In this document: piece after piece, positions 1 to 64,000 of the stretch
Layout: every line of letters starts with the position of its first letter
How positions within the stretch are numbered: position 1 is the stretch's first letter
DNA from: an uncultured Rikenellaceae bacterium
GTDB lineage: Bacteria > Bacteroidota > Bacteroidia > Bacteroidales > VadinHA17
Direction of reading: 5' to 3'
Length of the DNA stretch: 64,000 nt
Assembly (NCBI GenBank): GCA_964633505.1
Contig: CAZWHC010000002.1
Coordinates: forward strand, 55,002 to 119,001
Notes under the pieces: generated by a model
The model's input: only the letters and a program-made list of their open reading frames with translations
Databases searched by the model: none
What the model was told of the DNA's origin: nothing
Position numbers and translations under genes: made by a program

Positions 1-561
1 GGTAAGGGGGGTGTAGACTGTGATGCATTAATAAAGTTTAAAAACTGCAAAGGTGGTACTTCATTAATTGTGGTAGAAACAAAATTTGTCGAGCCTGAAT
101 TCAGTAAATGTGGTTTCAGAAAAAGTGACCATGAAGACCAATGTCCCTTAAAAACACTTGTTGCACCAGATTTTTCTAATTGTCGGTATCATTACAAAAA
201 GCATTATAACTATTGGAGAGTTGCGGAAGAAAGCAATTTATTCAACATGGAAATGATTCAGAATCAACCATGTCCTTTCGGTGGTACATTGTGGCAATTA
301 TGGACAAACATGTCCTTAGCTTATGCCCTTTCAAAAGAATATTCATGTGATGATTTTTATTATTCGGTTATTTGTCATGAGAAAAACGATAAGCTATCAA
401 AGAAAGGGAAAACTTTTACCGACTTCAGAAAATTACTTAAAAATCCGAATAAGCTGAAAATCATTTACCTAAGCGATATAAGGAAAGCATTTGATGAAAT
501 AGGAAATAGATTTCCGGGAAACGATTGGACAAAGGAATTTGTTGAAAGATATTGCTTGTAG
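1..561 (+). CDS. PD-(D/E)xK-superfamily putative restriction endonuclease (PGN_0703-like), 5'-truncated by window edge
   Basis: Frame is open from base 1 (GKGGVDCDALIKF...IVVETKFVEPEFSKCG), giving a D..D-x(n)-ETK nuclease motif; C-terminal CPF..QLW..M.LA pattern. Confidence 0.6.
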   Translation, partial: GKGGVDCDALIKFKNCKGGTSLIVVETKFVEPEFSKCGFRKSDHEDQCPLKTLVAPDFSNCRYHYKKHYNYWRVAEESNLFNMEMIQNQPCPFGGTLWQLWTNMSLAYALSKEYSCDDFYYSVICHEKNDKLSKKGKTFTDFRKLLKNPNKLKIIYLSDIRKAFDEIGNRFPGNDWTKEFVERYCL

Positions 562-566
562 AATAT

Positions 567-980
567 TTATTCAAATTCGAACTCCAGTAAATCATTTTGA
601 TTATCAACCTCATGCCACAATCTTCTGGATATGATTTCTTCATATTCGTTTTCATCCGATAATTTCCACATGCTATAAGCATCAGGTTTATTGATGTGAC
701 AAACGGTTACTGTTAAAGCTTTATTTATCAGGTATAGCTGAAAATACAGGTATTCCTTTTCTAAATGCACATTCAACAACTTTGCTTTATCCAGATATGA
801 CCCTTCCCTGTAACAGTAAACAGAATTCACCCTAAGAGTTCCGGTTTGGGTACAAATACACTTAACATTGAAGTGGTACTGGTTTGGTGATACCAGACAC
901 CAAAACCGGGATAAAAGTGCTTTAAATCGCTTTCTTTGCCACCAGAAGAAGAAGTGAAGCTCATCAGTTAGTTTCATCAC
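567..980 (-). CDS. hypothetical protein
   Basis: 137-aa ORF; its start abuts the stop of the upstream ORF (981), operon-like. Confidence 0.6.
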   Translation of the reverse strand: MMKLTDELHFFFWWQRKRFKALLSRFWCLVSPNQYHFNVKCICTQTGTLRVNSVYCYREGSYLDKAKLLNVHLEKEYLYFQLYLINKALTVTVCHINKPDAYSMWKLSDENEYEEIISRRLWHEVDNQNDLLEFEFE

Positions 981-1409
981 CTATTGAAATTTTTCTCCAG
1001 TAATTCTATTGTTTTCTGCCTTTACCAAATCAACAATATCTTCCCAATTGATAAATAAAAATCTCGGTCTGTGAAAAAGACTTCGTTTTACCAACATTTC
1101 CTGACCAGTCGATGTATATCTTATTAAGAATGACACTACTCCATCTTTTTCTGAATAATCTATGTCATTTAGCTCCACACAAGCAAATCCTTCAGGACTT
1201 ACACATAAGTACTTTTGTTCCAACTCACAATTTTTTTTCCGTGAAAGAAGAATTTGCCAATGAGAGTATAAACCATTAGAATTCAATCCTTCAAATACAT
1301 CTTCAATCGATGGGAATCGCTCATTGTAGAATGCTTCATAAGGGTGTTCATCTTCAGCAATTTTGCTTTCAGTATATCCACTTAAAATGTTTTTATCATC
1401 TGCTTTCAT
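981..1409 (-). CDS. hypothetical protein
   Basis: 142-aa ORF downstream of the integrase, same strand. Confidence 0.65.
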   Translation of the reverse strand: MKADDKNILSGYTESKIAEDEHPYEAFYNERFPSIEDVFEGLNSNGLYSHWQILLSRKKNCELEQKYLCVSPEGFACVELNDIDYSEKDGVVSFLIRYTSTGQEMLVKRSLFHRPRFLFINWEDIVDLVKAENNRITGEKFQ

Positions 1410-1619
1410 ACTGTTTTCTTTTACTATAAATACAGACGAATGTAAAATCGAGCGATAAGGGGGGGTGGGTATCCAGTGCCACCCACTCCCTCCCCCGGTG
1501 GGGTACGTTTAGATACCGGGGTGCAACAAAAAGAAGGTTGAGAAAAAAATCCGGAAATTAAAAATTGGTCTTAAAAAACGGCAGGATGAAAAATTTTATA
1601 AAAATTAAAAATGAATCTG

Positions 1620-2954
1620 TTAATTGTTCTTTTTTGGTTTTGCCTTGGGTGTTATAAACGCCCGGTTCATTTCACTTTTCTTATATTCATCCGGAACTTT
1701 TATGTATCTTTTTAAGACTGAGTAACTCCCTTGACCTGTCCATGATAAAATGACTTCCAATGGGATTTTCTTTGTAACACAAATAGATATAAATGTATCA
1801 CGACCATTATGGCTTGTCCTCTTCTGCCACTTCAATTCATTAAACATATCTTCAAGATTGAGGTTGTATTTCTGATTACTGATTTTTAATGAGGATGTGT
1901 CATTGCCATATTTTTTAAGTATTGCTCTACTGAATTTATTTAAATCAATATATATCCTATTTTCATCTTTAACTTCTTCTGTCTTAACTGGATTTATAAC
2001 AATCCGACCCTTAATAATTTTTTCAGGAGTGATTTTGTCAATATCCGAATATCTAAGCCCGGTGCTGCATTGCAAAATGAAACGGTCTTTGGTTTTCTCC
2101 AAGACAGGAGTGGAAAATGTTTTTTGTGTTAATTCAATGAACTCATTGTACGATAACGGATTTGCTGCATTGGCTTTTTTCTTCCCTTTCTTAAAGTCTT
2201 CATCCATGAATGAATCATCCAGTTGTATTTTAAGTTCATGTCGTCTTTTGTAGTAATGCTTTAAAAATGTTTTTAAGACCGTGAACGATTTTTCGACCGT
2301 TGAAGTATCATATGGAACTCCGTTCATCCAAACGCTGAAATTGTCGCTGAAAGTTAGGGTCATGTCTTGGAAGAACAATTTCTTTCCGGTATGCTTTTCA
2401 TATTTTACTAATCTGTTTTTTACAGTAGTAAATTCTTTCCATGTACCACGGGCTGCACCGTTGGCTTTACGATACTCTACATATTCTTCAAGATATTCTG
2501 TGATACCTTTAACCTTGGACTGCTTTTCCGGTGGAAACAATTCAAGCAGTTTTTCAAAATCAGTACGGAATTTTTCAATGTTAGTGGCTATAACAGACGG
2601 TGTACGAAAACTCAGAGGAAGAACTTTTCGTTTATTCAGATAGTTCTCTACCGCATTATGCTTATCGGTAATGACTACATTCTTTTCATTGCATAACGGG
2701 TCTTTATCCAACACCTTTTGTTTCTTTTGAGACCAGTTTTGCGGATGAACCCATATTTCAGTGGAGATTCGCAATATTTTTTTCCTGTAATCCCCTGTAC
2801 CATGATATGAGTATTTGAGTATCTCAATATAAATCTTCACTTCTCCATCTGAATTTTTTTGCTTGAGGAGAACCATATTCCTTACTTTCCAGTCCGTTTT
2901 CCCGAAATAGTTTTGGATTATTTCCTGTACATTTACACCATCATTATCTGCCAT
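1620..2954 (-). CDS. tyrosine recombinase / phage-type integrase (arm-binding, SAM-like and catalytic domains)
   Basis: 444 aa; catalytic residues TGLRYSDI (R), KT (K), SHNGRDTF (HxxR), TGQ...LKRY (Y); Bacteroidota N-terminal pattern ISTEIWVHPQNW. Confidence 0.93.
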   Translation of the reverse strand: MADNDGVNVQEIIQNYFGKTDWKVRNMVLLKQKNSDGEVKIYIEILKYSYHGTGDYRKKILRISTEIWVHPQNWSQKKQKVLDKDPLCNEKNVVITDKHNAVENYLNKRKVLPLSFRTPSVIATNIEKFRTDFEKLLELFPPEKQSKVKGITEYLEEYVEYRKANGAARGTWKEFTTVKNRLVKYEKHTGKKLFFQDMTLTFSDNFSVWMNGVPYDTSTVEKSFTVLKTFLKHYYKRRHELKIQLDDSFMDEDFKKGKKKANAANPLSYNEFIELTQKTFSTPVLEKTKDRFILQCSTGLRYSDIDKITPEKIIKGRIVINPVKTEEVKDENRIYIDLNKFSRAILKKYGNDTSSLKISNQKYNLNLEDMFNELKWQKRTSHNGRDTFISICVTKKIPLEVILSWTGQGSYSVLKRYIKVPDEYKKSEMNRAFITPKAKPKKNN

Positions 2955-2955
2955 A

Positions 2956-3188
2956 GTAGTAGAAAATTAATCGGATACCCGGTAATGCTCATAAATATAG
3001 GTTATTATTACCAATTACCAATAGAAAAATGCAATAATTTATCAAATGTAGTAGAAAATCTATAATTGATTATCAGTTAGATAGCTATATAATATAATCT
3101 TCTCACCCCGACTTTTAAAATCACAAGACCGTTGTTAATCAATTGATTACAACGGTCTTTTTCTTTGTGGTGGAAAATATGGTGGATT
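2956..3188 (+). mobile_element. att junction: tRNA-Pro 3'-end core with flanking arm-type repeats and hairpin
   Basis: Core AATCTTCTCACCCCGAC at 3096-3112 fits tRNA positions 58-74 with the tRNA-Pro G72/A73 identity. Repeats GTAGTAGAAAAT at 2956 and 3048, GTGGTGGAAAAT at 3167, ATGGTGGATT at 3179. Inverted repeat AAGACCGTTGT/ACAACGGTCTT at 3125-3159. Confidence 0.8.
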
Positions 3189-3194
3189 AAATAG

Positions 3195-3326
3195 TTACTT
3201 TAAAGAGGCAACTTTCTGAATTTTTTGTAATTTTTCTATAATTTTTAAAGATTGAAAAGTAGTTCTATTTTCTTCAAACCACTTTTCGTATTCATCAGAA
3301 TATATGTCAAAAGGATTTTGAACCAT
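3195..3326 (-). pseudogene. truncated class I SAM-dependent methyltransferase (N-terminus only)
   Basis: ATG directly follows the DsrE stop; MVQNPFDIYSDEYEKWFEEN resembles the FD..A..YD.WF N-terminus of UbiE-like methyltransferases; ends after 43 aa at the att arm. Confidence 0.5.
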
Positions 3327-3686
3327 TCAGAATGTAACCACCTTGTCACTATCAACGACCCAGTTGGTGAATTCAGCCATACTACTTATTTCTGCTCCTT
3401 CTATTAACGGAGCACTCTTTAAACCTCTGGCTTCAGCGCAACCACCACATATTTTGACTTTTCCCCCTTTTGCAAGGACGGCTTTTATCATCCTTTCGAT
3501 ATTGTAGTATCCATTGGGTGTGTTTTGATTTGCCAATGCGCAATTTGCAGCATCTGCCATTAAAAATACCCGCACCTCTGTATCAGCATGGTCTTTCCCA
3601 AGTTGCATTGCCAGCCGTAGTGCATTATACGCTTTTTCTGTTCCGTAAGGAGCATCGTTTATAACGATTAAGATTTTCTGTGCCAT
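3327..3686 (-). CDS. DsrE/YchN family protein
   Basis: 119 aa; NDAPYGTEKAYNALRLA, FLMADA, CGGCAEARG motifs. Confidence 0.9.
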   Translation of the reverse strand: MAQKILIVINDAPYGTEKAYNALRLAMQLGKDHADTEVRVFLMADAANCALANQNTPNGYYNIERMIKAVLAKGGKVKICGGCAEARGLKSAPLIEGAEISSMAEFTNWVVDSDKVVTF

Positions 3687-3712
3687 TTGAATAATTTTAA
3701 TATGAAGTGGTG

Positions 3713-3720
3713 CAAAGTTA
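3713..3720 (-). promoter_or_regulatory. Bacteroidota -7 promoter element (TAACTTTG) upstream of the DsrE gene
   Basis: Matches the TAnnTTTG consensus about 27 bp upstream of the start. Confidence 0.55.
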
Positions 3721-3737
3721 GGAACAATTGGAATTAA

Positions 3738-4184
3738 TTATGGGGATAGATATTTGCGTTGTAAAATGTAATCTATAGACATTTTACCTGCCCCATAAAT
3801 AAGAAGAAAAATAATAAGCATTGTCATGGCAAAATCCGTTCTTGAATCATGAGCCATCTGCCAGAATCCCTTTTCTATCAATATCGGTATCTTGGTCGTT
3901 GTGATTGCAGTAATCATTATTGTGAGTAAAGGGATTGCAGCAACTCTGATTGAAAAACCAATCAGTATAAGTACACCACAAACAATTTCAAACGATGCCA
4001 CAAATGCCGCCAGAAATTCTGGATTTGCAAATCCTATCTTTTCGAAACGACCTGCACCGATAAATTCAGGAAAAAGGAATTTCTGGATTCCTTCCGAAAG
4101 AAAGACCAAACCCACAATCAATCTTGGCAAAATTGACCTGTAGTCATCAACTGTTTTAAAAACAATGCTTTGAATTTTCTTCAT
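3738..4184 (-). CDS. DoxX family membrane protein
   Basis: RLIVGLVFLSEGIQK, EIVCGVLILIG..R.AAIPL; 4 hydrophobic segments. Confidence 0.9.
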   Translation of the reverse strand: MKKIQSIVFKTVDDYRSILPRLIVGLVFLSEGIQKFLFPEFIGAGRFEKIGFANPEFLAAFVASFEIVCGVLILIGFSIRVAAIPLLTIMITAITTTKIPILIEKGFWQMAHDSRTDFAMTMLIIFLLIYGAGKMSIDYILQRKYLSP

Positions 4185-4196
4185 GGTCTGGTAAAT

Positions 4197-4970
4197 TTAT
4201 ATAATTCCTACCCCCAAGGCTAATGCAATCAGAAATAGCATAAAGGATACCAATACCTGAACGAACCTTAAAGTTACCTTCTTTAACAATCTGCTTCCTA
4301 TAAATGCTCCTATTATGGCTGACAGTGTTGCAGAGATTATTAGTATCAAATGTTCATGCAGGTTTGCTTCTTTAAACCGTGTTGCATAGACTGAAAGTCT
4401 TGTAAAGTCAACCAAAGATGCTATAATAACACCTGTTGCGATATATGCTTCTTTGGATAATCCGCTTTTGATAAGAAATGCACTTCTGATAGCACCTTGA
4501 ATTCCAGTCAATCCACCAAAAAATCCACTGAGAACCCCACCCAGAGCGAGTTTATTCCTGCTGAACTGAACTTTTTGCACAGACGGCATGATTTCAAGCA
4601 AAGAAAAGATAATTAAAAGTATGGCTATTATAAGTTTTACAGGGGTAATTTCAAAATTCCTATCCCATAATTGATATTCAACAAGAGAAGGCATCATTGT
4701 TATTCTGAGTAATAACCATGCACCTGCAAATGATGCAAGAATTGCAGGAATGCCAAACTTTAACAGAACCTCTTTATCTGCCCGTTTTCCAACAAGCGAC
4801 ATCTTAAATAAATTGTTGGAAAAATGAACTACACCTGTTAACGCAATTGCAATTTCTACTGGAAAAAAGATTGCAAATACGGGCATTAAGATTGTTCCAA
4901 GACCAAATCCAGAAAAGAATGTAAGGATGGCAGTAAAAAAAGCAGCCAAACTAATGACAATTATCTCCAT
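4197..4970 (-). CDS. sulfite exporter TauE/SafE family protein
   Basis: SGFGLGTILMP and GFFGGLTGIQGAIRS repeat motifs; likely start ATG at 4970 (MEIIVISL). Confidence 0.88.
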   Translation of the reverse strand: MEIIVISLAAFFTAILTFFSGFGLGTILMPVFAIFFPVEIAIALTGVVHFSNNLFKMSLVGKRADKEVLLKFGIPAILASFAGAWLLLRITMMPSLVEYQLWDRNFEITPVKLIIAILLIIFSLLEIMPSVQKVQFSRNKLALGGVLSGFFGGLTGIQGAIRSAFLIKSGLSKEAYIATGVIIASLVDFTRLSVYATRFKEANLHEHLILIISATLSAIIGAFIGSRLLKKVTLRFVQVLVSFMLFLIALALGVGII

Positions 4971-5042
4971 GTAGCAATATTCAATTTTAAACACGATTAC
5001 CAGCAATAAGGTTCAAAATGGCAACCACAGTTTAGATTTCTG

Positions 5043-7115
5043 TTATCTTATAGTAATTGGGTAGGTCAGTTTTAAGAATCCAATATATTTGCTTTGAAAT
5101 ACCCCTTTAGAGTCTATGTATTCGGTATGATTAACAATGAAATACAAGTAACCAAATGGTGGCTTAAATCGCCATCCAGTCAAGCCATAGACATATATTT
5201 TGTCAGTAGAACTATTTGTCTGGCAGATTAATTTTATCCAAAGGTTATTTGTGAAGTTATAAGTAGTTGAAATACTGTTTATAAAAGCCGTTTTGAAGTC
5301 AATTGTCTCTGGATAAAAATGTATATACCTTGGCTTTAATTCAAGTGCCAGTTTGTTCAAAACCTTTAATTGCAGACCAGACTCAATAGAATAATAATCA
5401 GAACCAAAACTGCGACCTTTTCTTACCATTAGTGAAGCATGATTATAGGCTTCAATATTATAACCCAATGTAGCGGAATAATAGAAGTTATAGTAATCAG
5501 TATTCTCAGAGGTTATATACCTGTATTCATTATTATACCTGAGGTCAAGATTAAATTTATTTGTAAAATAGAATTGGACTGACTCATTAATGTTCCAACT
5601 CATAAATTTTGAAAAATCATCATTCCAGTAAATATTGTTTGCGGTGCTAAAGTTGATGTATTTAAAAACTGATTTTTTAATCCACCATTTATATGATAAA
5701 TCTGAATCAAATTCGTTTCGATTATCGTCATTTAGATATCCAGTCTCATTGAAAATATCTTTTAGTCCTTCTCCTTCAAGATAAGAATACCTGATATGCC
5801 AATGGAAAAAGTTGTTTTCTGCCGCAAACCTTACATATCCCGTATTGCGTAAAACATTCCAGTTGTCTACTGCAGCAACATACTGACCAGTAAATTTCCA
5901 GAGCGAACCGAGATTCAAAACATAATCAGGACTAAATGTTGAAATCATCCTGTTACCGATAAGTTTATTGGTTGTCGTGAAGCCAAGACTTGATGATTTC
6001 AAAATATCTCTCTTTACTCTGAATGCTGTATACATCGGCTTAGCACCAGATGAATCAATGGAATTTTTATCAAAGGCATTAATAAAATTGACGTTGGTTC
6101 TACCTGCTTTACCTGTCAATTTTATGCCTGCGGATATATCTCCTACACGTCTCGAATAGAAAGTTTTTAAACGTGTTTGATACATTTCGTTGCCTTCCTG
6201 AAAGAAAACCCTTTTTTCAGGATATTGTATCTCATATTTCGTAAGGTCAATGACATCTTCGTCAGCCTCAACTGTGGCGAAATCTGGATTTACAGTTATG
6301 TTTGAAGTTAAATTTGAATTTATTTGCCAGTTTATATCACCACCAATTTGATTTTCAAATATATATTTGTCCCAATTGGCATTTGTAGTTGTGACTTTCC
6401 CCATACCATATGGAATGAGTAATATGGTATTCTTTGTTGCCCCTGGACTTAAATTAAGAAGTTTTCCAGATGACGATATTTTATACTCTTCAGTAACACT
6501 TTTTGCCCAGTAGGAAATTTCAGATTTTTCCCGCACCATTCGTCTGAAGTTTATTTGCCAATCGGATTGATTTTTTTTGAATTTTATACTATTAAATGGA
6601 ATCACCATTTCGGCAAACCAACCCCAATCATATATTTGTGCACTGGAATTCCATTCAGTATCCCAATTATAATCAATTGTACGACCATCATCCATTATTC
6701 TGGAATCAGTTTGCGTCCCTAATGGATTAAGGGCAAAGCAATAGGCATTCCTGTTGTCATTAAAAGTCCCAAGAATAATAAATATACCATCATCACTTTG
6801 AGCAAATCTATCTCGAACCTGTATTTTACCTGTGACAGGTACATCCTGATAACAAGCGATACCGAAATAGATTGCTTTTTCATCCTGCATGACAATGATT
6901 CTGGTGTTTGATATAGTAGTGTCACCATTTAGTGGCTCAAGTTGAATAAAATTATAATTCATCAGGAGTGAATCAATATCATCAAATTTACCATCAATTG
7001 CGGGTAAAGTTTTTACTGGGAATACTTCTATATTTCGTTGCCCTGATACAGTGACAAAAAGAAAGAAAAGAAGAGAAGTATATATCGCTTTTTGTAAATT
7101 TTGTAGAATTGCCAT
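5043..7115 (-). CDS. DUF5916 / carbohydrate-binding family 9-like outer-membrane protein
   Basis: Signal peptide; W.AEMVIPFNSIKF, TVNPDFATVEAD, PEKRVFFQEG..F, YSRRVG motifs. Confidence 0.85.
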   Translation of the reverse strand: MAILQNLQKAIYTSLLFFLFVTVSGQRNIEVFPVKTLPAIDGKFDDIDSLLMNYNFIQLEPLNGDTTISNTRIIVMQDEKAIYFGIACYQDVPVTGKIQVRDRFAQSDDGIFIILGTFNDNRNAYCFALNPLGTQTDSRIMDDGRTIDYNWDTEWNSSAQIYDWGWFAEMVIPFNSIKFKKNQSDWQINFRRMVREKSEISYWAKSVTEEYKISSSGKLLNLSPGATKNTILLIPYGMGKVTTTNANWDKYIFENQIGGDINWQINSNLTSNITVNPDFATVEADEDVIDLTKYEIQYPEKRVFFQEGNEMYQTRLKTFYSRRVGDISAGIKLTGKAGRTNVNFINAFDKNSIDSSGAKPMYTAFRVKRDILKSSSLGFTTTNKLIGNRMISTFSPDYVLNLGSLWKFTGQYVAAVDNWNVLRNTGYVRFAAENNFFHWHIRYSYLEGEGLKDIFNETGYLNDDNRNEFDSDLSYKWWIKKSVFKYINFSTANNIYWNDDFSKFMSWNINESVQFYFTNKFNLDLRYNNEYRYITSENTDYYNFYYSATLGYNIEAYNHASLMVRKGRSFGSDYYSIESGLQLKVLNKLALELKPRYIHFYPETIDFKTAFINSISTTYNFTNNLWIKLICQTNSSTDKIYVYGLTGWRFKPPFGYLYFIVNHTEYIDSKGVFQSKYIGFLKLTYPITIR

Positions 7116-7343
7116 CCGTATTTAATGCTATCTAAAACAAATAAAGTGATTAAATATGAATATCTGAAGGAGATTTTTGCGGAGCGAATTTTATTAACTG
7201 TTTTTTTAAGGTTTCGGGGGCGGGTGCAAAATTGTTGCAACCTATGTAAGTGTTTAAAATGAGCATGTTGCGCAGGAGCAATCTTGTGTTTGTTGAGATA
7301 ATACACGCTTGCATTGCACTGAGCATTGGAGACGCTTTGTTTT

Positions 7344-7551
7344 CTCACCCCGACAAAAGAAAAAGCCTTTCCTCGCCTTCTGGCGGGGGAGGGCTTTGTT
7401 TTTCAGTTGTGTTGAAAGCTTGCTTTCATAAGCAAATGGAAAACAAAGCCCTAAATGAGCGAAGCGAACTAAAGGCTTTTTCTTTTAAGTCACCTCTATG
7501 GAAGTCCGCGAGTCCGACCGGAGGGAGGACGAGCAATCTTCTCACCTCGAC
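7344..7551 (+). mobile_element. ~180-bp nested-hairpin mini-element bounded by two tRNA-Pro att copies
   Basis: CTCACCCCGAC at 7344-7354 and AATCTTCTCACCTCGAC at 7535-7551; perfect 16-bp IR AAAAGAAAAAGCCTTT (7355-7370) / AAAGGCTTTTTCTTTT (7471-7486); inner IR AGGGCTTTGTTTT / AAAACAAAGCCCT. Confidence 0.6.
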
Positions 7552-7559
7552 ATTTAAAT

Positions 7560-7632
7560 AAAATGGCCTTGTAAATCAAATATTTACAGGGCCATTTTCA
7601 TTATTAGTACAAAAAGTAGTACAAAAATCTTT
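7560..7632 (+). repeat. element-end sequence copy 1 (hairpin plus tandem TAGTACAAAAA arm-type sites)
   Basis: Hairpin AAAATGGCCTTGTAAAT-CAAAT-ATTTACAGGGCCATTTT; TAGTACAAAAA at 7605 and 7617; about 90% identical (about 7 differences in 72 bp, counted by hand) to 16677-16748. Confidence 0.85.
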
Positions 7633-8511
7633 AAACTTCAACCGATTGGAAAAGAAGATGTAGTTGATCGTTTACTTGAGATTTATGGTAAACGGAATTA
7701 TTACGAGAAAGCAAAAGGGGGAATGCATGAGTTTTTCGGAATGTGTTATTGCGATGAAGTTCTAAAATACTTATTAGTGGCACGATCGAACCTTGATTGG
7801 GAGAAAAATATAGTTGATGCCACCCTGATGTCAATCATTTTGATTTACCTACATGCAAAACTTGGTGAAGGACTGTCAAATCAAATGAGAATGACAAAAT
7901 CAATGGGGATGAACTATTCTATAAATTGGTGAAAGAAACATAATATGATTTTACCTCCAGAGATTAATCCATGCGAATTAATCTTAGATAAAATTAATTG
8001 GCGTTATGATAAAGGTAAACCAAATATTACTGAAAATGCAGTTGTATTTGCGGATAGCGCAAATAAATTAAAATTAATCACAGAAAGAGCCATTAAATAC
8101 GACATCAAATTTTCTTTGCTATTCACGTCTCCACCCTATTATTCTATTACTGATTATTATGGGGAGCAGTGGTTAAGACACTGGTTATTAGAGGATACAG
8201 CCAGCTCGCAATCTTTAAAAGAGAAATATAAAGGACGATTTATAAATAAACAAGAATATTACGATTTGCTTGATATTGTATTTGGATTTTGTTCAAAAAT
8301 GATGAATGAAAATAGCACAATCTATGTTCGGACAGATAAAAGAGAGTTTACATTCAAATCGACTTTGGAAATTCTAATTAAGCATCTTCCATATCATAAA
8401 GTTGAAGTTATTGATAAGCCGTTGAAAACTAAAACACGAACACAAACAAAACTATACGGAGATAAATCAATGAAGCCAGGCGAAGTGGATATTATATTAA
8501 CAAACAAGTGA
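7630..8511 (+). pseudogene. DNA modification methyltransferase (SPPY-type) pseudogene, 5'-truncated with an in-frame stop
   Basis: ORFs 7723-7932 and 7945-8511 are in the same frame, separated by one TGA (SINW*KKHNM); the frame stays open back into the arm repeat; FTSPPYY motif IV present, motif I absent. Confidence 0.78.
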
Positions 8512-8595
8512 CTATACTCCAATTTTCGTAATCTTCATGGATGCTTTGCAGTGAGGCAATGTGTAGGTTGAAACTTTAGCTTTAATAGTCTGTAA

Positions 8596-10578
8596 TTAAT
8601 TCAATTCCTCAAATCCAATTGTTCTCAAGTATTCAAAAATAGGATCATAAAAAGAAGAATTACGTGTTGGATCATCTTCGCTTCCAAAGGGAACTACTAT
8701 TACCATTCCCTGTCGAGCACGGGTTAGCAAAACTCGATAAGCATTTTTTAAATATGCCTGTCTTTCAGCCTTTCTAATTTGATTCCATCGGTCACCAACA
8801 AAAGACCTGTACTCCCAACCATTTGAGGAATATCTGAAATCTGCATCCCAGGTAACACAAACCCAATCAAGTTCCAAACCTTGAATATCGAATTCTGTTG
8901 CAACAGACTCGAGATAAAAGGATGACCGTACATCTTGCTTTCCATCAAGAAACCAATGTATTGGATCCATCGGAGATCTAACATCAATTGAGTGAGGTTT
9001 TAATCGTTCTGCTTGGGAAGACACAACAATTCCAAAACGTTCTGTTCCTCTTGCTTGTTTTTTTAACCACTGCTTAGCCTTTTTAAGTTCGCGGGTTATA
9101 ACAATTGGGTATTTTGATTTTACCTTGTTAAGTGTTTTTCGTGCCTCCTCTATCTCAAGATCGAGTAATTGTTTTACAAGTAGTGATACATTTTCTGCCC
9201 TAAATGAACGCATAGATACAGAAAGGTGTAAGTTTTCATCATAGAATACATTTGGCCTGTTTGATAAATCTTTGAGAATTTCTCCGGCTCCGTACTCACT
9301 ATCAGTCAACCTTGGGGAAATGTAAATGTGCCAATCTGGAAATGATCGATTAAGAGATTCAATCCACTCACCTATTCCAGCCTCTCCTGTATTAATTTCT
9401 TGTCCCCCACCTACTAAACATACGATCACAGCCCAATCTTTATGTCGGTCAAGACAGGAAATTAAGAATTCAGGTTCAGACTTCATAAATCCCGGGAAAT
9501 CTTTTTTCCTAAGCATGAAATTGGCTGTTTGTTCAAGGTTCCAAGCACGCTGACTTTCATCAAAAAGTGCTATATGTTCGATTGGGGGAGCATCTATATC
9601 CTTAAGACAGTCATCCCTGAAATTATGGACATTCTGAATAAATAGTTTAACTTCCCTGAAAGCATCACCTTTTCTTTGTTTTATCCCAACTTCTTTACCA
9701 TGATTAACCTTATCCCTCGCGAGAGCCTCACGGAGAATGTTAACAAGTGGACCATTTCCAGATAAAAACACACTGTAAAGTTCAGATGACTTATCTATAT
9801 GGGTTGTAGCTATATTTAGTCCTACCAGGGTTTTACCTGCACCAGGAACGCCGGTTAAGAAACATATTGATTTATGCTTTTCGTTTTTAGAAATTTGTAT
9901 AATAGATGCAATTTCGTCTGAAGTTGTACTCAAATTAATTGCACTAGCATCACTTCTGGATATTTCTGAAACAGAGTGACCACTGTAAAGTGCCATCGCT
10001 GCTTCTATAATAGTCGGTGTGGGACTGTACCTTCCATTTTCCCAAATGGTCTTATCTATTACATTCTCTTCTTCATTTATTAGTAACACTTTATCAATAA
10101 CATTGCTAATGAGATCCTTATTACATTTGATTGGACTTAGAAGCTTATCATCATATGATGTAAAAGATATTAATGTTTCAGAAAGTTTAGCCTCAGTGGA
10201 AATCAGAACAGGAGCTATGTATTTATCATGACTCGTCTCATGGAAGTTTTTCAAGTCAAGTGCATAATCCCAAACCTGGTCGATAGCATGCATTGGAAAT
10301 TCACGTTCACCAACTTTAAATTCAAGAATGAAAATTACAGATTGTATTAAGAGCACTACATCAATTCTTTGACCCATTCGAGGTATAGAATATTCAAAAT
10401 AAATTCCACCGCTATATTTTGAAAGAACACTTTGTAAGATTCTAATCTCTTCTCTCCAAGCACTTTTCTGACCTAGTTCATCAGCGAATTTGCTCAATAT
10501 AGCCATTTGCCCAATAATTTCTTCAGGTTTAGTTACATTGAAGTTATCAATAGTATCGCTATAATAAGAACGGTTCAT
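8596..10578 (-). CDS. DUF2075-domain (Schlafen group 3-like) SF1 helicase with N-terminal PD-(D/E)xK-like domain, paralog 2
   Basis: RIDVVLL...LEFK nuclease-like motif; Walker A GVPGAGKT; FDESQR; QGLELDW; [13 protein letters not shown]. Confidence 0.88.
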
Positions 10579-10648
10579 TCAATCTGTTCTTGGGTTGAAA
10601 TTTTATATAAATTCTGATTAGAAGACTTTTTTAATATCTTTTACAAAT

Positions 10649-12529
10649 TTACATTTCCATCCTCTCTTTAAAATACTTTTCAGTCTGTTTATCAGTGAAA
10701 TAAACATAGCACCCTTTCATTCCCCTGCTAAGAAGTGTCCGGTATATATTCTTGACATGCTTTTCGAAATTATCTACACTTCTTTTCAGCATCGGGTCTT
10801 TGGTGGCAGTTATATCTGCCGACAATTTTCCGGAAGTATTATCAACACACAAATCATTACCAATTATCACTCCAATATAATCGAACTCAAATCCCTGGGC
10901 AGTATAAATACAACCTACCTGTTTAATTCCTTCCGGGCGATACGCCCACTCATACCACCTGACATAACCTTTTGGGATTGAGGTTATTTTATCATGTGTC
11001 TCCCATGGCATTGCAAAATCCCCGATCTTCACATCTTTAATAAGTTCACCATTACTATTTGTTTTACTGCTCCATGGCCAGCAGAATCCGGCAACCATCC
11101 TTGCAGAGTTTGGTTTCTCTTTCTCTTTTTCATTAAGGAGATCCATTATCTCCTGCGGTGAGGAAAAAATCCTGAAATCGAACTGGTCCTCTTTCCTGAA
11201 AGTCCTCACCTCATCAGTGTATCCAAGAACCGATTCGATCCATAACAAGTAATCGTTAGACCCCATGCACCTGTATTGAGTTTCCAGAGTAACCTCATGA
11301 ATACCTGCATTAAATTTTGCTGCAGCCTCTCTTATAAGACTTGAACTTCCAACCTCTGATGAACGTACATTCTGCCTGTCATCGATGAAGAAAACAGTTG
11401 TTTTAGCACACCTAACCAGCTGCTCCATCTGTGGCATATCTGTCCTGTCTTCCGGTTTAGTGTACTGATGGTTACTATTTTTTTCTATCCTGTGAGCTTC
11501 ATCAATAAGAAGTATATCAAATTCATTTTCCTTTGTCCTGCTGGGGATGAAACGGTAGAGATTTGAGAACATTATTTCTCCCCCCCTGCCGACCAGCTTT
11601 TGTAGTCCGGATGTGAACGGTTTTGATTTGCATCCGTAGAGAACATTCTTTTTCCTGATTGCAGCTTCGGCAAGTATATTCAGTGCGATAACTGATTTGC
11701 CTGTGCCAGGTCCGCCATGAACAATAATAACAGATTTTTCATTCTTTTTTGCCGACATCCTGTACCTTGCCCAGATGAGGTTCTTGGCAACAAGCTGCTC
11801 GTTAAGTAATGAGAACACGACATCATTTTTAATGATCCTGTGCACATTCTCAAGCAACTTCTTTGAAGGATGCAGACGGCTCTGCATAAACCGGTTAAAT
11901 ATCTCAAACCCGGAACCGTTTTCAAGAAGTTCTCTGATCCGGTTCCCAAGTAACTTTGTGTCTTCTTTAGTAAAGAGAGGAAATTCTGCTATCAGATCTT
12001 TGTAAACCGGACTGTGAAGACCCTTCCCTTCTGTTCTTGAGTAGTTATGACAATAGGCACAACTGAAAAGTGAGAGAGTCGGTTTTTTCTCAAACTCTTC
12101 AACAAATCCTTTCATGTAATTGTGATAACCCTTTACTTGCTGTGATGGGTGAGGCACAATCCGTTCCCTGCCACCGGTATAAGTTTCAACAAAGTTACCC
12201 TCCTCTACCAATTCCTTTACATTTGACCACTGTTTGAGTTCAATGAGGATAACATTTGAAATGTCGTTTGTCCCTTTTCCGAAAAGCAGGCAATCGAGAC
12301 GGCTCTGATTATATGGTACTTCATATTCGAGAGCAACAAAAGTGTCGTGTATTTTACCCAGTTCCAGCAGATCCCTCACTCTCGAAAGACTGTTTTGCCA
12401 GGATACAAATTCAGGAATACCGGGATCCTTACCAAGCCTTGCTTTATAGTTATCGGTCATGATATCAGAGATGGTATTTTCCCTGACATCATCTATAAAC
12501 CTTTCGGAAGGTGCCTGGTAGATCAGCAT
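10649..12529 (-). CDS. DUF2075-domain (Schlafen group 3-like) SF1 helicase with N-terminal PD-(D/E)xK-like domain, paralog 1
   Basis: RLDCLL...IELKQW; Walker A GGPGTGKS; IDEAHR; GCIYTAQGFEFDY; NIYRTLLSRGMKG. Confidence 0.9.
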   Translation of the reverse strand: MLIYQAPSERFIDDVRENTISDIMTDNYKARLGKDPGIPEFVSWQNSLSRVRDLLELGKIHDTFVALEYEVPYNQSRLDCLLFGKGTNDISNVILIELKQWSNVKELVEEGNFVETYTGGRERIVPHPSQQVKGYHNYMKGFVEEFEKKPTLSLFSCAYCHNYSRTEGKGLHSPVYKDLIAEFPLFTKEDTKLLGNRIRELLENGSGFEIFNRFMQSRLHPSKKLLENVHRIIKNDVVFSLLNEQLVAKNLIWARYRMSAKKNEKSVIIVHGGPGTGKSVIALNILAEAAIRKKNVLYGCKSKPFTSGLQKLVGRGGEIMFSNLYRFIPSRTKENEFDILLIDEAHRIEKNSNHQYTKPEDRTDMPQMEQLVRCAKTTVFFIDDRQNVRSSEVGSSSLIREAAAKFNAGIHEVTLETQYRCMGSNDYLLWIESVLGYTDEVRTFRKEDQFDFRIFSSPQEIMDLLNEKEKEKPNSARMVAGFCWPWSSKTNSNGELIKDVKIGDFAMPWETHDKITSIPKGYVRWYEWAYRPEGIKQVGCIYTAQGFEFDYIGVIIGNDLCVDNTSGKLSADITATKDPMLKRSVDNFEKHVKNIYRTLLSRGMKGCYVYFTDKQTEKYFKERMEM

Positions 12530-12532
12530 TGG

Positions 12533-12871
12533 CTATAGTTCGTTGTATTTTTTCGCACTTCCCTTTGATTTCTCGACAGGGTATTTCTCATTATTCTTCC
12601 TGATCTTTTCAAGAACTATCTCCTTTAGGTCAAAACCATGTTTTTCTACCAGTAAAAGACTGAATGCAAGTACATCAGCGAGTTCTTCCTTCAGTTTATT
12701 CTTGTCAACAAGTTCCGATTCCTCAGTTGTTTTCCAGAGGAACAGTTCATTTAACTCTGCGGCCTCAATTGAAATTGCAAGGGCAAGGTCCTTTGAATTA
12801 TGGAATTGTTCCCAGTGTCTGGCATCACGGAACTTAGTCAACTCATCTATAAGTATTTGAAACTCATTCAT
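12533..12871 (-). CDS. MazG-like nucleotide pyrophosphohydrolase
   Basis: FRDARHWEQFHNSKDLALAISIEAAELNELF, EELADVL, NNEKYPVEKSKG. Confidence 0.92.
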   Translation of the reverse strand: MNEFQILIDELTKFRDARHWEQFHNSKDLALAISIEAAELNELFLWKTTEESELVDKNKLKEELADVLAFSLLLVEKHGFDLKEIVLEKIRKNNEKYPVEKSKGSAKKYNEL

Positions 12872-12994
12872 TGCAAAAGTATTTGAACCACTAATTTATT
12901 GAATTTATCATGGAAAGTTGCCTGAATTAATACTATATGGACAACTTATGAATAAAATATTCAACTATCTTGTTGTTTGACAGTATTTTATTCT

Positions 12995-13520
12995 TTGCAT
13001 AAAGATATCACGGTAATATGTATCAATTTTGTAATTAAGGGAATCAAATCCCTATTTTTGAGCAGCTTTAGCTGTTGTTCCACTACCGGCAAAAGGATCA
13101 ATTATTAACTGATTTGGTGCTGTAGTTGTCAGAACAATTCTTTCTATCAATAATTCCGGAATTTAGCATGGATGGTTAGTTTTCTCTTTGCTGACATTCT
13201 TTACCTGGTTTATTTCCCGCCAGTCATAAAGTTTTGTTCCAGTTTTGCCTTATGTTATTCTTTGTTAGATTCGTTTATCATTCAGATTTTTATATTCCTG
13301 TCGAACTTTTCGGAAATCAGGCTTACATCCCCACCAACTGATTAACCGGCTTTGTATACCTGTTTTGGAATTATACACCCAGCATACAATCTGTTCGTAT
13401 TTCTCATTAAATGCTTTTGGAATCAAATGATTTCTTAATGTTTCTAATTTGAAATCTTCTGAAACAGCTTATAGATAAAGAGTTACAGAGCAGGGTTGTT
13501 TAAATAAGAAAATATTAGGG
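12995..13520 (-). pseudogene. beta-class (N4/N6) DNA methyltransferase pseudogene, not in the ORF track
   Basis: Manual translation gives ...CWVYNSKTGIQSRLISWWGCKPDFRKV...KRI*QRIT*GKTGTKLYDWREINQVKNVSKEKTNHPC*IPELLIERIV...IIDPFAGSGTTAKAAQK*G; motif I at 13073-13099; at least 4 in-frame stops; boundaries approximate. Confidence 0.85.
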
Positions 13521-13559
13521 AAAATATGCAATCCAGGTTCTGGTAAAATGAAACACTAG

Positions 13560-14486
13560 TCAACTTCCATTAAAGAGTAATGTCTCAAGCTTTGAAAGCA
13601 ACTCTTTGTGTTTGCCGGGATTGGATTTAATCAGATTTTGAAGATTCAGAAGTTTCCATTGGACAGCAGACATATCCTTAAGTCCTTTAACTGGAAACTG
13701 ATCCCAATCAGGTTCCCCACGTTTAAAACTCAGTAAAAAGAAGCGGTCCGCACCGGTTAGACTTGAATTTACTGTCTCGATAAGTTTTTCACGGGTATTC
13801 TCAAAATCTTCATATGTAAAAGCAATGTCAGACATTCCCTGAAACTGGTTATCAAATACTGTCCGCTGATCCAGAAGATGAGGTTGCAGAACCTCGTGCA
13901 TTGTACGCATATGGCTAACAAGAGCTTGAATGAAACCGTATTTTACATTTTCATTATAACCAGATTCCTGAAATAATAAATACACATCAAATAGATCCCT
14001 TGGATGTTGCCGATCAAGTGCGGCACATATTTTTCCACCAAATAGTTCTGCTTCTGATACTACCTGAATTGCAGCAAACTTTTTGAATCTTTCCTGCACA
14101 TTTTCATTTACCTGAAGTAATCTTACTGGATGCAAATGGCCTCTTGTTATGGTATTAACTTCGACTTTTATTTGTGCACTCTGAGATTGGACTAACAATT
14201 TGATATCATTTCCTTCAATTGTATGATTGTTTACAGTAATTCCATGAATTGATTTCGTTATTCGTTCCCTTATTCGGCCAAGTGAATCAGAAATATTGGT
14301 CAGGGCGGTTTCCCTGTTATCAAATGGCAGGTAAGTGAGGTCGATATCGACCGATAAGCGGGGCATATTCCGTAAGAAAAGATTTATGGCAGTTCCACCC
14401 TTCAACGCAAGAGTCTTCTCGGTTGCTATGTGGGGTATCACTTGCAGAAGCAGATCAGCCTGATTTAAATAAGATTGATTGATCAT
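13560..14486 (-). CDS. type IV TA toxin, nucleotidyltransferase AbiEii/AbiGii family
   Basis: LKGGTAINLF..MPRLSVDIDL, GKICAALDRQHPRDLFD. Confidence 0.93.
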   Translation of the reverse strand: MINQSYLNQADLLLQVIPHIATEKTLALKGGTAINLFLRNMPRLSVDIDLTYLPFDNRETALTNISDSLGRIRERITKSIHGITVNNHTIEGNDIKLLVQSQSAQIKVEVNTITRGHLHPVRLLQVNENVQERFKKFAAIQVVSEAELFGGKICAALDRQHPRDLFDVYLLFQESGYNENVKYGFIQALVSHMRTMHEVLQPHLLDQRTVFDNQFQGMSDIAFTYEDFENTREKLIETVNSSLTGADRFFLLSFKRGEPDWDQFPVKGLKDMSAVQWKLLNLQNLIKSNPGKHKELLSKLETLLFNGS

Positions 14487-15250
14487 TATACCGTTATTTC
14501 TTTGGGTACTGATATTTTGTATTTTGATATATAAATTCCCCCTTTTACAATTACTCTGTCACCGGTTCCTAATTCTATCCTGGTTTGATCAACAAAATCA
14601 AGCCATTGATGTCTGGCTTTAGAAGCCATAAATAGAAAAAGCCGTTTTACTTTTATGGAACTGCAGTTTTCAAGCAATTCCTGCAGGACTTTTGGGCGAA
14701 GATTTACAAGACCTTCAAGTATTTGATATCCTTCCATCATTTCGAACCGATCAGGAGCCAGGTACAAACATTCAAGTATTGCACGTTCAGGGCATGATAA
14801 TTGAAGTTTCAGGCCATCTCGAGAATATTCAAACAAAGCTGAGTTTGCAGGAAGGAACTTAGTTTTTACATGTATTATCTGGGTGCTCCATTCCTGGTTG
14901 AGAAACCACTTTGGCAGTTTAACATATTGTGGTGAAAACAGATAGAGTGGTTCCTTCTCCATCCTTACATAATGGGATAATCCTTGAAGAGATATGGATG
15001 TTAAACCACCAACATGTACTTGCAATTCTGTTTGTCTTTGTAAGGAGTTCAAGGCTCCTGTCCATTTTACATTTTCATTTGGACGTTTGAATGCTCCGAT
15101 TCCATATGATTCAAGCCAGCCGCTTTTCAGATAATATTGTTGCAGATCTCTGGAGAAACCATTTTTCTCAAGCCAGGATGCAAGAAGTACTGTTCCAGGA
15201 ATATGGCTGGACAGGAGACTCATTAATTTTTTATCATTATTAGTAGTCAT
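14486..15250 (-). CDS. type IV TA antitoxin, AbiEi family
   Basis: VHVGGLTSISLQGLSHY, SCPERAILE, LRPKVLQELLENCSSIKVKRLFL; stop overlaps the toxin start. Confidence 0.92.
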   Translation of the reverse strand: MTTNNDKKLMSLLSSHIPGTVLLASWLEKNGFSRDLQQYYLKSGWLESYGIGAFKRPNENVKWTGALNSLQRQTELQVHVGGLTSISLQGLSHYVRMEKEPLYLFSPQYVKLPKWFLNQEWSTQIIHVKTKFLPANSALFEYSRDGLKLQLSCPERAILECLYLAPDRFEMMEGYQILEGLVNLRPKVLQELLENCSSIKVKRLFLFMASKARHQWLDFVDQTRIELGTGDRVIVKGGIYISKYKISVPKEITV

Positions 15251-15399
15251 ACTCCCAAAATTAGAACATTTTTAATGATAAACAAACTTTATAACACCAT
15301 TTAACATTAAATATTATGCAATATAGGTAGTAATACTAATAATATTGGAAAATATTTAATGAATATATCTTAGAGTTGTGATACTTCTATTGGGGTAAA

Positions 15400-16010
15400 T
15401 TAATTAGAACCGAACCCAGTTATACTATCCACTGGATTTGTTCTGGTATTACTATACAAATCGTAATCAAGAATCAATAAAACCATTTCATCCAGTATTT
15501 CTCCAGGTTCATATTGGTCAGATGCACTGACGAATATGAATCCATCATTGACTTTAATTTTGCCATGAAAACACTTGTCGAATCCGGCATTACCTTTCCC
15601 GGCTTTGGCCAAAAAAATCTCAGTGAACTCAATTACTATATTTTCTGCCTGCAGAGGTGAACAATCGAATATTTTGAAGGACTCAATTAGGAAAAATTCA
15701 CATGAAGCCGTGCAATAACAAAGAGTGAAAAGGACAGGATAAGACAACAGATTTTGTTGTGCCAGGTAAAGGCTGTTTAATATTCTGCCTGTTCTTCCTT
15801 TACCATCACCAAAAGGGTAAATCGATTAAAATTGATAATGAAGAAGTGCCAGCTTAATAATCGGATCAAGTTTACAAAAGTCAGATTCGTTTATAAATAG
15901 CTCAAGATGTTTAAGTTTCTCTCTTATAACAACTTCACAGCATGGTGGAGTATAAGTCTCACAAAGTCCCTTAAGTTCTCCCAAACTCCTGGCATTTTTG
16001 GTTTTTTCGT
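15400..16010 (-). pseudogene. decayed Fic-family protein (internal deletion, stop, eroded active site) fused in frame to an unrelated fragment
   Basis: One frame reads NARSLGELKGLCET-YTPPCCEVVIREKL...HYQF*SIYPFGDGKGRTGRILN...LSYPVLF (Fic motif HPFxDGNGRxGR degenerate, 15784-15840) and continues into ORF 15400-15747. Confidence 0.8.
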
Positions 16011-16141
16011 ATATTTTTCATAAGTTTGAATTGAAACTCTCGCTGGGTTAAATTGAAACGTCCTTTTTAACTTCTGGATTGGAAATCACAATGATGATAT
16101 CCATTTCTTCATGATTATTAATTTGCCTAAATTAAGAAAGT

Positions 16142-16624
16142 ATGTGGAAACCAATTTCAATTGATCGGTATGTAAAAATTCATTTGAGGAAATATCCGAA
16201 TGAAAATGAAAAGACACTTAGAATGCGGATTGATGCTGCGCTGGACTACTATAAAAACGGTATAAAATGCCAATGCGGAAAAGATATCTGGATTGTTGGT
16301 TCGACGGCTGCTCCTTTTGGTTGCTTCACCTGTATTACAGGGAAAGATCATCCTCGAGGTGATTATGAAATTGATACAGCTCTTGACAAGAGAGATAAGG
16401 AAGGAAGGAGGCATATTGATGAGATGGATCCGCGGCATATTGCCGGAATATTCGATGACGATGGATATGAGATCAGGAAGGAAACCATCAAGATGCAGCC
16501 ACTCTGTTTAACATGCATAAAAAATAACAGTGATGATTGGGAAGATGAAGTTTTATGTAATCTGAACCGAAATGATCAGGCTGATGAGAAAGAGTTCAAA
16601 TGTGGGGAATATAAGAAATTGTAA
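16142..16624 (+). CDS. hypothetical Cys-rich (putative Zn-binding) protein
   Basis: 160 aa; CQC, CFTC, CLTC and further Cys residues. Confidence 0.7.
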   Translation: MWKPISIDRYVKIHLRKYPNENEKTLRMRIDAALDYYKNGIKCQCGKDIWIVGSTAAPFGCFTCITGKDHPRGDYEIDTALDKRDKEGRRHIDEMDPRHIAGIFDDDGYEIRKETIKMQPLCLTCIKNNSDDWEDEVLCNLNRNDQADEKEFKCGEYKKL

Positions 16625-16651
16625 CTTATAAGGGAAATCATTATATCATAG

Positions 16652-16748
16652 CTTCTTATTCCGACTGATAAAGATCAAATGGCCCTTGTAAATCAAATAT
16701 TTACAATGCTATTTTCATTAGTAGTACAAAAAATAGTACAAAGATCTT
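16652..16748 (+). repeat. degenerate att core plus element-end sequence copy 2
   Basis: CTTCTTATTCCGAC (degenerate CTTCTCACCCCGAC) at 16652-16665, followed by AAATGGCCCTTGTAAATCAAATATTTACA...TAGTACAAAAAATAGTACAAAGATCTTT matching 7561-7632. Confidence 0.75.
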
Positions 16749-16880
16749 TTTCAGATTTCAATAAATAAGACCAGTCGCTAATAATCCATTGAAAATTAGT
16801 ATGTATGGAAATGAAAAAAAGAACAAAGTTTTTGTTTTTATTTCTGTAATGCATTATATTTGGTGCATAATAGAAATAAA

Positions 16881-17498
16881 ATGAATTTCATTGAATTCCG
16901 AAACAAGTTTCTATCCCTGGCATGCTTTACAACAAACCAGGTGTATGCAGCCTATCCGGATTTTAACAGGAACAATCTGGTACACTGGGTAAGGAAGGGC
17001 TACCTGATCAGGCTTCGACAAGGTTTTTATACCTTCCCTGAATATAAGGAATCAACAGACTTTATGCTCTATTTTGCTAACATTATATACAAGCCCTCTT
17101 ACATATCGTTACAAACAGCTTTATCTTTCTATGGAATTATCCCTGAGGCTGTACCAGAGGTAACAAGTGTGACAACCCTAAAGACAAACACATTCAGCAA
17201 TGTTTTCGGTGTGTATTCATATAAGAATGTCAAGCCTGATTTGATGTTCGGATATGATCTGAGGGAGATGGAAGGAGGTAGAAGGGTCATGTTTGCCACC
17301 CCTGAAAAGGCATTAGCAGACCTGCTCTATCTGTATCCATTTTATAATACAGAACGTGAACTTGCAGAATTGCGTCTTGATGAATCATATATGGAGGATG
17401 ACTTTAATACAGAGCGATTTATGGAATTTTCTTACCGTATTGGCAGCAAAGCACTTCTGAATCGCATTAATTTGCTTAGAAAAGTCCATAACCTTTAA
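16881..17498 (+). CDS. AbiEi-like antitoxin / transcriptional regulator (COG5340-like), no adjacent toxin
   Basis: N-terminal wHTH (GYLIRLRQGFY), IYKPSYISLQTALSFYGIIPE, ATPEKALADLLY; likely ATG at 16881. Confidence 0.85.
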   Translation: MNFIEFRNKFLSLACFTTNQVYAAYPDFNRNNLVHWVRKGYLIRLRQGFYTFPEYKESTDFMLYFANIIYKPSYISLQTALSFYGIIPEAVPEVTSVTTLKTNTFSNVFGVYSYKNVKPDLMFGYDLREMEGGRRVMFATPEKALADLLYLYPFYNTERELAELRLDESYMEDDFNTERFMEFSYRIGSKALLNRINLLRKVHNL

Positions 17499-17524
17499 TA
17501 AAATCCATATGATAGACCTGAACA

Positions 17525-18022
17525 ATGAACTCAGATGACGATGACGAAATTATTGAGCCGGAAAAGATTCCTATATTCCGGAAAGGAGAGGAAATATATG
17601 ACCTTGTAACCAGGATTACCGATCTTATACCTGAGGATAACGAACACCTGATGTTTGTAAAATCATGTATGCTGGACGACGCCGTACAGCTGACTGTAAA
17701 AGTAGCAGGTGCTGAGGCAGCTGGATTGTATGATCTTAAAATGGAAAATGCTGCCTTAATACGTAAAGCTGCGCGCGACCTGATGGTGCAACAACATTCG
17801 CTCGATATGTTTGGTTTTGAAAATGTGGAATATTATCAAATGGTAAGAAACCTTATTGAAGAATACAGGTTGCTGTTTATTGACTGGGTTGCAGGATTTG
17901 ATAAATGGGATTATATAATAGACCGGTGGGGCCTTTTTAATCCTCCTGGTGTTGGCCCTTTCGACAAAGACCCTGATGATGATATACCGTTTCATGGTTT
18001 CGAAGAAGACCCCGAAGATTGA
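17525..18022 (+). CDS. conserved helical hypothetical protein with acidic termini
   Basis: 165-aa ORF; GAEAAGLYDLKMENA..IRKAAR pattern. Confidence 0.75.
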   Translation: MNSDDDDEIIEPEKIPIFRKGEEIYDLVTRITDLIPEDNEHLMFVKSCMLDDAVQLTVKVAGAEAAGLYDLKMENAALIRKAARDLMVQQHSLDMFGFENVEYYQMVRNLIEEYRLLFIDWVAGFDKWDYIIDRWGLFNPPGVGPFDKDPDDDIPFHGFEEDPED

Positions 18023-18165
18023 AAAGCAGCAAATAACGATCCAGGTCGTTGTATTGTGATAAAAGGAGTTGAAGAAAAAAATATCAGACCTCCTTACTTA
18101 ACTCCAACCTGCTGATTCCCATTTAGAAAATATATCCATGATCGAAATATTTCTTAATTTCACAC

Positions 18166-20853
18166 ATGCTTTTAACAAAACTGCATATTCCCCCGGCCGG
18201 GCAAAACACAGTTCACCGGACAGCACTGTTTGAAAAACTGGACTCGGGTCTGGGTAGGAAACTGATACTTGTTTCAGCTCCTGCCGGCTATGGCAAAACA
18301 ACCCTGTTAAGCGACTGGATAAACCAGAACAAAATTACTTCTGCATGGCTCTCAATCGACAATGGTGATAATGACCCGGCGGTTTTTTTAAGTTATGTAA
18401 TTTCGGGAATTCAAAGTATTCACGCCGATTTCGGACAAAGTGCCCTTCGCCTTCTAAATTCCCCCAATTCACCCTCTGTAGAATCAATTGCCAGCCTGTT
18501 AATAAACGATCTGCTCATTATAAATAAGAACTTGTTGCTGGTACTTGACGATTTTCATCTGATCAGGAGCGCCGAAGTATTGAAAGTTTTAACCTATTTT
18601 CTGGAGCATATTCCCGGTAATATTCATTTTGTGATTCTGACCCGTTCCGATCCCGCACTATCACTTTCAAGGTTAAGGAGTCAGCATCAGCTGGTAGAAA
18701 TACGTTTATCAGATCTTAGTTTTTCGGCGAATGATATTTCTGTTTTATTCAATAAGAAGCTTAAACTGGCATTATCAATAGATGACGCTTATTCGCTCGA
18801 AACAAAAACAGAAGGATGGATTGCAGGCCTGCAGCTCGCAGCTTTATCACTGCAGGGTCGTGAAGATATCTCTAAATTTGTAAGGGATCTGAAGGGAGAC
18901 AATCGCTATATAATGGATTATCTGATAGAGGAGGTACTAAGGATCCAGACAGATGAGATCAAGGAATTTTTACTTCAGACCTCAATACTGGAGCAAATGT
19001 CAGCTCCTCTTTGCAACACTGTTTTGAACAGAAATGACAGCCAGTTGATCCTTGAAACCCTTGAAAGAGATAACATGTTTGTAATACCTCTCGATAATGA
19101 GAGAAACTGGTACAGGTATCATCACCTCTTTGCCGACTTATTAAAACAAAGACTTTTACTCCAATCTGATTTGCAGCTTGAGAGGCTACATAATAAGGCA
19201 AGCGACTGGTATGATGAAAATTCATTGCCCGAGCTGGCTATATATCATGCTCTGGAGACCAGAAACTTTGAGCATGCTATCCGGATTCTCAGCCGCACTG
19301 TTGAGAGAATGTGGGAGATAGGCCAGCATTCAGCCATTCTCAGGTATGGCAACCTTCTGCCCGACGAGGTTATTAAAAGTAATCACGAATTTGCATTGTA
19401 CTATTCATGGATTTTAATCACAGCAGGACAGGTAGCAGAGTCTGAAAAATTTCTTGACTACGCACAAAAAGCCATAGATTCCGTAATCAGGGGAGAAGGA
19501 TTGGCAAAGAAAGCCATCCCTGAAAATAAGTTTCTTTTCGGGAAACTCGCAACTACACTGGCCTATATGAAATTATTTTCAGCGCCCCCGGAAACAATAA
19601 TTAAATACAGTGAAATTGCAATTGATAACCTTTCCGGAGCCAACCCGCTGTGGACAGGATGGGCATGGTATTTCATCGGGAATGCTGAACTGGTAAGAGG
19701 TGATGTGCATAAGGGTCTGGATGCATTTGATAGCGCTCTCGAGTACAGCAGGAAAACAGATAATATTTATCTTATTGCAACGATAACCTCAGCAATTGTG
19801 TCACGCCGGTGTGCGTTGGGACAGTACAGGCATGCATTTGCTCTGTGCGCCGACACACTTTCGCTTTTGAACAGGCGTGGTTTTTCAGGTATTGCAAAGG
19901 TTGAATGGACTTTCACCGGACTCTTTTCAATGATGTCAGTGATTCAATGTATCTGGACAAATTATGATGAAGCTCTCGAAAACGCCAAAACAGCGTATCA
20001 GTTATGTGAAAATGCCAGGGATATCAGGTATAAGATAATGGCGTTACTGGCTTATTCATATGCTCTTCATGCTGTTGAAGACAAGGAAAGAGCCTTTGAC
20101 AAAATTGGCGAGCTGGAGGATGTGCTGAAGAGGTATAAAATAGCGCCATTTCTTGCATCCACTTATATCGGCTGGAAAATAAACCTGCTTATCGAGAAAC
20201 ATGAAATCAACAAAGCTGCAAATTTTGCTAAAGAAGTAGGATTGGGACAACATATTAAGTTGTCTTTTGAAACCTTGTATTCATATATTTATTTTGCCCG
20301 TTTACTGCTTCAACAGAACGAATGCATCAGAGCAGAAGAGCTTATGTCGGAGATATATGTAATTGCAAAAAAATCGAATGGAATTGAAAGACTGATCGAC
20401 CTTAAGCTTGTTTATGTATTGATGTATTTAAGGAGGAACGAACATGAAAAAGCGGTATCAGAATTAATAAACGCACTTGAAATGGCAGCCTATGAAAATT
20501 TGATAATACATTTCCTTTTTGACCTCGACCAGACGAGTGTTCTGCTGAATGATGTTTACACGAGGCAGGCCAGGGGAAAGACAAGTATATCCGACAGCTT
20601 TATGCAAAAGTTCAGGAAGGCTGTTGATTCAAAGATCAGGCAATCAAAAGGATCACACGATCTGGGATTTAGTGCCCGTGAAATTGAAACACTGAAATTC
20701 ATGGCAGAAGACCTTTCAAACCAGGAGATTGCTGACAGACTATTTGTTTCAGTTAATACTGTTAAGTCGCACCTGAAGAATATTTTCATGAAGCTGGATG
20801 TTGACAACCGCGCAAAGGCCGTTAAGAAAGCTAAACTGCTCAGCCTGGTCTGA
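18166..20853 (+). CDS. MalT-like LuxR-family ATP-dependent transcriptional regulator
   Basis: TKLHIPP, Walker A APAGYGKTT, LVLDDFH, TEGWIAGLQL, YRYHHLFADLL; C-terminal LuxR HTH (SNQEIADRLFVSVNTVKSHLKNIFMKLDV). Confidence 0.95.
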   Translation: MLLTKLHIPPAGQNTVHRTALFEKLDSGLGRKLILVSAPAGYGKTTLLSDWINQNKITSAWLSIDNGDNDPAVFLSYVISGIQSIHADFGQSALRLLNSPNSPSVESIASLLINDLLIINKNLLLVLDDFHLIRSAEVLKVLTYFLEHIPGNIHFVILTRSDPALSLSRLRSQHQLVEIRLSDLSFSANDISVLFNKKLKLALSIDDAYSLETKTEGWIAGLQLAALSLQGREDISKFVRDLKGDNRYIMDYLIEEVLRIQTDEIKEFLLQTSILEQMSAPLCNTVLNRNDSQLILETLERDNMFVIPLDNERNWYRYHHLFADLLKQRLLLQSDLQLERLHNKASDWYDENSLPELAIYHALETRNFEHAIRILSRTVERMWEIGQHSAILRYGNLLPDEVIKSNHEFALYYSWILITAGQVAESEKFLDYAQKAIDSVIRGEGLAKKAIPENKFLFGKLATTLAYMKLFSAPPETIIKYSEIAIDNLSGANPLWTGWAWYFIGNAELVRGDVHKGLDAFDSALEYSRKTDNIYLIATITSAIVSRRCALGQYRHAFALCADTLSLLNRRGFSGIAKVEWTFTGLFSMMSVIQCIWTNYDEALENAKTAYQLCENARDIRYKIMALLAYSYALHAVEDKERAFDKIGELEDVLKRYKIAPFLASTYIGWKINLLIEKHEINKAANFAKEVGLGQHIKLSFETLYSYIYFARLLLQQNECIRAEELMSEIYVIAKKSNGIERLIDLKLVYVLMYLRRNEHEKAVSELINALEMAAYENLIIHFLFDLDQTSVLLNDVYTRQARGKTSISDSFMQKFRKAVDSKIRQSKGSHDLGFSAREIETLKFMAEDLSNQEIADRLFVSVNTVKSHLKNIFMKLDVDNRAKAVKKAKLLSLV

Positions 20854-20874
20854 AAACAACAAAATCATAAGTAA

Positions 20875-20913
20875 AATCACCCTCAGAATCACCCGTACGG
20901 GTGATTTTTTTTT
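20875..20913 (+). promoter_or_regulatory. AATCACCC direct repeat plus perfect 20-bp palindrome with U-tract (operator and/or intrinsic terminator)
   Basis: AATCACCC at 20875; AATCACCCGTACGGGTGATT at 20887-20906 followed by a T run. Confidence 0.6.
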
Positions 20914-20947
20914 GCCGGGTGTCTCTGACCTTTGCTGAGTATTTAGT

Positions 20948-21160
20948 ATGATAAAAATGAAAGGCAAAACAAGAATAGTGGTTAAGGGGCATCTCGATCA
21001 GGAATGGACAAATCGTTTTGAAGGTATGAAAATCAGCTATGAAGCAGGCAGCACAATTCTTTCCGGAAACCTTAAGGATGATTCACATCTGCATGGGATA
21101 CTGGAGATCATTCGCGATTTAAACTTAACACTTATATCAGTTAATCCTGATGGAAACTAG
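20948..21160 (+). CDS. small protein of the family typically downstream of MalT-like regulators
   Basis: RIVVKGHLDQEW...FEGMKI...T.L.G.L.D...LHG.L..IRDLNL.LISV. Confidence 0.75.
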   Translation: MIKMKGKTRIVVKGHLDQEWTNRFEGMKISYEAGSTILSGNLKDDSHLHGILEIIRDLNLTLISVNPDGN

Positions 21161-21785
21161 AATAACCAAAAACAAATTTTTTAATCCATCTGATATGAGA
21201 AGATTAATCTTAACAACCCTAATGATCGCTTTGTTTTCAGCACTGGCATTTTGCCAGACTGAAAACAATGACGAAGATTTCAAAAGGCATTCAATTGGAA
21301 GTTCCCTTTTCCTCCTGGGGAATATTGGCGATTCAGTAAGATTCATGCAATTAAACTACGGCTACCGGCTTACCCCAAAGGACAACTTAATCATTGAAGC
21401 CATCTCCTGGACATACTATGAACCGTTAGGCACCTATGGATCTTCGGAAGAGCTTTATCCCGGGAAAGTAACTGCCTGGGGCATTGGCCTTGGATATCAG
21501 CGATTCTTATGGAGGAACCTCTTTACAACAGTTGAGCCAACCTTCTTCCTTCAACAATTCTATGATACCAACGACACAAAAATCCAGAAGGGATTCCAGT
21601 TGTATCTTCAGTTTATAGCGGGATACCGTTTAAATTTCTTTAAAAAGAGGTTATTTATTGAGCCAGCCATCGCTCTCAAATACTGGCCTGTAAACACCAA
21701 TTTCCCTGCATCCTTTGCATCTGTTGAAAACGGCGTACAAAAATACAAATTTGAGCCTGCGTTGAATTTTGGATTTACATTCTGA
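21150..21785 (+). CDS. putative outer-membrane beta-barrel protein (paralog A)
   Basis: Signal peptide, alternating aromatic strands, C-terminal Phe (LNFGFTF). Confidence 0.75.
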   Translation: METRITKNKFFNPSDMRRLILTTLMIALFSALAFCQTENNDEDFKRHSIGSSLFLLGNIGDSVRFMQLNYGYRLTPKDNLIIEAISWTYYEPLGTYGSSEELYPGKVTAWGIGLGYQRFLWRNLFTTVEPTFFLQQFYDTNDTKIQKGFQLYLQFIAGYRLNFFKKRLFIEPAIALKYWPVNTNFPASFASVENGVQKYKFEPALNFGFTF

Positions 21786-21836
21786 TTTGTTTGCCAATAA
21801 AGAAGAAAACCGATGGTAGTTTAAATAATAGTAATA

Positions 21837-22481
21837 ATGAAAAAGATAATTTCAACAACTTTTATGATTGCCATGCTTGCAGCAATGGCATTCAGTCAAG
21901 ACTCTCGAACGAATGAGAGAGGTGCAGCCAAAAACTCATTTTCTTCCTACAAATTCTCGGTAAGCACTACATACCTGACTTTCATGAATTTTGGCGACGA
22001 GAAAACAAATACTCACCATTACGAGTTCCATTTTGGATACCAGTTAAATTACAGGGATAAAATCGGTATCAAAGTGGCCTCATGGAAACTTTTTGCACCA
22101 ATGGGAATACCAATGTGGGATCCGCTCTTTCAGGATGAAAGTGAATTCTTTCCGGGAAGGCTGGCAGAATGCGGTATCGGTGTTACATATCAGCGGATAC
22201 TATGGAAGAGACTTTTCGCTACTATTGAAGTTCTACCATTATTTAAAACTTACCTGGACGAAAATAATAAGGAAACAGGTAATGGTTTCAAGTTATATAC
22301 AACATTCCATCTTGGTTACCACATAGGTTTGTTTAAAAACAGGATGTTTATTGAACCTCAAATTCATTTTAATTATTGGCCAATCGACTCAAAAGCTCCC
22401 CAAAGTTTTGAAGAAAGAGAGAGCAAATGGAATAATTATTTCCTGTTTGAACCCAATTTATATATAGGGATCAATTTTTAA
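21837..22481 (+). CDS. putative outer-membrane beta-barrel protein (paralog B)
   Basis: Shares motifs with 21150-21785 (YQR.LW..LF.T.E, GF.LY.....GY, R.FIEP, .WP); ends LYIGINF. Confidence 0.75.
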   Translation: MKKIISTTFMIAMLAAMAFSQDSRTNERGAAKNSFSSYKFSVSTTYLTFMNFGDEKTNTHHYEFHFGYQLNYRDKIGIKVASWKLFAPMGIPMWDPLFQDESEFFPGRLAECGIGVTYQRILWKRLFATIEVLPLFKTYLDENNKETGNGFKLYTTFHLGYHIGLFKNRMFIEPQIHFNYWPIDSKAPQSFEERESKWNNYFLFEPNLYIGINF

Positions 22482-22529
22482 AAAACATCAAAGGCAGAAT
22501 CAGTTTACCCATATTTAAAAATCAGACAA

Positions 22530-22961
22530 ATGAAATCAATAAATCTAAAAAGCGTCCTGATAACAGGATTTATATCCGGGATTATTATACTTATCAGCGC
22601 ACTTTCAATGGTTCCGGCAGTCGGAAATGAGATGGATGAGATACTTGCCGGCAGAGGTTTACCTCCGTTGAGTAACTGGGCAATGGTATTCTTCTGTTTT
22701 GTCAGCATCAGTAATGGAATTCTATTAGCGTTTCTTTACTCAATATTAAAACCACTATTTTTATCAAAGATTAAAACGGCAATTATTTCGTCATTAATAG
22801 TCTTCTTTTTTGGCTATGTTCTTAGTAATGCATCGTTGGTGGCTTATGGATTTATGCCTTTAAAATTCACAATAATTGGTACCGCCTGGGGACTGGGTGA
22901 ACTATTGCTTGCAGGGCTGGTGGGTTCGAGATTATATAAAGAAGTTAACAAAAGTAATTAA
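22530..22961 (+). CDS. membrane protein
   Basis: 143 aa with 4 hydrophobic helices. Confidence 0.7.
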   Translation: MKSINLKSVLITGFISGIIILISALSMVPAVGNEMDEILAGRGLPPLSNWAMVFFCFVSISNGILLAFLYSILKPLFLSKIKTAIISSLIVFFFGYVLSNASLVAYGFMPLKFTIIGTAWGLGELLLAGLVGSRLYKEVNKSN

Positions 22962-23018
22962 GCTTGCACCAATGGAGAAATAATGATTATCAGAATTAAT
23001 TATTAAAAAGAATATATT

Positions 23019-24089
23019 ATGAAAAAATTTGTAACTGCTGCACTGTTACTCTCAATCCTGTTCTCATGTAGAAATAAAAATAAAAATAACGAGGATGAGT
23101 TTTTTGTATTTGAACCCGATATAAGGCTTTTTACAAGTTATGCATTTATGAATGCCGCCGGATATGACCATGACTGGAATCCTTCAATGCATCCAATAAG
23201 AGTTGAAGTCAGACAATACCTTGATTCAATACTCACTGATGATTACAAAAAAGCTATTCATAAATATTATGAAAAATATGGAGGTGGAGATTTTTACGGA
23301 TATGGCGTTTATGCAATAAATTCTAGAAATCCTCCCGATTTTGGTTTACTGTGTGATTCCTGCAGAAATGAGGATATTAGCAAGTTCGTTTCGTATGATT
23401 CCCTGCTTAAGGATTTTTATGTAAAAGCGAATATTACGGAACTTTGGAAAAGGGAATTTAAAAAACTCAATGCTATCAACCAACAATACAAACCATTTGC
23501 TGAAATAGCCATTAAGCAGATAACAGAGTTTTGCAGGGTTGATTCCAATTACTTCCGGGATAAAGCAGATGGGAGATTCTACTACCAACAGATCCCTTTA
23601 ATGTCATATTTTACAGCTTTTTTTCATGAAACCGGCAGTGATTACTGGGTTATCAGCGGCCCCACTAAAGGAGAAGCTGATCCGAGTGCATTTTATCATG
23701 AACCGTTACATAAAATAATCAATCCTATTGTCGAGGCTTATCCGGTGGTTAATATCCGAATAAAGGAACTGGCTGATCTTGCACAGGAAAGATTACAGGG
23801 CGACTATAATGATGTCACTTCCGTAATTTGTGAATCTCTTGTAAGGACGATCGACAGGATACTTTGTGCACGTTACGGAAATCTGTCTGATGCCGAACTC
23901 AGGGAGATAGTGGAGGATGAATACCGCCTTGGCCATATACTCTCTTTATATCTGCTGGAAAACCTTCCTGCCTATGAAGCCGGAAATAGTACACTGAAGG
24001 AATATTATCCTGAGTTGATTTCAAATATCGATATTGAACATGAAAAAGAAAGATGGAAATACTATTGGGAAAAACAGGGAAATAAATAG
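23019..24089 (+). CDS. lipoprotein, DUF4932-like (possible zincin, HEPLH)
   Basis: Lipobox LFSC; FYHEPLHK motif. Confidence 0.6.
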   Translation: MKKFVTAALLLSILFSCRNKNKNNEDEFFVFEPDIRLFTSYAFMNAAGYDHDWNPSMHPIRVEVRQYLDSILTDDYKKAIHKYYEKYGGGDFYGYGVYAINSRNPPDFGLLCDSCRNEDISKFVSYDSLLKDFYVKANITELWKREFKKLNAINQQYKPFAEIAIKQITEFCRVDSNYFRDKADGRFYYQQIPLMSYFTAFFHETGSDYWVISGPTKGEADPSAFYHEPLHKIINPIVEAYPVVNIRIKELADLAQERLQGDYNDVTSVICESLVRTIDRILCARYGNLSDAELREIVEDEYRLGHILSLYLLENLPAYEAGNSTLKEYYPELISNIDIEHEKERWKYYWEKQGNK

Positions 24090-24281
24090 AGTACGAAGAT
24101 TACACTTCCATTTAAGAATACTTTCCCTGTAAATATTAAGAGCGCCTCCTGGCCGGATTCTTTTCAAGTGTTCAATTAGGCCATCTTTCCTAAGATATCT
24201 TGATAATTGTTCATTATTGGCTATGTATTTCTCAGATGAAAAAAGTAATTTGGTACAACTTTTTGACTATCTGATTATAAA

Positions 24282-25403
24282 ATGGAATCCATTTTATTGT
24301 TTGGAGTATTTGAGGGATTAATAATCTTTCTTTTGATCTTTCTGAAACGGAGGAAGACGGTTTCAGACTACCTGTTGTCATCTTTCTTCCTGATTTATTC
24401 ATTAAATACTTTCCTGAGTTATCTGGAAATATACAATCGCTCACACGGATTTCCTTACCCGCTTTTCTTCTTTATTTCCACTCCGTTTTTATTACTGCAC
24501 TGGCCGATTTTATGGCTGTACGTAAAATCGCTTACCGATCAGCATTTTAAGTTCAGACCTGTATATCTCCTGAACCTGATACCCTTTGTCCTTTGCATTG
24601 TGCTCTTTACCTTTGAATATTATACAAGGCCTCTGAATGAAAAGATAGTAAAACTTCAATCGGAATCATTTAAACAACAGTGGGATTATCCGGCTGTTAT
24701 TCTCACAATGACTTTATCGTCACTTATTTACCTTTCGTGGGCAGCAGTGCTTGTAAAGCGCTACAACCGTAAGATAAAAGTGTATTTTTCCGAAACCTCC
24801 AGGTACGATCTGTATTGGCTTCGCGTGTTGATGATAGCTTCGGCCGTGATTTATACGATCATTTATATGGCTTTTGCAATTGATCTGATTACTCCGCTGG
24901 CACCATTCAAATGGATGCACCAGGCGAGTTTCTTACTGGGTTCGGTTTATATAATTATCCTGGGATTTTTTGGGCACCGCCAGGGTAACCTGTTTTCAGA
25001 AAAAGCAATTGGGATTGAGCTTAAGGAACCCGGGCCGTCTTCAGAGATCAGATATTCATTAACCAGAAAGGAGAAAGATTTTATTCTTTTCCTTCTGAAT
25101 TATATGAACGAAAACAAACCCTTCCTGATCCCAGAGATAACCCTTTCAACTCTGGCTTCAGAACTGGAAGTTACACCCGATTACCTGTCCGGAATCATTA
25201 ACAATAAACTTGGAAAGAATTTCTTCGATTTTATCAATCACTACCGCATCGAAGAGTTTAAAACACGTTCCCTGGCAGCTGAAAACAAAAAATTCACTCT
25301 TCTCTCAATAGCTTATGAATGTGGATTCAATTCAAAAGCCACTTTCAACCGTGTTTTCAAAAATGTAACCGGTATTACCCCGGGAGAATTTGTCAACCGG
25401 TAA
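24282..25403 (+). CDS. membrane-anchored AraC-family transcriptional regulator
   Basis: N-terminal TM helices; NFFDFINHYRIEE, AYECGFNSKATFNRVFKNVTGITP. Confidence 0.93.
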   Translation: MESILLFGVFEGLIIFLLIFLKRRKTVSDYLLSSFFLIYSLNTFLSYLEIYNRSHGFPYPLFFFISTPFLLLHWPILWLYVKSLTDQHFKFRPVYLLNLIPFVLCIVLFTFEYYTRPLNEKIVKLQSESFKQQWDYPAVILTMTLSSLIYLSWAAVLVKRYNRKIKVYFSETSRYDLYWLRVLMIASAVIYTIIYMAFAIDLITPLAPFKWMHQASFLLGSVYIIILGFFGHRQGNLFSEKAIGIELKEPGPSSEIRYSLTRKEKDFILFLLNYMNENKPFLIPEITLSTLASELEVTPDYLSGIINNKLGKNFFDFINHYRIEEFKTRSLAAENKKFTLLSIAYECGFNSKATFNRVFKNVTGITPGEFVNR

Positions 25404-25526
25404 ATCGCTGCTCCCGTTCGAAAAAATGCCGCTGGTCTCATTAAAGTGAGACTTTTTTTTTTCACAAAAGGGATTCTTTGGGACCTCCTCACAGTTTGTT
25501 GAGACCCCTGTCATTCGGGCCTCATC

Positions 25527-25534
25527 TACCTTTG
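25527..25534 (+). promoter_or_regulatory. Bacteroidota -7 promoter element (TACCTTTG)
   Basis: TAnnTTTG about 26 bp upstream of the flavodoxin gene. Confidence 0.55.
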
Positions 25535-25560
25535 TGTCATAATCTCAATACACGAAAGTA

Positions 25561-26085
25561 ATGAAGACAGCTGTTATTTACGCATCAAAGCATGGCACAA
25601 CCCGTTGTGTGGCACAAAAGATAAAGGACCTTCTGTCGGGCGACGAGGTTGTCCTGTTTAATCTCGACAATCAAAACCGGATCGAACTCAGTCACTTCGG
25701 GCGCATCCTTATCGGAAGTCCTCTGTATTCAGGCACGCCGTTGCCGGCTGTCAGGAAGTTTATCGAACAGAATCTTCTGTTCCTGCTTCAGAAGGAAATT
25801 GGAATTTTTGTCTGTTGCATGTTCTTTGACAAAGTTGAAAAGCAGATCATCAAAGGATTTCCGGAAGTGCTCAGGAATCATGCACGCAGCATTAAAAACA
25901 TGGGAGGGGAATACCGGTTTGAGGAAATGAACTATATCGAACGCCTTGTGGTAAAGAAAATTTCCGGGGCTACAGGCAGTGTTTCTGAGATCAATGTCAG
26001 GAACATCGAATTATTTGTCAGGGAATTGACGGCCTCAACATCCTTACCCTCCCTCAATTTATCAGATTCATTTGTAAAACTTTAA
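25561..26085 (+). CDS. flavodoxin-domain protein (HemG-like)
   Basis: IYASKHGTT, ILIGSPLYSG, GGEYRFEEMNYIER. Confidence 0.88.
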   Translation: MKTAVIYASKHGTTRCVAQKIKDLLSGDEVVLFNLDNQNRIELSHFGRILIGSPLYSGTPLPAVRKFIEQNLLFLLQKEIGIFVCCMFFDKVEKQIIKGFPEVLRNHARSIKNMGGEYRFEEMNYIERLVVKKISGATGSVSEINVRNIELFVRELTASTSLPSLNLSDSFVKL

Positions 26086-26097
26086 AAATAAATTACC

Positions 26098-27441
26098 ATG
26101 GACTATTTACGTTGTTTCATAATCACTTTCGGTGTGTTTAACGCAGCAGGTGTCATTATGCTGATTTTCGCAGTCTTCCTTATCCTCTCCTGGCTGACAG
26201 CCTTCTTTTTGGAAAGTTTTCTGTTTCTTACAGTTGTTCTTGTAGTTTTTGCTTTAAATAGTCTTTTGCAAGGTATCTCCTATTTATTTGCCCGTAGGGA
26301 AGGGAAATCATCCCTGGTTCATTCTTTTCCCGTAATGCTTATGTTTCTTCCGGGGCTGAAAGCGAATTGCCAGACTGCTGAGGTTGACCAGAAGAGCCTG
26401 AAAACATACAGCAGGTTCGTTTTTCCTTTTAGCTTAAATGAAGAACCTATGAATCGCCTGCTTGTTGCCAGTTTTAAGGATGATGCCGAATATGAGGGAA
26501 TCGAACCTCAAATGTTTGACAGTCCTGCAAGTAAGGGTTTAAAGATTCTTATGTACAGAAAAGACAAGAAGGTTGATGTATATTATGAGCCGGGAGTCCA
26601 TTTTGATGAAAAGACCTTCACCCTTGGCGACGGCCTTGGCTATACAGCTGAGACTGTTATGTCGCCATCACGGTTTGTTATTACAGAAAATGGAGTCGAT
26701 ATTGATATTGCCTTTAAAGATAAATCCGGGCTTAACGTTAAAATACTCATTAAGGAAAACACACAGAACATTCATCCCTTTCCTTTTCTTGCTCCTGTGG
26801 GAAATAATGTAAAGGATCCCGACAAACTTTTTGCAGTCTATATGAAGGAATTCGATTTCGTGAGAAGAGAAGGAACAACTGTCCATGTTACAGTTGGCGA
26901 AAGGGAACTTACACCTGCAAGCTTTCCAATTTCAAGAGACAGGCAAAAAGTATACCTCATGCGTTATGCATCCAGTCTTGTAATTGGCGAAATAAATGCA
27001 TCGATAACAAAACCTTTTGTTATTGAAAATGCTACCCCCGGAATAATCAAAACCGGGAATCTGAACCTGCTTTTTAACGGGGATAATGAAGTAAAAAGTT
27101 GCTGGATCGAATCGAAATCTGACAGAATTGAATTGAACTTTGAAGACGGCTTCCCAAACCTACTAACATTGCCACATAGCACAAAAGTCGATGGAACCTG
27201 GCAATATGCCGTATCCGGTGAAGTGCTTTTCGGGGGTAAGTATTCACTTCTGAGAGATGACAGTAAAGTTTATATCGAGTTTGATGTAACGAAAAAATGG
27301 GAACCTCAAAATATCCCGTTCAGTTTTAAGATATTTACCGGTATCGTTAGATCATTCAGGACATGGCCGGTTTCTTATAAATGGAATGCCAACGTCGATT
27401 TAAACAGAATGTCGGTTGAGAGCAAATGGCAAAGGAAATAG
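26098..27441 (+). CDS. hypothetical protein with N-terminal TM segments
   Basis: 447-aa ORF co-oriented 12 bp after the flavodoxin gene. Confidence 0.7.
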   Translation: MDYLRCFIITFGVFNAAGVIMLIFAVFLILSWLTAFFLESFLFLTVVLVVFALNSLLQGISYLFARREGKSSLVHSFPVMLMFLPGLKANCQTAEVDQKSLKTYSRFVFPFSLNEEPMNRLLVASFKDDAEYEGIEPQMFDSPASKGLKILMYRKDKKVDVYYEPGVHFDEKTFTLGDGLGYTAETVMSPSRFVITENGVDIDIAFKDKSGLNVKILIKENTQNIHPFPFLAPVGNNVKDPDKLFAVYMKEFDFVRREGTTVHVTVGERELTPASFPISRDRQKVYLMRYASSLVIGEINASITKPFVIENATPGIIKTGNLNLLFNGDNEVKSCWIESKSDRIELNFEDGFPNLLTLPHSTKVDGTWQYAVSGEVLFGGKYSLLRDDSKVYIEFDVTKKWEPQNIPFSFKIFTGIVRSFRTWPVSYKWNANVDLNRMSVESKWQRK

Positions 27442-27558
27442 GGGATAGCTCGCAGAATCCCGAGAGATGCTCAGGGACAATTCGCGAGCCGGTTGACGTG
27501 ACTTCATTTCACCGGCAGAACGTGCAATAATTAGCTATCTTTGCGGCTTTCAAATTCA

Positions 27559-28872
27559 GTGGATACAAGCTATAAGCTGACATACCGGAGGATTTTTCTT
27601 TTCTGGGGACCCCTGGCTCTTACCTGGCTGATGATGGCCCTTGAGCAGCCAATCCTTATCGCCTTTATCGCCAGGTTAAATGATGCAAAATTCAACCTGG
27701 CTGCATTTGGGATTGCAGGTTCGTTTGCGATGATAATTGAATCACCGATTATTATGCTGATGAGTGCTTCCACGGCTCTCGTCACCGGACGCAATTCCTA
27801 TAAGAAGCTTAAACTCTTCACGGACATTCTTAATGCAGTTATTACGGGTATTCAGATAATCATACTTATACCCCCTGTATTCAACTACATTGTTACCGGC
27901 CTGATGGAAGTGCCGGAAGATGTTGCACGACTTGCCCATGTTGCCCTTGTTATATTTCTTCCCTGGGCAGCGTCAATAGGGTACAGAAGGTTCTATCAGG
28001 GGATACTGATAAGGAATAACCTGACCAGAAGGATAACTTACGGAACACTAATCAGGCTGTCGGTTATAATGATTACAGGACTGCTGCTTTATATTGCAGG
28101 AATAAACGGAGCATATGTCGGCGCTGCCGCTATGTCGCTTGCTGTTGTCAGTGAAGCTGTAGCAACCAGGATAATGGTTTCCCGCACGCTTAAAGATATT
28201 CTTCAGAAGGAAGATACTGAAAATAGTAAACTCGGCCTTAGAACAATTACGAAATTCTATTTTCCGCTTGCACTAACTTCTGTCTTATCCCTCGGTGTGC
28301 ATCCTTTCGTTACTTTCTTCCTGGGCCGTAGCTATATGGCGGTTGAATCGCTGGCTGTTCTGCCTGTTGTGAGTTCCCTTGTGTTTATCTTCAGAAGCAT
28401 GGGATTATCATACCAGGAGGTGAATATTGCATTGATTGGAAAGGAAAAGCAGAACTATAGGGTATTAAGGAATTTTGCGTTTTACCTTGGACTGCTTGTA
28501 ACGGTCCTGATAGCTCTGCTGGCCTTCACTCCGCTTGCTGAATACTGGTTCATAAATGTCTCCGGCCTGAGTACAGACCTTGCTGCCCTTTCGTATCTCC
28601 CGCTTAAAATAATGATACTTTTGCCTGCAATGACTGTACTCCTGAACTTCCAGAGATCATCACTTATAATAAGCGGTAGCACTGTCCCAATCTCAATAGC
28701 AACAGCAGTAGAACTTGTTGGGATAATTGCGGTATTGCTCGTGTGTGTCGTATTTCTGAACCTTATCGGTGTTGTTGCTGCCTCAATTGCTTTTATAGCC
28801 GGGAAAGGATTTTCAAACCTTTATCTGGTACCAAAACAGACGGCAGCTGTCAGAATCTGGAATAAACAGTGA
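27559..28872 (+). CDS. MATE-like multi-pass membrane protein
   Basis: About 12 TM segments in two repeats (FWGPLALTWLMM / FYFPLALTSVL); start uncertain (GTG 27559); TATCTTTG promoter element at 27536. Confidence 0.75.
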   Translation: MDTSYKLTYRRIFLFWGPLALTWLMMALEQPILIAFIARLNDAKFNLAAFGIAGSFAMIIESPIIMLMSASTALVTGRNSYKKLKLFTDILNAVITGIQIIILIPPVFNYIVTGLMEVPEDVARLAHVALVIFLPWAASIGYRRFYQGILIRNNLTRRITYGTLIRLSVIMITGLLLYIAGINGAYVGAAAMSLAVVSEAVATRIMVSRTLKDILQKEDTENSKLGLRTITKFYFPLALTSVLSLGVHPFVTFFLGRSYMAVESLAVLPVVSSLVFIFRSMGLSYQEVNIALIGKEKQNYRVLRNFAFYLGLLVTVLIALLAFTPLAEYWFINVSGLSTDLAALSYLPLKIMILLPAMTVLLNFQRSSLIISGSTVPISIATAVELVGIIAVLLVCVVFLNLIGVVAASIAFIAGKGFSNLYLVPKQTAAVRIWNKQ

Positions 28873-28929
28873 ACATATAATCCCTGATCGAAATCAGTAA
28901 ATGATGAATGTATAAATAAAATAATGCTG

Positions 28930-30027
28930 TCATTCAGTGCATTTATGATTTGTTATGCTCTGTTTATACTCCGTAAGCAACGACTGAAAGATCTCCTTTA
29001 CTGATGATATCCTGGTAGCTCTGAAAGCATTACTTCCGGCAAATGCAAATCCATTCTCAAAGTTGCCTTTAAGCGCATTTATAAGTGCAACTATAATGCA
29101 ATAAGGACTTTTATCGATATCGCATGTCTTTATACACTTAAACGGGCATTTCTTCGGTTGTTTTTTACCATCTTTCACCTTTTGTATAAAGCTCGAAAAA
29201 ATAGCTCTTCCCGGCATGCCCACAGGGCTCTTTATTATTTCAATATCATTTTTACCTGCACCAATGTAAGCCTGTTTAAAACCTGTCGAAGCATCACATT
29301 CATGAGTTGTTACGAATCTTGTTCCCATCTGCACTCCTGATGCTCCGAGTTTCATTATGTTATTGATGTCCTGGCCTGTATAAATGCCGCCGGCTGCGAT
29401 CAGGGGGATTGACCTGTCGTATTTTTCTTCAAAAGTTTTCAGCTCGTCCACAATCTCCGGAACGAGTTTTTCAAGGGAATAATTGTCATCCCCGATTTGT
29501 TCCTCCTTAAAACCCAGATGCCCCCCTGCCTTTGGTCCTTCGACAATAACCGCATCAGGAAGATAATCATAGTTTGCCTTCCATTTTTCGCATATTATCC
29601 TGGCCGCTCTTGCTGATGAGACAATAGGTACAAGCTTTGTATTACTGTCTTTGGTTAAAAAGGAAGGCAGATCAAGAGGAAGACCGGCTCCTGCAATTAT
29701 CATATCAGCCTTTTCGGCGATTGAAGTCTTAATCATATCTACAAAATTTGTCATGGCAACCATGACATTGACTCCAATCACTCCTTTTGTTTTTTCCCTT
29801 GCCTTGCGTATCTCAGTTTTCAGACCATGAATGCTGGCTTCAAGGTAATTTTCAGAAAAATCTCTGTACAGAAGTCCGAGCCCCGCACTTGATATAATTC
29901 CTGCACCGCCTTCGTTTGCCACAGCAGCTGCAAGGCCTGAAAGAGAAATACCAACGCCCATTCCCCCCTGTATTACAGGAACAGGAATACACAGATTTCC
30001 TATTCTAAGTGCTTTCATTCTTTCCAT
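28930..30027 (-). CDS. nitronate monooxygenase / FabK-like flavoprotein
   Basis: PVIQGGMGVGIS, VEGPKAGGHLG, AAGGIYTG, GASGVQMGTRF. Confidence 0.93.
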   Translation of the reverse strand: MERMKALRIGNLCIPVPVIQGGMGVGISLSGLAAAVANEGGAGIISSAGLGLLYRDFSENYLEASIHGLKTEIRKAREKTKGVIGVNVMVAMTNFVDMIKTSIAEKADMIIAGAGLPLDLPSFLTKDSNTKLVPIVSSARAARIICEKWKANYDYLPDAVIVEGPKAGGHLGFKEEQIGDDNYSLEKLVPEIVDELKTFEEKYDRSIPLIAAGGIYTGQDINNIMKLGASGVQMGTRFVTTHECDASTGFKQAYIGAGKNDIEIIKSPVGMPGRAIFSSFIQKVKDGKKQPKKCPFKCIKTCDIDKSPYCIIVALINALKGNFENGFAFAGSNAFRATRISSVKEIFQSLLTEYKQSITNHKCTE

Positions 30028-30424
30028 ATTTTTTTTGAAATTTTTGGCGGTGAGGTTCCGGGGGCGATTGATTTTCTGATCCGGTTGAAATTAACATAAA
30101 AGCAGACTGGACAAAAATGCGTGAAAGCGCTGTCGGGTAATCACCTTGTTATTCAGTGGGTAAAGATAAGCAAAATTTCCGGATTATAAAATTACAATGG
30201 GAATAGCCCGACTGATTAAATGAACTGGTAAGTGGTTAATTTACTGGCAGTCAGGGAAGACCGGCAGCAATACTTGAAAACCGGTAACAAATGGCCTCCC
30301 GGAATGGGGAAGATAACAGACCTGACCAGACTCTTTATTTGATGAATATTTTTAATTTATTGAAAATAAACCTAATAAACCAATATTAAAGTCTATCTTG
30401 TGCCGAATTTTATAAAATCATATT

Positions 30425-30616
30425 ATGAGTAAAGGAACAGTTAAGTTTTTTAATGAATCAAAAGGATTCGGATTTATTAAGGAAGAGAATACACAGAAAG
30501 ATTATTTTGTGCATTCATCGGGATTGAAGGACAGCATCAGGGAAAATGATGAAGTGACTTTTGATCTGGAAATGGGTAAAAAAGGATTAAATGCAGTAAA
30601 TGTTAAACAAGCTTAG
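30425..30616 (+). CDS. cold-shock protein (CspA family)
   Basis: KGTVKFFNESKGFGFI (RNP1), FVH (RNP2). Confidence 0.96.
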   Translation: MSKGTVKFFNESKGFGFIKEENTQKDYFVHSSGLKDSIRENDEVTFDLEMGKKGLNAVNVKQA

Positions 30617-30644
30617 TTTATCGATTATAACTATTTAAACTTTT

Positions 30645-30767
30645 GGGGTTGTATCAAAAGTTCTTTCAGTACCAGTGTTGAACTTTGTCCCGGATACCCG
30701 GGAGTTAAGTAAGGGCACCGGGAGCAAATTATCAAATCATCAGAAATGACTCTTTTGATACAGCCTC
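30645..30767. mobile_element. MITE-like element with ~16-bp imperfect terminal inverted repeats
   Basis: GGGGTTGTATCAAAAG (30645-30660) vs CTTTTGATACAGCCTC (30752-30767); non-coding interior. Confidence 0.5.
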
Positions 30768-30791
30768 TTTTCTATTAATATACAAAAAATT

Positions 30792-30953
30792 ATGTTCGAA
30801 AAAAAGCAAAATGTCTTTAAATCGCCTGATCTCTCAAAGCTTAAAGAAGTTGTAATTGATCACAGGACGAAAATTTACGTTGCCATCGATGCAGATATTG
30901 AGGAAGCAAAAAACAATTACTTATTCAGGATCGCTTCAAAGAGGATAAAATAA
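30792..30953 (+). CDS. small 53-aa protein (below ORF-track cutoff)
   Basis: MFEKKQNVFKSPDLSKLKEVVIDHRTKIYVAIDADIEEAK...; clean ATG-TAA frame between two csp genes. Confidence 0.6.
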   Translation: MFEKKQNVFKSPDLSKLKEVVIDHRTKIYVAIDADIEEAKNNYLFRIASKRIK

Positions 30954-30960
30954 TAATTTC

Positions 30961-31416
30961 TTATTCCCTGAACAGTCTTACTTTTAATGCAGTAATTCCT
31001 TTTGGGCCTCTGCCGGTTTCAAAAATAACAGTATTGTCCTCCTTTACGGGTTCAAGTAAATTGTTGGCATGAACGAACACTTTCTGATTTGATTCGAGAT
31101 CCCGTATAAAACCAAAGCCTTTTGACGCATTATAAAAAGTAACTATTCCCTTTTTTTCAGGATTCTCATCTCTTGCAGGCCTGTTCTTGGCCATATCGAG
31201 ATCAATGCTTTCGGCAGACACAACGGTTTTCTTATCCGGATCGGGAGGCGTTGAACTTATCTTTCCGAATTCATCCACATAGGCAATCATATCTTCAAAA
31301 CTGTTTTTCCTGCCCTCGTTTTTTTTCTTTGCCCGTTTTTGCTCTTTTTCTTTCCTCTTCTTCTCTTTTTTGGTCCTTACTTCTTTTTTGCCTGACGTTT
31401 CCTGAGATCTTCCCAT
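30961..31416 (-). CDS. cold-shock-domain protein with basic N-terminal extension
   Basis: Lys-rich N-terminus, IAYVDEFG, KGIVTFYNASKGFGFI, VFVH. Confidence 0.9.
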   Translation of the reverse strand: MGRSQETSGKKEVRTKKEKKRKEKEQKRAKKKNEGRKNSFEDMIAYVDEFGKISSTPPDPDKKTVVSAESIDLDMAKNRPARDENPEKKGIVTFYNASKGFGFIRDLESNQKVFVHANNLLEPVKEDNTVIFETGRGPKGITALKVRLFRE

Positions 31417-31835
31417 ATGTTAATTTAAAATTGGTATTGATTTAGTGCAATTGCCAGCAGAAAATATTGTTGCATCCAAAGGCATCCTGACCGGATTAAT
31501 GGTCAGAAAAAATACTCGGGATCTGTAAGCTGGATCTGGGTGTAAAGATATCAATAAATCATAGAAAAACTAAACAATTAATTATTAGGTCATTTGGAGT
31601 CTCTTAGTAGACAATTTCTGAGAGAGATCCAGGTTGCAGGGAACGCAATTCATACTTTCAAATAACAACAGCTCCCTGGCCTCTTGTAAATACATCGACC
31701 AATATAAATTTGTAAGCCGTTCTTTTAAATATACACCATGTATAGCCCGAGATACTGATTGTAAATTATATCTTGTTAATATCCAGGAGTTTTACGAAAT
31801 TAGTAAAGACGTTCAGGTTATAATAATTCAATATC

Positions 31836-33581
31836 ATGAAAAGATTTCCGGAGAATTATACCTTGTGGTTCCTATTCATTCTTTCCTGCACTTCAGCCTG
31901 TTTGAATTTATTTTCACAGGCGTCTGAACCTGAAAAATCCGGTTGGGGGCGTTTAAATTATGATATCAAACCATCCGAAGATCGGCAAATCCCAAATGGA
32001 TGCACGGTTATTACTGCTGTAAAAGGAGATAAAGTGTTTTTCGGTGGTAATGATGACTATATCAATCCCGACAGCTATTATTGGGTTGAACGTGGCGATT
32101 CCTCAAAGTTCGGAGTTATCTGGATTGGCACACCCGATAACCCGCAGCAGGGGGTTAATGAGAAGGGATTGGCATACGATGCAAACGGATTGCCACCATT
32201 TGATGTGAATCCTCATTCCGAAAGAATCCCTGTTGAGGGAAAGTATTATCATAATTACGTGATGCAGATAATGCATGAATGTGCAACTGTTAACGAAGTT
32301 GTCAACTGGATCAATACTCATCAGCGATTCCCGTATATGCACGATCAGCTGCATTTTGCAGATAAAATTGGAGATGCAGTGATTGTCAGTGCGGGCAAAG
32401 ACGGGGAGATGGTTTTTACAAGGAAACAAAACGGTGACGGATTCCTTGTATCCTCAAATTTCAATGTCGCCAATCCTTCAAATGGTTTTGATTATCCTTG
32501 CCGGCGGTATGATAAGGCCAGCGAACTTCTCGGGCAACTGATAGGAAAGGCAGAACCCCCTGATGTTAAGGATATCACTGATGTTATGGATACAGTTCAT
32601 CAGGAAAAATCCAGCTGGACAATAGAAACCATGGTGGCTGATCTTACAGACGGCATCATATATCTCTACTACTTTTATCAGTATGACGATCCAGTTATTA
32701 TAAATTTAAAAGATGAACTGGCAAGTCCCAGGGTTGCCGGGCCTTTAAGCAGCCTGTTTCCTGAGAATGTGCAGGAGGAGGCGGCAAACCGTTACAGGCA
32801 GGTTACAAAGACAATCAGAGTAAATAATTTTGTTGGCCGGTCATGGGCAGCACTTATAATTATCAGCCTTGCATTTCTGTTCATTATGCCTCATGGGAAA
32901 AAAGAATTGAGATTCTGGATCCCTTCAATTATTGTTCTTGGTCCATTTGGCCTGATCCTGAAACTTCTAACGTTGAAGTCTGATAAATCATTATTATTGA
33001 AAGAAGCTCTTATCGAAACAACCGGTAACCTGGTGCCTGTAGTTATTGCATTTCTGATTTCACAGATAATGCTGATCTTTAGAGTATTATCCGGAGGTGT
33101 GAGCCAGAATCAACAGCTTCTGTATATCCTGGCACTTCCTTTGCTGACTGCATGGATCATTTTTCACAGCCCATTGCTGGCCCTGGCTGGTAAAAAGAAT
33201 ATAGTACGGTTCATGTTCAGGTGTCTTCCGCAGGTTCTGGTCGTAACAATTATTGGACTGGGAGGAATATTCCCTATTGCCATGCCTCTTGCAAATAAAA
33301 CCATTGCAATGTCGCAGTTAATGCCTTTGTCTCCATGGATTGTGATGACCTGGTTAACAATAATTGTTGCAGGCAGTATTATAGGAGGATTATTCATATT
33401 CTTTTACGAAACATGGGCGCGAAAAAGAGATTACAGGGCATGGACAGTCTTTGCAGGTTATGAAGGAGAAGTCAACACTCCAGGGCTCAGTAAAATCTGG
33501 TGGTGGATACTGATCAGCTTACTGATCCTTGTAGTGGGAATGGTTGCAGGTGTTTTGCTTCTTAAAGCAATGGCAGCATAA
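31836..33581 (+). CDS. Ntn-hydrolase (C45/C59 peptidase-like) with C-terminal membrane domain
   Basis: Putative nucleophile Cys in GCTV...FGGNDD, GVNEKGL, SNF; about 6 C-terminal TM helices. Confidence 0.78.
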   Translation: MKRFPENYTLWFLFILSCTSACLNLFSQASEPEKSGWGRLNYDIKPSEDRQIPNGCTVITAVKGDKVFFGGNDDYINPDSYYWVERGDSSKFGVIWIGTPDNPQQGVNEKGLAYDANGLPPFDVNPHSERIPVEGKYYHNYVMQIMHECATVNEVVNWINTHQRFPYMHDQLHFADKIGDAVIVSAGKDGEMVFTRKQNGDGFLVSSNFNVANPSNGFDYPCRRYDKASELLGQLIGKAEPPDVKDITDVMDTVHQEKSSWTIETMVADLTDGIIYLYYFYQYDDPVIINLKDELASPRVAGPLSSLFPENVQEEAANRYRQVTKTIRVNNFVGRSWAALIIISLAFLFIMPHGKKELRFWIPSIIVLGPFGLILKLLTLKSDKSLLLKEALIETTGNLVPVVIAFLISQIMLIFRVLSGGVSQNQQLLYILALPLLTAWIIFHSPLLALAGKKNIVRFMFRCLPQVLVVTIIGLGGIFPIAMPLANKTIAMSQLMPLSPWIVMTWLTIIVAGSIIGGLFIFFYETWARKRDYRAWTVFAGYEGEVNTPGLSKIWWWILISLLILVVGMVAGVLLLKAMAA

Positions 33582-33642
33582 TTTGAATGCTCATTTAAAC
33601 ATCGCATAATGAAGAAATTAACTTTGTTAACAGTACTCCAAT

Positions 33643-34704
33643 ATGAATTACAGGTTGCTACTATTTCTGGTTTCGGCGTTAATTACAGTATCATGTAAAA
33701 AAGAACCAGAAAACCGCTTTCCCCTGGCTGGTCATTATAATATTAACGGCGAGAAACTTGCCCTGGCTTTCGATGAGTTTAAATCTGTGAACGGAGCATT
33801 AAGCCTTATTGTCAGCCGCGACGGAGATATCGTCGCTGAAGAATACACGAGTTTTAACAGCTATGGGGCCGACACCCTTAAAAATATAATGTCGGTAACA
33901 AAAACCTTCACCGGTGTCCTTGTGGGACTGGCTATTGACAAGGGATATATCGGAAGTGTGAACGATCCTGTAAGTAAGTATCTGTCAGGTATTGTAACAT
34001 TCCCTGATAATATAAAAGCCAATATCACTATCGACCAGCTTCTTAAAATGTCATTCGGGCATTCCTGGAACGGTACCTCAGCCTCCAGCCTCTTTACAGA
34101 GTGTTTCTATGAATCCGAAGATAATCTGCAATTTATTATTGATCTTCCACTCGTCGCCACTCCAGGTACAGTGTTCAATTACAGTGATGGTGCCTCCCAT
34201 TTGCTGTCGGCAATTATCTCTGAAGCTACAGGTATCAGCACACTCGATTTTGCAGTGGAAAATCTTTTCAATCCGCTCGGTATTACGGAGTATGAGTGGA
34301 GTACCGACGACAGAGGCTATCACCTGGGTGCGGCATATCTGCGTATAAAACCACGCGATATGGTCCGTTTTGGTAATATGATCCTCAATAAGGGGAAATA
34401 TAATGAAGTACAAATAGTCCCGGAAAGCTGGATCAATGAGATGACCACCACTAAGATATCAACAAATAACGATGTCCCCTACGGTCCTGAGTACGGATAT
34501 CAGATATGGCTTGGAACTGTATCCGGCCACAGATATTTTATGGCAATGGGATGGGGAGGACAGTTTATAATTGTTGTTCCTGACCTTCAGCTTGTTATTA
34601 CTGCCACCTGTTGGACAAGCGATCTGACAGATCAGCAAGCCGGTGAACACTGGATGAGCATAATTCAGATAATTTTCGAGAAGATATTGCCTTGTGTTTA
34701 TTAG
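33643..34704 (+). CDS. serine hydrolase (class C beta-lactamase-like) lipoprotein
   Basis: SVTK (SxxK), FNYSD (YxN-like), RDMVRFG, GWGGQ; lipobox TVSC. Confidence 0.9.
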   Translation: MNYRLLLFLVSALITVSCKKEPENRFPLAGHYNINGEKLALAFDEFKSVNGALSLIVSRDGDIVAEEYTSFNSYGADTLKNIMSVTKTFTGVLVGLAIDKGYIGSVNDPVSKYLSGIVTFPDNIKANITIDQLLKMSFGHSWNGTSASSLFTECFYESEDNLQFIIDLPLVATPGTVFNYSDGASHLLSAIISEATGISTLDFAVENLFNPLGITEYEWSTDDRGYHLGAAYLRIKPRDMVRFGNMILNKGKYNEVQIVPESWINEMTTTKISTNNDVPYGPEYGYQIWLGTVSGHRYFMAMGWGGQFIIVVPDLQLVITATCWTSDLTDQQAGEHWMSIIQIIFEKILPCVY

Positions 34705-34849
34705 AGACACCCTCACTGTCTGAATTATTGTTCAAATGACTCCTGATGACCATATGATGGTAATCCCAAAAAATAAATATTGTGCTTATTTTGGATATCA
34801 GATTCAAAAATCAGTATATTGACATTAAATAACTTTAATTATTAAAAAC

Positions 34850-35704
34850 ATGAAACAAATAATTCTTTTAACAGTATTTCTTTTTGTTTATACTTCCGGC
34901 TTTGCCCAGATGCCTCAGCGACCATCGCCTGCACAGCAGGAAGCTTTTAAGAAAATGCAAAGCCTTTACGATTCATTAACACCAATGCAGAAGACTATGT
35001 TTTTTACTGAAGTAAAACACATAATGGACCCTGAAGTAACCATCATTCAACCTGGAACAGCCTCTGACAATCCTCCTTCTGATGCAATAATATTGTTTGA
35101 TGGTAGTGATATGAACAAGGAATGGGAAGAGGCTGCATGGAGACCTGGTACAGCTCCGAGCATAAAACCTGCTGTAACCTGGATTATAAAAGACGGAGCA
35201 ATGGAATCTGCCAAGGGATCTGGTTCTGTCCGGACCAAACGTTCATTCAATGATTTTCAATTGCACATTGAATGGAAAACTCCGTCAACAATAACCGGAG
35301 AAGGACAGGGAAGAGGCAATAGCGGTATTATTATCCAGGGAGTCTATGAACTTCAGATACTCGACAGTTATAATAACAGAACTTACAGGAATGGCCAGGC
35401 AGGTGCAGTATATATGCAACATGCTCCCCTGGTAAATGCCAGCAAAAAACCTGGAGAATGGCAGGTTTTTGACATTGTCTATACGGCCCCCCGTTTTAAA
35501 GACAGTACTACCTATTTTACTCCTCCAAGAATCACCGTCTTTCATAATGGAGTATTGATCCAGAATAATGTCAGTATACAGGGACCGACCGTTTCCCCCG
35601 GAATTCCTGGATATGTTATAACTGAACACGGACCGGGTCCTATTTCTTTACAACAGCACGGTAACCCTGTAGCATTCAGAAATATTTGGATAAGAGAGCT
35701 TTAA
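34850..35704 (+). CDS. DUF1080 / 3-keto-disaccharide hydrolase family
   Basis: PPSDAIILFDG, FNDFQLHIEW, GNSG, YELQILDS, LQQHGNPVAFRNIWIREL. Confidence 0.92.
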   Translation: MKQIILLTVFLFVYTSGFAQMPQRPSPAQQEAFKKMQSLYDSLTPMQKTMFFTEVKHIMDPEVTIIQPGTASDNPPSDAIILFDGSDMNKEWEEAAWRPGTAPSIKPAVTWIIKDGAMESAKGSGSVRTKRSFNDFQLHIEWKTPSTITGEGQGRGNSGIIIQGVYELQILDSYNNRTYRNGQAGAVYMQHAPLVNASKKPGEWQVFDIVYTAPRFKDSTTYFTPPRITVFHNGVLIQNNVSIQGPTVSPGIPGYVITEHGPGPISLQQHGNPVAFRNIWIREL

Positions 35705-35800
35705 TCCTTATCGCAAACTATGATGGTAACCATTGCCTGCCCGGGGTGAATGTTCGGGATAATCAGGGTGCTGGTCGAAATCAGGAAGATAGAATAATTT

Positions 35801-36326
35801 CTATTTTCCTGATTTAGTACTCAAATATGAAGATGCCATATCTGAAGGACCACCAGTATACCTTGGATAATTTGGATAGGAGCAAAGAAGAAAACCCTTA
35901 CCGTTTGGATTAGTCCCGATTCTTCCATCAGGATTTATTACAAGTGTTTTCAAAGGTGCAACTCCTCCTTCAACCCATGAGATTATCAGATCAATCTGAT
36001 CATTCATGCCCGGTGCCGGTATATTCATAACAGGCACGGCTTTCCCTTCACCGTTCATGTTATGGCTTTTACCTGCCAGATTGTGTCCACCCTGCGGAAC
36101 TACATATAATCGCGCGAATTTGTCTATTTTCTTCTGACGCATTTTATCAATTAATGACTGGTAGTAATCGATCTGGGCACCTGAGGAAGCAACAAAATCC
36201 ATTGTACCGATGGTGATAATTATCTTACCACCACTCTTATAGAAAGAGCTAAGGTCAGGATGACGGTAACGCGGCTCCCGACATTACAGAAAATGCCAGT
36301 AACCATATAACATACTTTAACTTCAT
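35801..36326 (-). pseudogene. tannase/feruloyl-esterase family pseudogene (large internal deletion)
   Basis: Signal peptide MKLKYVIWLLAFSVMSGAALPS (ATG 36326) joined out of frame to the C-terminal PDLSSFYKSGGKII...RLYVVPQGGH...WVEGGVAP...LCSYP. Confidence 0.72.
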
Positions 36327-36523
36327 AATTTCATGAGTTTGGAATAAAATTAGTTCATTCATAAAACATTCTCAACGGCACAATCCAAAAAAAACCATTC
36401 TGACCCGAAATTCCCCCAATTATTTCTATCGGGTTGCTTAATTTTATAAGGTTTATATTTGATTTAAACATATGTATTCTTTTTACCCATATTTTAAAAA
36501 TCTGTAATAGTTTTAAATTCTAA

Positions 36524-37681
<1,158 letters not shown>

Positions 37682-37864
37682 AAACAGTAAAAAAAGTGCT
37701 CTTCGTTCCCCGGCAATAGAAAGAATCCTGCATAAATGTAACTTGCAGGATTCCTTCAGTTGTCTGTATACAATATGCCAGATCAACAAAATATTCATCA
37801 TTTATATAAGAGACTTTTGTAACTTTGAGTCTTATCTCTCGCTGCTGCTAAAAGACTTAAAAAT

Positions 37865-40363
37865 ATGGATACTGACACAAACGATGACATTCAGTTAGCC
37901 AAGGATTTTGTACAATATACAAACAGGAGTATCTTCCTTACCGGGAAAGCGGGTACCGGGAAAACCACATTCCTGAAAGACCTCAGAAAAATCTCCCCGA
38001 AAAGAATGATAGTCGTCGCCCCGACCGGTGTTGCGGCAATCAACGCAGGTGGCGTTACAATCCATTCTTTCTTTCAATTACCCTTTCACCCTTATATTCC
38101 CGGATTTTACCTTCCGGAAAACAACCGCACAGGCCTTCCTGTCGGGAATGATCCGCCTGGTTATAAAATGAGCCGGGAAAAGATCAACATTATCAGAAGC
38201 CTTGATCTTCTTGTTATTGATGAGATAAGCATGGTCAGGGCTGATACCCTCGATGCTGTCGATTCAGCGCTGCGGAGATACCATAACCGCTTTCTGCCTT
38301 TTGGCGGTGTCCAGTTACTGATGATAGGCGATCTTCAGCAGCTTGCCCCTGTTGTCAGGGACGACGACAGGGAAATACTATGTAAATATTATGATTCCTG
38401 TTTTTTCTTCGAAAGCAAAGCCCTCGGCAGCATCGAATATGTGACAATTGAACTGAAACATGTATTCCGGCAGACCGACAGGATTTTCATCGACCTGCTT
38501 AATAAGGTCCGCGACAATAATATTGATCAGGAGACACTCACTCAGCTGAATAAAAGATATATCCCCGATTTTGACCCTGATTCGGGAGGGGGATATATTA
38601 CCCTTACAACCCATAACAATCAGGCACAGGCAATAAACGATTCGAAGCTTGAAAGGCTTCCCGGTAAAACTCATTTATTTTCTGCCGTTATAACCGATGA
38701 TTTTCCTGAACTCTCGTACCCTAATGCTGTTGAGCTTGTACTGAAGAAGGGAGCTCAGGTGATGTTCGTGAAGAATGATCTGTCGGGCGATAAGCTTTTC
38801 TTCAATGGTAAAATAGGGAAAGTAATATCTTTTGAAGACGACATTATTGTAGTAAGATGCCCTGATGATGAAAGCAATATAAGGGTTGAGAAGGCGGAAT
38901 GGCAAAACATGAAGTATACTCTTAATGAAGAGACAAAAGAGATTGATGAGACTGTAATCGGAACATTTACCCAGTATCCTCTCAAGCTGGCATGGGCAAT
39001 TACTATACATAAGAGCCAGGGACTTACTTTCGACAGGGCGGTTATTGATGCCGCGGCTGCTTTTGCCCATGGACAGGTATATGTGGCCCTTAGCCGGTGC
39101 CGGTCATTGGAAGGACTCGTGTTAAGCAGCCCGATCAATAATCGTTGCTTCAGGGAAAATCCCGTTGTTTCAGGATTTATTGACAGTTCACTCCGGAATC
39201 AACCCGACGGGAACCAGCTTGAGGAGTCAAAGAAAGCATTCCAGAGGCAGCTGCTGTCAGAGCTCTTCGATTTTAATTCCCTTTCTAACTTGTTAAATTA
39301 CAGTATAAAAACAGTAAGAGAGCATAATGAAGCCATTCTTGGAAATCCTGCTGAACAGCTTGCCGATATTTTATCATCAGTCAGAACAGATCTTATTGAA
39401 GTCTCGGAAAAGTTTCAGGTTCAGATGAAAATACTGCTAAACCGCGATCCCGACCTTAAAACCAACGTTGCCCTTCAGGAGCGGTTGAAGAAAGCTACAG
39501 CTTATTTTTCGGATAAGCTTGAAGCTGACCTCAAAGACATTATGAATGGATTTACTGTTGAAACAGATAATAAAACTGTCAGGAAATCAGTGAACGAGGC
39601 TCTTGAGAAGGTAAGAAAAGAGGGTTTATCCTTACTTGCCTGCCTTAATTCAGCAAGGTCAGGTTTCGACGTTGGCAGATATCTGGATGCAAGAGCAAAA
39701 TCAGCAATTGAGCTTCGCCCTGCAACACCACGTTCATCCGGTTCAGTGGAAGATAAATCGGGAATTGTCAGACATCCTGCATTACTGCGGAGGCTGAGGG
39801 AATGGCGCAATAATAAGGCAGAAGAATATGATCTTCCTCATTATATGATATTGCCACAACTCACTATGGTAACGCTTTCAAATTTTCTTCCTCAGTCGCT
39901 TCGTGCACTTAAGCAGGTAAAAGGGATGGGGACAAAGAAAATTGAAAAATACGGAGAAGAGCTTCTTGAAATTATTGTTTCATTTTGCAGCGAGGAAAAT
40001 ATTGAGCCGCCTGCTTTACCTGTAAATGAAAAGAAGAAGAAAAAAAAGGAGAGGGAAGATACAAAAAAGATAAGCTTCGATCTTTTCAGTCAGGGCCTCA
40101 CATTGGCTCAGATAGCAGGGCAAAGAAACCTAAGCATTACAACCATTGAAGGTCATTTGTCACATTATGTAGGAACCGGTCAGATTCCTGTCAGTAAATT
40201 CGTGTCAGATGAAATCATCGAACTTATCTCAGGGCAGTTTGAGGTTATGGAGGATCTTAAAATGGGACCTGTAAAGGAGGCTCTGGGCGAAAGGGTTACA
40301 TGGAGCGATATCAGATTTGTGGTAAACCATCTCCTGTATTCAGGGCAAAATATGAAAAAGTAA
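37865..40363 (+). CDS. Pif1-like SF1 helicase with HRDC and C-terminal HTH domains
   Basis: TGKAGTGKTT, IDEISMVR, GDLQQL, AITIHKSQG, YVALSR; HRDC (LREWR...PHYMIL...TL); HTH with TIEGHL. Confidence 0.93.
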   Translation: MDTDTNDDIQLAKDFVQYTNRSIFLTGKAGTGKTTFLKDLRKISPKRMIVVAPTGVAAINAGGVTIHSFFQLPFHPYIPGFYLPENNRTGLPVGNDPPGYKMSREKINIIRSLDLLVIDEISMVRADTLDAVDSALRRYHNRFLPFGGVQLLMIGDLQQLAPVVRDDDREILCKYYDSCFFFESKALGSIEYVTIELKHVFRQTDRIFIDLLNKVRDNNIDQETLTQLNKRYIPDFDPDSGGGYITLTTHNNQAQAINDSKLERLPGKTHLFSAVITDDFPELSYPNAVELVLKKGAQVMFVKNDLSGDKLFFNGKIGKVISFEDDIIVVRCPDDESNIRVEKAEWQNMKYTLNEETKEIDETVIGTFTQYPLKLAWAITIHKSQGLTFDRAVIDAAAAFAHGQVYVALSRCRSLEGLVLSSPINNRCFRENPVVSGFIDSSLRNQPDGNQLEESKKAFQRQLLSELFDFNSLSNLLNYSIKTVREHNEAILGNPAEQLADILSSVRTDLIEVSEKFQVQMKILLNRDPDLKTNVALQERLKKATAYFSDKLEADLKDIMNGFTVETDNKTVRKSVNEALEKVRKEGLSLLACLNSARSGFDVGRYLDARAKSAIELRPATPRSSGSVEDKSGIVRHPALLRRLREWRNNKAEEYDLPHYMILPQLTMVTLSNFLPQSLRALKQVKGMGTKKIEKYGEELLEIIVSFCSEENIEPPALPVNEKKKKKKEREDTKKISFDLFSQGLTLAQIAGQRNLSITTIEGHLSHYVGTGQIPVSKFVSDEIIELISGQFEVMEDLKMGPVKEALGERVTWSDIRFVVNHLLYSGQNMKK

Positions 40364-40372
40364 ATTGTACTT

Positions 40373-41335
40373 ATGAACCTGCGATTATATAAACCTTCGG
40401 TTTTTCAGGGAAACCTGAAGAAAAAGAACTATTTCGAAGGCTGGTATTTTAAACAGGTTACCAAAAACCTTTCCCGTACCTGTTCAATAATTCCCGGAAT
40501 CGCGCTTGTTGAAAATGATCCTCATGCATTCATCCAGATCATGGATAGCTCTGCAGGTTACACAGATTATGCAAGATACCCTATAGGGCAATTCAGTTAC
40601 CAGACAAACCATCTTTATGTAAAAATTGGCACATCAGTATTTACAGAGAGAGGGATGGATCTTGATATCAATACTGGAAAAACTGAATTAATCGGTAAAA
40701 TTGATTTTGGCAATGTAGTTCACTATCCTCAGACTGTTTTTTCTCCCGGAATAATGGGATGGTATTCATTTGTCCCTTTCATGGAATGTAATCATGGCGT
40801 TGTTTCGGTAAACCACGATCTGAGAGGTGGAATGTCATTTAACGGGCAGTCAGTTGATTTTAACGGAGGGAAAGGATATATTGAAAAGGACTGGGGAACA
40901 TCATTCCCGGAAGCATGGATATGGGTTCAAAGTAATAATTTTGAAGAACACGATGTGTCGTTCATGCTTTCAATAGCCAAGATACCATGGCTGGGAAGGT
41001 ACTTTATCGGATTGATCTCTTTTTTGTTTCTTAATAAAAAGTTTTATCTGTTCAGTACCTACAACGGATCATCTTTTTCAGAGATCAGAAATAATAATGA
41101 ATTACTGGAAATCACATTATGGAACAACATTCACAAATTAAAGATCAGGATTATTAAAAACTCATTTTGCGATCTGGCTGCTCCTGTTTCGGGTGAAATG
41201 TCACGAAGAATAAAGGAAAGCATCGACTCGGAAGTTCAACTTCAATTATTCGATAAATCAGGAGAACAAATCTATACCGGAATAGGTACCAATGTGGGTC
41301 TGGAGATCATTGAAGGTATTTTCAGGTACCTATGA
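40373..41335 (+). CDS. tocopherol cyclase family protein
   Basis: YFEGWYFK, GIMGW...PFMECNHG, GKGYIEKDWGTSFP..WIW. Confidence 0.9.
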   Translation: MNLRLYKPSVFQGNLKKKNYFEGWYFKQVTKNLSRTCSIIPGIALVENDPHAFIQIMDSSAGYTDYARYPIGQFSYQTNHLYVKIGTSVFTERGMDLDINTGKTELIGKIDFGNVVHYPQTVFSPGIMGWYSFVPFMECNHGVVSVNHDLRGGMSFNGQSVDFNGGKGYIEKDWGTSFPEAWIWVQSNNFEEHDVSFMLSIAKIPWLGRYFIGLISFLFLNKKFYLFSTYNGSSFSEIRNNNELLEITLWNNIHKLKIRIIKNSFCDLAAPVSGEMSRRIKESIDSEVQLQLFDKSGEQIYTGIGTNVGLEIIEGIFRYL

Positions 41336-41505
41336 AAATTAAGTCGTCTGATATTCTTTGACCTTTTAACTTTAAGTTCTAAACCCTCATCCATTTCCGG
41401 AACCAGGAACTAATCCCTTGCTGTACCCATGACTATAGAAGCTTATAAATCCTTAACATTGTATCTTTATAGTGAATTGGTCATCTTTGTCATAAATATA
41501 GTACA

Positions 41506-42741
41506 GTGAATATGAAAAGAAATTTTTTGATTCAAATTGCTTTCAACAGCGTTCTGATTGTTCTTGTTGCTTTGATGGTCAAATGCAGCACGGAGGAAAC
41601 ACTTAACCGCAGTAATTATGTTGATGCTTACAGTTCCTCTGAAACCAAAGAGCTGGTTGCCGGTGTAAAAAAGATACGTGACATTGTAATTTACGAAGAT
41701 TCAATGTTTTACTGCGCTTTTCCTTCGGCAGTAAGACTACCTGACGGAGAATTACTGGTGGCATTCAGAAGAGCTCCCGACAGGACAAAATTCGGAGAAA
41801 GCAGAAACCTGCATGTTGACGATAACAGTTACCTTGTAGCTGTAAGATCACTTGATTGTCTTAACTGGTCAAAAGATCCTGAACTTCTTTATGCACATCC
41901 CTTTGGAGGCTCTCAGGATCCGTGCCTGTTACTGCTCAGCGATGGGTCAGTGCTATGTTCCAGTTATGGATGGAAGTCAATCAGGCCAGATGGTTTGCCA
42001 AATCTGAAACAGCCATATTCGGAAAACAACGGGGCGATTTTTCTCGGGGGCTATCTTACCCGGTCTTCGGATGGAGGAAGAAGCTGGAGCCCCGCAATTT
42101 ACCCTCCTTCAGTCCCGACTGAGAATATATTTAATCCTTTTGGAAAAAAACTGCCGGCCTTCAACAGGGGGGCAATGTGCGAAGCAAGCGATGGGCGTAT
42201 TTTATGGGCTGTCGCATCGGCTCAGGAAAATGGCAGAACTGCTGTCCATCTCATGACTTCGTCCGATAAAGGCTATACATGGAACTACTCCTGTCCGATA
42301 GCTGCTGATGACTCGGTTGCATTTAATGAGACATCACTCTTTGAGACTCCCGGGGGAGACATTGTTGCTTTCATGAGGACGGCCTCATATAGCGACCAGG
42401 CCTGCATTGCCCGTTCCAAAGATGGAGGAAGGACATTCCTCCCATGGGAATCAATGGGTTTTCAGGGGCATCCGCTTAATGCAATACAACTTCCCGATCT
42501 TAGGGTACTTCTGACTTATGGCTACAGGCATGAACCCTATGGAATAAGAGCCAGGATACTGAATGCTGAATGCAATGATTTTCTTTCATCCCCTGAGATA
42601 ATTATCCGGGAAGACGGCGGAAGCACTGATCTGGGTTACACGTGGCCGGCCCTCCTCGATAAAACCCATGTTCTGGTTGTATATTATTTCAATAAAAATA
42701 ATGGTATTAGGTTCATTGGAGGAACAATACTTGAAATATAA
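41506..42741 (+). CDS. sialidase-family (BNR/Asp-box) protein
   Basis: Asp-boxes SSDGGRSW, SSDKGYTW, SKDGGRTF; DLGY. Confidence 0.85.
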   Translation: MNMKRNFLIQIAFNSVLIVLVALMVKCSTEETLNRSNYVDAYSSSETKELVAGVKKIRDIVIYEDSMFYCAFPSAVRLPDGELLVAFRRAPDRTKFGESRNLHVDDNSYLVAVRSLDCLNWSKDPELLYAHPFGGSQDPCLLLLSDGSVLCSSYGWKSIRPDGLPNLKQPYSENNGAIFLGGYLTRSSDGGRSWSPAIYPPSVPTENIFNPFGKKLPAFNRGAMCEASDGRILWAVASAQENGRTAVHLMTSSDKGYTWNYSCPIAADDSVAFNETSLFETPGGDIVAFMRTASYSDQACIARSKDGGRTFLPWESMGFQGHPLNAIQLPDLRVLLTYGYRHEPYGIRARILNAECNDFLSSPEIIIREDGGSTDLGYTWPALLDKTHVLVVYYFNKNNGIRFIGGTILEI

Positions 42742-42814
42742 TTCACCATATTGCATAATCTGCGCGACACTATTACCTGATAAAGCATTGCAAAATCTTC
42801 GATAATCGCAAATT

Positions 42815-43807
42815 TTAGATTGATTGTCGTTCTGGATTTACCTTAGTCGAATCACCCTCCTCAATTGCTGAAATGAAAAAGGAAAGAATATCCTCCATGA
42901 CTTCCGGTGGGTGCTTGTGTCCCAGACTGTCGTATGTTATGATCGTAGCAGCAATACCTGCATTCCCATAAATTTCCCCGCAGGTGACCCAGCGGTCTGG
43001 CTGCATCTTTTCTCCTATTACTTTGAATACGGCTTCCCTTTCTTCAGGATCATATCCGTCGTCGAAAAGAATGGCGTCATTCTCATCAAGCCCTCCCATA
43101 AAAAGGTACTGCGGAATATTCCTGAAAGCTGAGGAATCGAATGGTTCGTTGAATAACCGACTGAAATCATTTGTTCCAAGTGGATAATTAAGCTCGGTTC
43201 CTTCAATCTTACTTACGGGAAGCATCAAAAGACCGTTAAGTCCCCCGGCTGCAAGGGCATAAATCTTTTCAGGATGAATCAGGGAAAACCTGTTCGCAAA
43301 CGTTCCTGAGGCCGAGAACCCGGTCATAAGTACCTGACTTTTTGTCGGATATCCCAGCTTGAGAAGCGTGTCCCTGGCATCTTCTATCATTCTGATAAGC
43401 TGAATATCAATCCTTTCAAGTGGATTATCCTTCTGCAGGATGGCGTCTCTGTCAAGAGCATGTGTATAGATCTTCCAGTCCGATTCAGGCCTGGGAAAGA
43501 CCGGGACTAATAAGGGATACCCAAGCTTTCCTGAAATATAATTACCGATATAGTAATCAATGGAAGCTGTCCGCCTGGCTTTCTCAAGATGTTCCCCGAT
43601 CTTGTCATTTGCAAAACCTGAGTTGTTAGGTTCTACGATAAGAAAAAGTTCTTTTTGATCTGACATACTGTCGGGGAGAAATAGAAGATAGGGAAAATTG
43701 AATCCTTTTCCTGAGTCGGCTTCTATTTCAAAAAGATTCCTGTTCTTCTTCCCGGAGCACGACACGAGGATTAAAACCATGATGAAAAATACAAATTGCC
43801 TTTGCAT
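42815..43807 (-). CDS. lipoprotein, alpha/beta-hydrolase-like
   Basis: Lipobox LVSC; GFSASG nucleophile-like motif; LGH. Confidence 0.7.
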   Translation of the reverse strand: MQRQFVFFIMVLILVSCSGKKNRNLFEIEADSGKGFNFPYLLFLPDSMSDQKELFLIVEPNNSGFANDKIGEHLEKARRTASIDYYIGNYISGKLGYPLLVPVFPRPESDWKIYTHALDRDAILQKDNPLERIDIQLIRMIEDARDTLLKLGYPTKSQVLMTGFSASGTFANRFSLIHPEKIYALAAGGLNGLLMLPVSKIEGTELNYPLGTNDFSRLFNEPFDSSAFRNIPQYLFMGGLDENDAILFDDGYDPEEREAVFKVIGEKMQPDRWVTCGEIYGNAGIAATIITYDSLGHKHPPEVMEDILSFFISAIEEGDSTKVNPERQSI

Positions 43808-43905
43808 AATTATCTTATGTTATTGTTTTATTGACTTACCATACCTGTCGCAGGTCACCAAAACTGCAATTATTATTTTCTTCCCGCCCGGATTGTTTTA
43901 CCGAT

Positions 43906-44133
43906 TCACGGTTTGAACTTACCGATGACATCATTTACGAATTCATGGGGTAATTTCGTGGCCTCTGAAATCTGCCGTGGGCTTAGTACTTCATTTTTAA
44001 GCATTATTACCATGAATTCCATCGATTCTCCTATTTCAATTTTATGCATGTCGGGGTCATGTATTTCATCTTTGGCTTGTATTAATTGATAAGCCTTTGG
44101 ATTTTGTATCAACAATAGCCCGTATTGCAACAA
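43906..44133 (-). CDS. small hypothetical protein
   Basis: 75-aa ORF with TTG start directly downstream of the GyrA-CTD-like gene. Confidence 0.35.
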   Translation of the reverse strand: MLQYGLLLIQNPKAYQLIQAKDEIHDPDMHKIEIGESMEFMVIMLKNEVLSPRQISEATKLPHEFVNDVIGKFKP

Positions 44134-44151
44134 TATCCACGGGAGAAGAAA

Positions 44152-44790
44152 TCAGATTTCATCTCCGGGTTTCAGATAAAATCCTATGGCATTAAGCGAA
44201 TCGCCCTTGCGGTAATATTCAGGATCAGCCAGTTTTGTGTTCTCCAGCCGTTTAACCTTTATCATGGAGCTGCCGGCTTTCGGTTTCATAAGCTGTACAC
44301 CTTTTGTTGACCTGCTGCCCACAGGATTGATAAGGGAAGTGTTGAACACAACTACCTTCCTGATGCTGCTCATTGCAGCCAGATCAACATCATGGTCAAC
44401 GAGTTCGATAAAAATTAGTCGCGATTCATTATTGAAAGCATTCTTAAGCTTTTTTCTTGCATATTCTGTCTGGAAGCTATCCATGGTAATCTTTCCAATT
44501 TTGCCATTTTCAAATGCCACGATCAGGAAACCTTTATATCTCTTTTCTCCAGTCAGATAGATAGGTCTTTCACCCGGTTCAGTATCAATTTTCTGCAAAG
44601 CCTGGAACTTGTCCGCAAGTTCCTTTTTCTGAACTTTATAGACATTACAGAGGGATGTAAACACAAGGATCTCATTTGAATTTGAATCGTCCGATACCTT
44701 AATTGTAGCTGACCCGGAAGGAGGCTCGGTCCTGATATCTTTTCTTTCTTCCATTTCTATTTTCTTTCGTAGACTCTCTGCACTTTGCAT
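44152..44790 (-). CDS. stand-alone DNA gyrase/topoisomerase IV subunit A C-terminal-domain-like protein
   Basis: YKGFLIVAFENGKIGKI, RKKLKNAF, KVVVFNT..I, KGVQLMK, DPEYYR resemble the CTD of Firmicutes-type GyrA/ParC; in-frame TAA 6 codons upstream of the ATG. Confidence 0.7.
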   Translation of the reverse strand: MQSAESLRKKIEMEERKDIRTEPPSGSATIKVSDDSNSNEILVFTSLCNVYKVQKKELADKFQALQKIDTEPGERPIYLTGEKRYKGFLIVAFENGKIGKITMDSFQTEYARKKLKNAFNNESRLIFIELVDHDVDLAAMSSIRKVVVFNTSLINPVGSRSTKGVQLMKPKAGSSMIKVKRLENTKLADPEYYRKGDSLNAIGFYLKPGDEI

Positions 44791-44959
44791 TGTATCTGAT
44801 TTTGATTAATTCCCAAATGTGGAAAATATTCTTCTTTCTGCTTCTGTTTAACAGTATTTTTTATCATGCGGCAGGTCCCTTATTTTTTTGTATTTGGTTT
44901 AGATAAAAAATATTCAGCCATATAAAGAATTTACCAAAACGACGGGAGAAAGCTGATTG

Positions 44960-45303
44960 GGGCTAAAGCCCCCGCAAGTTGTGTGGTGCGTTACTAACCG
45001 TTGGCTGAAGCCAACGGTACAAAGCCAACGATACAAAGCCAACGATATTATTTATTTGCAGGATTAATATTCTCCTGTGGAATAATAAGTAAGAGCATTA
45101 TGAGTAATAGGTTGTATTGCTGTCAGCTTCAGATGGTTTAACCGTCAGCTTCAGGTGGTTTAACCCTCAGCTTCAGATGGTTTTGCCCTTTTGCCGTCAG
45201 CTTCAGGTGGTTTAGCCGTCAGCTTCAGATGATTTTGCCCTTTTGCCGTCAGCTTCAGCTGACGGCATAAGGAGCCCCTATCTGTCTCCGGGACTTTAGT
45301 CCC
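44960..45303. repeat. REP/BIME-like palindrome cluster with internal tandem amplification
   Basis: GGGGCTAAAGCCCC (44960), ACCGTTGGCTGAAGCCAACGGT plus two ACAAAGCCAACGAT echoes, six TCAGCTTCAG units (45123, 45145, 45167, 45197, 45219, 45249) ending in GCCGTCAGCTTCAGCTGACGGC, GGGACTTTAGTCCC (45290). Confidence 0.85.
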
Positions 45304-45326
45304 ATTTTGCCTTTGCCTCCTGAACA

Positions 45327-45716
45327 TTAAAGGTATTTCCTGCTTTTTTCAAACTCTATCAGTTCCACAGGTGCTCCGTTGTGAATGATCATGGCAACTC
45401 TGGTTCCCTCACCGGGAGAATTCGGAGGGGTGAGTATCTCAAAACAACCTCTTGAAAGTTCAAGATCTAGATCATCAACTTCGAAGGCAATGTGAGGAAC
45501 TTTCTGTATTATGTCGTTGATTGGACTGTCACTTTCAAACCTCATCCATTCTATTCCGTAAGGGCTTGAATCAAAGCCCGAGACATAAAACCTGTATCCA
45601 GGAAGATATCTTTCATTTTCTTTCCTGATATCAGTTGGTATCCCCAGATGATGATATCTCCAGCCCCATTCTGATACTGCCAGAGGGGGATCACTATCGT
45701 TTCTCTTTACATCCAT
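45327..45716 (-). CDS. VOC/glyoxalase-like protein
   Basis: YHHLGIPT, PHIAFEVDDL, GAPVELIEF. Confidence 0.78.
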   Translation of the reverse strand: MDVKRNDSDPPLAVSEWGWRYHHLGIPTDIRKENERYLPGYRFYVSGFDSSPYGIEWMRFESDSPINDIIQKVPHIAFEVDDLDLELSRGCFEILTPPNSPGEGTRVAMIIHNGAPVELIEFEKSRKYL

Positions 45717-45832
45717 TAGACGGTTTTCATTAAATGATTACTAAAATACACATTAGGGCCTTGAAGACAATTTCTATTGGAATTATTGTTAATTTTATTA
45801 TTCTCTAAAATTAGTGACATATACATCACATA

Positions 45833-46618
45833 ATGAAAAAAGTAAGTTTACTATTTCCGGTTGTCTTCATCTTTTTTTCTGTCAGCTCCTCATTTGGACA
45901 GCTGAATACCCGCAATCTCGACATAGTCTATATCGGCAACAGCATCACCCAGGGCGTCCAGCTAGGCGATCCTGCCGAAGAAGCTCCTCCCGCATTTGCA
46001 ACTAAATACATTCGGACCCTTAAGGGAGTGGAGTCGGCCAGATTCCTTAACCGGGGGAAGAGCGGCTATACAACGGTGAACTTTCTCCATACTCCCGATG
46101 GTGAACTGTCAAAAATTATAACGGCGGTAAAGGAATTTCATGCCGACAACAGCCGGCTGCTTGTTTTTTCAATAATGCTGGGTACAAACGACAGCGCTGA
46201 GGAGGGACCCTTAGGATCGCCTCTTTATCCTGAAGAATTTCACTTCAATATAAAAGCGATCACCGACAAGCTTCTTACTGAGTTCCCGGGATGTAAAGTA
46301 GTTTATCAGAAGCCTGTATGGTATAGTCCGACAACTTATAACCGTTCGAGGTATCTTAAGGCCGGACTTGAAAGGCTGCAATCATATTTCCCGGAGCTAA
46401 GATCGCTGGTGGCGGAATATTCCAAGACACACACCGGGCGATTACAAATGGGTGATACCCTGGCGTTTGCCTACTTCAGGGATAACTATCTGACAGATCT
46501 CATCCCCGAATCGGGTAACGCTGGTACCTTCTATCTTCATCCGAACAGGAAGGGAGCAGAAGCTTTAGGAAAATTCTGGGGTGACGGAATATATGAGGCA
46601 TTGCTTAAAATGCAATGA
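45833..46618 (+). CDS. SGNH/GDSL hydrolase
   Basis: IGNSIT, GKSG, LGTND, LHPN..G. Confidence 0.9.
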   Translation: MKKVSLLFPVVFIFFSVSSSFGQLNTRNLDIVYIGNSITQGVQLGDPAEEAPPAFATKYIRTLKGVESARFLNRGKSGYTTVNFLHTPDGELSKIITAVKEFHADNSRLLVFSIMLGTNDSAEEGPLGSPLYPEEFHFNIKAITDKLLTEFPGCKVVYQKPVWYSPTTYNRSRYLKAGLERLQSYFPELRSLVAEYSKTHTGRLQMGDTLAFAYFRDNYLTDLIPESGNAGTFYLHPNRKGAEALGKFWGDGIYEALLKMQ

Positions 46619-46698
46619 TGTTATTCAGAATCATGATGGTATGACCAGATCCTGAATTATATCAAAACCCTGCACAACAACAATTTATAGTTAGTCAC

Positions 46699-47052
46699 TC
46701 AAATTTTCATCTCCATAATGAACTCCCTCAGAGCTACGGCATTATTGTACTTTTCTTCACGAGAGGAATAAAGGAGAGTTATTTTTCCATATTCTTTATC
46801 CAGTCGTTTTAGCTTAAGCAGTACATCCTGTTTGCCGGAGAGTTCTTCCCTGTACCTCAGCCTGAATTCCTCCCATTTATCAGGATCGTGGCCGTACCAG
46901 TTCCTCAATTCATTACTTGGAGATATTTCCTTCAGCCATTCATTACATCCTGCTTTTTCCTTTGAAAAGCCTCTTGGCCAGAGCCTGTCGACAAGTACCT
47001 TGTATCCTTCGCCGGCCGCTTCAGTATCATAGATTCTTCTGATTGTGATCAT
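46699..47052 (-). CDS. DUF488 (YeaO-like) protein
   Basis: LVDRLWPRG, WLKEISPSNELRNWYGHDP, ITLLYS. Confidence 0.92.
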   Translation of the reverse strand: MITIRRIYDTEAAGEGYKVLVDRLWPRGFSKEKAGCNEWLKEISPSNELRNWYGHDPDKWEEFRLRYREELSGKQDVLLKLKRLDKEYGKITLLYSSREEKYNNAVALREFIMEMKI

Positions 47053-47337
47053 GTACTGGTATTAAGTTAGATGTAAAATTCCTTTATCTGAATTATGAAT
47101 TCAAATTAGGTTTTTTTTCATTATGACAATATGAAAATCAGGGTGCAGTATTTAAATTTTATTATTCCGGGATTTTGTTATTAAAATTTGTTAAAACGGT
47201 AAAGGGAAAGGTTGCCGGAGATGCAGATTCAAAAATTTTCTTTTTCTTGCAGAAAATGCATTCAAATAGAGAATTAGGTCCAGATAAATTGTTTACCTGT
47301 TAAGGATAAATTGACTTTAAACGAAAAAAATAAATTT

Positions 47338-48588
47338 ATGAAACTAAAATCTGTTCAGTTTATATTTATTCCAATACTTTTTATTTCAAATGTAAAAGTT
47401 GCTGAATGTCAGCTCTATGAATGGCGCGGACCCGGTCGTACAGGTATTTACAATGAAACAGGACTGCTGAGGAAATGGCCTGCCAGAGGTCCTGCACTTT
47501 TATGGGAATCGAATAATATGGGAGATGGATACTCTTCCCCGACCGTTACTGATGATGCAATTTATATCACAGGACGTAAAGATGATTCAGATGTCCTTAC
47601 AGCGCTTACCTTGCAGGGAAAGCTTAAATGGGAAGTAGTTTATGGTAAGGCATGGGTTGCCAACCATACCGGATCGCGGTGCACCCCAACATATTATAAT
47701 GGAAAGATTTTTCTTATCAGTGGCAACGGTGATCTGGTTTGCGCAGGCACCGACGGAAAAATCAAATGGTCGGTCAACCATTATGAAATGTTTGACGGCA
47801 AGCCTATCCAGTTCGGCATTTCTGAATCTCCCGTTGTAACCGGCAATAAGGTCATTGCATCGCCCGGTGGTAACTTAGCTTCACTTGCTGCTTTCAACAT
47901 TGAAAACGGAAAGCTGATCTGGTCGTCTGAACCGTTGGGCGACGGTCCGCAATATGTCAATCCTTTACTTATCGATTATGCCGGGAAACAGATAATCGTC
48001 ACGGTAAGCGGAACAATGATATTCGCTGTTAATGCTGCCGACGGAAAGATCCTGTGGAAAGTTAATTATGCAGAACAAAACGGAGCAGCAGGCAATGTAC
48101 GGAAAAACCATGCTATCACACCAATCTTCAGGGATGGAAATATTCTGATCGCAAACGGTTATGGCTGGGTTGCTCTAAAACTGAAACTATCTGCTGATGG
48201 AAATTCTGTTCAGAAAGTATGGGAGAACAGGAATTTTGATCCTCAGCTGGGTGGAGTTGTCTTACTGGGAAACAAATTGTATGGAGCCAATCATCAGTCT
48301 GAACCTGCCGACACATGGATCTGCGTCGACTGGAATACCGGTAAAACCCTGTGGACAGAGAAATGGTATACCAGGGGGTCTGTAATTTCTGCCGACAACA
48401 TGCTGATATTGTTTGAAGAACGATCGGGTCACGTTGGCCTTGCCATTCCTGAGGCAACGAAACTGAATATAGTCAGCGAATTCCAGGTTACAAAAGGAGA
48501 CGGACCATTCTGGGCTCATCCTGTAATAAGCAAGGGAAAGCTGTATATAAGGCACGGCGATATACTGATGGTTTACCAGATTAAGTAA
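47338..48588 (+). CDS. PQQ-binding-like beta-propeller repeat protein
   Basis: WRGPGRTG, repeated GKLIW motifs, WAHPVISKGKLYIR; likely ATG at 47338. Confidence 0.9.
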   Translation: MKLKSVQFIFIPILFISNVKVAECQLYEWRGPGRTGIYNETGLLRKWPARGPALLWESNNMGDGYSSPTVTDDAIYITGRKDDSDVLTALTLQGKLKWEVVYGKAWVANHTGSRCTPTYYNGKIFLISGNGDLVCAGTDGKIKWSVNHYEMFDGKPIQFGISESPVVTGNKVIASPGGNLASLAAFNIENGKLIWSSEPLGDGPQYVNPLLIDYAGKQIIVTVSGTMIFAVNAADGKILWKVNYAEQNGAAGNVRKNHAITPIFRDGNILIANGYGWVALKLKLSADGNSVQKVWENRNFDPQLGGVVLLGNKLYGANHQSEPADTWICVDWNTGKTLWTEKWYTRGSVISADNMLILFEERSGHVGLAIPEATKLNIVSEFQVTKGDGPFWAHPVISKGKLYIRHGDILMVYQIK

Positions 48589-48714
48589 ATATCTGTTAAT
48601 AATGAAGCTGTGCCGATCTGATCAATTCATTTCATTGTAAACATTACAATTGAATATTTTGTTAATATTACATGATATTACCGGCTGCCGGTAAAATGAA
48701 TTGATAATATTACA

Positions 48715-50121
48715 ATGTTCAATTACACAGCTTTATATACAGATCAGTATCAGCTGACAATGGCCCAGGCCTATTTTATCGACGGGCAAAAGAATGATGT
48801 TGCTGTATTTGATTATTTCTTCAGGAAGCTTCCTTTCGGAGGCGGTTATGCTGTTTTTTCAGGGCTTGAGGTTGTTCTTGATATTCTTGAAAACCTGAGA
48901 TTTGATAAAAACGATCTGGAATTTCTCAAAGAACAGGGATTCAACCCGGAGTTTGTAAACTATCTCAAAGAATTCAGGTTCCGGGGCAACATTTATTCTT
49001 CTACTGAAGGTGATCTGATTTTTCCGGTACGTCCTGTACTTCAGGTTGAGGCGAATATCATGGAAGCCCAGATAATTGAGACCCTACTGTTGAATCTTCT
49101 GAACTTTCAGTCGCTGATTGCAACAAAGGCCAGTCGTATGCGACTTGCCGCAGGCGACCGCACTCTTATTGATTTTGGATTGCGGAGGGCCCAGGGACCG
49201 GGAGGTTATTATGCAAGCAGGGCGGCCGTGATCGGGGGCTTTGATGCAACCAGTAATGTTGCTGCCGGTCGCGACTTTGGCATACCTGTATCAGGCACAA
49301 TGGCACATTCATATATCGAAAGCTTCGACAGCGAGCTGGCCTCGTTTGAACATTTTGCTGAGGTCCATCCCGATAACTGCGTTTTGCTTGTCGATACTTA
49401 CGATACTCTTAACAGCGGAATTCCGAATGCAGTCAGCACTGCAAAAAAAATGGAAGAAAAAGGACACAGGTTGCGGGGTATAAGGCTCGACAGCGGCGAC
49501 CTTGCATACCTTTCCAAAAGATGCCGTGAGATTCTCGATAATGCCGGTCTTGACTATGTAAAAATAGCAGTATCAAACCAGCTTGATGAATATATTATAC
49601 AGAGTCTTATCGAACAGAAGGCTCCGATTGATGTTTTTGGTGTTGGGACAAGCCTTGTAACAGGGTATCCCGATGCCTCACTCGATGGTGTCTATAAACT
49701 CGCCTTTTCTGATGGGTTGCCGCGTATCAAACTGTCGGAGAACGTGACAAAAATCACCCTGCCTCACAGGAAACAGGTATACAGGATACTTGAAAATGAC
49801 GGGAGATTTACAGGCGCCGATGCCATCACCCTGGAACAGGAACGGGATGTTGATGTTATCTGCCATCCTCTTTTCCCTGCCAAAACAATGTTTACAGGTG
49901 ACAGGAACAAGGAACCTCTTTTGAAAAAAGTTATGGAAGGAGGCAGACGTCTGTCAGATCCCCTTTCATTGACTAAAACTGCCGGATATTGCAAAGAGAG
50001 ACTGGCCCTTTTACCTGAAGAATACAAACGATTCAATAATCCGCATGTTTACAAGGTGGGGCTGAGTGAAAAACTTCGGAATGAGCGCGACAGGCTCATT
50101 GAAGAATATAAAAACAAGTAA
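48715..50121 (+). CDS. pncB: nicotinate phosphoribosyltransferase
   Basis: LYTDQYQLTM, DFGLRRAQG, GTMAHS, LVDTYD, GIRLDSGDL. Confidence 0.96.
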   Translation: MFNYTALYTDQYQLTMAQAYFIDGQKNDVAVFDYFFRKLPFGGGYAVFSGLEVVLDILENLRFDKNDLEFLKEQGFNPEFVNYLKEFRFRGNIYSSTEGDLIFPVRPVLQVEANIMEAQIIETLLLNLLNFQSLIATKASRMRLAAGDRTLIDFGLRRAQGPGGYYASRAAVIGGFDATSNVAAGRDFGIPVSGTMAHSYIESFDSELASFEHFAEVHPDNCVLLVDTYDTLNSGIPNAVSTAKKMEEKGHRLRGIRLDSGDLAYLSKRCREILDNAGLDYVKIAVSNQLDEYIIQSLIEQKAPIDVFGVGTSLVTGYPDASLDGVYKLAFSDGLPRIKLSENVTKITLPHRKQVYRILENDGRFTGADAITLEQERDVDVICHPLFPAKTMFTGDRNKEPLLKKVMEGGRRLSDPLSLTKTAGYCKERLALLPEEYKRFNNPHVYKVGLSEKLRNERDRLIEEYKNK

Positions 50122-50122
50122 T

Positions 50123-50737
50123 ATGACGGCTCTTGTCATTGTAGATGTTCAAAACGATTTTATGCCTTACGGCTCTCTGGGAGTGCCTGACGGTGAACTG
50201 ATAGTGCCGGTTATAAACAAGATACAGTCATTTTATGACGTGGTTCTGGCTACTCAGGACTGGCATCCGCAAAATCATATAAGCTTTGCCTCCAATCACC
50301 CCGGGAAAAAGCCTTTTGAAAAGATCAAACTTGCCGGATCAGGGCAGATACTGTGGCCTGACCATTGTGTTCAGGGAACTGAAGGTGCGATGTTTCATCC
50401 CGGCCTTGAAACCAACGGGTTTGCTGCTGTTTTCCGTAAGGGAATGGATCCCCGGGTCGACAGCTACAGCGGATTCTATGACAACATGCATCTTATTTCA
50501 ACCGGCCTGGGTGGATATCTCAGGGAAAAGGATATCACCGATGTTCATTTTTGCGGTCTGGCCTCTGATATCTGCGTCTATTATACAATAAAAGACGCAG
50601 TAATGGAAGGATTTTCCGTAACCTTTGTCGAAGATGCATCACGTCCCCTAAATACCGGATCTTTTAACCAGCTGAAAAATGAAATGACAAAAATGGGAGT
50701 GAGGATATGCACAAGTGAGACCCTGGATTTCATCTGA
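50123..50737 (+). CDS. pncA: nicotinamidase/pyrazinamidase
   Basis: VDVQNDF, QDWHP, WPDHCVQGT, DSYSGF, GLASDICV; ATG at 50123. Confidence 0.95.
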   Translation: MTALVIVDVQNDFMPYGSLGVPDGELIVPVINKIQSFYDVVLATQDWHPQNHISFASNHPGKKPFEKIKLAGSGQILWPDHCVQGTEGAMFHPGLETNGFAAVFRKGMDPRVDSYSGFYDNMHLISTGLGGYLREKDITDVHFCGLASDICVYYTIKDAVMEGFSVTFVEDASRPLNTGSFNQLKNEMTKMGVRICTSETLDFI

Positions 50738-50762
50738 GAATGGACATGCCTGTTGACGACCT

Positions 50763-51095
50763 ATGACAAAATTCAGTTGGAAGCCCCGGTATCTGGTATT
50801 GCTGATCACAATAATATCCTCAGTGGTTCTTTATTATTTAAGCTACCTTATAACCCATGCCTTAGTGTATTCGTCCTTTTCAAAACTTCTTGTCAGAGTT
50901 TTTTCAATAATGGACTATTTTTCCTATGTCATTGGTATGGATATAATAATTCTGGCAATTCTGAGCCTTCATTTAATGACAACCAGTAAACTCAGGGGTA
51001 GAACTGAGCTTTACAGGGGATTTCTGTACTCCTTTATTTATGTGATCATTCTGGCTGTAATTTATTCACTGATGTGGATTTTCGGGAAGTTTTAA
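50763..51095 (+). CDS. small membrane protein
   Basis: 110 aa, 3 hydrophobic helices. Confidence 0.55.
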   Translation: MTKFSWKPRYLVLLITIISSVVLYYLSYLITHALVYSSFSKLLVRVFSIMDYFSYVIGMDIIILAILSLHLMTTSKLRGRTELYRGFLYSFIYVIILAVIYSLMWIFGKF

Positions 51096-51106
51096 GATTC
51101 CTGAAT

Positions 51107-51760
51107 TTAAGCTTCTCCTTCCCATTCTTTATAGAACCGTTCAAGGAACTGTTCCATATAGCGATGCCTGCCTTCCGCTATCCTTTTGGCAGTGGTTGTA
51201 TTCATAAGGTCCTTCAGCAGAAGCAATTTTTCATAAAAATGGTTTATTACCGAACCGGTCCCGTTTTTATATCTTTCAAAAGTATCATGCATCTCCGGCT
51301 TTGTTTCGGGATTGTGGATTTCCCTGTTCTTATAGCCACCGTATGCAAATGTCCTGGCAATTCCTATGGCTCCAATAGCATCGAGCCTGTCGGCATCCTG
51401 AACAACCATCCCCTCCGTGGTCCTCATGGGAGTCTTTACCCCTGCACCTTTGAATGAAATGTCTTTAATGATCTCACACACGTGAGAAACAACCGCCTCA
51501 TCAACATTCATTTTTTCAAGCCATTCCCTTGCAAGACGCGGACCGGCTTCAACATCACCGTCATTTAATTTCCAGTCCGAAATATCATGAAGCAATGCCG
51601 CAAGCTGAACAACCTTAATATCCGCCTTTTCATGTCCTGCAATATAAACGGCATTCTTCCATACACGATAAATATGCCACCAGTCGTGGCCGGAACCTTC
51701 ACCCGAAAATTTCTCCCTTATGTATTCAGCTGTTTTTTCAATAATAATGTCTTCATTCAT
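51107..51760 (-). CDS. HD-domain phosphohydrolase (YedJ-like)
   Basis: GHDWWHIYRV, LLHDI, VQDADRLDAIGAIGIARTF. Confidence 0.92.
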   Translation of the reverse strand: MNEDIIIEKTAEYIREKFSGEGSGHDWWHIYRVWKNAVYIAGHEKADIKVVQLAALLHDISDWKLNDGDVEAGPRLAREWLEKMNVDEAVVSHVCEIIKDISFKGAGVKTPMRTTEGMVVQDADRLDAIGAIGIARTFAYGGYKNREIHNPETKPEMHDTFERYKNGTGSVINHFYEKLLLLKDLMNTTTAKRIAEGRHRYMEQFLERFYKEWEGEA

Positions 51761-51784
51761 AACAGGTCGGAAATTAAAGTTCTG

Positions 51785-53038
51785 TCATCCCTGGCTTCTG
51801 CTGATATCATAAACAAAGATCTTATCGGCATGCCTAATATACAAACGCTTATCGCAGACAACAGGATGTGCCCAGTACATGCCTTTCCCTCCCGAAGGGA
51901 GTCTGAACTCGCCGGCAACCTCATATTTGTCAGGGACAGCCCTTACAAGTCTCATGGTTCCCCTCTGATCAAGAGTGTAAAGCATTCCGTCGGCATAAGT
52001 CAGGCAGCCCTCGTCATTTCCGGCTTTCCATTTCTGCGCACCAGTCATAAAGTCGAGACAGAACCATCCCCTCGATCTGCTTCCTGAACCATAAATATAT
52101 CCGTTATGAAGAATTACACCGCCATGATGGTTGTCCATGATATCTGACTGCCATACTTTTTCAGGTTTGACCGAGGGTCCTGATGCATTCAGCTTATAAA
52201 GCATGCTTCCGAATCCGTAGCCACTGGTAATGAAGACATAACCATTATGGAACACCGCATCCGGTATGTTGCATGCCTGCTTATTTACCACTTCCACCGA
52301 CCACAGGAGTCTGCCTGTCTTTGTATCAATTCCAAAATAGCTGTTTGAACTCCCGCCCAGAAGCTGGCGATAACCGCCATGATCGGCTACCACTGGCGAA
52401 GTATAAGATTCGATACCTGTGATCTGCGTGTTTGACCAGATCAACTTTCCTGTCCTTTTATCGAGGCATACCTGATGCCCTTTTTTCCCTGCCGGCCTGA
52501 CATATAAGCTATTACCATCGATCATCACTGATTCGGCGTATCCATATTCTGTCGGAGAGGCCTCGTATACCGCGGGAAGGTCGGCCTGCCACATTACTTT
52601 TCCTGTTTTAGCTTCAAAAGCTGTCAGAAGACCCATTTCACCTAAAAAATATACAACTCCGTTATCATAAGTCGGAGTGCTTCGGGGTCCGACATATGAG
52701 CTTGCCCAGGATGCTGTTGTTGACCATTTTGAGCCTGATGGTTTCTTCCAGACCGGTTTCCCTCTGAGGTCAAATGCAAAGACATACGGCACATTGTTAT
52801 CAAGTCCGGCTGTAAAGATCATTCCGTCTGCAATTGAAACGGAACTGAATCCTTCACCCAGGCCATTAATAGTCATTAAGAGTTTCGGTCCCCCTGCCGG
52901 CCAATGTTGTGCAAGGCCGGTTTCCTTTGATTTATTTGTGCGGTCCGGTCCGTGGAAACATGTCCAGCTTGCCTGCCCTGACGCGGCGTTGTAAACAACA
53001 GTCAATGCTATTGCCGTGAAAATTAATCCTTTCCTCAT
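51785..53038 (-). CDS. PQQ-binding-like beta-propeller repeat protein
   Basis: FHGPDRTN, GKVMW/GKLIW repeats, WAHPVVCDKRLYIR. Confidence 0.9.
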   Translation of the reverse strand: MRKGLIFTAIALTVVYNAASGQASWTCFHGPDRTNKSKETGLAQHWPAGGPKLLMTINGLGEGFSSVSIADGMIFTAGLDNNVPYVFAFDLRGKPVWKKPSGSKWSTTASWASSYVGPRSTPTYDNGVVYFLGEMGLLTAFEAKTGKVMWQADLPAVYEASPTEYGYAESVMIDGNSLYVRPAGKKGHQVCLDKRTGKLIWSNTQITGIESYTSPVVADHGGYRQLLGGSSNSYFGIDTKTGRLLWSVEVVNKQACNIPDAVFHNGYVFITSGYGFGSMLYKLNASGPSVKPEKVWQSDIMDNHHGGVILHNGYIYGSGSRSRGWFCLDFMTGAQKWKAGNDEGCLTYADGMLYTLDQRGTMRLVRAVPDKYEVAGEFRLPSGGKGMYWAHPVVCDKRLYIRHADKIFVYDISRSQG

Positions 53039-53196
53039 TTTATTTTTAATGATTTAACTTTCCTTGTTTTCAGGGCAAAATAATGAATAAAGATAAATAC
53101 TGCAACACCGGGCCTGCCCCTGACTGACTTATATTAATTTTGTAACTTACATGCCGGGGAGTAAATAATACTTACTGCCTTAAAAATTCTAAGATT

Positions 53197-53403
53197 ATGG
53201 CTGCAGGTTCCGATGAAGGACATATAAACTGGAAAGGAGAATGGGTTCCGGGTGATTCTCCCTTTGACAGGGCAAATGAATATTCACTGAAACAAGATCT
53301 GATAAGGGAGTTATCTGACGTAACCGAAAAATATCATGGAAAGCTTCCTGACGAGATGATTGCCGAAGCAGCAATGAAAGTTGCCGGAAAATATGGGAAG
53401 TGA
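53197..53403 (+). CDS. small hypothetical protein
   Basis: 68-aa ORF with ATG after an AT-rich leader. Confidence 0.55.
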   Translation: MAAGSDEGHINWKGEWVPGDSPFDRANEYSLKQDLIRELSDVTEKYHGKLPDEMIAEAAMKVAGKYGK

Positions 53404-53450
53404 ACCTTTCCCGGATGACAGACCCTCTTTTCAGGATTTTTATGGGATCA

Positions 53451-54416
53451 TTACTGAATATCCAGTGAAGCAATCGATTCCCTTAAGATCCCCGCCGAAC
53501 GTTGTAACAGCTCTTTTTCATTTTCCGAGAGTGGACCATCGACTATTCTAACAATTCCCGTATCAGACACTACAGCCGGAAGGCTTAAACATACATTGCT
53601 GATCCCATATTCGCCCCGGAGCATTGTTGATACCGTAAGCACAGAATTCTGTCGTCGCAACACCGATGCAGTTATCTTTACAAGGGCAAGTCCGACAGCA
53701 AAATGTGTCGATCCCTTTGCATTAATAATATGATAGGCTGATTCACGGACCTTCTGTTCGATAGTAAGCCTCTCTTCCTTCCATCCTGCACATCCGCCGC
53801 AAAGAGGACAATATCTGTCAATCGGTATACCGCCTATATGTGTCATCGACCATGCCGCCACTTCACTGTCGCCATGTTCCCCGAGTATATATGCATGTAC
53901 ATTATGAACATCCACGTCGCAATGTCTGGCAATGAAATGCCTGAATCTGGCGCTGTCGAGAACTGTCCCCGAACCAATCACCCGGGCCGGATCCCATCCC
54001 GACCGTTTTATTGCAACCCAGGTAAGTACATCGACAGGATTGGTGACAATCAGCATTACTCCCTTTGATTTGTTCATTGCGACTTCTTCCGCGATGCTTC
54101 CGACTATGGAGGCGTTCTTCTTAAGGAGATCGAGCCTTGTCTCGCCGGGTTTCTGGGCCGACCCTGCAGTTATTACAACCAGGTTTGCATCACTGTAGTC
54201 GGTTGCAGATCCCTGACGAATGATGGCAGTTGGAAAAAATGGCTGCCCGTGTACAAGATCGGAGACCTGTCCTTCGGCAAGATCCGTATTCCTGTCAATA
54301 ATAACTATTTCGTCGGCCAGCCCGCTCTGAGCCAATGAGTAACAATATGTTGCCCCAACGGAGCCTGCTCCCACAACAACTACCTTTCTCCAATTCGTAT
54401 TATTTCCAGATTTCAT
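53451..54416 (-). CDS. ldh: L-lactate dehydrogenase
   Basis: VVGAGSVG, TAGSAQKPGETRLDL, TNPVD, GTVLDSARF, GEHGDS. Confidence 0.95.
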   Translation of the reverse strand: MKSGNNTNWRKVVVVGAGSVGATYCYSLAQSGLADEIVIIDRNTDLAEGQVSDLVHGQPFFPTAIIRQGSATDYSDANLVVITAGSAQKPGETRLDLLKKNASIVGSIAEEVAMNKSKGVMLIVTNPVDVLTWVAIKRSGWDPARVIGSGTVLDSARFRHFIARHCDVDVHNVHAYILGEHGDSEVAAWSMTHIGGIPIDRYCPLCGGCAGWKEERLTIEQKVRESAYHIINAKGSTHFAVGLALVKITASVLRRQNSVLTVSTMLRGEYGISNVCLSLPAVVSDTGIVRIVDGPLSENEKELLQRSAGILRESIASLDIQ

Positions 54417-54613
54417 TTCAATTATTTCGGGGTTCTGTTAATTAATTAACAATCGCCGTCAGGCGTTGTTCATTTTCTTACATCCTGAATTTAATTCCAA
54501 CATGAATCTGGAAAATCTGTTTCATTTATAATTTCACTTTCTGATTAAGTCAAAAATTCAGAATATCTTAGATTGGAAATAGGTTATTTTTTTGCCCCAT
54601 AACACAGTTTGAA

Positions 54614-56470
54614 ATGAAAAAAGATACAATCCTTCCCTTCCTCAAAGATATTGAGCTATTCAAAAATCTGGATGACAAGGAGTTTAAGGAACTGGCCCGG
54701 AGTATTAGGGAAAAACATTGTGAACCCGGGGAAATGCTTTTCAGCGAAAATAATCCGAGGGAAGATATTTTTATAATCCTCGATGGTAAGGTTGAATTAT
54801 ACAAGACCGATTCGTACGGTACAAAGATCAGGCTTGCACTCTTCGGGAAAGGTGATTTCCTTGGCGAGGGCATCCTTGATCCCGATTCGCTGCACTCGAC
54901 CTCTGCCAGGGCAGTGTCAAAGGCAATCCTTCTCGATGTAAGGAAAGATTTTCTCAATTATAATGCAGGAACGACACTGAAAGTCCTGTCAAACATAATT
55001 GGAATAGTTTCGAGGAGGATGCGCAATGCAAACAGCAGGATTATGAATACTGCGGCACAATATGTTTCGGGAAGGACACGTGTTGAAAGCGACCTTCTTG
55101 GACAGCGCGAAGTCCCATGGGAATCTTACTATGGTATACAGACTCTAAGGGCGGTTGAAAATTTCAATATAACAGGTATTACCCTGAATTTTTTCCCGAC
55201 CCTTATTGAAGCCCTGGCTACAGTTAAGGAAGCGGCTGCAGAAGCTAATTTCAGACTTGGTCTTCTTGATGAGTCAATAAAAGATGCAATTGTCCAGGCA
55301 TGCCAGGAGATCCGCTATGGGAAATTTCATAATCACTTTACAGTCGATATGATACAGGGAGGGGCCGGAACATCGACAAACATGAATGCCAATGAGGTGA
55401 TAGCGAACCGTGCCCTGAGGATACTTGGACACGACAGGGGAGAATACAAATACTGCCATCCCAACAACCACGTTAATCTGTCGCAATCGACAAATGATGC
55501 ATATCCGACTGCCGTTAAAATTGCATTGTTCAATTCAAACAGGAACCTTGTTGCGGTGCTTACAAAGCTTGTCGATTCATTTAAAAAGAAAGGGGAGGAG
55601 TTTGCTCATATAATCAAAATGGGAAGGACCCAGCTTCAGGATGCTGTGCCGATGACACTGGGCCAGGAATTTGAAGCATATTCAGTTACACTGTCCGAAG
55701 AAATCGAAAGGCTTAACCAGAATGCAATGCTGTTCCTCGAGATCAACATGGGAGCTACAGCAATAGGAACCGGCATAAATACAGTCCCGGGATATGCAGA
55801 GCTTGTTGTCAGATACCTGCGAAAGATTTCAGGCCTTAAGCTGTCCCTTTCATCCAACCTTGTTGAGGCTACACAGGATACCGGCGCTTTTGTAATGTAT
55901 TCATCTGCAGTTAAAAGGCTTGCAGTAAAGCTCTCAAAAATATGCAATGATCTCCGGCTTCTTTCGTCGGGACCAAGAGCAGGAATAAACGAGATAAACC
56001 TTCCTCCCATGCAGCCTGGTTCATCAATAATGCCGGGCAAAGTCAACCCTGTAATTCCTGAGGTCGTAAACCAGATAGCCTTCAAGGTTATTGGGAATGA
56101 CCTTTCCGTTACCATGGCTTCGGAAGCAGGGCAGCTCGAACTTAATGTTTTTGAACCTGTAATAGTCCATTCCATCTTCGAATCGGTCGAAATGCTTATA
56201 AACGGCATGAATACTCTGAGGTACCGATGTATCGAAGGGATTACTGCGAATGAGGAAAGATGCCGTGATCTGGTTCAGAACAGCATCGGGATTATCACAG
56301 CCCTTGTCCCATGGATTGGATATCAGGATCTTAATGACATTGCAAAGGATGCCCTTGAAAATAAAGAGAGCGTTTACTCTCTTGTACTCAAGAGAGGTCT
56401 TCTTTCGAAGGAAAAACTCGATCAGATCCTGGCACCGGAAAATATGATCAGGCCAGTGAAAATAAAATGA
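54614..56470 (+). CDS. aspA: aspartate ammonia-lyase with N-terminal cyclic-nucleotide-binding domain
   Basis: N-terminal ~150-aa cNMP domain (LFSEN, FIILDGKVEL, GDFLGE); aspartase motifs RVESDLLG, QGGAGTSTNMNANEV, GSSIMPGKVNPVIPE. Confidence 0.93.
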   Translation: MKKDTILPFLKDIELFKNLDDKEFKELARSIREKHCEPGEMLFSENNPREDIFIILDGKVELYKTDSYGTKIRLALFGKGDFLGEGILDPDSLHSTSARAVSKAILLDVRKDFLNYNAGTTLKVLSNIIGIVSRRMRNANSRIMNTAAQYVSGRTRVESDLLGQREVPWESYYGIQTLRAVENFNITGITLNFFPTLIEALATVKEAAAEANFRLGLLDESIKDAIVQACQEIRYGKFHNHFTVDMIQGGAGTSTNMNANEVIANRALRILGHDRGEYKYCHPNNHVNLSQSTNDAYPTAVKIALFNSNRNLVAVLTKLVDSFKKKGEEFAHIIKMGRTQLQDAVPMTLGQEFEAYSVTLSEEIERLNQNAMLFLEINMGATAIGTGINTVPGYAELVVRYLRKISGLKLSLSSNLVEATQDTGAFVMYSSAVKRLAVKLSKICNDLRLLSSGPRAGINEINLPPMQPGSSIMPGKVNPVIPEVVNQIAFKVIGNDLSVTMASEAGQLELNVFEPVIVHSIFESVEMLINGMNTLRYRCIEGITANEERCRDLVQNSIGIITALVPWIGYQDLNDIAKDALENKESVYSLVLKRGLLSKEKLDQILAPENMIRPVKIK

Positions 56471-56491
56471 GACTGATTGTCTGAATGGCAT

Positions 56492-58234
56492 TTACCTGTT
56501 GTAAAAATGCCCCTCTGCTTTTTGTCTTTTGGCGCTGCGTCTTTTTTCGGGATGTTTTGAAGACCTTTTTCCACGGAATTCACCTGCTCTGTCGTTTTTC
56601 GCTGATTTTTCCTGTGCCTTCTGAAGTACAAGCCTGCTATCCATATATTGCTTATTATGGAGCGTCTTTATAAGCATATCCGCATGGTCGGATCCGACTT
56701 CAAAAAAAGAGAAGTCCTTCATAAGGTCTATCTTTCCGATAGGTATCTGGGCGCCTCTTGTATTCTGGTTAATAAGATCTATTAACTGTTCGGGGTAGAA
56801 ACCGTCTGATTTCCCGCGATTTATAAATAACCTTGTATAATCACCTTCAAAACGGTCACGCGATCTTTTCCCGTTTTTACCTTCAGATCTCCCGGCTTTT
56901 TCGGGAACCGGTACGATAAGGTCCTCTCCATGACGGTAATCGTCGAGGAACCTTTCAAATTCGAGTGTGACAATTCTTCTTAGAAGCTCTTCCCTGTCGA
57001 GGTTTCCAAGTTTCTCCTTGATCTCAGGGATATATTTTTCTATCTCCTTATGGCCTGTTGTGACATTTTCAATCTTGCCGACCCAGTTGAAAAGTTGTTT
57101 CCCGCATATCTCCGTTCCTGTGGGGATCGGCAGTGATTTGAATGACTTTTTAATAAGACGTTCAATCTTGTTGAGGTTATTCTTTTCCTTGAGATGGACA
57201 AGGGCTATTGATATCCCTGTTTTTCCTGCCCGTCCTGTACGGCCCGACCTGTGGGTATAAACCTCGGGGTCGTCGGGAAGGCTGTAGTTTATCACATGTG
57301 TCAGATCGTCGACATCCAGGCCGCGGGCAGCCACATCGGTCGCTACAAGTATCTGGAGGTTCTTCTGACGGAATTTCTGCATCACGTTATCGCGCTGAGC
57401 CTGCGACAGATCGCCATGAAGAGCGTCGGCATCATACCCGTCGTTTATAAGGTTTGATGCTACTTCCTGTGTTTCTTTACGTGTACGGCAGAATACTATG
57501 CCATAAATGTCGGGTTCGAAATCAGCAATACGTTTCAGAACTTTGTATTTGTCCCTGGCATGTACAAGGTAATAATTGTGGCTTACATTTTCAGCCGAAG
57601 AGTTTTTAGTCCCGATAGTTATCTCTGACGGGCTGTTCATATATTTTCTTGCTATCGACCCTATTTCAGGCGACATTGTTGCTGAAAAGAGAAGCGTTCT
57701 TCTTCCTTCCGGAACTTCTTCGAGGATCTCATTTATGCTGTCGAGAAATCCCATATTGAGCATTTCATCAGCTTCATCAAGTACGACTGTATGTACATTG
57801 TTCAGCCTGGCAGCCCTTCTGCCTATCAGGTCGATAAGCCGGCCCGGGGTTGCAACTATTATATGTACGCCCTTCTTCAGTTCCCTGATCTGATTTTCGA
57901 TGCTCGAACCGCCATATACTGCAAGTATCCTCAGGTTGCCTGTATGCTTTGAGTAATCGGCAAGATCGCCTGTGATCTGAATGCAGAGTTCCCTCGTGGG
58001 ACAAAGTATGAGTGCCTGTGTGGAATTAATTTCAGGATTTGTCGACAGAACAAGCGGAAGACCGAAAGCTGCAGTCTTTCCTGTACCTGTTTGTGCAAGT
58101 GCAATAATATCGTTTTCTGTGCCAAGCATCAGGGGGATAACCTTCTCCTGTACGGGCATAGGATGTTCAAAACCAAGTTCCTTAATTGCTTTAAGGATGC
58201 CGGGAGTAAATCCCATTTCTTCAAATTGTATCAT
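56492..58234 (-). CDS. deaD: DEAD-box RNA helicase with DbpA-type RNA-binding C-terminus
   Basis: AQTGTGKT, PTREL, LDEADEM, SAT, HRSGRTGRAG; C-terminal RLFINRG...GKIDL...FSFFEV. Confidence 0.93.
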   Translation of the reverse strand: MIQFEEMGFTPGILKAIKELGFEHPMPVQEKVIPLMLGTENDIIALAQTGTGKTAAFGLPLVLSTNPEINSTQALILCPTRELCIQITGDLADYSKHTGNLRILAVYGGSSIENQIRELKKGVHIIVATPGRLIDLIGRRAARLNNVHTVVLDEADEMLNMGFLDSINEILEEVPEGRRTLLFSATMSPEIGSIARKYMNSPSEITIGTKNSSAENVSHNYYLVHARDKYKVLKRIADFEPDIYGIVFCRTRKETQEVASNLINDGYDADALHGDLSQAQRDNVMQKFRQKNLQILVATDVAARGLDVDDLTHVINYSLPDDPEVYTHRSGRTGRAGKTGISIALVHLKEKNNLNKIERLIKKSFKSLPIPTGTEICGKQLFNWVGKIENVTTGHKEIEKYIPEIKEKLGNLDREELLRRIVTLEFERFLDDYRHGEDLIVPVPEKAGRSEGKNGKRSRDRFEGDYTRLFINRGKSDGFYPEQLIDLINQNTRGAQIPIGKIDLMKDFSFFEVGSDHADMLIKTLHNKQYMDSRLVLQKAQEKSAKNDRAGEFRGKRSSKHPEKRRSAKRQKAEGHFYNR

Positions 58235-58358
58235 TTATTCTTTTTATGGTGCATATCCGGGAGCGATTTATTTAATATCCCGGCTGAAATGAACTCAAAT
58301 GCAGACTGGATTAAATGCGTGACTACGCTACTTGGAAATCACCTTGTTAATAAGGGCG

Positions 58359-58366
58359 CAAAGGTA
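58359..58366 (-). promoter_or_regulatory. Bacteroidota -7 promoter element (TACCTTTG) with ~120-nt leader before the DEAD-box helicase
   Basis: Reverse complement of CAAAGGTA. Confidence 0.55.
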
Positions 58367-58509
58367 ATAAAATAATCATGATAAAATAATCACCCACAAA
58401 ATATTAATTGGTTTCCCTTATTCCCCGGATGTTTTTTCTTAAAATCAGTTTTAAACATTATCTTTTAACCGTTGTTTAATGATATGTTATCAAATTTAAA
58501 CCCTCAAAT

Positions 58510-59437
58510 CATGCAGACAATACTGGGCGCCAGCGGAACAATTGGTAAACTGCTAGCAAGGGAACTTACGTCGTACACTGACAGGATAAGACTTGTATGC
58601 CGCAATCCCGTAAAAGTAAATGAAACTGATGATCTTTTTCCTGCCGATCTTTTTGAACCAGGCTCAGTTGACAGGGCTGTTGAAGGTTCTGATGTCGTTT
58701 ACCTTGTCGTAGGTCTTCAATATAAATTAAAAGTATGGGAAGAAGAATGGCCTGAACTGATGAGAGAAACAATTGAAGCATGTCTTAAGTACAATTCAAG
58801 GCTTGTCTTCTTCGATAATGTCTATATGTATGATAAGGATTTCATCTCTGATATGACCGAAGATACTCCTGTCAATCCGTCGAGCCGTAAGGGAGCAGTA
58901 AGAAAACATATAAATGAAATGCTTTTCAATGCCATTAATGAAAAAAATCTGAAAGCACTTATTGCCCGTTCTGCAGATTTTTACGGACCTGACAACAAAA
59001 ATAACTTCATAACACAAATGGTACTGAATAATTTAAACAAGGGCAAAAAAGCTATGTGGTTTGTCAGTGGAGATTTAAAGCATTCATTCACATATACCCC
59101 CGATGCTGCCAGGGCAACAGCATTACTCGGGAATACAACTGATGCATACGGACAGATCTGGCATTTGCCTACCGACAGCAGAAAGATCACAGGAAAAGAG
59201 ATAATCACAATGATAGCAAATGAGTTCGGAGCTGAACCCGGGATCACCATTCTCCCAAAATGGATGCTTCTGCTGCTGGGTATCTTTATACCTGTAATGC
59301 GTGAAATGCCTGAGATGATGTATCAGTACGACCGCGATTACTATTTTAACTCATCAAAATTCACTTCCCGTTTCGGCATTTCGGCCACTCCCTACGAAAC
59401 AGGGATTAAGGAAACATGCAAGTTATTCACTAAATAG
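58510..59437 (+). CDS. NAD-dependent epimerase/dehydratase family protein
   Basis: ILGASGTIG, DNVYMY, SRKG..R, ARSADFYGP; likely ATG at 58510. Confidence 0.9.
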
Positions 59438-59573
59438 TTGTAATTGATTACCAGTTTTTTGCAAAGCTTCTCTGTTAATTATTCTGTAGTAGACTTTCTT
59501 AAGTTGACTGCAATAAATACGTCGAATATTTTCAAATGTTCAAATACCTGGTTGAAGAATACCCTAAAATACT

Positions 59574-59615
59574 CCCGGGTGCGGTGATCTTATTGGAAGC
59601 GTAGCTGGTACTATT
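59574..59615 (+). repeat. 42-bp dispersed repeat, copy 1
   Basis: CCCGGGTGCGGTGATCTTATTGGAAGCGTAGCTGGTACTATT; 35/42 identical to 61620-61661. Confidence 0.75.
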
Positions 59616-59866
59616 GTAAATGAGATTCTACGTTTGAGCAGGCAGAACCGCCAGAGAACTCCAGACCCTCAACTTTCATTAATGACTTAATAAGCTTCAT
59701 TATCACAATAGTAATTTTTTATTTAACATCAGGTTATTATACACAGACCCAGTTATTTTTTTTAAGATATTTTATAATTTTATGTGTGAATCGATGATAA
59801 TCATACAATCGCTGAGGGATTCTTCGAAAACTCAACTTATTTATCCTATTAAAATTCAATTAGCAT

Positions 59867-61387
59867 ATGAATATAACAAGAATTATTTCCACAAAAACAG
59901 AACTTAGAAATGAAATCATATTATTACTTGAAAAAAGTTTTAACCTGGCGCACCACATTGCTGAAAGAAATTATGATGATTCATTATCGAGAAATTTTGA
60001 TCAACTAATTGATAGTATTTGGATTCTGATAGAGACACCATATATTGACAAGGTGTACAGAGACACTTACTATAATTACTTCTCTACTAAACTTGCCCGG
60101 TATGAAAGGGATTGCATAAGGCTTTCATTCTTTGACGGAGAAATCAGGAATGTGGATTTTCAGGATGAAACAAAGCTTGAGACTCTTCGAAAAAGATACC
60201 TGGGCTTTATGGTGCTTAGGCCAACAGATCCTCAGGTCCTCGGGCGAAGTGTAATTTCGAAAAATGCGTTGAAGGACAACAATTTTATTTGCACTAGCGC
60301 CGAAATTCCTGCTACTGTTAATTCTGTTAAATTTAAAATAAAGGGATTTCCCCACTCATCTCAGGATACTGAAATAACATCATGTGCTGAAACAACTCTC
60401 TGGGCTATCATGGAATACTTTGGTAATAAATACCCCGAGTACAAACCTGTATTACCATCTCAAATAATAAATGTTTTGAAACAGGTATCTACTGAAAGAC
60501 AGGTACCTTCGAATGGTTTGAATATTCAGCAGATAGCCTTTGCACTGAAAGAATTTGGATTCGGGACAAAAGTCTATTCAAAAGAAGTTTATGGGGGAAC
60601 ACTCTTTAAAAGGCTTTTTTCTACTTATATAGAGAGTGGAATACCAATAATCTCAGCTGTCGAGAACAGGCCCGTTGGAAATATCGGGCATGTTTTAATT
60701 TCAATAGGTCATGAAATTATTAAAGATAATCAGATTGACAATTTAATGCCCTCAGCTGAAATAGAACCAGGCATCCAAAACTTGTTAACAGCAAAAAATA
60801 TTATACTTTTTGATAACGATGATATTGATAAATCATTTGTATTGATCGATGATAACTGCCCTGCTTATCAGCTTGCCCATTTGAATAGCCCCACAATCCA
60901 TTATCCTGATCCTGCATGGCATAACTGTAAGATAACCTATTTTATAGTTCCATTATATCCTAAGATATACCTTGAAGCATTTAAAGCGAAAAACTTCTTC
61001 CTGGGAATTCTGTTTAATTGGTTCACGAATATCCCAAATTATTCGAATATTTTCATCAGGTTCTTTTTATGCTCAAGCAGGTCATTTAAGCACGAGCTTT
61101 CATTAAAAAGAGATTTTAATCAGGTTATTAAAGATCTTATACTTGAAACACAGATGCCAAAGTTCATCTGGATAGGTGAAATATCAACAAAAGAACTAAT
61201 AAAGAAAAAGCTTGCAAACGGATTGGTTATTATTGATGCAACTCAGACAAATGACCAATCTGTTAAAGTTGTGATATCTGCCGCTTATGAAGGAGTTTAT
61301 ATCTTTTATGATGTTGTAAGTAAGTGGATTAAAAAAAGTTTGTTACCTTTGGGGTCATTTTCTATATTTACAAACAACCTTAAATGA
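59867..61387 (+). CDS. uncharacterised papain/C39-peptidase-like protein
   Basis: 506 aa; SQD...SCAE..LW (oxyanion Gln and Cys), GHV...GH, IDDN; N-terminal E.PYID..Y..YY and YLGFMVLRP blocks. Confidence 0.65.
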   Translation: MNITRIISTKTELRNEIILLLEKSFNLAHHIAERNYDDSLSRNFDQLIDSIWILIETPYIDKVYRDTYYNYFSTKLARYERDCIRLSFFDGEIRNVDFQDETKLETLRKRYLGFMVLRPTDPQVLGRSVISKNALKDNNFICTSAEIPATVNSVKFKIKGFPHSSQDTEITSCAETTLWAIMEYFGNKYPEYKPVLPSQIINVLKQVSTERQVPSNGLNIQQIAFALKEFGFGTKVYSKEVYGGTLFKRLFSTYIESGIPIISAVENRPVGNIGHVLISIGHEIIKDNQIDNLMPSAEIEPGIQNLLTAKNIILFDNDDIDKSFVLIDDNCPAYQLAHLNSPTIHYPDPAWHNCKITYFIVPLYPKIYLEAFKAKNFFLGILFNWFTNIPNYSNIFIRFFLCSSRSFKHELSLKRDFNQVIKDLILETQMPKFIWIGEISTKELIKKKLANGLVIIDATQTNDQSVKVVISAAYEGVYIFYDVVSKWIKKSLLPLGSFSIFTNNLK

Positions 61388-61394
61388 CACCGGA

Positions 61395-61592
61395 ATGTCG
61401 GAAATCATTAACAAAACCGCGGAGATACTTGCTTTACTTGAAAATGAGGCTAAGGTAAGATCTATGGACTCTAAGGAGGAAGTGGATGCTATTCTGGCAG
61501 TCGATAAAATTATGGAGGAAGTGGGAAGGGATTATCAGATAAAAGATAATAAGTCACAGATTGCCTCTGCCAGCGTGGTGTTATGTGCATAA
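61395..61592 (+). CDS. small 65-aa helical protein
   Basis: ATG 7 bp after the previous stop; ends ASASVVLCA. Confidence 0.7.
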   Translation: MSEIINKTAEILALLENEAKVRSMDSKEEVDAILAVDKIMEEVGRDYQIKDNKSQIASASVVLCA

Positions 61593-61619
61593 ACGCCATT
61601 ACCTAATAACAAAAACCCA

Positions 61620-61661
61620 CCCGGGTGCGCTGATCTTGCGGGAAGCGTGGCAGGTATTATT
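61620..61661 (+). repeat. 42-bp dispersed repeat, copy 2
   Basis: CCCGGGTGCGCTGATCTTGCGGGAAGCGTGGCAGGTATTATT. Confidence 0.75.
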
Positions 61662-61788
61662 AAGTGTAAATTTATGATATATTTTTGAAATATAAACAAC
61701 TTATTAGCAATTATTTGCTGAGGACTCCTGTTTTTGAACTATCTAAGATTATAAGAAGCAATATGTGCCATTCGGAAATGATTCTGAA

Positions 61789-63540
61789 TCATATCAGAAG
61801 ATTTTTATCTGTCTTTAATATTATTTCAAAGTTGCCAACACAAATATGATGAAGCCCATAAAGGAACTTTTTGCCTGCTATTTTTAATCCATCAACGAAT
61901 GTCCCTAAATTGGATAGGTTATATAGCCATACATCGTTTTTTGAGTTTACTAAAAGAAAATGGAGTCTGCTTATTGATGTGTCATTAAGATCGGGGACAG
62001 GATTTTTAAGATATCCGTATCGGCCGATTGTTATTATTTCATTATTGCTGTAATATTTACGATCTGAACCGGGAATGATTATTTCAATGGTATTCTCAAT
62101 CGAACCTATTTTTTCAAACCGGTGCTCACGAAAAATAAGTTTGGACGCCAGCGCCGGTCCTTTTTTATTATCCCAGCATTTTAAATCCTTTTTTTTGAGA
62201 GAAAGATAAAAGTTAATGAAAGGATCATTAGTGCCATTTATCGGATCCTCCGGATCATTTGGATTATCATCTTTTGAAAGGGCAGAAAGCAGGTAGTTGG
62301 TGTAAAAACATTTTATGCCGGGAAATGTCTTTTTAAGTTCCTTAAGGTAAAGGAAAGACTGCTCAAATAATCCAAGTTCATAAAAGCATCTGGCAAGAAG
62401 ATTATGCGCTTCCGTATCGTTTGGATTTCTTTGAAGATAATCATTCAGCAAAGAAATGGCTTCGCGATGTTTTCCTGATTCAAGCTGCATCCAGCCAAAT
62501 TCTTTATGAACCTCGGCTCTTGGATTAAATTTCAGCAACCTGCCGAAATATTTATTTGCTTCAGCAATATTATTCTGTAATAAATAGTACCGGCCCAGGG
62601 AACGCAGTGCGCCCAGGTCGTTTTCGTGCATTGTCAGGGCAGCATTCAGTGCATTATATGCATTCCGCCACTTATGACTTTTTAAATAACGTTCGGCTTT
62701 GACAACAAGATTACCTGCCCGGATAAGTTTTGTATCAAGTATTGCAGGTACATATTGAGAACGTATCGCTTCAGCCATTTCACGTGCTGTCTGAAAGCGA
62801 AGAGCAGGGTCCGGTTCGACGGCCCGGTAGATAATATTCTGAAGCCAGACCGGCAGATTCCCGGGTAAAAGTTGTTTTTCTCTTATTAATTCTGACCACT
62901 CCGGCAATGGTTTCCCTTTATAAGGATTTAAGCCTGAAAGTGTTTCAATTAATGTTATTCCCAGGGCATATATATCAGTCCGCGGATCCTGTAAATCCGG
63001 TTCCGTTGCCCTGAAAAGTTCGGGTGCCATATAAGGTCCGGTTCCGGAAAGCCTGTTTGCCACACCAAAATCGGATATCTTTATTTCGTCAGTGACTGTA
63101 AAAAGTATATTGTCGGGTTTAATATCGTGATGCACGATATTCTTAAGGTGCACATTGTGAATTGTTTCACAAAGGATCTCAAACCATGGAAGGGCAATTG
63201 ACGGCAAAACTGGCTTTGAAAGTCTTTCTCTCAGACTCCCGTTTTCGCAGTATTCCATAACAAGACAGATATTCTTCTGCCGCATGAAGTGATGGTAAAA
63301 GGCTGTAATATTTGTAAATCCGAGATTGGCTACTGTCTTTATTTCATGTATAATGTTCTTCTGTTTTTCGCAATCCGTTTCCTTAAGCCATTTTATTGCA
63401 ACAAGCCGGTCAGCCAGTACATCTTTTGCCAGGGCAACCCTGCCAAATCCGCCTCCGCCGAGATATTTTATATACAGGTAGTTATCGTTAAAATACATTC
63501 GTAATTCATTTGATTGCCAGACCGGTATTGGTAATAACAA
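61789..63540 (-). CDS. Hanks-type Ser/Thr protein kinase - TPR - FHA protein
   Basis: GGGGFGRV, VAIK, HHDIKPDN, DFG, GTGPYMAPE, DIYALG; helical TPR-like middle; FHA motifs ITIGR, SISRLH, NLGTFVDG; alternative ATG at 63498. Confidence 0.92.
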   Translation of the reverse strand: MLLPIPVWQSNELRMYFNDNYLYIKYLGGGGFGRVALAKDVLADRLVAIKWLKETDCEKQKNIIHEIKTVANLGFTNITAFYHHFMRQKNICLVMEYCENGSLRERLSKPVLPSIALPWFEILCETIHNVHLKNIVHHDIKPDNILFTVTDEIKISDFGVANRLSGTGPYMAPELFRATEPDLQDPRTDIYALGITLIETLSGLNPYKGKPLPEWSELIREKQLLPGNLPVWLQNIIYRAVEPDPALRFQTAREMAEAIRSQYVPAILDTKLIRAGNLVVKAERYLKSHKWRNAYNALNAALTMHENDLGALRSLGRYYLLQNNIAEANKYFGRLLKFNPRAEVHKEFGWMQLESGKHREAISLLNDYLQRNPNDTEAHNLLARCFYELGLFEQSFLYLKELKKTFPGIKCFYTNYLLSALSKDDNPNDPEDPINGTNDPFINFYLSLKKKDLKCWDNKKGPALASKLIFREHRFEKIGSIENTIEIIIPGSDRKYYSNNEIITIGRYGYLKNPVPDLNDTSISRLHFLLVNSKNDVWLYNLSNLGTFVDGLKIAGKKFLYGLHHICVGNFEIILKTDKNLLI

Positions 63541-63542
63541 AA

Positions 63543-64000
63543 TTACTTTGCCTGATTTCTTAATCCATACAACTCAAGGTAATCATCACTTTTCCCAAGC
63601 TTTCTTAAATTAGTTTTCTGAGCTGCACTTAATTTTGGATAATGACGGGAATACCAGTTTTCAATTTCTTCAATTTCTGGAAGAACTAGAAAATAATCCT
63701 TATAAATAAAATGGTCAATAAAGTTCTGTTCATAACTTGAATAATCATAATCAGATTGTAATATCTGATTCTTTATTATGGATTCTCCTTCCTCCCCTAT
63801 ACTGTAATTCAATTTTACAGGGATTACCAACTCCTTAAGTTCATCTACTTGTGAATGGACTGTATGGCCAATATAATTCTTTAATAGATATCTTATCATT
63901 TTTGAGGTCAGCAGACCTAAAAGTGTAGAGATTTCATAATAAGATTGAAAAATCATTGAACCTTCTGTGTCAAAAGGCGTTTTTGATCCAATCCTAAATG
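63543..64000 (-). CDS. C-terminal part of a type IIG/Eco57I/PglX-like DNA methyltransferase or R-M protein, cut by window edge
   Basis: Frame is open to the window end (FRIGSKTPFDTEGSMIF...LLGLLTSKMIRYLLK...SQVDELKELVIP), resembling target-recognition C-termini. Confidence 0.6.
   Translation of the reverse strand, partial: FRIGSKTPFDTEGSMIFQSYYEISTLLGLLTSKMIRYLLKNYIGHTVHSQVDELKELVIPVKLNYSIGEEGESIIKNQILQSDYDYSSYEQNFIDHFIYKDYFLVLPEIEEIENWYSRHYPKLSAAQKTNLRKLGKSDDYLELYGLRNQAK

Follow-up and report, generated by a model that had tools for sequence, protein, structure and literature searches.

A conserved MazG/nuclease-helicase gene pair beside a PDC-S41 candidate in a Bacteroidales defence island

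The window (the whole stretch of DNA analysed, 64,000 nucleotides) carries three adjacent minus-strand genes that we best explain as two separable modules side by side, both probably anti-phage: a MazG/626-aa nuclease-helicase pair, and an autonomous PDC-S41 gene encoding a 660-aa nuclease-helicase. We give this reading a probability of roughly 55%. The pair is so far undescribed and widely conserved, and the 660-aa protein is already listed as PDC-S41, a single-gene "phage defence candidate" of PADLOC-DB v2.0.0. The sequence-only reading of this DNA had left open whether the genes match a named system; PADLOC provided a name for the 660-aa protein, but not for the pair, which neither PADLOC v2 nor the literature searched contained. 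In the same literature we found no mention of PDC-S41, and no experimental study of these three proteins or of proteins closely related to them. The PDC entries of PADLOC are predictions, and we know of no phage assays behind them.

Three genes and their predicted products

The genes are arranged as follows:

12533..12871, minus strand: MazG-like gene, 112 aa; by sequence a DCTPP1-like all-alpha NTP pyrophosphohydrolase; first in the conserved pair
10649..12529, minus strand: 626-aa nuclease-helicase gene ("A626"), predicted PD-(D/E)xK plus SF1B/DUF2075; second in the pair
10579..10648, minus strand: spacer between the two helicase genes, 70 bp
8596..10578, minus strand: 660-aa nuclease-helicase gene ("B660"), PADLOC candidate single-gene system PDC-S41

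The ORF list and the sequence agreed with the earlier description of three intact minus-strand ORFs with gaps of 3 bp and 70 bp, the first of these separating the MazG stop from the 626-aa gene (12530-12532, read from the sequence). A terminator-like site was searched for in the 70-bp spacer and not found. A TAAATTTG motif in the spacer region overlaps the stop codon, and it is not conserved among relatives. Compared with relatives, dN/dS ranged from 0.02 to 0.10 across the three genes (0.03-0.07 for MazG, 0.05-0.10 for the 660-aa gene). Strong purifying selection thus acts on all three, as had been suspected from their being intact.

The 112-aa protein matched the Pfam MazG-like family PF12643 (9.6e-18, 64.7 bits, gathering cut-off 27). 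Its best solved relatives were 4qgp (2e-17) and the dCTP pyrophosphatase 1 entries 6sqw and 2a3q (1.4e-16), and the structure-database comparison pointed to housecleaning dCTP pyrophosphatases as its nearest relatives. The metal-binding E-x2-E-x2-E ... E-x2-D motif was present, with E36, E39, E63 and D66 invariant and E42 97% conserved among 63 homologs. Among the characterised types, the alignments place the window MazG nearest to DCTPP1.

Both large proteins matched Pfam PF09848 (DUF2075 / Schlafen group 3 helicase), with 3e-83 for the 626-aa and 1.4e-80 for the 660-aa protein; the former also had a weak NERD match. In the 626-aa protein we recognized an N-terminal PD-(D/E)xK domain (~38-160) and an SF1B/DUF2075 helicase domain (265-613). 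The nuclease motif, read from the translation, consists of E68, R77-L-D79 and E97-L-K99, and the helicase motifs are a Walker A GGPGTGKS (272-279) and a Walker B DEAH (343-346). In the 660-aa protein the corresponding elements are E62, R71-I-D73 and E86-F-K88, a Walker A GVPGAGKT (243-250) and a Walker B DESQ (340-343). All these nuclease and Walker residues were invariant, for the 626-aa protein in 51 sequences from two subfamilies and for the 660-aa protein in its family alignment. The nuclease-like motif and the intact Walker A/B seen before in both proteins are therefore upheld by the translations and by this invariance. So is their description as divergent paralogs: a full-length profile-profile alignment joined residues 39-616 of the 626-aa protein with 36-633 of the 660-aa protein, N-termini included, at 21% identity (probability 94.7).

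The AlphaFold2 model of the 626-aa protein (pLDDT 85.9, pTM 0.81) has an alpha-beta-beta-beta-alpha-beta topology at the N-terminus, and its helicase part is confidently modelled as an SF1B fold. Foldseek searches with this model matched RecD2, Dda, SLFN11, Dna2 and Upf1. The 660-aa protein aligned with the PADLOC model for PDC-S41 (PDLC05014) at E = 2.7e-284 and 942.6 bits, residues 1-659 covering 1-653 of the 657 model positions, which by profile match makes it a full-length member. The 626-aa protein reached only 4e-14 against this model and is not a member.

Genomic neighbourhood

Around the three genes we annotated two intact genes and the remains of two others:

13560-14486, minus strand: AbiEii, intact (Pfam AbiEii 8.7e-35; PADLOC AbiEii 4.7e-115)
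14486-15250, minus strand: AbiEi, intact (Pfam AbiEi_3 1.3e-53; PADLOC AbiEi 3.9e-85)
12968..13426, minus strand: C-terminal remnant of a beta-class (YhdJ-like) DNA methyltransferase, pseudogene (HPC*IP, DPFAGSGTT, in-frame stops; three-frame translation)
7945..8511, plus strand: beta-class DNA methyltransferase, N-terminal fragment with motif IV (TSPPY) and lacking motif I; weak PADLOC MTase_II match
15400..15990 (about), minus strand: Fic pseudogene, in-frame stop after LLHYQF, degenerate motif YPFGDGKGRTGR

The AbiEi/AbiEii genes (type IV toxin-antitoxin / abortive infection) lie directly upstream of the trio and are not part of the module; the same layout was found in locus L061. When concatenated, the two methyltransferase fragments aligned in one piece to full-length methyltransferases, and they lie on opposite strands. 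The Fic pseudogene was recognized by tblastn with the Fic protein of locus L002 (41% identity over residues 152-244), and its motif reading YPFGDGKGRTGR means that the catalytic His is lost. Frame translations, with their stops, fragments and lost His, thus confirm the decay of the methyltransferase and Fic genes reported before.

The immediate neighbours of 626-aa loci matched PADLOC HNH, SoFic, PDC-S02, PDC-S04 and PDC-S24. The 626-aa family was also adjoined by pairs of HTH and Peptidase_M78 genes, and HipA was found in the islands of relatives. Some relatives are fused to TIR, PNP_UDP_1, N6_Mtase or Peptidase_S24 domains. In the window, the three genes sit in a defence island on a Bacteroidales chromosome. 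A defence role for them is plausible, being favoured by the TIR, PNP, S24 or methylase fusions among 626-aa relatives and by the full-length PDC-S41 match of the 660-aa protein.

Distribution, linkage and competing readings

A MazG gene was found directly upstream of 626-aa homologs in 56 of 72 loci. In 48 of the 56 the gap was at most 13 nt, some loci having 4-nt and 1-nt overlaps. The pair loci span Bacteroidota, Desulfobacterota, Planctomycetota, candidate-phyla-radiation (CPR) bacteria, Omnitrophota and several archaea, and the pair was also present in the record of the Microcystis phage Mwe-JY31 and in three IMG/VR contigs. The same pair, with a helicase subfamily 31-36% identical to the window protein, occurred on a Priestia plasmid, on a Halalkalicoccus plasmid, and on Saccharibacillus and Desulfosporosinus chromosomes. 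Judging from gene order and spacing, the MazG and 626-aa genes form a translationally coupled pair conserved over Bacteria and Archaea.

Of 64 pair loci, 12 had PDC-S41 next to the pair; they came from several phyla and included Bacteroidales, Omnitrophota, Planctomycetia and one unclassified bacterium. The second paralog is thus conserved next to MazG-DUF2075 elsewhere, as the sequence-only reading had required of its proposal. In 11 of these 12 loci it was immediately downstream on the same strand, and it also followed MazG-DUF2075 pairs of another subfamily (L136, L141, L154). Since this 19% adjacency, fixed in order and orientation and seen beside two or more helicase subfamilies, greatly exceeds chance, there may be some functional interplay between the pair and PDC-S41. 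No conserved neighbour cluster was found around PDC-S41 homologs in 80 metagenome loci.

The earlier proposal of a three-gene, possibly heteromeric module went further: the paralogous nuclease-helicases would hetero-oligomerise while MazG depletes nucleotides. The immediate downstream position of PDC-S41 in varied taxa, its presence after other-subfamily pairs, the 70-bp spacer with no terminator-like site, and tandem DUF2075 paralogs on a Hymenobacter plasmid and in locus L031 are in line with such an obligate trio. However, the presence of one of the three genes does not entail that of the other two. PDC-S41 was missing from 52 of the 64 pair loci (~81%). Of the 38 PDC-S41 loci in which 2.6 kb or more was available upstream, 34 (~89%) had no pair and four had one. 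PDC-S41 was intact where the 626-aa gene was fragmented or a remnant (L026, L036) and where MazG was missing (L006, L042, L053, L074). Identities of the two genes were discordant between loci: 58% for the helicase and 86% for PDC-S41 in L037, and 42% and 72% in L078. In two metagenome runs (X3, X5) the dominant strain held positions 10662-13653 at 20-49x, with the PDC-S41 segment at 0-5x and 7,420 other bases in its place; the breakpoint relative to the window sequence is at 10662, shortly before the 626-aa gene reaches its 3' end, and the strain keeps the pair. The gene identities, the paralogy and the intact catalytic motifs of the earlier description stand, and an obligate trio is unlikely.

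A non-defence role would make the pair a DNA-repair and nucleotide-pool housecleaning unit, in which MazG clears damaged dNTPs and the nuclease-helicase acts on replication intermediates that are damaged or stalled; PDC-S41 would be an unrelated neighbour. Mycobacterial MazG and DCTPP1 remove damaged dNTPs in this way, and the nearest characterised relatives of the window MazG are housecleaning enzymes. The S24 (LexA-like) fusions and the HTH/Peptidase_M78 neighbours tie the family to DNA-damage signalling, and a MutT gene lies near the pair on the Priestia plasmid. Protein conservation between phyla is very high, and the 55-70% cross-phylum identity, unusually high for a defence gene, also counts against our preferred reading. 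Set against housecleaning are the rare and patchy spread (118 confirmed relatives from Bacteria and Archaea in 185,579 species genomes, in a pattern-limited scan), the location of pairs on plasmids and beside integrases, restriction-modification systems, AbiE, SoFic and HNH genes, the TIR and PNP fusions that are hallmarks of immune effectors, and the variation of the region between strains. We consider this role improbable.

Still less probable is a toxin-antitoxin-like abortive-infection pair, with MazG restraining a toxic nuclease-helicase until infection. It would fit the tight translational coupling of a small upstream gene to a large downstream effector, and an island rich in such systems (AbiE; HipA in relatives). 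Yet twelve loci (L006, L007, L036, L042, L053, L054, L056, L057, L068, L074, L076, L079) had a full-length 626-aa homolog and no MazG, with only a short remnant in L068. An essential antitoxin would hardly allow the helicase to be kept intact in this way, and a type II-like pair with MazG as antitoxin was rejected on this ground. Moreover, the complete MazG catalytic site under purifying selection indicates an enzymatic rather than a purely inhibitory role.

We therefore favour two separable modules. By analogy with Nhi, the 626-aa protein would load on foreign DNA, or on replication or damage intermediates, and degrade them with ATP. MazG would supply the nucleotide-hydrolysing arm of the pair, its putative substrates being most likely dCTP-family or 5-modified dNTPs; with these removed, modified-base phages would have their DNA synthesis starved or "un-modified". 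It would be an accessory partner of the helicase and not an antitoxin; the helicase is intact without MazG in about a fifth of loci. The 660-aa protein would act as an autonomous single-gene nuclease-helicase, a recurrent but facultative neighbour downstream of the pair, its position likely reflecting additive or back-up protection and co-mobilisation and not an obligate complex. In this model we infer the defence function, the MazG substrates, the DNA targets and any physical MazG-helicase contact.

A more specific version is possible, and we put it forward tentatively. MazG-DUF2075 would be a new two-gene anti-phage system, widespread in Bacteria and Archaea, whose DCTPP1-like pyrophosphohydrolase destroys the modified dNTPs (e.g., 5-hydroxymethyl-dCTP) or dCTP required by a phage, and whose coupled nuclease-helicase destroys exposed or stalled phage DNA. 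PDC-S41 would be an optional second helicase-nuclease, widening the range or serving as a backup against phage inhibitors. If true, the system would mirror, on the host side, the dCTPase strategy of phage T4. It would also be the first validated MazG-domain defence; DefensePredictor describes MazG domains as predicted defence components that were never validated.

Comparison with known systems

DCTPP1 (RS21-C6), for which 5-modified dCTP is the preferred substrate, is the closest counterpart of the window MazG. The two align almost end to end (1.4e-16) and have the RxWxQFH and ExxE...ExxD motifs in common. The window MazG, in contrast, is a prokaryotic protein of 112 aa that stands alone and whose gene is translationally coupled to that of a nuclease-helicase.

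With respect to PDC-S41, the 660-aa protein matched the model end to end, and its homologs are found without a conserved neighbour, which fits the single-gene label. It departs from this label in directly following a MazG-DUF2075 pair, both here and in ~10% of its loci.

The 626-aa protein resembles Nhi (Staphylococcus epidermidis SERP2475) and "Nhi-like" (Millman et al. 2022), which are single-gene defence proteins: both large proteins of the window have the same N-terminal PD-(D/E)xK plus DUF2075 SF1B architecture, and the Dda, Upf1 and Dna2 fold matches reported for Nhi were also found with the 626-aa model. Against the PADLOC Nhi model (PDLC02372), the 626-aa protein scored 46.2 bits over the helicase core only (model 187-373 of 470) and the 660-aa protein 21.6 bits. 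Kinship by sequence is marginal: it runs through the helicase core, and neither protein is a clear member of the Nhi family. Unlike the 626-aa protein, Nhi has no MazG partner.

Defences that deplete dNTPs (dCTP deaminase, dGTPase) and the effectors that deplete ATP or NAD (PNP of Detocs, TIR) remove a nucleotide that the phage needs, and the same logic may apply here. Relatives of the 626-aa protein bear PNP_UDP_1 or TIR fusions, domains of such depleting effectors, whereas MazG itself is not homologous to dCTP deaminase, dGTPase, PNP or TIR enzymes. In Hachiman (HamA nuclease plus HamB helicase) and Dna2-type systems a DNA-surveying helicase is coupled to a nuclease, as is predicted here. 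DNA-damage sensing has been proposed for Hachiman, and the S24 and M78 associations suggest a similar link for the 626-aa family. In contrast to Hachiman, nuclease and helicase are joined here in one polypeptide, the helicase is SF1B and not SF2, and there is no DUF1837 protein.

Gene content and decay of the island

Three intact genes occupy part of a defence island that is limited by ordinary genes at ~7.1 kb and ~18.2 kb of the window. They are flanked by intact AbiEi/AbiEii genes, a second AbiEi-like gene and the remnants of Fic and methyltransferase genes. The island is of an ordinary kind, with one good, testable and unnamed two-gene candidate.

Features of the island (window coordinates, strand, description)
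7945-8511, plus, methyltransferase fragment with the TSPPY motif IV
8596-10578, minus, 660-aa gene, intact in the ORF list
10649-12529, minus, 626-aa gene, intact in the ORF list
12533-12871, minus, MazG-like gene (112 aa), intact in the ORF list
12968-13426, minus, methyltransferase fragment with HP..P and the DPFAGSGTT motif I
~15400-15990, Fic pseudogene with an in-frame stop and a lost catalytic His
16142-16624, plus, Cys-rich 160-aa ORF upstream of the second AbiEi-like gene, without meaningful match
16860-17498, plus, second AbiEi-like gene (PADLOC 3.1e-78)
17525-18022, plus, acidic 165-aa protein following it in place of the AbiEii toxin, without family match

The three genes are separated by 3 bp (MazG to 626-aa gene) and 70 bp (626-aa to 660-aa gene). 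Pfam placed the 112-aa protein in the MazG-like family PF12643 (64.7 bits, cut-off 27) and found PF09848 (DUF2075/Schlafen group 3 helicase) in both the 626-aa (3e-83) and the 660-aa protein (1.4e-80). Near the N-terminus, both have a PD-(D/E)xK-type motif (E68, D79 and E97-x-K99 in the 626-aa protein; E62, D73 and E86-x-K88 in the 660-aa protein). Walker A and B are intact in the two proteins, and the nuclease-motif and Walker residues are invariant within the alignment of each helicase family. Profile-profile comparison of the two families gave 21% identity over a near full-length alignment. The dN/dS against relatives was 0.02–0.10 for all three genes, and NCBIfam returned nothing informative for any of the three proteins. 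Genes, gaps, motifs and paralogy had been described from sequence alone, and Pfam, the alignments and the profile-profile comparison bore out every detail checked. The decay reported for the neighbouring genes was also seen, as the Fic lesions listed and as a methyltransferase present in two fragments only.

The two methyltransferase fragments are complementary; joined end to end, they give a single continuous alignment to full-length YhdJ-like methylases. This arrangement would fit a single methyltransferase gene split by inversion of a ~4.9 kb segment carrying the three-gene cassette. In L001, one of the fetched loci with homologs, the cassette has the opposite orientation relative to the homologs of window 16860-18022. 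A role of the methyltransferase as a fourth component was rejected, the gene being missing from related loci, bar a 29-aa remnant in L061. The pair of AbiEi-like and 165-aa acidic proteins is kept in L001 and L066.

The MazG and 626-aa pair

A MazG homolog lies directly upstream of the helicase gene, on the same strand, at 56 of the 72 626-aa loci with upstream sequence (80 genome loci fetched); this and all following fractions describe loci fetched in peptide-pattern scans of genomes and metagenomes (≤80 per scan), with phylogeny ignored. The gap between the two genes is ≤13 nt in 48 of these 56, with 4-nt or 1-nt overlaps in some. MazG also pairs with a helicase subfamily only 31–36% identical to the window 626-aa protein. 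Such pairs were found on (i) a Priestia aryabhattai plasmid, preceded by a protein with a McrB-like N-terminal domain; (ii) a Halalkalicoccus jeotgali plasmid; (iii) the chromosomes of Saccharibacillus brassicae and Desulfosporosinus; and (iv) the Microcystis phage Mwe-JY31 record and three IMG/VR contigs. The recurrent pairing, also with a divergent helicase subfamily, thus identifies MazG and the 626-aa gene as a conserved two-gene unit, from Bacteroidales to haloarchaea. Viral carriage of the pair is rare, a relative occurring in only 8 of the 2.9 million IMG/VR contigs. The Mwe-JY31 record (L169, PP438423), submitted as a complete phage genome of 22 kb, has the pair at 3657-5863, with a MazG 59% identical to that of the window and both genes annotated as hypothetical.

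The 626-aa family is very conserved (41–94% identity across phyla) and is found in Bacteroidota, Desulfobacterota, Planctomycetota, CPR bacteria, Omnitrophota and several archaeal lineages. Its members are scarce and scattered: 118 relatives came from a scan of genome_contigs (185,579 species, each represented by one genome) that was limited by its search pattern, and a profile search gave 1,526 clusters at 50% identity (E ≤ 1e-30). Two loci without the 660-aa family carried a second DUF2075 gene. On the Hymenobacter canadensis plasmid NZ_CP114769 (L162, 1404-5390), two DUF2075 genes of ~620 aa stand in tandem, and in L031 (6001-10077) a different DUF2075 protein, of 720 aa, comes after MazG and a 626-aa homolog.

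The 626-aa protein was modeled with AlphaFold2 from a 51-sequence alignment of two subfamilies (pLDDT 85.9, pTM 0.81), superseding an earlier run on a shallow 17-sequence alignment (pLDDT 61). The N-terminal region is predicted as a helix, three strands, a helix and a strand, and the first three strands bear E68, D79 and E97/K99. This placement is the one expected of a restriction-endonuclease-like fold, which the N-terminal domain would have, judging from its motifs and secondary-structure order. With the whole model as Foldseek query, matches were to the SF1B helicases RecD2, Dda, SLFN11, Dna2, Upf1 and Ighmbp2. The helicase domain is common to human SLFN11 and SLFN14. PDB profile searches gave no match for the 626-aa family and, for the 660-aa family, one marginal match only, to homoserine kinase (E = 0.0095). 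In PADLOC, the 626-aa protein had only weak partial matches, to PDC-S41, Nhi and AbiO.

The nearest solved relatives of the window MazG were the pyrophosphatase 4qgp (2e-17) and dCTP pyrophosphatase 1 (6sqw and 2a3q, 1.4e-16), with alignments spanning nearly the whole protein. Among 63 homologs, four metal-binding residues (E36, E39, E63 and D66) never vary and the fifth, E42, is 97% conserved; R18, W20 and H24 are likewise invariant, with K27 at 95%. MazG had no PADLOC match. It did match a phage pyrophosphatase family in PHROGs, the sole PHROGs outcome among the three proteins. To date, the characterised MazG-type pyrophosphatases are phage proteins or housecleaning enzymes; a host-defence role has been predicted, never validated. 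A role of MazG as an antitoxin is unlikely, since the helicase is full-length at twelve loci that have no MazG gene. Neither the listed homologs nor eight longer representatives that were scanned included a MazG-helicase fusion (Rosetta stone).

Relation of the 660-aa gene to the pair

The 660-aa protein matched the PADLOC model PDC-S41, a candidate single-gene defence, from end to end (E = 2.7e-284). PDC-S41 is not mentioned in the literature searched. The sequence-only reading had joined this gene with the pair into one nucleotide-depletion plus nuclease defence module of three genes, possibly heteromeric. A link does exist: PDC-S41 is near the pair at 12 of the 64 loci with downstream sequence, in several phyla. 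In 11 of the 12 it lies downstream of the helicase gene on the same strand, directly after it in nine and 1–1.5 kb further in L019 and L036. In L136, L141 and L154, PDC-S41 comes after MazG-DUF2075 pairs whose helicase is of another subfamily. The link is not that of an obligate unit, as most loci of either kind are without the other.

The pair is absent at 34 of the 38 PDC-S41 loci with ≥2.6 kb of upstream sequence, and the 80 metagenome loci fetched revealed no conserved neighbour family of PDC-S41 homologs. PDC-S41 thus behaves as an autonomous gene. Where both systems are present, their divergence is discordant: relative to the window, the helicase is 58% and PDC-S41 86% identical in L037, and 42% and 72% in L078, which implies repeated independent juxtaposition. 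PDC-S41 is intact in L006, L026, L036, L042, L053 and L074, despite an absent MazG or a 626-aa gene that is fragmented or a remnant; many loci are from long-read metagenome-assembled genomes, in which indel errors may account for some fragmented genes. MazG was found at 6 of 11 loci with PDC-S41, versus 50 of 61 without it, only a weak trend toward PDC-S41 in place of MazG.

Strain variants in two biofilm metagenomes (X3 and X5) separated the genes as well. The dominant strain retains window 10662-13653, with MazG and the 626-aa gene, at 20–49x depth; the methyltransferase fragment and the PDC-S41 stretch are at 0–5x. There, 7,420 bases of other sequence replace window 7627-10662, the breakpoint at 10662 cutting the 626-aa gene in its final codons. 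These contig data reveal the variants that are present, and rare ones may occur beside them. The mostly separate loci, the discordant identities, the intact PDC-S41 genes on their own and the strain replacement speak against an obligate three-gene unit. The locus is best annotated as two systems, PDC-S41 and an unnamed MazG-DUF2075 pair, instead of a single one of three genes. By the same evidence of separability, a variable cargo site follows the pair, with PDC-S41 as one frequent occupant.

In L036 (8745-9017), a remnant of a 626-aa homolog C-terminus (residues 535-625, 81% identity) lies directly upstream of PDC-S41 and adjoins a full-length homolog that is 59% identical and of a different lineage. 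The arrangement resembles what a recombinational exchange of cassettes would leave behind. A sigma-70 scan, with a model that does not cover Bacteroidota promoters, gave no more sites than shuffles predict. The 626-aa gene has a TAnnTTTG-like motif at its stop codon that relatives do not conserve, and a look for RNA runs containing the sequence turned up none.

A further variant in the biofilm metagenomes omits window 7367-7454. A loose end at window 7345, GGGTCGCAGGTTCGAATCC, resembles a tRNA T-arm and suggests that in other strains the island may sit at a tRNA-type integration hotspot. The window has no tRNA gene. Strong inverted repeats cluster at the left edge of the island (7355-7486 and 7555-7603), inside the strain-variable stretch, with perfect 16-nt arms spaced by 100 nt, 20-nt arms of 90% complementarity and 22-nt arms of 86%.

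Defence context, possible mechanism and known systems

Evidence for a defence role is indirect but consistent. Among the immediate neighbours of 626-aa homologs, the commonest PADLOC families were HNH, SoFic, PDC-S02, PDC-S04 and PDC-S24. Recurrent neighbour clusters were a ~310-aa HNH_2 endonuclease, Fic/SoFic, C5 methylases, ORF6N, Bro-N and HipA. The HNH_2 endonuclease adjoins both helicase families, at 16 loci (including L006, L019, L041, L046, L073, L087, L091, L124, L144, L156, L157 and L160), and has an unannotated N-terminal domain of ~180 aa. Its best PDB match, over the HNH part only, was 6yex (1.3e-7), which we take to be the EVE-HNH enzyme VcaM4I. Together with the McrB-N protein of the Priestia plasmid and a DUF3883 protein in Streptomyces, these neighbours point to a link with modification-dependent restriction. 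DUF2075 proteins beside modification-dependent nucleases have already been noted (PMC6765204).

Members of the 626-aa family are also fused to other domains: a C-terminal TIR, an N-terminal PNP_UDP_1, an N-terminal N6 DNA methylase and a C-terminal PIF1 (P0484, P0451, P0475 and P0427, respectively). By length, about a quarter of the homologs (~19 of 80 genome loci) are a long form of 780–840 aa. Pfam confirmed a C-terminal LexA/UmuD-type Peptidase_S24 in all three long forms scanned (L012, L042 and L078); members of the S24 type include L011, L012, L016, L019, L042, L053 and L078, and the relatives P0055, P0066, P0092, P0111, P0382 and P0449. The domain has both catalytic residues, Ser (GESM) and Lys (TVK), which suggests RecA/ssDNA-triggered self-cleavage as a possible switch. 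In L005 (4157-5733), MazG and the helicase gene are separated by a gene pair for HTH and Peptidase_M78 (ImmA/IrrE-like) proteins, a regulator type that responds to DNA damage; in L007 (7979-8970), such a pair comes shortly downstream of the helicase gene. With its S24, TIR, PNP and methylase fusions, the 626-aa helicase family looks like a modular immune scaffold.

By analogy with Nhi, the 626-aa and 660-aa proteins would translocate, driven by ATP, on foreign DNA or on replication or damage intermediates, and their N-terminal nuclease would degrade the DNA travelled along. Some family members may be coupled to DNA-damage or single-stranded-DNA signals, as the S24 fusions and the adjacent HTH/Peptidase_M78 pairs suggest. 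MazG most likely adds a nucleotide-hydrolysing arm. It could constitutively remove non-canonical dNTPs, the likeliest substrates being 5-modified dCTP-type nucleotides; the likeness to DCTPP1 and the recurrent neighbours of modification-dependent type favour this variant. Alternatively, as the analogy with the PNP and TIR fusions would have it, MazG could be a triggered, (d)NTP-depleting effector. The pair is a concrete and easily cloned case for asking whether MazG removes phage-specific nucleotides, and whether editing of the nucleotide pool can potentiate a helicase-nuclease.

The 660-aa protein is already catalogued, as the PDC-S41 candidate. Neither PADLOC v2 nor the literature searched has the MazG partner or the breadth of conservation of the MazG-DUF2075 pair, and no paper joining MazG to DUF2075 or to Nhi was found in the literature searched. 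Nuclease-helicases of the DUF2075 or Schlafen-helicase type are known single-gene defences. Although the 626-aa protein does not clearly belong to Nhi by sequence (46 bits in PADLOC, helicase core only), the two have the same architecture, a nuclease and an SF1B helicase.

Follow-up and report, generated by a model that had tools for sequence, protein, structure and literature searches.

What does the small gene that follows directly on a large one in this DNA have to do with it, and what might the two proteins do together? The stretch of DNA analysed here (the window, 64 kb in length) encodes a protein of 506 residues and, immediately behind it, one of 65 residues. A preliminary description took the two for an undescribed conflict system, in which a papain-like protease is coupled to a small protein that serves as its unstable inhibitor, substrate or modifier. 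We follow this proposal through the gene layout, the two proteins, their relatives and their surroundings, and weigh the explanations that the evidence allows.

Gene layout and transcription

The two open reading frames are exactly as first reported (Table 1), and the sequence between them reads TGA-CACCGGA-ATG, a gap of 7 nt. The genes are co-transcribed; metatranscriptome contigs match positions 61360-61520 and 61392-61632, both at 100% identity, and one RNA contig crosses the junction of the large and the small gene. A scan for sigma-70-type promoters in the non-coding region in front of the large gene was uninformative, with 15 sites against 11.8 expected. The GC content of the gene pair, 0.35, is below both the 0.434 of the housekeeping block at 53451-59437 and the 0.395 of the window as a whole. 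The pair had been called AT-rich, which is right in relation to its neighbours, although the window has stretches elsewhere with just as high an AT content. No tRNA or tmRNA integration site was found within the window.

Table 1. Features of the gene pair and its flanks, in window coordinates
Feature	Position	Strand	Description or basis
Upstream 50-nt direct repeat copy	59566..59615	.	Repeat search; 80% identical to downstream copy
Putative 5' untranslated/promoter region	59616..59866	+	251 nt, AT-rich, non-coding, from repeat to ATG
Large gene	59867-61387	+	ORF, 506 aa, stop codon included at the end
N-terminal alpha/beta domain, aa 1-160	59867..60346	+	Invariant E56, Y59, R65, G113, R118, G126
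Papain-fold catalytic core (clan CA, Peptidase_C39_2-like), aa ~161-365	60347..60961	+	Alignment, AF2, Foldseek
Predicted catalytic codons	Q166 60362-60364; C173 60383-60385; H275 60689-60691; D328-D329-N330 60848-60856	+	Coordinates checked
C-terminal alpha/beta domain, aa 366-506	60962..61387	+	Invariant F433, E438, D457-A458-T459
Small partner gene	61395-61592	+	ORF, 65 aa
Partner body	within 61395-61592	+	Two predicted helices, aa 3-22 and 27-43, then flexible tail
Conserved partner tail, S54-QIASASVVLCA65	61554..61589	+	Residue frequencies anchored at the C-terminus
Downstream 50-nt direct repeat copy	61612..61661	.	Starts 20 nt past the stop of the small gene

The large protein

The protease reading was originally built on a Q-x6-C motif, a GH and a DD in the large protein. 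All three are present (Q166 and C173, G274-H275, D328-D329-N330) and conserved down to 28-33% identity. Among 30 genomic homologues, with identities down to 28%, Q166, D167, C173, A174, W179, H275, G281 and D328-N330 are invariant, and in an alignment of 66 family representatives, with identities down to 33%, C173, H275 and D329 are invariant as well. Over both sets (30 + 66 sequences) these three residues are without exception, and Q166, D328 and N330 are at their weakest at least 90% conserved. It follows from the invariance across 30 and 66 homologues that the motifs are not there by chance. On the alignments and the model taken together, Q166 is the predicted oxyanion residue, C173 the predicted nucleophile, H275 the base and D328 or D329 the third member of the triad.

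The AF2 model of the 506-residue protein has a pLDDT of 95.7 and a pTM of 0.93. In it C173 opens a helix (173-188), H275 is placed at the start of a strand (274-283) and D328-N330 comes directly after another strand (323-327), which is the arrangement of the papain fold. A Foldseek search with the model, giving that same fold, matches staphopains A, B and C, UfSP and Alr0975 with a probability of 1.0 and target-normalised TM-scores of 0.47-0.59. The best are the staphopain structures 1x9y, 1pxv, 1cv8, 1y4h and 8oig (E 5e-5 to 5e-4, identity 9-13%), and the complexes of staphopain with staphostatin, 1pxv and 1y4h, are among the matches of probability 1.0. Nothing significant was found among the BFVD structures. 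Sequence and model support the view that the large protein is a papain/C39-like cysteine peptidase of clan CA with long additional N- and C-terminal domains.

At the level of sequence profiles, 22 of the 66 family members have weak matches to Peptidase_C39_2, the best at 1.7e-4, and one distant relative from a plasmid just reaches the gathering score of Pfam PF13529 (24.7 vs 24 bits). The protein of the window has no match to PF13529 at E<=1, and since its relatives also mostly stay below the threshold, we regard the family as a neighbour of Peptidase_C39_2 rather than a member of it.

The long extensions at both ends, noted at the outset, are each modelled as a separate alpha/beta domain. They sit on a high-confidence protease core, and the full-length Foldseek search gave no significant structural neighbour in the PDB for either of them. 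Residues 4-25 form a confidently modelled strand and helix within the N-terminal domain, which agrees with the earlier supposition that there is no signal peptide, and the protein is probably cytoplasmic.

The small partner and its tail

The small gene lies directly downstream of the large one in 37/37 genome loci and in 71/71 metagenome loci, so that a small partner does always accompany the homologues, a point that the preliminary description had raised. The partner ORFs encode 56-78 aa on the same strand as the large gene, at gaps of -29 to +97 nt. These counts support the small protein as a genuine and obligately linked partner. No natural fusion of the two proteins was found among 150 representatives or 80 metagenome loci.

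It had been described as charged and helical. The first holds, with 32% charged residues; the helices are seen only in a single-sequence AF2 model of low confidence (pLDDT 67), which has two helices and an unstructured tail. Profile searches detected no HTH, RHH or AbrB family in the partner, its profile gave coiled-coil noise alone against PDB sequences, and a double-glycine leader or GG motif is absent.

The only strongly conserved feature of the partner is its tail, which follows the pattern S-Q-x-x-A-[AS]-x-h-h-L-[T/N]-x-COOH and is placed exactly one residue from the C-terminus. Counted from that end in 37 partners, S(-12) is found in 30/37, A(-8) in 26/37, L(-3) in 30/37 and T or N(-2) in 29/37; in 90 non-identical pairs, L(-3) is present in 82 and T/N(-2) in 79. 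Conservation covers positions -12 to -7 and -5 to -2. Within the final five residues it is the terminal one that varies most, being A in 16, S in 5, and D, M and G in 3 each of the 37 partners, with other residues in the rest. The register stays locked to the C-terminus while the pI of the partner bodies spans 4.5 to 10.4; the tail is conserved and the rest of the partner drifts. When covariation between T/N(-2) and the enzyme was analysed, the top columns were scattered and dominated by phylogeny, and none was near the catalytic motifs.

Distribution and mobility

The family of the large protein comprises 3,181 clusters at 50% identity, from Bacteroidota, Chlorobiota and Desulfobacterota and also from human-gut metagenomes. 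Distant relatives occur on plasmids of Pseudomonadota; this branch retains the motifs of the N-terminal domain and the DD pair, and its C-terminal domain has been swapped for a different and longer region. Searches of Pfam, NCBIfam, PADLOC, PHROG and PDB sequences gave no match for the family, and neither protein of the window matches PADLOC-DB v2.0.0 at E<=1. We found no description of the gene pair in the literature. The pair may rightly be called undescribed, in that no system described in the databases or the literature matches it, and we are left with a large enzyme family that has no name, no Pfam, NCBIfam or PADLOC model and no solved relative at the sequence level. Among 50,697 phage genomes no relative was found, and in IMG/VR only 4 were found; the pair is present in some predicted prophage or viral contigs.

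The pair was said to lie within direct repeats, and a pair of 50-nt repeats of 80% identity does flank it (Table 1), with just these two copies in the 64 kb, where 0.08 would be expected by chance. Flanking direct repeats are found at 10/67 pairs, compared with 2/109 shifted control windows (Fisher p=0.0013). The repeats vary in sequence from locus to locus, and at one locus (L057) the repeat is a duplicated piece of local sequence. The repeat of the window has no Rfam match and no significant fold (z -1.35 to 0.52). We considered an integron cassette with attC sites and rejected it, on account of the unfolded repeat, the missing Rfam match, the locus-specific sequences and the local duplication at L057. 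A search for an excision product or empty site in metagenome contigs gave no joint that skips the cassette, a result that contigs cannot turn into proof of absence. The distribution of the pair across phyla is patchy. The pair is an autonomous and horizontally mobile two-gene cassette.

In 5 loci the large gene is disrupted and the small gene intact, and no disrupted small gene was found. It would be tempting to see here a toxin that decays and an antitoxin that stays. This we rejected; 5 vs 0 fits gene length alone (P about 0.55), and because gene length predicts the count, the disrupted genes are no evidence for toxicity.

Genomic neighbourhood

The pair of the window adjoins a type IIG REase/MTase, a PDC-S02 nuclease, an SNF2 helicase and a kinase. 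The linkage to a methyltransferase-kinase operon, to which attention had been drawn, is real in the window but not conserved; apart from the pair itself, even the most frequent gene family nearby is found at no more than 5 of 40 loci, and we take the linkage to be a local one.

Recognisable defence genes are concentrated next to the pair, although the association is partial. The adjacent genes, 110 in number, match 144 PADLOC families at E<=1e-10, whereas the control, 96 genes from the same loci at distances above 6 kb, matches 29. The adjacent matches include type I and IIG R-M, DrmD, DrmMI, LmuA, AbiLi and a CBASS-type 4TM effector, and at one further locus (L044) pAgo, DUF4391 and an SNF2 helicase stand beside the pair. 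The distant plasmid relatives adjoin ubiquitin-like/E1, caspase and TrlF genes. When large neighbours were sampled individually, only 3/10 were recognisable defence genes, so that many of the loci are not obvious defence islands. The evidence supports a self-contained two-component module that resides in variable, defence-gene-rich DNA. Its tendency to lie close to anti-phage genes makes it a good candidate for a conflict system of a new, protease-based kind.

Proposed mechanism and alternatives

The most likely explanation, we infer, is that the protease is held, or read, through the tail of its partner, in a module that would be toxin-antitoxin-like or defensive. More specifically, and more tentatively, we propose with somewhat less than even confidence that the tail-bound partner silences the protease until it is set free, either in phage infection or when the cassette is lost. 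The conserved h-h-L-[T/N]-x-COOH would be the element read by the substrate cleft of the peptidase; the tail would bind there as a pseudo-substrate and keep the enzyme silent, in the manner of an antitoxin or immunity protein. If the partner were then lost, displaced or out-titrated, the freed peptidase could cleave proteins of the cell or the phage and so bring about growth arrest or abortive infection. In this scheme the physical interaction, the inhibition, the trigger and the phenotype are all postulated. Should the pair be a defence or addiction module, it would add a class of protease-based effectors to the Bacteroidota, whose immune repertoire is poorly charted. Of the conflict system originally envisaged, the protease, its obligate partner and the defence-rich setting have stood; the operon linkage has not, and the degron has lost weight.

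Some observations sit less comfortably with a silenced protease. No PADLOC model covers the pair, relatives are missing from phage genomes and few in IMG/VR, and, unlike the antitoxins of typical type II systems, the partner shows no sign of a DNA-binding domain. The variable last residue is also easier to explain for a substrate with a leaving group than for a plug that depends on the terminal carboxylate.

As it stands, the pattern of the tail suits a protease substrate no less well than an unstable inhibitor. The enzyme might read the P4-P1 residues (h-h-L-T/N) of its partner as those of a true substrate and remove the single variable last residue, either in maturation or so as to pass the partner, by way of a thioester acyl-enzyme, to another molecule. 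We consider this unlikely, but there are several points in its favour. The anchor point of the motif lies one residue short of the C-terminus, and of the final five positions the last varies most, as a leaving group would. Papain-fold enzymes usually prefer a hydrophobic residue at S2, and this preference is suited by the Leu that lies two residues ahead of the bond presumed to be cut. Two of the structural matches (probability 0.99-1.0) point the same way, namely Alr0975, a papain-fold transpeptidase whose crystal structure shows the acyl-enzyme left when glutathione has lost its C-terminal Gly, and the Ufm1-specific protease, which trims the C-terminus of a modifier. On the other hand, no E1, E2, ligase or acceptor gene is conserved nearby (E1-like neighbours occur at only 2 loci), the partner is predicted to be helical and not a beta-grasp protein, it ends in Gly in only 3/37 cases, and a few partners lack the extra residue altogether (e.g. 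...VILR and ...YFIG).

A partner of this kind would make the pair an ATP-independent protein-tagging or transpeptidation system, and a tail that really is a substrate could expose a new chemistry of ATP-independent protein tagging. That the enzyme forms a thioester with the remaining 64 residues of the partner and transfers them to a phage or host target seems to us quite improbable. The peptide bond before the variable last residue would in such a case be the source of energy. Sortases, butelase and phytochelatin synthase work by this logic, which would here serve a dedicated protein tag in the cytoplasm; the tag system would have a mobile cassette as its vehicle and defence islands in thousands of bacterial lineages as its setting.

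To return to the silenced protease, much of what speaks for it would speak equally for a selfish toxin-antitoxin module, which through addiction keeps its mobile DNA carrier stable and plays no part against phages. This is a rather unlikely explanation. It would suit a compact, autonomous two-gene cassette between direct repeats that is patchily spread over phyla, has distant relatives on plasmids and turns up in predicted prophage or viral contigs. The concentration of defence genes right beside the pair is harder to reconcile with it, no replicon or integrase is consistently linked, and the remaining evidence is the same as for the silenced protease. Toxin-antitoxin and defence roles can moreover coexist.

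We find it rather improbable that the pair stands outside conflict altogether, with the large protein as a papain-superfamily enzyme of accessory metabolism or housekeeping (for instance an amidase, an acyltransferase or a transglutaminase-like enzyme) and the small one as its structural subunit or chaperone. The papain superfamily does contain many enzymes that are not proteases (PMC10318531), purifying selection has kept all three domains strongly conserved throughout a family of this size, and 7/10 of the sampled large neighbours were not defence genes. Against this, there is no conserved pathway neighbour whatever, and the variable contexts, a GC content of the cassette below that of its flanks, the flanking repeats and the local excess of defence genes are all marks of accessory mobile conflict modules.

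Very improbable, finally, is a degron function of the tail, through which a housekeeping protease such as ClpXP, Lon or Tsp would keep the partner short-lived; the hydrophobic or small tail ends (...VILTA, ...LVLNA) loosely resemble ...ALAA and labile antitoxins are the norm among type II toxin-antitoxin systems, but the 12-residue conservation is longer than a simple degron, and Tsp is periplasmic whereas both proteins lack export signals. In ssrA-type tags (LAA-COOH) the last two to three residues and the carboxylate dominate recognition, while here the terminal residue varies most and -5 to -2 and -12 to -7 are conserved, which weakens the Clp/Tsp degron of the preliminary description.

Comparison with known systems

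A close parallel is found in the staphopains and staphostatins (sspB-sspC and scpA-scpB; MEROPS C47), where the gene of a papain-fold protease is likewise followed by that of a small cognate protein. The staphopains are the best structural match of our enzyme, and staphostatin, encoded downstream, neutralises the enzyme and binds in its active-site cleft in the direction of a substrate. The staphopains are however secreted zymogens with a signal peptide and a prodomain, whereas the enzyme of the window is probably cytoplasmic and has two unrelated additional domains, and staphostatins are beta-barrels of about 105-110 aa, in contrast to a partner of 65 aa that is predicted to be helical and has a C-terminal tail motif. 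By HMM the protein of the window does not belong to the staphopain family, with which it shares 9-13% sequence identity.

Another parallel is Cpe1, a papain-like protease that is reported to be toxic inside bacteria, where it cleaves GyrB and ParE, and to be neutralised by its small cognate protein Cpi1, whose gene lies alongside (PMC12136450). Cpe1 (PDB 9l5u) is a weak Foldseek match to our model, at rank 24 with a probability of 0.87. Cpe1 is a delivered toxin domain of T6SS and CDI polymorphic toxins, and Cpi1 is reported to block a substrate-binding surface by other means than a C-terminal tail (PMC12136450). The large protein here has no delivery domain, and there are no secretion genes near the pair.

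The closest family in sequence is Peptidase_C39_2 (PF13529) with the C39 peptidases that process bacteriocins, which share the order Q...C...H...D. The C39 bacteriocin systems have an ABC exporter, fused to the peptidase or beside it, and a substrate peptide with a double-glycine leader; the pair of the window has neither, and no ABC transporter is part of the conserved context of the pair. Alr0975 and the Ufm1-specific protease both act one to two residues from the C-terminus of their substrates via an acyl-enzyme, a geometry like the one that the tail of the partner suggests. Glutathione is however the substrate of the one and a Gly-terminated beta-grasp modifier that of the other, in contrast to a 65-aa protein that is predicted to be helical and ends in L-[T/N]-x, and neither enzyme is related to ours at the level of sequence. 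In the Ufm1/UfSP, Bil and Bub systems the modifier is a beta-grasp protein that ends in Gly(-Gly) and is accompanied by E1 and E2 in the operon, unlike a partner that a low-confidence model predicts to be helical.

With type II toxin-antitoxin systems the pair has in common that it is an adjacent, co-transcribed and mobile two-gene unit among defence genes, although a toxin of 506 aa would be far above the classical size, and the partner lacks the HTH or RHH domain. The regulation of CBASS by CapP and CapH, where a protease is also paired with a small protein, is a further example of the same kind of arrangement.

Results

The pair consists of the two open reading frames of the preliminary description, whose coordinates, lengths and 7-nt spacing (TGA-CACCGGA-ATG) were all confirmed. 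Searches of Pfam, NCBIfam, PADLOC, PHROG and PDB sequences gave no match for either protein, even at permissive thresholds. The GC content of the pair is 0.35, against 0.434 in the adjacent housekeeping block and 0.395 in the whole window. Two metatranscriptome contigs are consistent with expression and co-transcription of the pair, thin evidence as they are.

Coordinates of the pair, its surroundings and related loci (window positions unless a locus number is given)
Feature	Position	Strand	Remarks
Cyclic-nucleotide-binding/fumarase fusion	54614-56470	+	618 aa
50-nt direct repeat	59566-59615 and 61612-61661		80% identity; brackets pair; sole copies within window
Large gene	59867-61387	+	ORF, 506 aa
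Small partner gene	61395-61592	+	ORF, 65 aa
Metatranscriptome contigs	61360-61520 and 61392-61632		100% identity; first spans gene junction
Related strain, metagenome run X3	60833-63518		81 differences
Ser/Thr kinase-TPR-FHA protein	61789-63540	-	MAD6/PD-T4-6-like matches, kinase domain only
Conflict block past window end	L039 13677-21521		1392-aa type IIG-like REase/MTase; PDC-S02/DUF1016 PD-(D/E)xK nuclease; SNF2/DrmD-like helicase
Distant plasmid branch	L041 4578-6437, L042 4604-7007, L043 4618-7004		Hymenobacter, P. aeruginosa, Shewanella
Piwi-domain locus	L044 9758-15715		IMG/VR contig
Long direct repeat	L057 3695-3871 and 5757-5932
Regions with short repeats around cassette	L037 8921-12319, L013 4545-13136		Desulfobacterales MAG, Bacteroidales MAG
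Large gene, in-frame stops	L013 7545-9053, L024 10001-11455
Large gene, frameshift	L030 10001-11483
Large gene, deletions	L034 2212-3470, L035 371-1476

The large protein had been proposed to be a papain-fold protease with a Cys-His-Asp triad, and the analysis of its homologues bears this out. A scan of genome contigs found 38 homologous loci at 27-60% identity; Bacteroidota account for most of them, Chlorobiota and Desulfobacterota for some. When 1.84 billion representatives were searched exhaustively with HMMER, 3,181 clusters passed E<=1e-3 and 506 passed E<=1e-30, all family members being named 'hypothetical protein' in the databases. No relative was found in 50,697 phage genomes. Q166, D167, C173, A174, W179, H275, G281 and D328-D329-N330 are invariant in 30 genomic homologues, and C173, H275 and D329 are still so across 66 representatives. 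The AlphaFold2 model based on the alignment of these 66 (mean pLDDT 95.7, pTM 0.93) has C173 at position 1 of a helix, H275 opening a strand and the DDN motif directly past the next strand, which is the canonical papain arrangement. The best Foldseek matches in the PDB are staphopains B, A and C (E 5e-5 to 5e-4, probability 1.0), followed by Ufm1-specific protease, the phytochelatin-synthase-like Alr0975, a chlamydial deubiquitinase, IdeS/Mac-1, AvrPphB, interpain and the Cpe1 toxin. At the sequence level, weak Peptidase_C39_2 matches occur in 22 of the 66 family members. Modelled structure and catalytic residues both define the large protein as a papain-fold (clan CA) cysteine peptidase, predicted to be cytoplasmic.

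In the 30- and 66-sequence alignments, the two domains outside the core, N-terminal (~1-160) and C-terminal (~366-506), each have invariant residues of their own, and the same Foldseek search gave no significant structural neighbour for either. A distant branch on plasmids, at 20-25% identity, retains the protease core and the N-domain with its motifs, and has the C-domain replaced by a different, longer C-terminus; its P. aeruginosa member barely attains the Peptidase_C39_2 gathering score. There, an unrelated ORF of 52-57 aa sits upstream, not downstream, and among the neighbours are ubiquitin-like/E1 genes (multiubiquitin/ThiF/DUF6527) and genes for a TrlF ATPase and a protein of the caspase family. 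The pair is present in human gut metagenome contigs as well (L104-L106, tail ...KKLVLTD), so the family is not confined to environmental Bacteroidota.

The small protein is an obligate, genetically linked partner of the large one. A small ORF lies downstream of the large gene in every genome locus with downstream sequence (37/37; 56-78 aa, same strand) and in 71/71 metagenome loci, at a spacing of -29 to +97 nt. The body of the partner drifts, with a pI from 4.5 to 10.4, and its conserved portion is the tail. Counted from the C-terminus, S(-12) is found in 30, A(-8) in 26, L(-3) in 30 and T/N(-2) in 29 of the 37, positions -5 and -4 are hydrophobic, and the final residue is variable (A 16, S 5, D 3, M 3, G 3, others); of 90 pairs that are not identical, 82 have L(-3) and 79 have T/N(-2). 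The preliminary description called this tail degron-like; that it is a degron of a housekeeping protease we consider very improbable, since conserved P4-P1 residues with a variable last residue would be untypical of an ssrA-type degron. A single-sequence model of the partner has low confidence (pLDDT 67), with two helices and the last ~22 residues unstructured. When T/N(-2) was scanned for covariation with enzyme columns, the top columns were scattered and phylogeny-dominated, with no signal near the catalytic motifs.

The pair is an autonomous, mobile, cassette-like unit. Clustering of neighbour genes in 40 loci left only the pair conserved, every other family being present in at most five loci, and the kinase/methyltransferase neighbourhood is thus local: the operon described beside the pair is present in the window's genome, but the linkage is not conserved across the 40 loci. 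In a related strain (X3) pair and kinase are kept, and unrelated sequence begins exactly at the kinase's 5' end (window ~63518), so the methyltransferase block is strain-variable. The direct repeats noted earlier were located on both sides of the pair. Repeats of 33-267 nt surround the pair in 10 of the 67 loci with 700 nt on both sides, against 2 of 109 shifted windows of the same geometry elsewhere in the same loci (Fisher p=0.0013); they are unlike in sequence from locus to locus, and in two loci they are members of locally dispersed repeat families. Long direct repeats of local sequence (108-267 nt, 81-98% identical) surround the pair in L057, L069, L096, L103, L107 and L084. In L057 the final 36 nt of the gene upstream and 140 nt of intergenic sequence recur after the small gene, as would fit an insertion that duplicated local target sequence, e.g. 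by single-crossover integration of a circular intermediate. Among the metagenome contigs, none skips the cassette.

Genome-specific short repeats occur in several intergenic regions around the cassette in L037 (TTAGCCGCAGATGGACGCAGATG...) and L013 (GACCTTGGCAAGGGTTGTGGAC...), and in L013 a ~125-nt palindromic element also flanks the pair on each side. For the direct repeats that surround the pair, an integron attC-like nature was rejected, there being no significant fold and no Rfam match. Five loci have a disrupted large gene, the deletion in L035 taking out the His/Asp region, and the small ORF is intact in all five, a pattern statistically indistinguishable from a gene-length effect.

In the window's genome the pair lies between housekeeping genes and a conflict-type gene block, in which the kinase gene is downstream of those for the REase/MTase, nuclease and helicase, and which seems to be a composite defence locus of its own. 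For the pair itself the association with defence genes is partial. The 110 proteins adjoining it in other loci (two closest genes per side) matched 144 PADLOC families at E<=1e-10, with strong matches to type I and type IIG restriction enzymes, DrmD, DrmMI, LmuA, AbiLi, a 4TM CBASS-type effector and E1-like proteins, against 29 families, from about five proteins, for 96 control genes >6 kb distant in the same loci; scanned one by one, 3 of 10 large neighbours were recognisable as defence genes. In L044 the pair adjoins a 684-aa Piwi-domain protein (pAgo), DUF4391 and a 1075-aa SNF2 helicase, with a phage terminase large subunit 2 kb upstream, and the region resembles a defence hotspot carried by a prophage-like element. 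Elsewhere in the window, an N-terminal cyclic-nucleotide-binding domain is joined to a class II fumarase/aspartase (Lyase_1 and FumaraseC_C; Pfam), a regulatory fusion that is unusual in an enzyme of central metabolism.

Discussion

We tentatively prefer to read the pair as a toxin-antitoxin-like or abortive-infection module: the partner's tail would sit in the substrate cleft of the peptidase and the partner would act as a pseudo-substrate brake. Precedents are staphopain-staphostatin and Cpe1-Cpi1, the latter described as a papain-like protease with a cognate small partner (PMC12136450). The main rival, in itself doubtful, makes the partner a genuine substrate, which would be trimmed or, via an acyl-enzyme, transferred: conserved P4-P1 residues followed by a variable last one are what is expected of a leaving group, and Alr0975 and the Ufm1-specific protease (UfSP), both structural matches, act in this way. 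That the pair is a purely selfish addiction module, or an accessory enzyme with a small subunit and no part in conflict, we regard as unlikely in either case.

The large protein falls below the threshold of Peptidase_C39_2, as of all other curated families, and the pair lacks the features that define C39 bacteriocin systems, staphopain-staphostatin, Ubl systems, catalogued defence systems and integron cassettes. Unlike in classical type II toxin-antitoxin systems, the partner is without DNA-binding antitoxin character. We found no description of the pair in the literature. It is solid, widespread and testable, its function being a proposal only. A protease paired with its own small regulator in a setting of genetic conflict, as the pair would be, is of a general kind already known; what is new, by sequence and modelling, is a very large predicted clan-CA family with two novel domains.

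Follow-up and report, generated by a model that had tools for sequence, protein, structure and literature searches.

The locus considered here raises the question of why a gene for a soluble Ser/Thr kinase lies close behind a DNA methyltransferase gene, and whether the two proteins belong to a single system. The kinase gene is found near the end of the window (the whole stretch of DNA that was analysed, 64,000 nucleotides in length), whereas the methyltransferase gene extends past it. A preliminary description, made from the letters of the window, had proposed that the kinase is a phospho-signalling layer attached to an R-M-like system. The reading favoured here, with a confidence somewhat above even, is that it is a conserved, horizontally mobile and largely autonomous defence-island kinase, which is co-transcribed with whichever system lies upstream.

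The kinase, the methyltransferase and their operon partners are all encoded on the minus strand. The kinase-TPR-FHA gene occupies 61789..63498, with its stop codon at 61789-61791, and encodes 569 residues from an ATG at 63498, which is the first ATG of the frame. The mechanically called open reading frame (61789..63540, 583 residues) is longer and begins with a TTG at 63540, 2 nt past the TAA stop codon of the methyltransferase (63545-63543), whereas the ATG lies 44 nt past that stop. Since about 120 homologues (565-580 aa) and a database gene call (P0006, 569 aa, 100% identical) all begin at the ATG, this is most likely the true start, leaving a spacer of 44 nt (63499..63542) that is operonic without overlap. 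The TTG is an unlikely start, as it would add 14 N-terminal residues that are foreign to the kinase family. The preliminary description had placed the kinase 2 bp behind the methyltransferase, with an alternative ATG 44 bp after the stop; the alternative is the likelier start, and the shorter distance holds for the TTG frame, a start that homologues do not use.

A perfect match to the Bacteroidetes-type −7 box (TAnnTTTG, here TAATTTTG) is present at 63538-63545 on the minus strand, overlapping the methyltransferase stop codon, and may be a candidate internal promoter for the kinase. It is a weak hint only, because TAnnTTTG occurs 61 times on the two strands of the window and is no commoner there than in shuffled sequence. 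The kinase is probably co-transcribed with the upstream R-M-like system; in the one metatranscriptome, the sole contig found (257 nt) is internal to the kinase gene.

The kinase protein is made up of a Hanks-type Ser/Thr kinase domain (residues 1-250; 62749..63498, minus strand), a TPR region of 9-10 helices (residues 256-409; 62272..62733, minus strand), a linker and an FHA β-sandwich (residues 471-562; 61813..62088, minus strand). This layout is given by the AlphaFold2 model (mean pLDDT 88.1, with the FHA β-sandwich at about 90) and agrees with the Pfam scan, which returned Pkinase (E=5.5e-41), several TPR families and FHA (26.1 bits against a cut-off of 20.7). The folds closest to the kinase domain are those of PknB/Stk1 (TM ~0.80). 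There is no TM segment, the highest Kyte-Doolittle mean over 19 residues being 0.99.

Judged over 64 homologues and numbered as in P0006, the glycine loop (GGGGFG), the VAIK lysine (Lys36) and αC glutamate (Glu52), the catalytic loop HHD(I)KPDN (H123, H124, D125, K127 and N130), the DFG motif (143-145, with D143) and the (A/S)PE motif (158-160) are all invariant. At the motif level the protein thus has everything expected of an active Hanks-type Ser/Thr kinase, and from this complete set it is predicted to be catalytically active. With HHD in place of HRD the protein is a non-RD kinase; the substitution marks the family as a whole and did not arise locally. The short activation loop carries no conserved Ser/Thr phospho-site. 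The FHA domain, in addition to its fold and a score above the gathering cut-off, retains the phosphothreonine-binding residues (G492-R493, S510-R511-x-H513 and N518), which are invariant in the same 64 homologues. The preliminary description therefore read the protein correctly as a soluble kinase with complete catalytic motifs, TPR-like repeats and a C-terminal FHA domain. Its proposal that the TPR region senses a phage protein fared less well: the TPR core (residues 321-380) matches the catalytic loop in conservation and ranks second within the protein, unlike a fast-evolving sensor. Conservation of this kind favours a ligand that is itself conserved, possibly a partner or host protein rather than a trigger from the phage.

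The window holds only the last 151 codons and the stop of the methyltransferase (63543..64000, minus strand), where the open reading frame 63543..63998 runs off the end, and these 151 residues give a weak PglX match (1e-6). The complete gene encodes 1392 residues (P0003) and lies at L003:2544-6722, equivalent to 118544-122722 of the contig (G000:C2). It contains both SAM motif I (DPACGSG) and the catalytic motif IV (NPPY), and matches Pfam PF07669 (E=6.8e-17) and PADLOC REase_MTase_IIG (E=8.4e-52). By its sequence it is an Eco57I/type IIG-like gamma-class N6-adenine methyltransferase, which bears out the earlier identification of the upstream gene as type IIG/PglX-like. No nuclease domain was detected within the methyltransferase protein, and it is taken as the N6-adenine methyltransferase/specificity protein of an R-M-like operon. 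The genes upstream of it, outside the window and also on the minus strand, encode a YhcG/DUF1016 PD-(D/E)xK nuclease (L003:6722-7873) and a PLD-SNF2 helicase-nuclease (L003:7827-11219), so that the operon runs from helicase-nuclease through YhcG nuclease and methyltransferase to the kinase as its last cistron.

A BREX/Pgl context, one in which such kinases are known, does not hold. PADLOC and Pfam scans that covered every open reading frame of 100 aa or more in the 17 kb upstream showed no PglZ, BrxC or BrxL, and the two PglX models, with cut-offs of 900 and 400, give the methyltransferase 36.6 and 27.7 bits; the PglW score of the kinase is likewise far under its cut-off. Inspection beyond 64000 therefore yielded R-M-like genes and no BREX genes, and the locus is R-M-like, not BREX/Pgl or MADS. 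The island that holds the kinase has a GC content of 0.34-0.40, compared to 0.43-0.46 in its flanks. A contig that appeared to join L003:718 to 11388 as an 'empty site' was seen at 90% likeness, was gone at 96% and was rejected; if sound, it would have made the four genes one indel. No direct repeats flanking the four-gene segment were found.

The relation between kinase and operon can be followed through the kinase family. A search with the kinase gave 2807 matches at E<=1e-10, and the best 120 of these all have the Pkinase+TPR+FHA layout and are 565-580 aa long. Kinase loci span at least 11 phyla, yet the family is present in only 2 of 401 Bacteroidota genomes, whereas a homologue of the methyltransferase is found in 42 of the 401. 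The helicase lies immediately upstream of the methyltransferase in at least 16 of 29 fetched loci, and the kinase is missing from all 29 of the other methyltransferase loci, drawn from 400 Bacteroidota genomes, which implies that the R-M-like system works without it. The kinase is thus an optional passenger of the R-M-like operon and not a needed subunit. In a sister strain the kinase (96% identical), the helicase (98.4%) and YhcG are kept, whilst the body of the methyltransferase has been swapped, so that retention of the kinase does not depend on which methyltransferase allele is present. The TPR-FHA tail was not found on other effectors, a search with it returning this kinase family and generic TPR proteins. 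Matches in plasmid and phage collections cover the kinase domain only and are to housekeeping kinases, and 2.9 million viral contigs contain one family locus, where the kinase sits beside defence genes.

Recognised defence genes adjoin the kinase at most of the informative loci, defined as the 37 with at least 8 kb of upstream sequence. By raw count, PLD-SNF2 and/or methyltransferase homologues are present at 17 of the 37. Further partners include BrxL/PglX, DruE (Druantia-like), a DpdF-like helicase, Hhe/ProA-like proteins, McrBC, type I S, type III Res, type ISP, PDC-M33 and HmaB/C. The linkage of kinase homologues to defence genes is therefore strong, and on this point as well as on the methyltransferase the expectations of the preliminary description were borne out; its picture of a layer dedicated to the R-M-like system was not, given the 29 methyltransferase loci without the kinase and the variety of its partners. 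At least 13 changes of partner label are required on the kinase tree. The L039 kinase is 66-69% identical to those of L034, L048, L049 and L058, whereas the helicase of L039 shares only 28-32% identity with its counterparts there, and such disagreement between kinase and helicase histories points to re-assortment.

The spacing of the gene varies in a similar manner. The upstream neighbour is co-directional in 50 of 60 loci and divergent in 10, and the upstream gap, measured from family-consistent starts in 49 loci, is at most 20 nt in 17 and more than 150 nt in 13. In one sub-type (L034, L048, L049, L058 and L059) the kinase lies 3-9 nt behind the methyltransferase stop. The slot between helicase and methyltransferase is itself variable, being filled by YhcG here and by a DinD-like gene in L048, L049 and L058. 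Directly downstream of the kinase in 10 loci (about a fifth) is a 221-aa calcineurin-like PPP phosphatase that resembles PrpA/PrpB, and these loci mostly fall in one kinase clade. There is no such partner in this genome or at most kinase loci, so that a toxin-antidote picture is not general.

The patchy spread over at least 11 phyla, the low-GC island, the varied partners, the re-assortment and a spacing that is operonic at some loci and autonomous at others are what suggest a mobile module, and a role in defence is read from the gene neighbourhood. How such a kinase might act can be proposed from its domains. Because HHD replaces HRD and the loop lacks a conserved phospho-site, the active site would be competent without activation-loop phosphorylation, and the TPR-FHA tail may hold the kinase inactive until an infection-linked cue frees it. 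The FHA domain would then bind phosphothreonine made by the kinase, in trans on itself or on its substrates, and this binding could lead to feed-forward clustering or substrate docking. By analogy with known defence kinases, broad Ser/Thr phosphorylation of host or phage proteins might result in an abortive-infection-style block of phage growth, with the downstream PrpA/lambda-type PPP phosphatase of about a fifth of relatives possibly serving as antidote or reset.

The foremost rival widens the idea of the preliminary description and makes the kinase an accessory or guard dedicated to restriction systems that target DNA and are driven by NTP, which we consider possible and rather unlikely. 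Such a guard might phosphorylate the helicase-nuclease or the methyltransferase and gate restriction versus methylation, as proposed for PglW of type-2 BREX. Alternatively, it might sense a system blocked by a phage anti-restriction protein and respond with abortive infection, in the manner of PrrC-EcoprrI, where abortive infection is triggered by a block of this kind to the restriction system. The PLD-SNF2/methyltransferase association, seen at nearly half of the informative loci, repeats in several kinase clades and in at least three helicase/methyltransferase sub-types, and the 3-9 nt gaps, together with the recurrence of partners, suit a specific tie over random residence. The other partners, too, are nearly all large systems that target DNA with NTPases and nucleases, and many of these rely on methylation (BREX, Hma, type I/III/ISP, McrBC and DruE being the partners in question); the whole operon, the kinase included, is kept in the sister strain, and kinases are integral to the methylation-based Pgl/BREX-2 and MADS systems (PMC12839542, PMC13662399). 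However, none of the 29 methyltransferase loci from other Bacteroidota has the kinase, the kinase and helicase phylogenies are incongruent, the partner sequences are too diverse for direct binding by one conserved TPR surface, and the gaps of more than 150 nt and the divergent neighbours indicate independent expression. Defence islands, moreover, hold R-M-like systems more often than anything else, which leaves the enrichment uncontrolled. More speculative, and less probable again, is that the kinase serves as a portable 'phospho-guard', added at the 3′ end of NTP-driven DNA-restriction systems that are unrelated to one another (PLD-SNF2/methyltransferase, BREX, Druantia-like, McrBC, Hhe-like and Hma). 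Its highly conserved TPR surface would read one signal shared by all of these systems, for instance a translocase that has stalled or been inhibited, a cue from DNA damage or nucleotides, or a conserved anti-restriction factor of phages. The kinase would then gate restriction by phosphorylating its targets or set off abortive infection; if true, it would be an exchangeable, free-standing counterpart of PglW and MAD6, the kinases that are built into their systems.

It is improbable that the kinase acts not as a phage sensor but as a toxin-antitoxin-like addiction module that stabilises the island, in which a constitutively competent kinase toxin, under the restraint of its TPR-FHA tail or of the PPP phosphatase, would promote retention of the neighbouring mobile DNA. 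The kinase-phosphatase pair at 10 loci and the position of the kinase gene at the edge of mobile low-GC islands fit this idea, and KKP acts as a type VII toxin-antitoxin (PMC11341870). The phosphatase is, however, absent at most loci, this genome included, and the family has no copies in the plasmid and phage collections and only the single locus among viral contigs; toxin-antitoxin and defence functions are also compatible, KKP doing both. Slightly more improbable still is an ordinary cellular signalling kinase that sits beside the R-M-like operon by chance. Kinases that are soluble and carry TPR or FHA domains are widespread in the housekeeping signalling of bacteria. PADLOC profiles for PD-T4-6 match this kinase and also housekeeping PASTA kinases (PMC11514479). 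A chance neighbour of this kind is nevertheless hard to reconcile with a family that is so rare and patchy in its own phylum and yet so widespread beyond it, with the defence genes that adjoin it at most informative loci, with its place within a low-GC island, and with a protein that is well conserved while its neighbours vary widely.

Kinase-based anti-phage immunity is known from few systems (Stk2, PglW, KKP, TerY-P and MAD6), and to our knowledge the triggers and substrates of these kinases are mostly unclear. The present family is compact, soluble, highly conserved and confidently modelled, with a constant kinase-TPR-FHA layout that is sometimes joined by a PPP phosphatase. The position of its gene, last behind varied restriction-type operons, lends itself to a simple test of whether bacteria add a back-up, by phospho-signalling or abortive infection, to DNA-targeting defences. 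If the kinase is autonomous, as favoured here, it would be one more single-gene defence family for annotation databases, which at present would overlook it or label it wrongly as PD-T4-6 or MAD6. No description of a kinase-TPR-FHA defence family was found in the literature, and the architecture appears to be undescribed.

The upstream genes resemble DISARM class 1 DrmD/DrmMI, type IIG and type ISP systems in combining an SNF2 helicase with a large gamma-class N6-adenine methyltransferase, and their PADLOC/NCBIfam matches (DrmD, DrmMI, REase_MTase_IIG and 'HKD+Snf2') score far under curated cut-offs. In contrast to DISARM class 1, there is no DrmA, DrmB or DrmC, and the PLD nuclease is fused to the helicase N-terminus. 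The BREX-related 'BR' and MANTIS/Hma systems are built on a DUF499 ATPase (PMC12839542, bioRxiv 10.64898/2026.09.23.753747), which this locus lacks, and neither applies.

The kinase shares with PglW an operon that also encodes a PglX-like N6-adenine methyltransferase. PglW, the kinase of type-2 BREX, is 1400-1600 aa long and consists of NERD, pseudokinase, kinase and wHTH domains (PMC12839542), whereas the protein here has 569 residues with TPR and FHA domains, and no pglY, pglZ or brxD nearby. Its match to NCBIfam BREX_PglW (NF033442) reaches 41.8 bits against a cut-off of 990 and aligns the kinase domain alone; with no NERD or pseudokinase domain it is not PglW, as the preliminary description had remarked of its architecture. 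MADS is an eight-gene operon (mad1-mad8) that encodes predicted kinases (PMC13662399); in NCBIfam, MAD6 is named as the MADS protein kinase. MAD6 is likewise a kinase within a methylation-based defence operon and is the best PADLOC match (mad6, 9.8e-49), but the alignment is confined to the kinase domain (profile positions 49-307 of 659) and NCBIfam MAD6 (NF047741) gives 90.5 bits against a cut-off of 460. There are no matches to mad1, mad3-5, mad7 or mad8 at the locus, and a MADS reading was rejected. A trace of mad2 is a generic SAM-methyltransferase match on the opposite strand.

Stk2 and PD-T4-6 are likewise single soluble Ser/Thr kinases that are thought to act by abortive infection; a TPR-FHA tail is in neither system's description. 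Several PD-T4-6 profiles match the kinase at 1e-43 to 1e-20 over the kinase domain only, a match that is not diagnostic, as these profiles also hit housekeeping PASTA kinases (PMC11514479). KKP is a type VII toxin-antitoxin system in which the kinases, one with an FHA domain, are the toxin and a phosphatase is the antitoxin (PMC11341870). Common to KKP and the present family are Hanks-type Ser/Thr kinases with a known or proposed role in defence, an FHA fusion, a phosphatase partner with a known or proposed role as antidote and a mobile, patchy distribution. KKP itself has two kinases, one with CSD and one with FHA, together with a PP2C phosphatase, and is prophage-borne (Pf; PfkA/PfkB + PfpC), whereas here a single TPR+FHA kinase is chromosomal and lies behind restriction-type operons; the phosphatase, which this genome lacks, belongs in those relatives that have it to the PPP/calcineurin class. 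With one kinase gene that lacks CSD, and no adjacent PP2C or second kinase gene, the locus is not a KKP module. The TerY-P triad of a vWA protein, a PP2C phosphatase and a Ser/Thr kinase forms an anti-phage kinase/phosphatase switch in defence islands; the present locus differs in having no vWA/TerY protein and in its phosphatase class and kinase accessory domains. By analogy, the likeliest style of action for this mobile, largely autonomous kinase would nonetheless be that of Stk2, KKP or TerY-P.

The kinase gene closes a four-gene R-M-like operon within a low-GC island, as seen from the packed same-strand genes upstream of it and from the drop in GC (34-40% from about window 58000 to L003:12000, L003 being the retrieved stretch that runs past the window end, versus 43-46% in the flanks). 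All features of the finding are on the minus strand. In the next 34 kb retrieved past the window end, the gene cut by that end encodes a 1392-aa protein (L003:2544-6722, minus strand) with SAM motif I (DPACGSG) and catalytic motif IV (NPPY), a long coiled-coil insert between them, and matches to Pfam Eco57I (6.8e-17), PADLOC REase_MTase_IIG (8.4e-52) and, more weakly, DrmMI and PglX, which bears out the methyltransferase call of the preliminary description. Tightly packed upstream on the same strand are genes for a 383-aa YhcG/DUF1016 PD-(D/E)xK nuclease (L003:6722-7873, minus strand; PADLOC candidate PDC-S02, 3.9e-133) and, 5' of it, a 1130-aa protein that joins a PLD (HKD) domain at its N-terminus to a SNF2 helicase core (PADLOC 'HKD+Snf2', 1.5e-71, with DrmD- and BrxHI-like matches ranking below). 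Of the BREX or R-M genes envisaged past position 64000, only the latter kind was found: PADLOC and Pfam scans of ORFs of at least 100 aa within 17 kb upstream gave no PglZ, BrxC, BrxL, DrmA/B or DUF499 gene. The gene 3' of the kinase is convergent, and further out lie housekeeping genes (SAM methyltransferase, Tag glycosylase, oxaloacetate decarboxylase and TonB-dependent receptors). Divergent from the helicase gene, a 257-aa class I SAM methyltransferase (L003:11615-12388, plus strand) has a partial PADLOC mad2 match (3.6e-20). Though at the low-GC edge of the island, it is probably not part of it but a generic methyltransferase of small molecules or RNA.

The mechanical ORF of the kinase (61789..63540, minus strand) opens with a TTG 2 nt past the TAA stop (63545-63543, minus strand) of the ORF running off the window end, and its first ATG is at 63498, 44 nt past the methyltransferase stop; the positions and spacings in the preliminary description proved exact. 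The gene call for the identical protein (P0006) has the ATG start and 569 aa, some 120 homologues, close or remote, have lengths of 565-580 aa and begin to align at the ATG-encoded Met, and the 14 added residues of the TTG version are foreign to the family. The position of the TTG therefore stands, but the 2-bp adjacency drawn from it does not, since family members start at the ATG; judged by these alignments, the real layout is most likely operonic without overlap, with a 44-nt intergenic spacer. The Bacteroidetes −7 promoter box (consensus TAnnTTTG) is matched perfectly by TAATTTTG at 63538-63545 (minus strand), which overlaps the methyltransferase stop 39 nt 5' of the kinase ATG; since such boxes are no commoner in the window than expected (61 observed versus 69 expected), this is only a hint of an internal promoter.

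By Pfam, the kinase protein contains a Pkinase domain (E=5.5e-41), TPRs of several families and an FHA domain (26.1 bits; gathering score 20.7). Across 64 aligned family members the Hanks catalytic residues K36, E52, H123-H124-D125, K127, N130 and D143-F144-G145 are invariant, including HHD for HRD, as are P159-E160 of the APE motif, which begins with either Ala or Ser; the phosphothreonine-binding residues of the FHA domain (G492-R493, S510-R511-x-H513 and N518) are equally invariant. With HHD invariant, the kinase belongs to a non-RD family rather than being a decayed copy. The activation loop spans only D143 to E160 and lacks a conserved Ser/Thr before the usual Gly-Thr. No hydrophobic segment is present (Kyte-Doolittle maximum mean 0.99 over 19 residues). 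The domain reading of the preliminary description, a soluble protein with full catalytic motifs, HHD, TPR and a C-terminal FHA, was confirmed by Pfam, alignment and hydropathy. The AlphaFold2 model built from the alignment is confident (mean pLDDT 88.1, pTM 0.63) and places a kinase domain at residues 1-250, a TPR region of nine to ten helices at 256-409, a linker that is ordered in part and, at 471-562, the FHA beta-sandwich; the nearest fold to the kinase domain is bacterial PknB/Stk1 (TM ~0.80). The central TPR repeats (321-380) are conserved like the catalytic loop (entropy 0.83-0.92 versus 0.71-0.84), and in a search of 1.8 billion representative proteins the TPR-FHA tail was attached solely to this kinase family, generic TPR proteins aside.

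A scan of one genome per species yielded 162 relatives, and 62 family-bearing loci were analysed together with the locus here. Methyltransferase homologues and PLD-SNF2 helicase homologues each occur in 15 loci; where 8 kb or more of upstream sequence is available (37 loci), one or both are found in 17 and both in nine, a share uncalibrated against how often the same system adjoins other single-gene defence genes. In the remaining loci, the genes that lie upstream in the same direction are further defence genes, among them BrxL, PglX(I), DruE, a DpdF/PsyrT-like helicase, Hhe/ProA-like giants, McrBC, type I specificity subunits, type III Res, a type ISP enzyme and PDC-M33. Kinase homologues are thus linked to defence genes, as a role in defence had led one to expect. 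In 50 of 60 loci the kinase and its upstream neighbour run in the same direction, and gaps calculated with family-consistent starts are ≤20 nt in 17/49, ≤60 nt in 24/49 and >150 nt in 13/49, a spread that shows the kinase to be tightly operonic in some loci and clearly on its own in others. Among 2.9 million viral contigs (IMG/VR) one family member was found (region L115:6223-16031), with an RtcR-like CARF-AAA-HTH regulator upstream and a convergent pair of HmaB methylase and HmaC DUF499 ATPase.

Several further neighbours were observed. Homologues of the 506-aa protein encoded at window 59867-61592 (plus strand) adjoin the kinase in two other loci, directly 5' and co-directional with a 38-nt gap in L011 (8454-10004), and downstream and convergent in L055, which fits both proteins being defence-island residents. 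A JukA match (Juk defence system, PADLOC 1.1e-22) lies directly 3' of the kinase in two Flavobacterium loci (L019:11785-12717 and L033:11796-12749). Two genomes carry two family copies each, a Candidatus Tenebribacter MAG (L013/L042) and Flavobacterium hiemivividum (L023/L066), the latter on one contig, ~40 kb apart and in different neighbourhoods.

Viewed from the methyltransferase, which has a homologue in 41/400 other Bacteroidota genomes, the association looks different. The C-terminus of a helicase like the PLD-SNF2 protein here (P0005) lies directly 5' of the methyltransferase in at least 16 of the 29 loci retrieved, YhcG occupies the same slot in one, and the kinase is next to the methyltransferase in none (1.5 kb downstream covered per locus). 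Among the same 400 genomes only one other has a good full-length kinase-family match, itself without a methyltransferase homologue. The helicase-methyltransferase pair is therefore a common two-gene system (~10% of genomes) that normally works without any kinase. The phospho-signalling layer on an R-M-like system proposed in the preliminary description agrees with the shared operon here, but not with these 29 loci.

The slot between the helicase and methyltransferase genes is variable: it holds the YhcG/DUF1016 nuclease (PDC-S02) here and in L099 and a DinD-like (Bro-N) gene at L048:5712-6581, L049:5665-6504 and L058:6077-6589, and is empty in L006, L034 and L053, a pattern suggesting a place within the operon where auxiliary effectors can dock. 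A gene for a 95-aa HTH protein like R-M controller (C) proteins and CapH, 5' of the helicase gene in L034 (2960-3250), L026, L049 and L058, marks one sub-type of the PLD-SNF2 system; none is found 5' of the helicase in this genome.

Mapped onto a maximum-likelihood tree with 57 kinases as tips, the presence of PLD-SNF2/methyltransferase nearby requires at least 13 changes and clusters no more than shuffled labels. Compared in pairs, the nine loci with all three genes fall into three or more helicase/methyltransferase sub-types. The kinase of L039 shares 66-69% identity with its counterparts in L034, L048, L049 and L058, whereas the L039 helicase shares 28-32% with theirs and 44% with the one here; the kinase of this genome has only 38-41% identity to all of these kinases. 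These identities show clear re-assortment between kinase and helicase: the kinase entered PLD-SNF2/methyltransferase systems on several occasions or was exchanged among them.

The organism derives from sludge and anaerobic-digester metagenomes, and a sister strain that is dominant in two biofilm metagenomes (runs X4 and X5) has the whole operon on a single contig, with ~96% identity in the kinase and 98.4% in YhcG plus helicase. Its methyltransferase body (L003:2519-6295, window-equivalent 63518-67294), everything past the first ~142 residues, is swapped for unlike sequence of other length (for example, 1996 letters where 2511 stood), which looks like allele swapping within a population, as R-M specificity genes typically show; the kinase is kept whichever allele is present. 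An 'empty site' joint seen at 90% likeness was gone at 96% and was discounted.

We are somewhat inclined to regard the kinase as a horizontally mobile, largely autonomous defence-island module, here the co-transcribed 3' passenger of an R-M-like operon. The main rival, a true functional tie to NTP-driven restriction systems in which the kinase acts as a regulator, or as a guard firing when the system is blocked, draws on how often and how closely the kinase pairs with the methyltransferase in one sub-type, on the conserved TPR surface and on the repeated pairing with one partner kind, which hints at some affinity; re-assortment argues against strict co-inheritance of the kinase as a subunit, and we consider this tie rather unlikely. 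Less likely are a pure addiction module and, given the defence genes beside the relatives, a kinase unrelated to defence.

For the autonomous module, architecture and precedent, including the kinase-based defences Stk2 and TerY-P, suggest a mechanism. A non-RD kinase would need no activation-loop phosphorylation; the conserved TPR-FHA tail may hold it off until an infection-linked cue frees it, the FHA domain may mediate phosphothreonine-dependent self-association or substrate docking, and broad phosphorylation would arrest phage growth. In some lineages a PPP phosphatase may be the antidote: a 221-aa calcineurin-like metallophosphatase, closest to PrpA/PrpB protein Ser/Thr phosphatases and ApaH, lies directly 3' of the kinase in 10 loci, mostly of one kinase-tree clade, and has no homologue in this genome.

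Kinases within defence islands are no surprise any more. PglW is the built-in kinase of type-2 BREX (PMC12839542), the MADS operon (PMC13662399) has the built-in kinase that NCBIfam names MAD6, and in KKP the kinases are toxins and a phosphatase the antitoxin, one kinase having an FHA domain (PMC11341870); the kinase here fails the defining features of PglW, MAD6 and KKP. NCBIfam scores reject a BREX/Pgl identity (PglW 41.8 versus a cut-off of 990, PglX 36.6 versus 900), in line with the early remark that the architecture is unlike PglW, and a MADS identity (MAD6 90.5 versus 460). PD-T4-6 profiles match its kinase domain alone, and label housekeeping PASTA kinases too (PMC11514479). NCBI labels the relatives only as 'FHA domain-containing serine/threonine-protein kinase', and our literature search found no publication describing the kinase-TPR-FHA architecture in defence. 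The family is well delimited, widespread and easily testable, its putative defence role being read from gene neighbourhood; by analogy, it appears to resemble the known kinase-based defences in its working while belonging to none of them.
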